Below are positions 1-64,000 of a stretch of 64,000 nucleotides of DNA, piece after piece. A program made the translations under genes and the position numbers. Source of the DNA: Eledone cirrhosa (lineage: Eukaryota); assembly GCA_964016885.1 (NCBI GenBank), contig OZ024740.1, positions 375,162,001-375,226,000 of the forward strand. The letters run 5' to 3'. Below the pieces are notes generated by a model. That model did not search any database. It had not been told where the DNA came from and worked only from the letters and a program-made list of their open reading frames with translations. The first letter of the stretch is position 1. Every line of letters begins with the position of its first letter.

Positions 1-1000
1 TTTAATTAAATAGTTGGATGACATGAAGTTGTATCAATTGAAATGAATATATGTAACATAGAAGAAATAATATATGACCAAGTAAAAGGCGTTTGTAACT
101 GAAGCCCTTTCTATCAGAGATCGATGGTAGGAAATTCATATATACTTTTATCGTATTCACATCAAGTAAATAACAGCAAGATGCCCTGTCCGATGTGCGC
201 ATAGATCCACTGTGTGTTTCAGGTTTAAGGTTAGAGCGAGTTCCCAAAGTGTGTTGGGGCATTAAATATCTGCCCATGTAATGATAATGCAAGACATGTT
301 TCGACAACACGCGAGAGTAACATATAAACATATTTGCAATTATTTCGTCTAGCTATGTGGCATATTGTGATTATGTGATAAAGACTGAGGATACCATGAT
401 TAGAATCGTTCTGTAGGTTATGTATGAGTGGCCCTTCGAGTCATAATGAGCCACAAATAGAATGTGTTTGGCAATTGTGCTCCGTTGCAAATGCAGGAAA
501 AAATGCAATTAGAAACGTTAGGGGAGCCTGTAAGAATATTGAACTGAGCTGTTGCATGTTGAGTAATAAAAGACCCCGGACAGAAATACTGCACGAGTGA
601 CTCCAGAATCAGGGAAGTGTAGATCAGTGGAGAGCAGTAGTAGCTGGAACATTAATAACAAGACCATGAATCTGCAGTCTTCAGAATTCAGTTGCTTGCA
701 ACTACGAGCGTTGGCGGAAAATCCTTTTAGTAGACCAAGGGACGATCAGTTGATGCGGGACAACCAATCCAACCAGTGAGGCGAACAAAAGTCAGCTTTT
801 AAGAAAGAGTTTTGTGACTGGCGATATAGTTTTCATGATCCCACATTACGGCAAAATAATCATAGATATTGTCCTGCGGAACACGCCGAAGATAAGCGAT
901 AAGACCAATCAAGTACAATAGCAGATAAGAGTTAATCGTACGAAGATTACGGCAGCAAATATTAGAATCAACTAAGGTAATATAGTGTGGAGTTGTCGAA
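1..1000 (-). pseudogene. Very degenerate non-LTR retrotransposon RT remnant (tentative)
   Basis: Minus-strand fragments such as 'GLQLQT..LLGHILFLL' resemble the GVPQGSVLGPLLF motif. There is no continuous ORF. Confidence 0.25.
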
Positions 1001-2039
1001 TGAGAATATATAGCCACAACGTTCAAGTAGCTAGAGGAATTCACATCTCTCGAAATTCATATCTCTCGGAAAGAACGACAAATGGGGAGAAGAGTGAGGG
1101 GGCGATAGCAGCATTGTAACATAGGATGCCAATGTTTGAAACATATGAAGGGCTCTATATGTTCGGGGCGAATATTGGTATGAATATCAGCACTTGGTGT
1201 GACAGGATGTAAGTTACCTCGACCAAGTGGGTAAATACCGATATATGCTGTTCTTTTTTAAGGACAACTTTCAAATGAGGTCAAAAACAAAGTTAGAATT
1301 TACAGGTCTACTCTGATACGGTTATTGCAGTACAAGAAATATGTAGCGTATCTATTTATTCGGAAGACATTGGCCTAGATTTTGACCTTTGTCATGGAAA
1401 ACTATGTGTCCCACAGCTGGAAAGTGGTCAGGAACATAAGCAATTGCTCTGATGAAACAAATGCCCGAAGCCCTAATAACTGAACTCGGCTCTTTCTCAA
1501 TAGTTACGTTACCAAGATGTCTACACTTCGTGACGAATAATTACACTCCTATAATTTCTGGAAAATGAGTGAAGAGGTAGTTTGGAGAAATGTGTGAAAC
1601 CCTTACATAGAAGGAGAATAGAATAAATAGAAAACAAAATGAGAATGAGTCTAACCTAAATATATGTAAAACTTTGGATTCTCTTGGAGATATATACTCC
1701 TGGAATTCCTATCCGATATGGTAGTTATTCGATGGTATAAACATAGCCTAACTGATAACGAAATTTAAGAAGATGAAGTTATTATTGATTGAAAAAGAGG
1801 TGAGTGCCGGGAGAATATCAGGTGTTCCTAGATTATAGATGGCATTTGAAGAGCATATCATTATTCGCTAGGGAATCACTTTGCACGGACTTTGCAGAAC
1901 TTTGCAGGCCTTGATATAGGTTGAAGATGCTCATGAACACTTTCGCTTAAAAGTTCATAGAAGTAGAATTACAAAATAAAGCAGAATTGGTCAGGAAGTT
2001 GAGTTCGCCTATTCTACCTTGGTGGTAGCGTCTCATTTA

Positions 2040-2211
2040 TATATCGGTAGAGGGTCAGACACCATGCTTTCCAGCATAGTTACGTCCCTTTACGATCTGC
2101 GTTTAAATCCCGCCGAGGTTGACTTTGCCTTACATCCTTACGGGGTTTGATAAAATAAAGTACCAGTAATGTACTGGGTATGTGCTGGCGTTGTGCCTAA
2201 AGTAGAAACAT
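2040..2211 (+). mobile_element. tRNA-headed SINE, copy 1
   Basis: Matches the family consensus (B-box-like GTTTAAATCC; GACTTTGCCTT.CATCCTTACGGGG..GATAAAATAAAGTACCAGT; 3' end AAAGTAGAAACA). Confidence 0.9.
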
Positions 2212-2677
2212 TTATATAGGTGTGACGTCCTTCTTTCTTCATGTTTAAACTAAATATTCAACTTGATTCAACATATTGTACTACAATTTTGCACTACTTC
2301 CCAGATATTACAATCCCCACAGGTTTGTCTATCACTTCTATAACACGGCTTTCTGTTGTTGTACGAGAGCCTGTGCCCCCACCCCACAAAAAGAGATTAT
2401 TATTGTCATTTCTTTTTTTCAAACATACACATTTGCCTTTCGTTAAAGGTGCTTGAGCAAACGTTATTCATTCTAATTTTAGCTAGATTAATCCTTACTT
2501 ATTATTAAGCCACGTGATAAGTGTGCATCTATATATCAGGAAATGAGTTACAGTGTCGTTCTGCAAAGTTACTTTAATCCAAGTCGTTTTTCTGTTATCA
2601 ACATACGTTATTTCTGAATATGTGTAAGCCAAAGCCAAAGAAAAAGATTGAGAGAGAGACATAAATATATGGATAGA

Positions 2678-2739
<62 letters not shown>

Positions 2740-4393
2740 ATAAGAGATAAAAGAAACCCGTTGTTTGGATTCTCTATTTAAAGATTGTACTCGCAGTTGT
2801 ACGATTCTGCAGTCCAACTCCATTTTCTATTCATCCCCGAGCTACTATGACAAATGAGATAGTATTGTACCGGTGCTGACATTGTTGACATGTTAATCTC
2901 TAAATAATTGGATTTCAAGTACTTCGTTGGCTTTGTTTATTGATATACTACTCTCTGGGCGAGATAACAAAACTGTATTGCATGTTTGCCATACTTATTT
3001 ATACAATATGACTATGTCAAGCCTGTTGACAAATATATCAATGTTAGTATCGAATCATATACTGCAAAACAAAGTTACTTTCTAATGTTTTTCTATATTT
3101 TAAATTGATTTTATAACGCCGGGGTATTGTAATTGAAGATATCCAACACACAGCTCCCTAAGTATTTCCTATCTTGTTTTGTATTTTCTATGATTATTCG
3201 ATGTTATTTCGTTCATTTCTTCAGATATATGACCTACTATTTACATTAAATTCAAAAATGATTTTTCAAATGTGTCACATACTAGCAGAGGTACCCGACA
3301 ATGTAAGGCTATATGAAATTACCAATATAATCGGGCACATATTGCTTTTCTCATTTTTTAAACGCTCGTTCTCTTTTTCTCCCATTATCTCTCTCCCAAT
3401 CTCATTATCTACATAATGGAGAACGTTAGACAGTTCCAAAATAAAATGGCCAAATAGTTTTAATATGAACTTGGGAAAATATATGGAATTTAATTATCAA
3501 AATAATTACTACCATTACTTACTTTTCCGGTAGAATAAGGAACAGTAATATATATCGTTCACCAGTTCTGACTACAGCATGGACACACACATATACAACT
3601 TCCGTTTATATTATAGACTGATTTTGTGTTGTGTTTAATAATTCTTTCGTATATGCGATAAATCTGTAAGCTCAGTGTATTTTATTATGTTTCTATTAAT
3701 GTTTGTATTTACAAGACCGTGTGAAATATTGGTCAATATTTATTACGACAGCCACCCCTCGACCTTTGACAATGTGAGGAAAAATGGGTAGATGGTAACT
3801 ATTGAAGAATGTCAGGGGAATTGTACATGTAATACACACTCTGATTATTACATTGTTTTATGATGATTCTACATAAGGCTCACATCATTGTTATGGATCT
3901 GCGCAATACACAACCACTTAAACATTTATTTAGACACTAGAGGTTCATTTTATCAACTAATGAATCTTCTTCCAAAATGAGGTAGAATGCATCAGAATGT
4001 ATTTCCGTCTAACACTGGAACCAAAAATTGCTTTGTTCAAGTATTCAGTTGGGAGATCAAATATGCAAAGGTTTCATTCCCCATGAATTTATGTTTGCAA
4101 CAAGAAAATGTACAAGAGTCTGCCTTTTCCCGCACGCCTGATGAGCTCGTATATAATTAATGCGATATACTTTTATCTACAAATCAAAATCCTCAGTAAT
4201 ACTCATATATGTATGACAATAATTGAATTGTACTCTCTAGGGATTGTTACGATCGTATGCGGGAAAAACAAATCTTTCTTTATGGCAATAAGTGTAAATT
4301 TATTTTTCGTTAAAATGTTTAATCTGATAAATAGCAAGAATTCTCAATCGTAGCATAAATTAATTATTTGTTATTTGATAATTTATGTTTCAG

Positions 4394-5130
4394 TGTTCAC
4401 TGCTCAAACATTATGTCCTAGATCTTATCCTACTGTATGGCATATTGAACAAGTGATTGTTAACGTAGCCTCTGGTAAACCCATATCTTGTGAAAGAAAT
4501 GCGGTAAAAGGAAATTGGGTGGATATCAGTTGGATGGACTGTACTCCTAATTTGAAGGGGTAACTTTGTTACGCCGTGCGTCAAGCCGAAATTTTTCAGA
4601 TGATAATGTTAAGTGTATAATTATCTTTGAAATACACGGCCATTAACAAGTCAATTTAATAATTACAACTATGAGGTTAATCGAACACTTCAAAAAATCA
4701 TTGAAGAGATAGACGAGGGGGTGCACTGTAAATATGTCATTTTAAATAAAGTTCGTCCTCACTTCATATTGAGAATAAGCACTATTTCTGAAAGTCTACA
4801 AATAATTACATGTTCTGGCTTTGTAAGAGGTAATACAGATTTCGTGTATCGTTTCCGTGTCTCACTGAATTGCGGGAATATAACATTTGACATGTATCCA
4901 GTGGCATTTAAGCGTCAAAATCAGTGTTGCAGCATATGTACACACATTCCTTTATATTACAATTGTTTCTGAATCAATCAGCTCCGGGTACTGTGGAGTT
5001 GACGGGGCCCGACTCCTTTTCGACATCTCATCAGATTTGCGAGTTAATATGGTCAAAGACATATTTAAACTCTTTAAATGCAAGACCGCAATATTTAGAT
5101 GAACCTTATAATGTCACAAATTGGAGTTGA
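4394..5130 (+). pseudogene. Possible decayed exon resembling a Cys-loop ligand-gated ion channel extracellular domain
   Basis: Follows a tttcag acceptor. Fragments read WVDISWMDC ... VRPHFIL ... YRFRVSLNCGNITFDMYP..Q.CC, in the same order as the WxD, WxPD and Cys-loop motifs, but are broken by stops and frameshifts. Confidence 0.25.
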
Positions 5131-5145
5131 ATGACATTAATAATC

Positions 5146-5370
5146 ATGGTTTCTTATATAGGAACAAGACCAGCAAATCTTCTTTTTTTTTGGGGGGGGG
5201 GTCAATTAAATTGACTTCAGTGCGTGACTGGTACTTTATTTTATCGACCCCGTATGGATGAAAGGCAAAGTTGACGTCGGCGGGATTTGAACTTAGTCTG
5301 TAAAGAGCCGTAACTCTATGCTGCACAGCATGGCTTCCCACCCTCTATCGATACTGCCAATCCACTGCCC
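5146..5370 (-). mobile_element. tRNA-headed SINE, alternative 3' tail
   Basis: Reverse complement of the SINE head and core; tail shared with 56710-56920. Confidence 0.9.
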
Positions 5371-5417
5371 TAATAATGATAATAGTAGTAATAGTAATAC
5401 ATATATATATATATAAA

Positions 5418-5833
5418 ATAAATAGGATTTCGCTTCAAGCATAGCTTTATACAATATGTATAAATATTTCGCATCTCCAAAGAAATACGGTTTTAAGAAG
5501 CCGTAGCTATGCAAACACCTTGCTAACGCGCTCTGGTGATGTTCAGCAGAAGCAAGGGGACAACCGTCTATGCATTTCAGGCTTAACTGGACTTCGTCGG
5601 TACGGTCCCTCCCACCACTTGCGACTGGTGGACTAGAAGACAGGCGAGAATATATAGTTTTCTCGTCTGTGTAAATGAGGTGATTAATCTCATTTGCATA
5701 TCAAGCTGCATAAATTAGCTCAAAGTATAATAAAAAAGAAATAGGATTTCGCTTCAAGCACAGCTTTATACAATATGTATAAATATTTCATATCTCCAAA
5801 GAAATACGGTTTTAGGAAGCCGTAGCTATGCAA
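5418..5833 (-). repeat. 1.3 tandem copies of a ~320-bp HHR-containing unit
   Basis: ATAGGATTTCGCTTCAAGCA recurs at 5421 and 5741. The minus strand carries accgta-CCGACGA-...-GAAATGCATA-gacggt. Confidence 0.8.
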
Positions 5834-6659
5834 TTTTTCCAATCGACCCACGTTGAGCAATAAAAAATCGATATCAAAATTATCGGTAGCAATATTGATG
5901 TAAGGGAGATAACCAACTTTATTGACAATCCTTATAAAAAATGGCGATAACCAACTTTATTGACAATCCTTATAAAGAGAGTGATATGGAGACCTTCGTT
6001 TTCAATTTTAAAACAACAATCATCGTCGGACGAAATTTCAGAAATATAAACATCAGATTCATTTGTAGATAAATCCCTAATATTATCGTTTGTTTCTTGT
6101 TTATTCTTTGTTGCACGTTCAAAGTAAAAAAAAACACTTGTTGTTTTAACTTGTTTCACTATATTAAGTGTTAATTTTCGCGTTAAGGGCCTAATCTCGC
6201 AGCAGTCTCGAATTGACGAGATTTTGTAGATGGTTTCTTTATTTTTAGAACAATCGTTATGGGACTTTCCATTCAAACCATTGGGACCTACAACTTTTAC
6301 ATTTTTAAAACTTTCACAGGCCATGTTGATACAAAATAAATTTGTTGCACTTTCAAAGTTAAAACAACACTTGTTTTAACTTGTATAACTATATCAAGTG
6401 TTAATTTTCGCGGTAAGGGCCTAATCTCGCAGCAGTCTCGAATTGACGATATTTTGATCATGGTTTGTTTATTTTTAGAACAATCCTTATGGGACTTTCC
6501 ATTCAAACCAGTGGGACCTACAGCTTTTACATTTTTAAAGTAATTTCGTCCATATTTGAGGCAGGCATGATCTATGCTTCCAGCTGTATTCGTACACATC
6601 AAACTTTTTTGACAATGAAGGAACATACTGAAGAGGATTCTTCCTGGATCTCCACGGAT

Positions 6660-7185
6660 ATTTAAATCTATTGATATTGTATGTGATCCACAGGATGCCG
6701 TCAACTATCCAGTTGAATTTCTAAATTCTTTAAATCCTCCTGGTTAACCTCCTAATACATTGGTTCTGAAAGGGGGAACGCCAGTTATTTTGCTGAGAAA
6801 TATCACTCCTCCAAAACTATGCAATGGTACACGCCTTGTAGCTAATAAACTGTCTCCACTTAGTATTGACGCTAATATTCTATCCGAATGTGGAAAAGGC
6901 GAGGATGTGATAATAACAAAAATTAGCCTGACTACATCAGGCGTGGATACTCACTTCTCCTTTCGCCGAACCCAATTTCCCCTTGGTGTTTCCTTTGCGA
7001 TGTACATAAACAAGTCGCAAGGTAAAACTCTGTCCGTCACTGGAATTCCCTTGGATGAACCTTGCTTTTCGCACGGACAATTCTACGTTGCCTGCTCACG
7101 TGTTGGCAGTCGAGATAATCTCTTTGCGTTTGTTCCGAAAAGAAAAACAAAGAATATCGTCTATCCTGAGGTGCTTAAGTGTTAA
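6660..7185 (+). pseudogene. Helitron PIF1-family helicase C-terminal fragment
   Basis: YPVEFLNSLNPPG*PP..L.LK.G.PVILLRNI.PPKLCNGTRL ... RTQFPL.VSFAM.INKSQG ... FSHGQFYVACSRV, with an in-frame stop near 6745. Confidence 0.9.
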
Positions 7186-7536
7186 CGAAAAAACTTATTA
7201 CAGCTCTGCCTTGACTTCACCTTACTCATTACAAAACATACCAATGAATATGTCATGCAGGATATTTTGGATTATAAATTCAAAATTTAACCATACACAG
7301 CAAAGGATGATCTCAAAGAATAGATTTTCTCTTATTCTACTCTCATTGTTTTGTTTGTTTGTATACAAATCTGCTTTCATTACAACGTTTTGTACTTTAG
7401 CAAAACTGCCTGTTTTTTACAGATTTGCAACGTGTATTGTCTTTAATCATTTGTATAACTACATCCTGTTCAGTGTTTTCTTTCATTATCAACATAGTTG
7501 TATGTGTACAAAGATTGCACTAAATGTTCGTTTGCA

Positions 7537-7714
7537 TGGCAGTATCGGTAGAGGGTCGGACGCCATGCTTTCCAGCATAGTTACGTCCCTTTACGATCTG
7601 AGTTCAAATCCCGCCGAGGTTGACTTTGCCTTTCATCCTTACGGGGTCTATAAAAAATAAAGTACCAGTAATGCACTGGGTAATTGCTGGCCTTGTGCCT
7701 AAAGTAGAAACAAT
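7537..7714 (+). mobile_element. tRNA-headed SINE inserted in the Helitron
   Basis: A box TGGCAGTATCGGT, B box GTTCAAATCC, consensus core and tail. Confidence 0.92.
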
Positions 7715-7837
7715 TACTTATTGAATACTTCTGCTTATTTTGACAGGTTGCGGACAAATAATGTTCTTCTTTTTTTCCTAGCTGTATATTCTTAGCAGAA
7801 TTTCAAACCCCGAGTAACGCCGGGTAAATCTGCTAGT

Positions 7838-8160
7838 ATTGTATGAAGCTATGCTTGAAGCGAAATCCTATTTCTTCTTTATTATAAGTTGAGCCAACTT
7901 ATGCAGCTTCATATGCAAATGAGATTAATCATCTCAATTACGCAGACAAGAAAACTATATATTCTCGACTGTCTTCTAGTCCAGTAGTCGTAAGCGGCGA
8001 GACGGACCGTCCTGACGAAACCAGTTAAGCCTAAAATGCATAGACGGTTGTCCCCCTTGCTTCTGCTGGACATCACCAGAGGGCGTTAGCCCAAACCCCC
8101 GGTGTTTGCATAGCTACGACTTCCTAAATCCTAATTTCTTTGGAGATACGGAATATTTAT
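7838..8160 (+). repeat. Inverted copy of the ~320-bp HHR unit
   Basis: Reverse complement of 5450-5776. HHR accgtc-CTGACGA-...-AAAATGCATA-gacggt at ~8006-8048. Confidence 0.8.
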
Positions 8161-8807
8161 ATATATATATGCGTGTGTGGGTTGTGCGCACGTGTTTTTA
8201 TGTATGTATGTCAATGTAGGTATTCATTCTATTGCTTTCAATTACTTCTAAAATTGGGTTTCTGAACATACCGAAAACCAAGACTCGTCTTCAATCCTAA
8301 CGTATATAAAATGTGTTAGACTTTACCTTGTAAAGGAACCCTAGCTTCTCAATCGTCATGTGAAGGTCTTTGGAAAATGCAGTATACCATTCAGCAATGA
8401 AGTGGCAGTGCATAGTGTACTCAATGATGCATAAACATAACGGAAATGTTATCAGTAAATATATTTCTTTTCCAGAAACGAAAATCAAGTATTGTCATAC
8501 TTGAATCAGAGATAAACACTATTTAAATATCGTACTTATAAACGAACTGCACCCAATCTGTCAAAACAGATGTTCCTGCCTTGAGTTTTGGTTCTTCACA
8601 TTTCATGAAGTAATTACTATGTATGTGTAGTTGGTTTTCGTTAAATATATATAATATATACACACAAACAGTAAGGGATTGGCGACTATAAAACGTGTTT
8701 GTTGCTTTCAACTTGGAGACAAGCTGGAACAGTTAAATCTGCTGCCTAATTGAACCACGTTACACGTCTATAACACGTTATATTACTCCTTCATATTACT
8801 CCTCCAT

Positions 8808-8994
8808 GGCGGTGGATTGGCAGTATCGGTAGAGGATCGGACGCCATGCTTTGACGCATAGAGTTACGGTCCTTGCCATTCTGAATTCAAATCCTGCCAA
8901 GGTTAACTTTGCCTTTTATCCTTCCGGGCTCGATAAAATAAAGTACCAGTAATGCACTGGGTAATTGCTGGCCTTGTGCCAAAAGTAGAAACAG
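8808..8994 (+). mobile_element. tRNA-headed SINE
   Basis: Full-length consensus match. It is flanked by a likely target-site repeat TATTACTCCTTCATAT. Confidence 0.92.
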
Positions 8995-10744
8995 TTATAT
9001 TACTCCTTCATATCAAGAGCTTTCAATTTAGATATTCTTTCCCCCTCTGTAATTGTTGATCATAACTAAATGTGTATTCAAGAAACATTCATAGAAAGCA
9101 TGTATTTAATAGGATCTGGGGATTAGCTTGATGCACCACTGAGTGTTATTAATTTGAAAGGATCATTATATGGAAAACCAAGTAAATGATCTGTTTACCA
9201 ACACAAAGTTTTAAGTGAATCTAACTTCAAAAGACATTCTACAATAGTGTGTCATCAGCCTCATCGCTATAATTATATCTTTCAAAATATTTGTCAAAAT
9301 AAAAACATTTTATCAGAATCACTTATAACAAACATACAGGGAGCTGAAGAAAAACCTCCCATATGTTACACGATCACTGTGGAAGGTTTTATACTGCAGC
9401 CTATACAACTAGAAATAAAATACGCATTTAAAATATTCTGTCATTGTTGCACTCACATGAAGTAGAATTTCTTCTGGGGAGCTGCTGATTCTCTACGATA
9501 GGATATATCGTATTTTACTCTTGAAAATTTTACATGCTGAATTTTGCTCTACAGATTATCCATGAATCAAAGACTGAGTCTTGCCCTCATCACAGGTTAG
9601 ATTGAAAACAAAAGTTACGGTGCCTGTTAAGGTGAAATGTATAGTTATATTGCATACACTAGAATTCGCATTTATTATAATTTCACTATCTTTAGTGCAT
9701 TTAGATTTATTATGCCTATATTTCCCAACGTCCTCATCCACACACCAATATCTGTATATTGATGTAACCTGAGTCACATAAGTTCTCGTTGCATAAAGTT
9801 AAGTGTTTCTGTTACACCAAGGGGAAGCGGCCTGCCAGTTGCAATCTCTCGGCATATTGATTTTCGGCTGACAGTAAACCCGCGTAGCGGACCTGTCCTA
9901 TGGAATCGGCCTTATGCACACTAGTTTGACAGGAGACTAGCATTTCAGTAAGGCACTATGCAACAAACTGCAAGACCCTGAATTTCTGAAAATACAAGTT
10001 TCACAGTCTCCATCAAAGCTGTCATCCGACTATATTTGGAAACCTGTTAACACTCTAACTGATTATGAACCACATCTATATTCGACGAAGTCTCTGAAAC
10101 GGGCCACACGTCGATACATGAGGGATATTGAATAAGATAACAATACATCGCGCCTATGCTCACATGATATAACTCCTTCCCAAAGTGTGAACTCTGTAAT
10201 ATGCATAAGATGAGATTTTTAGATGAGATTTAGATGAGATTTTAAAAACCTATTGGCATATTAAAGTTAAACATACAAAACAGGATTCAGTCCAAGTGTA
10301 TGTTATGCTTTGCCTAAACACAGAGCTATCAATAATAAATGATTTTATTTTACCATTTATGATTCGTATTTCTATCTAAATACATCTCCAAAAACCATAT
10401 AATATTATTATTTCAAATATAGTTTTGACTTCGGGACTCTCTTTTACCTTTAAAGAGACTCATTAACTGCCTCAAACTTCTGAAACTTTTTTAACCTCAA
10501 GCATACAAAGTGCATCAATTCTACCATTGGTCACCGATGATAACATTGCCCACGATATAATATCATAAGTTGAGAAGCAGTTGTCATCTGTGCGACGGAG
10601 TACGCAGAGAAGCTTCCCAGGATGTAACCACTGATCAGAATTAATTTCATTAAATTTTGTTTTTATCAATATTATATTCAGTGAACATAGAATTATATTT
10701 AATAGTGACTTCCATTTATATCAAACATTTATAGACATCACCCA

Positions 10745-10826
10745 TATATATATATATGGACATCATATATATATATATATATATAGATATATAGATAGGT
10801 AGATAGATAGATAGATAGATAGATAT

Positions 10827-10895
<69 letters not shown>

Positions 10896-11218
10896 CAGAT
10901 AGATAGATAGATATGAGTGTGTGTGTGTGTATGTCTGTGCTATGTGTGTGTTTTGTGTGTACACATACAGTCGAATAAATACAAATATACATATAGAAGA
11001 GTATTCACATCTATATATATTGTGTGTGTTTGTAATTGTCTTTATATTGTCATCTTTTGGTGCATATGTTTTGATTCCGAAGGGGTTGCTAATATCTAAT
11101 TTACAAAGTAGTTTCTTTGACGCCGGGCAATTTTGATAATAGTGTTGTCCGTGATATACACACACTCACACAAAAAGACACCCAGATACCTGACGCACAC
11201 CCAAGGATGGAATATAAG

Positions 11219-11278
<60 letters not shown>

Positions 11279-11318
11279 ATGTATACATACATATATATAT
11301 ATATATTTATATATATTT

Positions 11319-11350
<32 letters not shown>

Positions 11351-11385
11351 GTGTATGTATACATACATATATATATATATATTTG
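10745..11385. repeat. (TA)n / (GATA)n / (TG)n microsatellite cluster
   Basis: Directly visible simple repeats. Confidence 0.95.
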
Positions 11386-11559
11386 CCTGCTTACATATAT
11401 TTGTGGGCGTATGTGCGCGCGGATATATATTTATGATCTATTTATGTAATGAATATAATGCCATTTTGCAAACCTACTCTTCTACAATTCCTTTACTCTT
11501 GCGTATTCAATCAATCGGGTTCATTCTCGTAATTGATTTAGCCAATCTTTGGGTTGTCA

Positions 11560-12030
11560 CACAAGGCATTTGACAGTGTGCCCATCATAGCATTTTGGTG
11601 GGCCTTATAAATGCTTGGCGGTGTCAATCTCCTATTCCGTTTTAACAAATTATAATCTACCTCATCACTTATTTCTATACTATACATTCAGGCTTTTGTT
11701 TCTTTTTGAGATAATAATCTACACGTTCTGGTATTGTCGAAGATATTGTTGTAATTCAACTTTTGTTTAGTTCTTACACGCGGATTTCCGCTTGATATAT
11801 TTATAGATATTTCCCAACCAAACTCACAGGGAATGGCAATCGAAAGTGACATGGGTGCTATACAAACTAAACTAGGTTTTTCTAATCTGATATAAAATGT
11901 TTTAAGATTTCATCTTGCCCATCTCAAGAATTTCACTGTTTGATTTTGTCAATCACTAATTATATGTATATTTATATGTCTATGTGTAACTAATATTAAA
12001 ATGTTGATAACGGTTTCTCTTTGTTATATA
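11560..12030 (+). pseudogene. Ancient PLE-type RT remnant (tentative)
   Basis: 'SQGMAIESDMG' resembles the QxxGxAMGS motif, and 'VDNGF' near 12000 resembles YVDD. Heavily decayed. Confidence 0.25.
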
Positions 12031-13594
12031 AAGTTTAGTTATGAAAGGTCTGGTTTTATATACATTTTTTCTACAATAACATCCATCCTTCTTTTATTGT
12101 TTTCCTAAACTAAGGAAATATGGAGACACCGGTCTGAAGGAATGCTAGTCGATCATATATATATTGTATATATCTTTAAGGCTAGTATTTATTATATTTG
12201 TCGAACCGCTAATGCATAGTACATAACCAAACTTCATAGCAATAACGCATATTCATATGTACATAAATGGACAATCACGCATACGCATATACATATGTAC
12301 ATAAATGCGACGGGATTTGGAAAAAGCTATTGAAATCTATACATGTCAAGGATGTCACATTGTAGTACTAAACATGATTCATAACTGTGTCTAATCAGAT
12401 TAATATAAAATGTAGTCTTTAGTGTACAAATTGTGAATATTGAAACGTCTAAATAACTGCTTTTAAATAGATATGACATATATTGTTCGTCAGTTTCTAT
12501 CCCACGACTTCTGTTCATGCCAAATTGTGTATGCCTCTTTCTTTACTGGCATCGTTGACTTCTCGATTGAACCAGGCGATTCTCCACTATCCCGTCGTCA
12601 CACCAAGGCGCTTCCCTTCTTAGCATTTAACAGCTGAAGCAGAAACTACCGATTTAATTTAACTAAAGATTTCAGTTTACGGTAGATGATGTCTAACTGG
12701 ACGAACTAGTCCCTACATGCATACCTTGACTGGACACGTTTATGTATCTACCAAGCAGTTGTTCTTATAAATCTTTGTTTTTGTGCCTTTGTTTGAATTG
12801 TGGAATTGAACAATAAATATACAGTTGAAAATTAACTTACAGAAATAAGTAGTTACAATAATTATAGGAATAAGTACTTCGCAATTATATTAGAAATATC
12901 CCTTCTTTGTAAAGCAATTACCCCACGATACAATAAAAAGGAAGTAAAACAAATTAAGAGCAATGGCGACTGTCCGAATAATATAAATGAATATTACACA
13001 TGGAAATTAAAATTAATTTTAGATATTTATAGAATTCATATGAATGCATGCCTCATAATTATATCGAACACATTTTTTGCGTCAACTAATTAGGAAAAAA
13101 ATATTAGTTTTGAGCAGTAACATAATAACAAGATTTACTTCGAAATAATAACATATAAGTAAAATTAAAACCACTTACTAAACTTATTTCTTAAAATTGA
13201 ATTTCATATTGACTTATATATATGGAATGTTATGTTAATAACTAAATACCTTGTAATTATAATGAACATTATTACTTATTTTGTGCAAAGCCATTAGCAA
13301 CGTGAAAGTCAGATTGGAACAATGGGATATAACTACAGTTGGAACAAAGGAACAAGTTCTCTATTGAAAGACATGATTGTTTTTCAAAAACTGTATATGA
13401 GCTATCAAATATTCATAAATTCATTTTATATTTCTTCTTAAGAGGACCCAGGTATTCAAATATCTAAACAAAATGCTGAATGGGGGAGTAATGATCATGC
13501 CATGAGTACATATAACACCGAGTAACATATTTTTTGTTCCCCGGTTCCAAGTGTCATTTCGTGGTTTGTTATATCCCATTATTATAAAAAGAGG

Positions 13595-13782
13595 ACGGTG
13601 AATTGGCAGTATCGGTAGAGGGTCGGGCGCCATGCTTTGCAGCACAGTTACGTCCCTTTACGGACTGAGTTCAAATCCCGCCGAGGTTAACTTTTCTTTT
13701 CATCCTTACGGGATCGATAAAATAAAGTACCAGTAATACACTGGAATAATTGCTGGCCTTGTGCCAAAAGTAGAAACAATTA
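13595..13782 (+). mobile_element. tRNA-headed SINE
   Basis: Full-length consensus match. Confidence 0.92.
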
Positions 13783-13901
13783 TTATAAAAAAAACACTAT
13801 TATTTAATCAAAACCCTATGAAATGTATTATAATATTTTATTTATCTCATTTCTGACTGTTACATGATAATTGGAGTGTTTTGCCAATGACACAACATTA
13901 T

Positions 13902-14055
13902 TCATGCTTTGACGTATAGAGTTACGGCCCTTGCCATTCTGAGTTTAAATCCTGCCGAGGTTAACTTTGCCTTTCATCCTTACGGGGGTCGATAAAGTAG
14001 AGTACCAGCAATGCACTGGGTAATTGCTGGCCTTGTGCCAAACGTAGAAAAAATT
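13902..14055 (+). mobile_element. tRNA-headed SINE, 5'-truncated
   Basis: Core and tail match the consensus. Confidence 0.88.
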
Positions 14056-14469
14056 ATTGCTATCAATGTTTGAATAGTTCACGCAATGAATATTTGAGCC
14101 TAGAATCATAATGTGTAAAGTAAACTCCATTTATTCAGAGTACATTATTATGAGGAATATGTTCCGGTAATCCATTATCTTTGTACACCGTATTAATACG
14201 CATGTCGTTAAATAATAACGTAATTATATAAAATATGCTTGTCAGAGTGTACTGGGTGTATTTTATCATGATACCAACAGTACTTCCTTTTATGACAGCT
14301 GGTCAAACACAATAGATTCCCTCCACATCGGACCTGAAGGAAGAACCTCTCAGAGGATGACTGGATAATGTAGTGGGTAGTGCTACCTATTTACAGGAAT
14401 GGCATCACTTTTGTCATGTCCATAGATTACAGCTGAGATATACCATCCAATTAAAAGTGTAAAGTTTAT

Positions 14470-14640
14470 TGTTGGGTGACGCGCGTTTCGCTGTTGATCG
14501 GAGCAGATTTCGATATATGTCGATCTGGCCCGACTGTCATTGCTATATCAGAGGTCCGGCGAGCTTTTGATTTCAGAGTCGCGCCTGATCGATATAGATC
14601 GAAACTTGAGCTTAGGAGTAGCGTGGTGCGCGTCACCAAT
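14470..14640. mobile_element. Short fold-back / MITE-like element
   Basis: Imperfect inverted ends GGTGACGCGC...TTTCGATATATGTCGATC versus GATCGATATAGATCGAAA...GCGCGTCACC. Confidence 0.45.
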
Positions 14641-14674
14641 AGAGAAACGTAATGAAGGCTTAACAAACATCTGT

Positions 14675-14858
14675 CGGTGGATTGGCAGTATCGGTACAGG
14701 GTCGGACGCCAAGCTTTCCAGCATAGTTACGTCCCTTTACGATCTGACTTCAAATCCCACCGAGGTTGACTTTGCGTTTCATCCTTACAGGGTCGATAAA
14801 ATAAAGTACCACTAATGCACTGGGTAATTGCTGGCCTTGTACCTAAAGTAGAAACAAT

Positions 14859-14860
<2 letters not shown>
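14675..14860 (+). mobile_element. tRNA-headed SINE
   Basis: Full-length consensus match followed by (TA)n. Confidence 0.92.
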
Positions 14861-14915
<55 letters not shown>

Positions 14916-15069
14916 TAATAGAAGAGATGAGGAGGTTTCGTTTGCCAATGAGGGATATTTGTTGCGTATCAACCTGTTACGCGCATTTCGCAGAGGATTG
15001 GCTCAAGGTGACCCATAGGAGTTATGGACCTGACTCCAGCATCGATCAGCTCGTCACACTGGTGATGCG

Positions 15070-15137
<68 letters not shown>

Positions 15138-15315
15138 TATCTGTGAAACGCGCGTAATAGGTCGATGCGCAGTCGATGTCTTACATATGTGGTCGGAACT
15201 TCCTCGTTTGTTCTATTATATACATTTTGCCTGTGAATAGAGTGGTTGATTTGGTACCGACACCAGAATTTCAGCGTACTACCTACACACTATATATATA
15301 TATATATATATATAC

Positions 15316-15441
<126 letters not shown>

Positions 15442-15601
15442 GAGATCTAGAACGGGGGGTTCTTTTTGAACCTTACTGCCATTGAGCTTATTACAGAACA
15501 ATAAAATTGAGATGTTTTTATTTCAGTAACGCACTAAATTGAGAGATGCTGTGCTGAGAAGGATCCGTCTAACTCATGCAAGTGTGGAAATACGCATACA
15601 A

Positions 15602-15791
15602 ATAATTGTTTCTACTTTAGGCACAAGGCCAGCAAATTACCCAGTACATTACTGGTACTTTATTTTATCGACCCCGTAAGGATGAAAGGCAAAGTTAACC
15701 TCGGCGGGATTTGAACTCAGACTGTAAAGGGACGTAACTATGCTAGAAAGCATGGCGTCCAACCCTCTACCGATACTGCCAATTCACCGCC
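15602..15791 (-). mobile_element. tRNA-headed SINE
   Basis: Full-length reverse-complement match. Confidence 0.92.
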
Positions 15792-15824
15792 CTACAAATA
15801 CGCATACAAATAATGATGATGGTA

Positions 15825-18830
<3,006 letters not shown>

Positions 18831-18834
<4 letters not shown>

Positions 18835-19116
18835 TAGACATAGAATATTCGAAAATATTCTGTATGTTTATAATAAACATTTTGAAGACCTAATCGCTAT
18901 AGAATAGAATACGTCACGTATTACAATTAGATTCTCGATAAAAGCAAGGGAAGTAATCTACGCGTTTCATTCTCGTTAGAAATCATCAGGACTACATATC
19001 CAGTGCTTTTATCGAGAATGACACAGCTAGAGACTTATAGAATACTTAGCTGTGTACAGGAACTGGTTTGAAAGAGCGGTTGCCGGTCCGGCAGAAATTA
19101 GAAATTGGAATAAATG
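18831..19116 (-). repeat. Inverted (head-to-head) copy of the 310-bp HHR unit
   Basis: Reverse complement of the unit from CATTTATTCCAA to TCTATATT. It abuts the array at an ATG microhomology and has (TA)n on its outer side. Confidence 0.95.
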
Positions 19117-22100
19117 TCTATATTCACATATATATCGCTATTTCAGAGCATTTATTCCAATTTCTAATTTCTGCCGGACCGGCAACCGCTCTTTCAAACC
19201 AGTTCCTGTACACAGCTAAGTATTCTATAAGTCTCTAGCTGTGTCATTCTCGATAAAAGCACTGGATATGTAGTCCTGATGATTTCTAACGAGAATGAAA
19301 CGCGTAGATTACTTCCCTTGCTTTTATCGAGAATCTAATTGTAATACGTGACGTATTCTATTCTATAGCGATTAGGTCTTCAAAATGTTTATTATAAACA
19401 TACAGAATATTTTCGAATATTCTATGTCTATATTCACATATATATCGCTATTTCAGAGCATTTATTCCAATTTCTAATTTCTGCCGGACCGGCAACCGCT
19501 CTTTCAAACCAGTTCCTGTACACAGCTAAGTATTCTATAAGTCTCTAGCTGTGTCATTCTCGATAAAAGCACTGGATATGTAGTCCTGATGATTTCTAAC
19601 GAGAATGAAACGCGTAGATTACTTCCCTTGCTTTTATCGAGAATCTAATTGTAATACGTGACGTATTCTATTCTATAGCGATTAGGTCTTCAAAATGTTT
19701 ATTATAAACATACAGAATATTTTCGAATATTCTATGTCTATATTCACATATATATCGCTATTTCAGAGCATTTATTCCAATTTCTAATTTCTGCCGGACC
19801 GGCAACCGCTCTTTCAAACCAGTTCCTGTACACAGCTAAGTATTCTATAAGTCTCTAGCTGTGTCATTCTCGATAAAAGCACTGGATATGTAGTCCTGAT
19901 GATTTCTAACGAGAATGAAACGCGTAGATTACTTCCCTTGCTTTTATCGAGAATCTAATTGTAATACGTGACGTATTCTATTCTATAGCGATTAGGTCTT
20001 CAAAATGTTTATTATAAACATACAGAATATTTTCGAATATTCTATGTCTATATTCACATATATATCGCTATTTCAGAGCATTTATTCCAATTTCTAATTT
20101 CTGCCGGACCGGCAACCGCTCTTCCAAACCAGTTCCTGTACACAGCTAAGTATTCTATAAGTCTCTAGCTGTGTCATTCTCGATAAAAGCACTGGATATG
20201 TAGTCCTGATGATTTCTAACGAGAATGAAACGCGTAGATTACTTCCCTTGCTTTTATCGAGAATCTAATTGTAATACGTGACGTATTCTATTCTATAGCG
20301 ATTAGGTCTTCAAAATGTTTATTATAAACATACAGAATATTTTCGAATATTCTATGTCTATATTCACATATATATCGCTATTTCAGAGCATTTATTCCAA
20401 TTTCTAATTTCTGCCGGACCGGCAACCGCTCTTTCAAACCAGTTCCTGTACACAGCTAAGTATTCTATAAGTCTCTAGCTGTGTCATTCTCGATAAAAGC
20501 ACTGGATATGTAGTCCTGATGATTTCTAACGAGAATGAAACGCGTAGATTACTTCCCTTGCTTTTATCGAGAATCTAATTGTAATACGTGACGTATTCTA
20601 TTCTATAGCGATTAGGTCTTCAAAATGTTTATTATAAACATACAGAATATTTTCGAATATTCTATGTCTATATTCACATATATATCGCTATTTCAGAGCA
20701 TTTATTCCAATTTCTAATTTCTGCCGGACCGGCAACCGCTCTTTCAAACCAGTTCCTGTACACAGCTAAGTATTCTATAAGTCTCTAGCTGTGTCATTCT
20801 CGATAAAAGCACTGGATATGTAGTCCTGATGATTTCTAACGAGAATGAAACGCGTAGATTACTTCCCTTGCTTTTATCGAGAATCTAATTGTAATACGTG
20901 ACGTATTCTATTCTATAGCGATTAGGTCTTCAAAATGTTTATTATAAACATACAGAATATTTTCGAATATTCTATGTCTATATTCACATATATATCGCTA
21001 TTTCAGAGCATTTATTCCAATTTCTAATTTCTGCCGGACCGGCAACCGCTCTTTCAAACCAGTTCCTGTACACAGCTAAGTATTCTATAAGTCTCTAGCT
21101 GTGTCATTCTCGATAAAAGCACTGGATATGTACTCCTGATGATTTCTAACGAGAATGAAACGCGTAGATTACTTCCCTTGCTTTTATCGAGAATCTAATT
21201 GTAATACGTGACGTATTCTATTCTATAGCGATTAGGTCTTCAAAATGTTTATTATAAACATACAGAATATTTTCGAATATTCTATGTCTATATTCACATA
21301 TATATCGCTATTTCAGAGCATTTATTCCAATTTCTAATTTCTGCCGGACCGGCAACCGCTCTTTCAAACCAGTTCCTGTACACAGCTAAGTATTCTATAA
21401 GTCTCTAGCTGTGTCATTCTCGATAAAAGCACTGGATATGTAGTCCTGATGATTTCTAACGAGAATGAAACGCGTAGATTACTTCCCTTGCTTTTATCGA
21501 GAATTTAATTGTAATACGTGACGTATTCTATTCTATAGCGATTAGGTCTTCAAAATGTTTATTATAAACATACAGAATATTTTCGAATATTCTATGTCTA
21601 TATTCACATATATATCGCTATTTCAGAGCATTTATTCCAATTTCTAATTTCTGCCGGACCGGCAACCGCTCTTTCAAACCAGTTCCTGTACACAGCTAAG
21701 TATTCTATAAGTCTCTAGCTGTGTCATTCTCGATAAAAGCACTGGATATGTAGTCCTGATGATTTCTAACGAGAATGAAACGCGTAGATTACTTCCCTTG
21801 CTTTTATCGAGAATCTAATTGTAATACGTGACGTATTCTATTCTATAGCGATTAGGTCTTCAAAATGTTTATTATAAACATACAGAATATTTTCGAATAT
21901 TCTATGTCTATATTCACATATATATCGCTATTTCAGAGCATTTATTCCAATTTCTAATTTCTGCCGGACCGGCAACCGCTCTTTCAAACCAGTTCCTGTA
22001 CACAGCTAAGTATTCTATAAGTCTCTAGCTGTGTCATTCTCGATAAAAGCACTGGATATGTAGTCCTGATGATTTCTAACGAGAATGAAACGCGTAGATT

Positions 22101-22570
22101 ACTTCCCTTGCTTTTATCGAGAATCTAATTGTAATACGTGACGTATTCTATTCTATAGCGATTAGGTCTTCAAAATGTTTATTATAAACATACAGAATAT
22201 TTTCGAATATTCTATGTCTATATTCACATATATATCGCTATTTCAGAGCATTTATTCCAATTTCTAATTTCTGCCGGACCGGCAACCGCTCTTTCAAACC
22301 AGTTCCTGTACACAGCTAAGTATTCTATAAGTCTCTAGCTGTGTCATTCTCGATAAAAGCACTGGATATGTAGTCCTGATGATTTCTAACGAGAATGAAA
22401 CGCGTAGATTACTTCCCTTGCTTTTATCGAGAATCTAATTGTAATACGTGACGTATTCTATTCTATAGCGATTAGGTCTTCAAAATGTTTATTATAAACA
22501 TACAGAATATTTTCGAATATTCTATGTCTATATTCACATATATATCGCTATTTCAGAGCATTTATTCCAA
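19114..22570 (+). repeat. Tandem array of a 310-bp hammerhead-ribozyme unit (11 full copies plus 40 bp), retrozyme-like
   Basis: TATTCACATA recurs at 19121, 19431, ... 22531 (period 310). Only 3 substitutions were noticed (20124, 21133, 21505). No ORF. Ends in (TA)n. Confidence 0.95.
19246..19334 (+). ncRNA. Type I hammerhead ribozyme (repeated every 310 bp)
   Basis: Helix I GTAGTC/GATTAC, extended by a perfect 16-bp stem ATTCTCGATAAAAGCA/TGCTTTTATCGAGAAT. Core CTGATGA at 19276-19282, helix II TTCT-AACG-AGAA, GAAA at 19297-19300, palindromic helix III ACGCGT. Predicted GUA cleavage at 19306/19307. Confidence 0.9.
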
Positions 22571-22588
22571 TATATATATATATATATA

Positions 22589-25500
22589 GCGGCGATGAAT
22601 TAGTTTAGCGAGGTTTTTTATATGAAATCGTGTGTCGAAACAAGTATTGTTATACTTGGGGAGGGTCATATTTGTGTAGTATTGCCAGAATTAATAACAG
22701 AACACACTCACTGTTTGGTTGGTTTTCGCTTCTCGCTGTCTTTTATATCTGTAATCTAGCTTACTCGGTCCTCAATGTTGCCATTGACTGACCGACGGTC
22801 AAAAATAACACAGATACAATATAGACACAAACACATATATATAGTTTACATAAATACATAAATCTTTCGTTGCACATCTGCAACATCGTCAGTGGTGTTA
22901 TATTTTCCTCCTGTTGTGCTGTATGTCTACGCCATTTTTTATTCAGTCTGTCTATATATTTATTTATTTATTTGCTTGTTTGTTTATTTTATTTTGTCTT
23001 CTTTGCGCATGCGTTTGCGTGTGTGTATAGTGTTATGTTTGCTGTGTGACTAGTGTGTATACTGTTATGTTTGCTGGGTGACTAGTGTGTGTTTATGTGC
23101 TTGTGTATGTATTTATTTATCTTATTTTATTTACTTATTTATACTTCTCTTAGGTCAGTGTTGTTTGTTTGGATGTTGTTATTCCACTCATTCTTTCTGT
23201 TTAGCTTTGATCTTCTAATTTCTATTTCACTTGCCTCTCTGATTTGCCTATCTGCTGGGTCATTTCTATGTTTAGATATTATTCTAATTTCTATGTTGTC
23301 TATGTTACCGTCATGTTGGTGTCTAGCATGTTCGTATAGTACTTACCCGTTTTTTCGTCCTTTTAGTTCCCCCCAGTGTTGGTCTATCCTTTCACCTATG
23401 CTACGAGCTGTCTCGCCTATGTATGTTGTTGTCATTTTTCTGCAAATACCCTATGTACATCTTATGCTATAGACTACGTTTCTAGTTTTACAGTTTATCC
23501 GGGGGTTCACCTTACATATGATACATTTCCTATTGGTACAGTGGCTTTTCTTAAAAGGGTAGGTTTTGCTGATCAGGGATTTTATGGTGGTTCCTAGCTT
23601 TTCTACCACCATTATTTTTAAGTGGGTCCTTCTCAGGGCCTTTCTACACTGGTTAGCTAATTTCCCTCCAGGGGTGGCGTCCACAAACATGACACTCTGG
23701 TATCTCTGGTTGTCGTACCATGATGTGGCTTTCCCTATCTTATGTCTAGCCCTATCTAAGCTATTCCATGATTTGCTCCTGTATAATGGGCAAATTCCTT
23801 TCATGTCCAGTTCTATGAGGGTCTTATACTTTTCCATGGCTCCTTTGTATACTCTGACTCTGTCTCTTTGGTTGTAGCCAGAGAACTGCATGCGGTTGAT
23901 GAAGTGTTGGATGTGTCTTTCCATTTCTGTTGGGTCGCACATGCTGGACACATCCTTCATTACTCGTACCAAATCTGCGATCAGAATATTAAACTTAGCA
24001 CTACTGGACGTTGCTGAGTTTTTGAGTATCAGGTATTTGGAGGCCATGGGTTTAGCATAGTGTGAGTGGAGAATTTTGGCTCTCTCGTCTATAGTGTTAA
24101 TCCAGAGTTCTGTGTCTAATACAGGTTGTCTATTGTTAGGGTGTTTGGAAGGGAAGTCGATAGTTACAGTTATACTCTGGTGTATGGAATTAGCTATCTG
24201 CTGGATTCTTTCCATCGTGCTACGTTCTAAATCAAACTTGTTAGTGCTCTCTAGTGGGGGTGTTCTTATAACTATATTGATATCGTCTACATAACGAGAG
24301 TACATGATGAGGTCTATGGAACTTTCATTAAGGAGATCTTTAAGTCTCCTTTCCCACCATACCATGAAAAGGTTGGCAACATGACCAGCTATGCTGACGC
24401 CGATGGCTGCTCCCTCATTTTGGGTGTAGATTTTCTCATTGAACTTAAATATGTGGCCCTTTAGGGTAGTTTTGATACTAGCCCCTATTGCATGTGCGAC
24501 CATTTTTCTTACCTGATCATTGTTTTGGGGGGTCCGTATAGCTTTGGTCCACCCAATCCACCTTCCCATGGGAGTCTGTTTTGCCCTTGAGGTTATGGTG
24601 GGGGGACTACCTCTTATAGGTCTACTAGGGCAGAAACATCTAAGGTCATGGCTGTCTAGGTAGTCAGTGTCGTAGGTAAGTCTAAGTAGGAGGCCCAGTT
24701 CGTCTGTGTTGACGTCGCATAACTCCACCTCACTCTCAATGATCATCTCCACACATCTTTTCACAGCAAAATCAATGTTAATGGATGGGTACAGTAACAC
24801 CACAACCATGCTGCCTATTATGCAGTTGGATAGGCTCCTGTTTTTGTTGCACTCACTGATTCTGCTGAGGAGGTCTTCTGTACTGTCACATACATCTGGG
24901 GACATCTTGATTATGGGGCGTATAACCATTGAGAGAAAGTAGGAGATGCTGTAGTTGCTAGCTATATTAGCTCCGCATACGGGTCTTGTTGGTGGTCCTG
25001 TTGTCGGGTCGTCGACTGTCTTGTGGTCTTTGCGGAGCCCATACAAGTGTGGTATGACATTGTTAGACGCTTCGAAGTTGTTGGCAGTGCGTCTGCTTGG
25101 CTTTAGGATGTCAGTCCACATCATCATGTGAGCGTTGAGGATTTTTTCTCTCCCATCGTGTGTTTGTTGTGCAACTTCGCTCGTGTTGGTGATGTGGGGT
25201 TGCATAGCCTCGATGTAGTTCGGCATGCTATCTATTGACATCCTACCAGATTTATCTGTGGGTAGACACACTACCTCACCATCCCTTGTGCGCTGCTTGA
25301 GGCTAACCAAGCCTTCTACAGGTTTCCTCCCAAGTTGTTGGGCCTCTTGTCTGCTCTGTCTCTTAGTATACCTGTCTACTATTTGTCTAATCTTATTTCT
25401 AGCTATGGTGAACTGTGCCTCTGTCTCGTCATCTATTTGTTGGGGTATGCAAACTCTTTTATTAAAGGGTAACCTCGTAGGATAGATATTACCCATCTTA

Positions 25501-25721
25501 TATGTTTTGTCAGCTGGGTGGAAAAATAGTTTCTCTAAGGGGTTGTCCTTATATCTATCGTCATAGTTGTGTGTGTTGCTATTGTTGTTATCAGGGTGGT
25601 TGTTGTTGTTTCTATCATTACCATTATTATTATTGTTATGATTGCTACATGTATTGTTGTTTACTTCACCGTTATTGTTGTTGTTGTTACTGTTATTTCT
25701 ACCATTGTGGTTGTTACTTTT
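22589..25721 (-). mobile_element. Penelope-like element, Naiad-like (RT plus GIY-YIG), 5'-truncated
   Basis: ORF motifs PTDKSG, PTRPVCGA, LYPSI, YTQNEGAAIG, RYVDDI, PVLDTELW, YAKPMAS, a Cys-rich linker, and VVY...YIGETAR. The 3' end abuts (TA)n. Confidence 0.9.
23141..25721 (-). pseudogene. PLE RT-GIY-YIG ORF, inactivated
   Basis: Motif A Asp is replaced (GSMVVV rather than GSMDV). There is a TAG at 23451-23453 where the inverted copy has GAG. The first ~74 aa of the tracked ORF are read-through from the inverted arm. Confidence 0.85.
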
Positions 25722-26868
25722 ATTATACAGGAGCAAATCATGGAATAGCTTAGATAGGGCTAGACATAAGATAGGGAAAGCCACATCATGGTACGACAAC
25801 CAGAGATACCAGAGTGTCATGTTTGTGGACGCCACCCCTGGAGGGAAACTAGCTAACCAGTGTAGAAAGGCCCTGAGAAGGACCCACTTAAAAATAAAGG
25901 TGGTAGAAAAGCCAGGAACCACCATAAAATCCCTGATCAGCAAAACCTACCCTTTTAAGAGAACCCACTGTACCAATAGGAAATGTATCATATGTAAGGT
26001 GAACCCCCGGATAAACTGTAAAACTAGAAACGTAGTCTATAGCATAAGATGTACAGAGGGTATTTGCAGAAACATGACAACAACATACATAGGTGAGACA
26101 GCTCGTAGCATAGGTGAAAGGATAGACCAACACTGTGGGGAACTAAAAGGACGAAAAAACGGGTCAGTACTATACGAACATGCTAGACAACAACATGACG
26201 GTAACATAGACAACATAGAAATTAGAATAATATCTAAACATAGAAATGACCCAGCAGATAGGCAAATCAGAGAGGCCAGTGAAATAGAAATTAGAAGACC
26301 AAAGCTAAACAGAAAGAATGGGTGGAATAACAACAACACCCAAACAAACAACACTGACCTAAGAGAAGTATAAATAAGTAAATAAAATAAGATAAATAAA
26401 TACATACACAAGCACATAAACACACACTAGTCACCCATCAAACATAACACTATACACACTAGACACACAGCAAACATAACACTATACACACACGCAAACG
26501 CATGCGCAAAGAAGACAAAATAAAATAAACAAACAAGCAAATAAATAAATAAATATATAGACAGACTGAATAAAAAATGGCGTAGACATACAACACAACA
26601 GGAGGAAAATATAACACCACTGACGATGTTGCAGATGTGCAACGAAAGATTTATGTAAATTATGTAAACTATATATATGTGTTTGTGTCTATATTGTATC
26701 TGTGTTATTTTTGACCGTCGGTCAGTCAATGGCAACATTGAGGACCGAGTAAGCTAGATTACAGATATAAAAGACAGCGAGAAGCGAAAACCAACCAAAC
26801 AGTGAGTGTGTTCTGTTATTAATTCTGGCAATATTACACAAATATGACCCTCCCCAAGTATAACAATA
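25722..26868 (+). mobile_element. Inverted arm of the Naiad-like PLE (GIY-YIG plus pLTR)
   Basis: Reverse complement of 22645-23787. The GIY-YIG frame is open to 26373 and the arm ends in (TA)n. Confidence 0.92.
26613..26655 (+). ncRNA. Hammerhead-like motif in the Naiad-like pLTR (degenerate; also on the minus strand near 22860-22897 and 52008-52050)
   Basis: CTGACGA-tgttgca gatg tgcaac-GAAAG. Helices I and III are poorly formed. Confidence 0.5.
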
Positions 26869-26884
26869 TATATATATATACTGT

Positions 26885-27095
26885 AAGGTGGCCGTGTAGG
26901 AGACGGGGTGAAAAGGCTCCCACTCCACACTATAAAAGTGGTTGGAGTTAGGAAGGGCATCCAGCTGTAAAAAACCTGCCAGAGATGCTTCCGTGCGAGC
27001 GAGACATTGTCTCCCGACCATTCCCGCAACAAATGGATCAAAACCGTCTAACCCATGCTAACGTGTAAGATGGAAGTTAAACGATGATGATGATG
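26885..27095 (+). mobile_element. RTE-related short interspersed element
   Basis: GGTTGG.GTTAGGAAGGGCATCCAGCTGTAAAA motif and a 3' end AACCCATGCTA...GTTAAACG(ATG)n. Confidence 0.65.
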
Positions 27096-28589
27096 TTTAA
27101 AATATTAGTGAATAGTCTGAGAGCACTCTATGTGTATTTGATTATCATTTTGTGTTTTATGATGAGATATCGATAAATGGAAACCGTCAAGAATATTCCG
27201 CGGTAGAAAATATATAATCGCACAGCTCAGCTTCCAACAATTGTTTCAAGATACACAATCGAATTATTGGTAAGAGATTTTGAACTACTAAAGTACATTT
27301 ATCGTTGGCATAATTTAAATAAATCACACTCATTTCTTAAATGTGTTTTTGTGTGTTACTATAATTGAAACGATATTATATTAAAACCTATGTATTGATC
27401 TGTTAGAACTTTCAAACACCACTTCACCAATCTGTGAAGCAATTTATTGATTGATAAATAGAAACTTTGATAGTAAGTTTCTATTCCAATAAAATAATTA
27501 ACCTAACCATTTAACATATTAAAATAATGTAAATGTTATTAAATGCGTCTTATATAGAGATGCCAAATCACACAATAACAGAATTCAGTATACTTACGTA
27601 AGTCGTTATGAATAGTGACATTTCAAATAAATTGCAAATTTGATCATTCCTATAATATATAAAATCTACAAATCTACACGTGTATTAGAAAGTCTCCCCA
27701 TAAAATATAGCAATATTATTCACAATCATCGGAGACTAAAAGTTAGGCCCAATGAGAAATTAAAAAATCGTCAATTAAGATATATAAGGATTAGCAACAA
27801 TTGTTCGATGTAAATATTGGATGCTACGATTATGAATAGATAAAGAACGAGTAAGACCAAACTTTGAAAAATTGCTACACAACGAACCAAAAAGATATCC
27901 TCGCACACATATTTACAGGGACCGTCTCGTATTCACATCCAAAGTCAGTTTTCATCTTATGTTCCAGCTTTTTCTGACGAAGATAACCCTCAAACTCATC
28001 TAAGTCGCTCTTACCTCCGTTTTTCACTCCCACCTGTCATCTCACTTACCATCAACCTCCACCTTTTTTTCTCACATACAAACACTCGGCAATACAATTC
28101 AAACACACCTACTCTATGTCTTCCGATACTAACACTTTTTTATCCCTCCACTTTTCTTTATGCAAACTTGAGAATAGCTCCTGGTGCGTAGCTACTCCAT
28201 GACTCCATCAACCAATCGTATGCCTTCAGTGCTCGCGCCTCATAGTCACATATTAATTCACTCCGTATCACAGAATCTTTAAGCTACAATTCCACAAAAC
28301 GCTTCAGCTGCCTCAAATAATGGAGAGCGTCAGTTTTACTACTAGTTAGGTAAATAATCCATTCCTCGGTTAGTTTAGCAACCGGGTGTATGTTTGTCAT
28401 TCGTAATATTTAATTGGCAAAACACGTTCGTCACACATTCTCTGACCACCTCAGTGTGTAATATTGCTGTGGTATGTCATTTCATGTTTCTGCTTTTTAA
28501 CTATTTACTCCATATTCACTTTGTGTGGTGTGTATGTCATCTTCGAGTGCATGGCTGTTGTGCCTGTAATTTTGTCCTTGTGTTGATTC

Positions 28590-57317: not shown

Positions 57318-58360
57318 GATATTAAATAAATGGAAACTATATTTATAAAACCATATTTATTTCATTATATATATTTCAGGGATATCATATTAACAATATG
57401 CTATGCCTTCCTCAGACAAAATACAATATAGACAGTTTTATAGATAAATAGATTTGACATACCGTTCAACATCGACTTGTATTTGAAAAGTTGATTTGGC
57501 AGAGTTGATTTGGGTTTGCAGAGTTGTTCACGTAAATTCACATCGATGTTTGTAGTTATCATATAAACATATGAATTTTTAAAATTAAACATAAGATCAT
57601 TACTTTTCACACATTATGGATACGTGTCTCATTCAGGAATACTGATATTTACATTATAGTGCCTGGTTTTTATACATACTAATACATTAAAACATAGGGT
57701 TTTTATGCCTCGCCTATGTCTGGTTACTTTTCATTTTTCTCTATATATAACAGCTGGTTTCTCTCCTAACCACATATATCTCCTTTACATTAATACTAGA
57801 GCTAACTAAATAAATAAATAAATAAATGTATCATTGATACGTTTATTCAACGGATGTCCAACTACCTACTTTTCTCTATATATATCTATCTCTATCTATT
57901 TCCTCTCTCTATATATATATATCTCTGTTTCTTTACATGAAGTTCTTCTCTTTATCTATCTTTCCATCTCTCTATTTTGTTACATGCATTTCTTCTTTTT
58001 CTTCTTTTTCTTCGTTTTCTTTCTTTCTTTTCTTTCTTTCCTTCTTTCTCTCTTTCTTTCTTTCTGTTTACAATTTTTCACTGCCAAATCAACTTTTCAA
58101 ATACAAGTCGATGTTGAACGGTATGTCAAATCTATTTATCTATAAAACTGTCTATATTGTATTTTGTCTGAGGAAGGCATAGCATATTGTTAATATGATA
58201 TCCCTGAAATATATATAATGAAATAAATATGGTTTTATAAATATAGTTTCCATTTATTTAATATCGTAAATATACTCCAAATACTTGTTGAGTGCTTTTA
58301 TATCAGTTATAAATATTTACTAGTTGTAACCCAACAATTTAAATATAACTTTCCATGTAT
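57315..58360. mobile_element. Fold-back pLTR pair of the same family as the 16.1-kb PLE
   Basis: 57316-57500 mirrors 58082-58267. HHR tattttgt-CTGAGGA...GAAATATATATA-atgaaata at 58160-58225. Segment 58200-58355 is the reverse complement of 16095-16250. Confidence 0.85.
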
Positions 58361-58809
58361 ATATATATATATATATTTTAGTACAGCATAGATGAAGTTC
58401 TAGTATACGGCCAAGCTAGCGTGTATGCTTATTCGGTTTTGTAACTTTAGCACTCATATGAGGTAAGACTCCAGAGTATAACATTATGTTCAGACAGCTT
58501 AGCAAGTTAGATATAGCAGTCGGCAGTCCGACCGCATCACTAGAGCAACGAAAATACACCACCCAGGTAAAGATGTTTTTACTGACCTGGACATAACGCT
58601 GAGGCTGGGTGTAAAATATACAATCCACATGGTATTTCCACAATATTGATCGCAAAATCGCACGCAGCGACAGCGCTAAGTTTCTACAAATCCATGATCG
58701 ACAAATTCCTATTGCAGGAGTCTGCAATATAATCGCTTTTGACGACAGAACATATATATATATATATATATATATAGCTATATATATATATATGTAGAGG
58801 GGGTATATA

Positions 58810-58840
<31 letters not shown>

Positions 58841-58859
58841 TATTAAAATAACAGATGAA

Positions 58860-58910
58860 AGTTTAAGCAAAGAATCGTTGCTTTCACCCTTAACGGGATC
58901 TTCTGAAACT
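58860..58910 (-). ncRNA. Degenerate type I hammerhead
   Basis: agttt-CAGAAGA-tcccgttaagggt-GAAAGCAA cgattct TTGCTT-aaact; one core substitution (U4 to A). Confidence 0.6.
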
Positions 58911-59000
58911 AACAAACTCAATCTGTAAACGCAGAAGTGGATATTTCAAAAAGCGTTGCAACTGGAGGAAGACAGGAAGACCATACTTTGGTTCGTGGAA

Positions 59001-59264
59001 ACGTTCCCTGGCAAAGAACGGGAAAAAACGAATAAATACGTCATTAATAGGAGGGGTGAAAAACAATTACACGCAAAGACAGAACCACGTTTATGGTATA
59101 AAAGAAGTCGTAGACTGATATTCTCTGAGGTGGTTCATAGAGACGTTCTCTGGCAATGAACGGAAAAAACGAAGATAATACGTCATATGTTGAGCGTGGA
59201 GAACAATTGCACGCAAAGACAAAACCACGTAAATGGTATAGCTGAAGTCGTAGACTAAAATTCT
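59001..59264. repeat. Diverged direct repeat, period ~141 bp
   Basis: ACGTT..CTGGCAA...CACGCAAAGACA..ACCACGT...GAAGTCGTAGACT occurs twice. Confidence 0.8.
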
Positions 59265-60129
59265 AACAAGGAAACCGAATGATTCTCCGCTTCAGAGTTA
59301 AGAATAAAGTAAATAAAATACAATACAGAGGTAATAGCTATTAAATAAATATATACACGCATCCAAATACGTACATACACAGGCATACGCGAAAACACTC
59401 GCCATAGGTATACAAACCACCCACATATAAATATGATTGTGTGTGTGTGCGTGTATACAAATAAATAAGTAATTAAATAAACGTATATAAATAAATAAAT
59501 ACGTATATAACAAGCGCACACACATACCTACATGTAAATACACAAATGTTCGGAGAAGCACGTCAACCGAAACATGAAGTACACATATACACACACCCAA
59601 CATATATATATATTTATCCTTATCGAGCCCTCTTTGGATTTTAGTCCTCAAATTTATTATTATTACTTTATATATAATATATATATATATATATGTGTGT
59701 GTGTGCGTGCGTGTGTGTGTGTGATGGCTCCAAACTCTGCTAAGAGTATTGCAATCGCTTGTCAGATTCATTTCTTAACATAGAGTTCGGTGCACTTTTA
59801 GGCTACGGCCAGCCACACGAACCTATAACAGATCCTGAAAAAGTAACGTCTGCGCCGCTTTGAACGTTTTTGTAACTGGGGAAAGGACATGCACACGACC
59901 GATCTCACTCTCTGTGCATCGACACTATTTCCAAATTCTACATTTTCTCTCTCTATATATAGAGAGAGAGAAACACAAACACAACGACAATTTCCGCTCA
60001 TCGGCTGTCATCTATGGATCACTAATGTTAGTAATGCACTAATGTGTTCGAAACATAAGTCATCCTCAAAAGACAAGCGATGAGCAGGAATTGTCTTTGT
60101 GTCTTTTTTTTTCCTCGCGTTATCTCCTT

Positions 60130-62960
<2,831 letters not shown>

Positions 62961-63457
62961 TCCCTGAGGATGTCGGTCTGCGTGTGGGTGTGTGTCTGTG
63001 AGTTTGAATCCCTAAAACTCGAGAAGTACCCAACCGACCTTTTTCAAACTTTACATGTGTATTACTTATGTTTTAGTGAGTGCATAAGAGAAATTCAACT
63101 TTCTGATCCCCTAGGGCCTGCATTAGGTGAAAAACTACGTTTTTCATGTTTTAGGGTTTGTTTTTAGGCATTACGTTAGACTGATTTCCTTGAAATTGTA
63201 ACTATGTATTAGTCAGTCTCTTCTTCATACCGTTAGCAAAGAAAATCTAACTTGTTTATGGCCTAGGGCCCGCATTATGTGAAAACCTACATTTTTCCTG
63301 CTTCATCGAGGAACATGTTAAAGATTATCCAGCCATCTGAGTATTCGGTTTATTTTCTTTACCTATTGTCCAGGCATGCAGTTTTTTCACGATTAGGTCT
63401 GTTGGCGGACCCCGTTCCAAAATACTTCATCCCGTGCAACTCCGGTACCACTGCTAG

Positions 63458-63514
<57 letters not shown>

Positions 63515-63516
<2 letters not shown>

Positions 63517-64000
63517 ATGTATAAAAATCAATACAATATAATCAATACAGAGGTTTCCCGAATGAGGCGAATACGAAAGAAACGTCTTCATTCGTTCGTC
63601 AGACGAGGCAATATAAAACATGGGTAAATACTTGGAAAGTCTCATCAAGAAAAGCAAAAAGACAAAAAAGATATAGACAAATGAATTAGAATATGAAATA
63701 TATAATAATCTTTCAAGAAATATAGTTAGGTGTGTGTATACATATGTATATACGCTCACAGATGTGCATATATGTGTATGCACATATGTATCCGTATAGT
63801 GAAAAAGTGTGCGTAAATATATAATTTAGGGCAAACGTATCTGTATGTCTGTAATCTACAGACAGAATAGATACATCATAAGAATATGAAGGCACGCGCA
63901 TAAACACACCTACACACACGTACACATAGATGCGGAAGTAAAAGAGGTAAGGGAGTGTAATAATTAAAGGAAAGTATCAATCTCGATATATTTATAAAAA
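63515..64000 (-). mobile_element. pLTR of the 48.4-kb PLE family (runs off the window)
   Basis: Near-identical to 48408-48900, with the HHR core at ~63548-63610 on the minus strand. Confidence 0.88.

Follow-up and report, generated by a model that had tools for sequence, protein, structure and literature searches.

A putative young retrozyme array in Eledone cirrhosa bears the insertion signature of Penelope-like elements, and the hammerhead core it has in common with one of them says little about the helper

Metazoan non-LTR retrozymes, as described in the available text of PMC7229834, are tandem non-coding units of 170-400 nt, of low GC, with one type I hammerhead in each and thousands of copies per genome, and Penelope-like elements (PLEs) are proposed there as their mobilisers. 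In Xenopus, retrozymes and PLEs co-occur, and a pairing of non-autonomous with autonomous elements has been proposed (bioRxiv 10.64898/2026.07.22.740005, main text). The view of retrozymes as non-autonomous PLE partners is already in print in the available portions of these two sources; the dependence of animal retrozymes on PLEs has so far been argued from co-occurrence and from pLTR similarity. PAc, the only PLE to have been reconstituted in vitro, cuts and extends both strands of its target, and its synthesis starts at two adjacent internal sites, which define a 30-40-nt tail. The hammerhead is dispensable for this reaction: mutants insert normally, and the protein reads the downstream start region (PMC11167929). 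PLEs of the Hydra clade are marked by an RWK-type motif, DKT, a CxCx5C linker, a C-terminal endonuclease (EN) and a canonical hammerhead (PMC8557442, section 11). PLE hammerheads are described as highly variable in the accessible part of PMC4209133.

The window examined here is a stretch of 64,000 nucleotides from Eledone cirrhosa (contig OZ024740.1, positions 375,162,001 to 375,226,000), and the coordinates given below are positions within it. The window contains a tandem array of 310-bp units, with the following features.

18820..19116, minus strand: inverted arm of the putative retrozyme insertion, about one unit; the TA tract of 18743-18836 contains its outer end, at about position 129-139 of the unit (first start site).
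19114..22571, plus strand: forward arm of this insertion, with 11.2 units of 310 bp arranged head to tail; its outer end, at about position 164 of the unit (second start site), lies in a TA tract.
19270..19312, plus strand: predicted type I hammerhead of the 310-bp unit, with helix I GTAGTC/GATTAC, helix II U·U plus TTCT/AGAA and an AACG loop, and helix III formed by the palindrome ACGCGT.

From the hammerhead consensus, the cut in this unit is predicted to fall after 19306. The 15-mer CCTGATGATTTCTAA occurs 16 times within the 64-kb window, against a chance mean of 0.32. Its sites are the 11 forward array units, the inverted unit at 18976, and positions 44809, 47407, 53415 (minus strand) and 53434, and in a structure-aware scan all of them read as hammerheads of type I whose cleavage triplet is GUA. 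Ten of the 11 forward units pass a strict hammerhead scan, the remaining unit having a change in helix I; a search of the window against Rfam at gathering scores returned no hits.

The array consists of short non-coding tandem units with a type I hammerhead in each, and the 310-bp element is dispersed, present in high copy number and free of any LTR or ORF, which fits a non-LTR retrozyme. Copies in the genome were counted by sequence patterns, and the exact U·U core of the young unit was found 4,226 times. In unit length, hammerhead type, low GC and copy number, the array resembles the metazoan retrozymes presented in the available text of PMC7229834. It is likely a young non-LTR retrozyme, a further member of the known PLE-dependent group. 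A search of the literature on retrozymes, Penelope and hammerheads, in which the sources were partly available and the supplements of the 2026 preprint were not covered, yielded no description of this family or of two-armed retrozyme insertions. Sequencing runs under four organism labels contain 0.90-1.00 of the unit's words, from which the young family appears to be common to those labels; no RNA run is among those listed as containing the unit.

The insertions themselves provide the most direct evidence on how the element is copied. A total of 21 young insertions were examined, 11 with U·U closure of helix II (that of the window included) and 10 with A-U; these are the first ones on contig C1 and not a random sample. 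A tail-to-tail, two-armed form was found in 18 of the 21, and frequently each of the two arms contains several units (up to 14). In all 18, the end of one arm falls at position 135-139 of the alignment and that of the other at 154-170. The true first end lies at about 129, the remainder up to 135-139 being TA-like, and the two start sites are about 35 nt apart. The flanks are TA tracts in every case except L217, where the site is not TA and a target duplication of 11-12 bp is present (a single case). Compared with the window unit, the U·U arms show 99.2-100% identity. In four arrays (L144, L213, L217 and L219) certain sequence variants recur in all units of the two arms, as would be expected if one monomer had been copied repeatedly.

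It is apparent that these insertions carry the marks of PLE-type mobilisation, namely an inverted 5′ arm, two starts 30-40 nt apart, an AT-rich target and a target duplication. As two-armed, two-site insertions match the behaviour of a PLE in vitro (PMC11167929), PLE-type copying of the retrozyme is well supported at the level of sequence. We consider it rather probable that a Penelope-like RT/endonuclease copied the 310-bp array from a monomer RNA in circular form, and that the 28-nt match between its hammerhead and that of the PLE family at 38-47 kb of the window (family A, below) is mostly common hammerhead design. In the proposed sequence of events, transcripts of an array would self-cleave as dimeric hammerheads, given the palindromic helix III, and the monomers would be circularised by a host ligase, both steps following the retrozyme model in the available text of PMC7229834. 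A PLE protein would then nick both strands of an AT-rich target, one cDNA would be started at each of the two sites, and each cDNA would run round the circle several times to give multimeric arms. The choice of helper would be set by the start-site region, at unit positions of about 120-170; no significant match to family A was found there.

Poseidon PAc is alike in cutting and extending both strands, in having two adjacent internal starts that give a tail, and in its AT-rich target, but its template is its own RNA, whereas the retrozyme would be copied in trans (PMC11167929). In the available portion of PMC7229834, no account was found of metazoan retrozymes inserted as two inverted arms with two fixed start sites. 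The arrays reported here look as if they were inserted as multimers, whereas those of Xenopus are seen as grown locally, and many Xenopus families align to pLTRs, whereas here the hammerhead core alone does so (bioRxiv 10.64898/2026.07.22.740005, main text). The case for PLE dependence in animals has so far been made from co-occurrence and pLTR similarity; in the present arrays the PLE two-site signature is borne by the insertions themselves.

The first-pass annotation had reported that the array and the hammerheads at 44809, 47407 and 53434 have a common core, closed at helix II by an unusual U-U pair. The common core was confirmed, the strings quoted there being correct, and it corresponds to the following stretch.

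19274..19301, plus strand: stretch common to the unit and family A, 26 of 28 nt matching.

The best local alignment of the unit with the 44809 region covers these 26/28 nt with a 2-nt gap, and the universal hammerhead core (CUGAUGA, GAAAC) makes up about half of it. Beyond the core, helix I differs (GTAGTC/GATTAC in the unit versus AGATTC/GAATCT in family A), and so does helix III (the palindrome ACGCGT versus ACAG-8nt-CTGT).

The description of the closure as unusual did not hold. With C at the fourth helix position, cores having U at both ends of helix II gave 53,194 matches in the genome, against 12 for a reversed-pattern control; without that C the figures were 3,076 and 78. About 56,000 U·U-closed cores are thus present genome-wide in total, among them an unrelated retrozyme, and the array's own sibling has A-U. 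A hand tally of the first 100 matches listed for the U·U pattern comprised 30 exact family A cores, 21 A-clade variants, 28 of an unrelated retrozyme of about 470-500 bp, 18 of young 310/312-bp units and three of old relatives; the A-clade variants that were fetched have family A's helix III. A U·U pair at the base of helix II is also known from the axolotl retrozyme HHR_Amex2 (PMC7229834, available text). The closure is not a trait restricted to the unit and family A, and occurrence of the core across unrelated families is what the annotation itself had named as grounds for giving up its proposal. A second, unrelated retrozyme of about 466-500 bp was encountered at L165, L166, L101 and L102 (G000:C1:5540000-5545000 and others); it has a palindromic helix III (ACTAGT), U·U closure and an inverted tandem form like that of the 310-bp element.

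Relatives of the unit place the closure within its own lineage. Non-U cores with the ACGCGT helix III gave 4,099 genome matches, and 98 of the first 100 listed are the same retrozyme with A-U. Two such sibling units match the window unit at 306/310 positions (98.7% identical) and at 308/310 with one gap, and the A-U sibling is about as abundant as the U·U form (approximately 4,100 versus 4,226). An older subfamily, represented by 790 exact 22-mers genome-wide, can be aligned with the unit over its full length, the blastn segments being 67-82% identical (about 70%); its helix II is of the type (U/A)CGC-CAACA-GCGU and its helix III is ACAG-A-CUGU. Of 54 old-subfamily cores parsed in 90 loci, 22 have U..U and 20 have A..U. 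To judge from these cores, U·U is a one-base polymorphism within the retrozyme lineage. Still more degenerate relatives, with a helix II beginning TGGAT and a z of 9.3 to the old subfamily, were seen at L065 and L221-L224. A 312-bp variant of the young retrozyme, with an AATA loop, is found at L150 and L151, and at L150 it adjoins an inverted leader of family B (below) with a short unexplained spacer between.

Helix II of the old subfamily is 13-14 nt long and has the frame C..AAC.AG, as in the young unit, while that of family A is 12 nt. Since its 14-nt variants match the young unit in both length and frame, most of the letters 'shared' with family A can be explained within the retrozyme lineage. 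After this explanation two AU pairs still match family A, and the helix III of the old subfamily (ACAG..CTGT) resembles that of the A clade, which counts against a view confined to the lineage. Of the hammerheads compared, that of family A matches the young core best (Smith-Waterman z 7.0; 0 of 150 shuffles as good, shuffles being a weak null for a constrained motif). On the sequences compared, the 28-nt match is likely due for the most part to a hammerhead design that is common locally, together with a small number of bases that have drifted, rather than to descent or helper use. As the one PLE tested inserts without its hammerhead and its protein reads the downstream start region (PMC11167929), the shared core says little about helper specificity. 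The identity of the helper, as this case shows, is poorly predicted by a common hammerhead core.

Three PLE families, designated A, B and C, are represented in the window.

18135..18742, minus strand: family B endonuclease fragment and inverted leader, adjoining the array; Hydra-clade, with a different hammerhead; a rival candidate helper.
22588..26868, minus strand: family C PLE, with ORF 23451-25946, a Neptune/Nematis-type linker and a hammerhead-like core at 22865-22892.
38036..38107, plus strand: leader of the family A copy, 5′-truncated, its own upstream hammerhead lost.
38108..40250, plus strand: family A RT and GIY-YIG coding region, disrupted after codon 481, compared with 711-714 codons in intact relatives.
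44350..44868, plus strand: family A pLTR, with a hammerhead at 44804-44854; it ends about 20 nt past the predicted cut, in TA.
46948..47467, plus strand: second copy of the family A pLTR, 99.2% identical to the first, with a hammerhead at 47402-47452.
53300..53433, minus strand: inverted arm of a short family A insertion, with hammerhead and leader up to the distal start site and a 26-nt link to the ORF leader.
53434..53496, plus strand: forward arm of that insertion, ending at the proximal start site.

That the segment 53301-53433 links the hammerhead at 53434 to the leader of the ORF at 38108 had been proposed earlier, and the link is borne out: 53300-53325 (minus strand) is identical to 38036-38061 over 26 nt, and a hammerhead of the 44809 type lies 174-175 nt before the ATG in 18 of the best 25 RT copies in the genome. 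The plus-strand hammerhead at 53434 lacks the 5′ strand of helix I, the complete one being the minus-strand copy at 53428. Intact members of family A, for which the annotation had suggested a search, were found, 17 of the best 25 RT copies having 711-714 open codons. Pairwise identity of the RT copies has a median of 98.6%, the best pairs reaching 99.5-100%. The family inserts at TA targets in a two-armed form, with its two ends about 65-70 nt apart (of 19, 12 lie at +20-24 and six at +85-94). In two of four sequencing runs that contain the unit, no contig of the family A ORF was found, which does not prove its absence.

Families A and B have RWR, DKT, the CxCx5C linker, a C-terminal GIY-YIG and a canonical hammerhead, and by these motifs both are Hydra-clade PLEs. 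Like the Hydra-clade PLEs in the available part of PMC8557442, they show (TA)n insertion and an inverted 5′ copy; in comparison with these, family A has a unit of about 4.8 kb whose 3′ region is a long stretch of microsatellite. Within that 3′ region a repeat of about 600 bp is present three times (40589-41194, 42189-42797 and 46179-46782), at 92-98% identity. Family B shares approximately 40% protein identity with A and differs from it in a long helix II; its median identity is 97.7% and its two ends are about 90 nt apart. Classification of family B, the element adjoining the array, as Naiad was rejected, given that its EN is C-terminal (N-terminal in Naiad) and a hammerhead is present (Naiad lacks a canonical one).

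Family C has a full ORF of 1,217 aa with DKSG and a CxxxxCxxC linker, and is of Neptune/Nematis type by motif. Its young subfamily (52 of 79 hits at one score; median identity 99.76% over 14 loci) forms tandems and inverted arms ending in TA. With ages estimated on copies that were ranked by how closely they resemble the one in the window, family C is the youngest of the PLE families on the (TA)n target and the closest in age to the arrays. At L182-L183 (G000:C1:307341240-307350003), very young family C copies have a long Asn-rich insert in the 1,217-aa ORF, 4.1-kb tandems, inverted arms and dozens of equal-scoring copies. A further family, F, was met outside the window (L212:4960-6300; L297) as a Neptune-type PLE fragment with the hammerhead GAAACGTTA, a CxxxxCxxC linker and GIY-YIG. 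The F copies examined are 75-90% alike, and among them none is intact and none ends at the leader motif.

The annotation had paired the array with family A as a two-component system. This was right in kind, in that the insertions carry a PLE signature, but the named pairing is unproven and can be held only tentatively. A comparison of insertion ages and targets, which it had also called for, shows family A to be intact, recent and TA-targeting, but B and C share its target and age (medians of 98.6, 97.7 and 99.76% for A, B and C, respectively). Judged from sequence, A is a possible helper, and B and C are possible likewise. As the current helper, the A clade leads the candidates with less than an even chance; family C comes a close second and is doubtful, an F-like family is unlikely, and family B and some other helper are, equally, more unlikely still. 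Use of more than one helper is likely.

Physical associations point in several directions. The neighbours of young arrays are families A, B and C and the second retrozyme, with TA tracts between them where they lie within 200 nt, bar one gap at L150. Joins between the old retrozyme and PLEs were read one by one and kept only if they lacked a TA tract; four remained in 90 loci. At L139 the old retrozyme is joined head-to-tail to an A-clade leader, a junction found once genome-wide, which on its sequence shows A-clade and retrozyme RNA in one apparent insertion. At L277 the partner is the tail of family C, and at L245 and L284 it is family F (counted as one or two joins), the L245 join lying at the F leader motif.

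That a Neptune-type family is the dedicated helper, either C for the current burst or F, is somewhat unlikely. The youth of family C matches that of the arrays, and its tandems and inverted arms lie in TA, but Smith-Waterman and profile tests revealed no link in sequence of C with the young unit. The F leader resembles a conserved motif just before the second start site of the retrozyme (GCTATTTCAGAGC..CCTAAT versus GCTATWTCAAGCGTTAACCTAAT). This motif gives the best alignment in three of four old retrozyme copies (z 4.1, 2.7 and 0.4) and in the 312-bp variant, and F has the linker and GIY-YIG domain noted above together with the L245 join. Against the 310-bp unit, however, the F leader is not significant (z -0.9), and the degraded state of the F copies examined also weighs against it.

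Less likely again is a reading in which the A clade is the true helper and also the hammerhead donor: an ancestral retrozyme would have taken an A-type hammerhead, of which the young subfamily kept helix II (TTC/GAA) and the old one helix III (ACAG/CTGT). The 26/28 core match, the A-clade-like helix III of the old subfamily, the L139 join, the intact and nearly identical family A copies, and the TA target and two-armed form of that family are in its favour. It requires, however, parts from two subfamilies with only 2-3 non-universal base pairs in each; no young hybrid hammerheads were found genome-wide; the joins to C and F are of equal standing; and the two ends of A are about 65-70 nt apart, against about 35 nt in the retrozyme.

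A broader proposal, which we regard as improbable though not negligible, is that a dimeric PLE protein twin-primes the circular RNA of the retrozyme at two fixed sites, giving two inverted multimeric arms in one event. In this view the lineage would be a promiscuous parasite: it would switch from one helper to another and exchange its hammerhead module when the template is changed between RNAs of the A clade, C and F, and the young helix II would have been acquired from family A recently. As the retrozyme is intact and very young, and so are several candidate PLEs, a direct test of trans-mobilisation with a small panel (A, B and C) is feasible.

Returning to the preferred reading, copying from circular RNA by a PLE protein, two further alternatives bear on it. 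It is very improbable that unequal crossing-over enlarged the arrays in situ as ordinary satellites, independently of any PLE protein, a route that is proposed in the main text of the 2026 preprint (bioRxiv 10.64898/2026.07.22.740005) and that suits the tandem form: the insertions are dispersed, both arms are multimeric and inverted, two fixed outer ends recur in 18/18, and L217 has a target duplication.

The annotation had also held that the 310-bp element derives from, or mimics, the family A pLTR, and this was not supported, given the lack of likeness outside the core, the wide occurrence of U·U and the absence of hybrids among the matches. With the core removed, comparison of the unit with the two family A pLTRs gave Smith-Waterman z values of -0.2 and -1.1, and profile HMMs of the A upstream region, the A-clade leader, B and C found nothing significant in the masked unit. 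Post-cleavage leaders of A, B, C, E and F gave z values of -0.9 to 0.6 against the unit (0.6 for the A leader); some high Smith-Waterman z values were TA-microsatellite artefacts and were disregarded. Genome-wide patterns for hybrid hammerheads had 0 and 1 match, the single match being a retrozyme inversion junction. Homology to the family A pLTR beyond the hammerhead core was not found. That the unit is a deletion derivative of that pLTR therefore has the slightest of chances, despite the shared core and the finding that in Xenopus 24 of 57 retrozyme families have matches to the ends of PLEs or to one other repeat (bioRxiv 10.64898/2026.07.22.740005, main text), as about 280 of its 310 nt are without similarity to family A and the retrozyme lineage has an independent history, with at least approximately 30% divergence. 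A resemblance of the unit body to the family B pLTR, noted by eye (z 8.2 only with both hammerheads cut out), was rejected; 51 of 150 shuffles were as good and no B hit was obtained at E<10.

Other repeats were met alongside these elements. A fold-back repeat at 47789-48216 has a hammerhead-like core near 48125-48170 (CTGAAGA, a long helix II and GAAATATATA) and is probably a further PLE leader. On the minus strand, 33942-35493 contains RT remnants that seem closer to a LINE than to a PLE, with a weak match to Pfam RVT_1. A dispersed SINE-like repeat of about 180 bp is present in 13 copies of 79-94% identity, for example at 2042-2215, 7537-7720 and 15601-15793.
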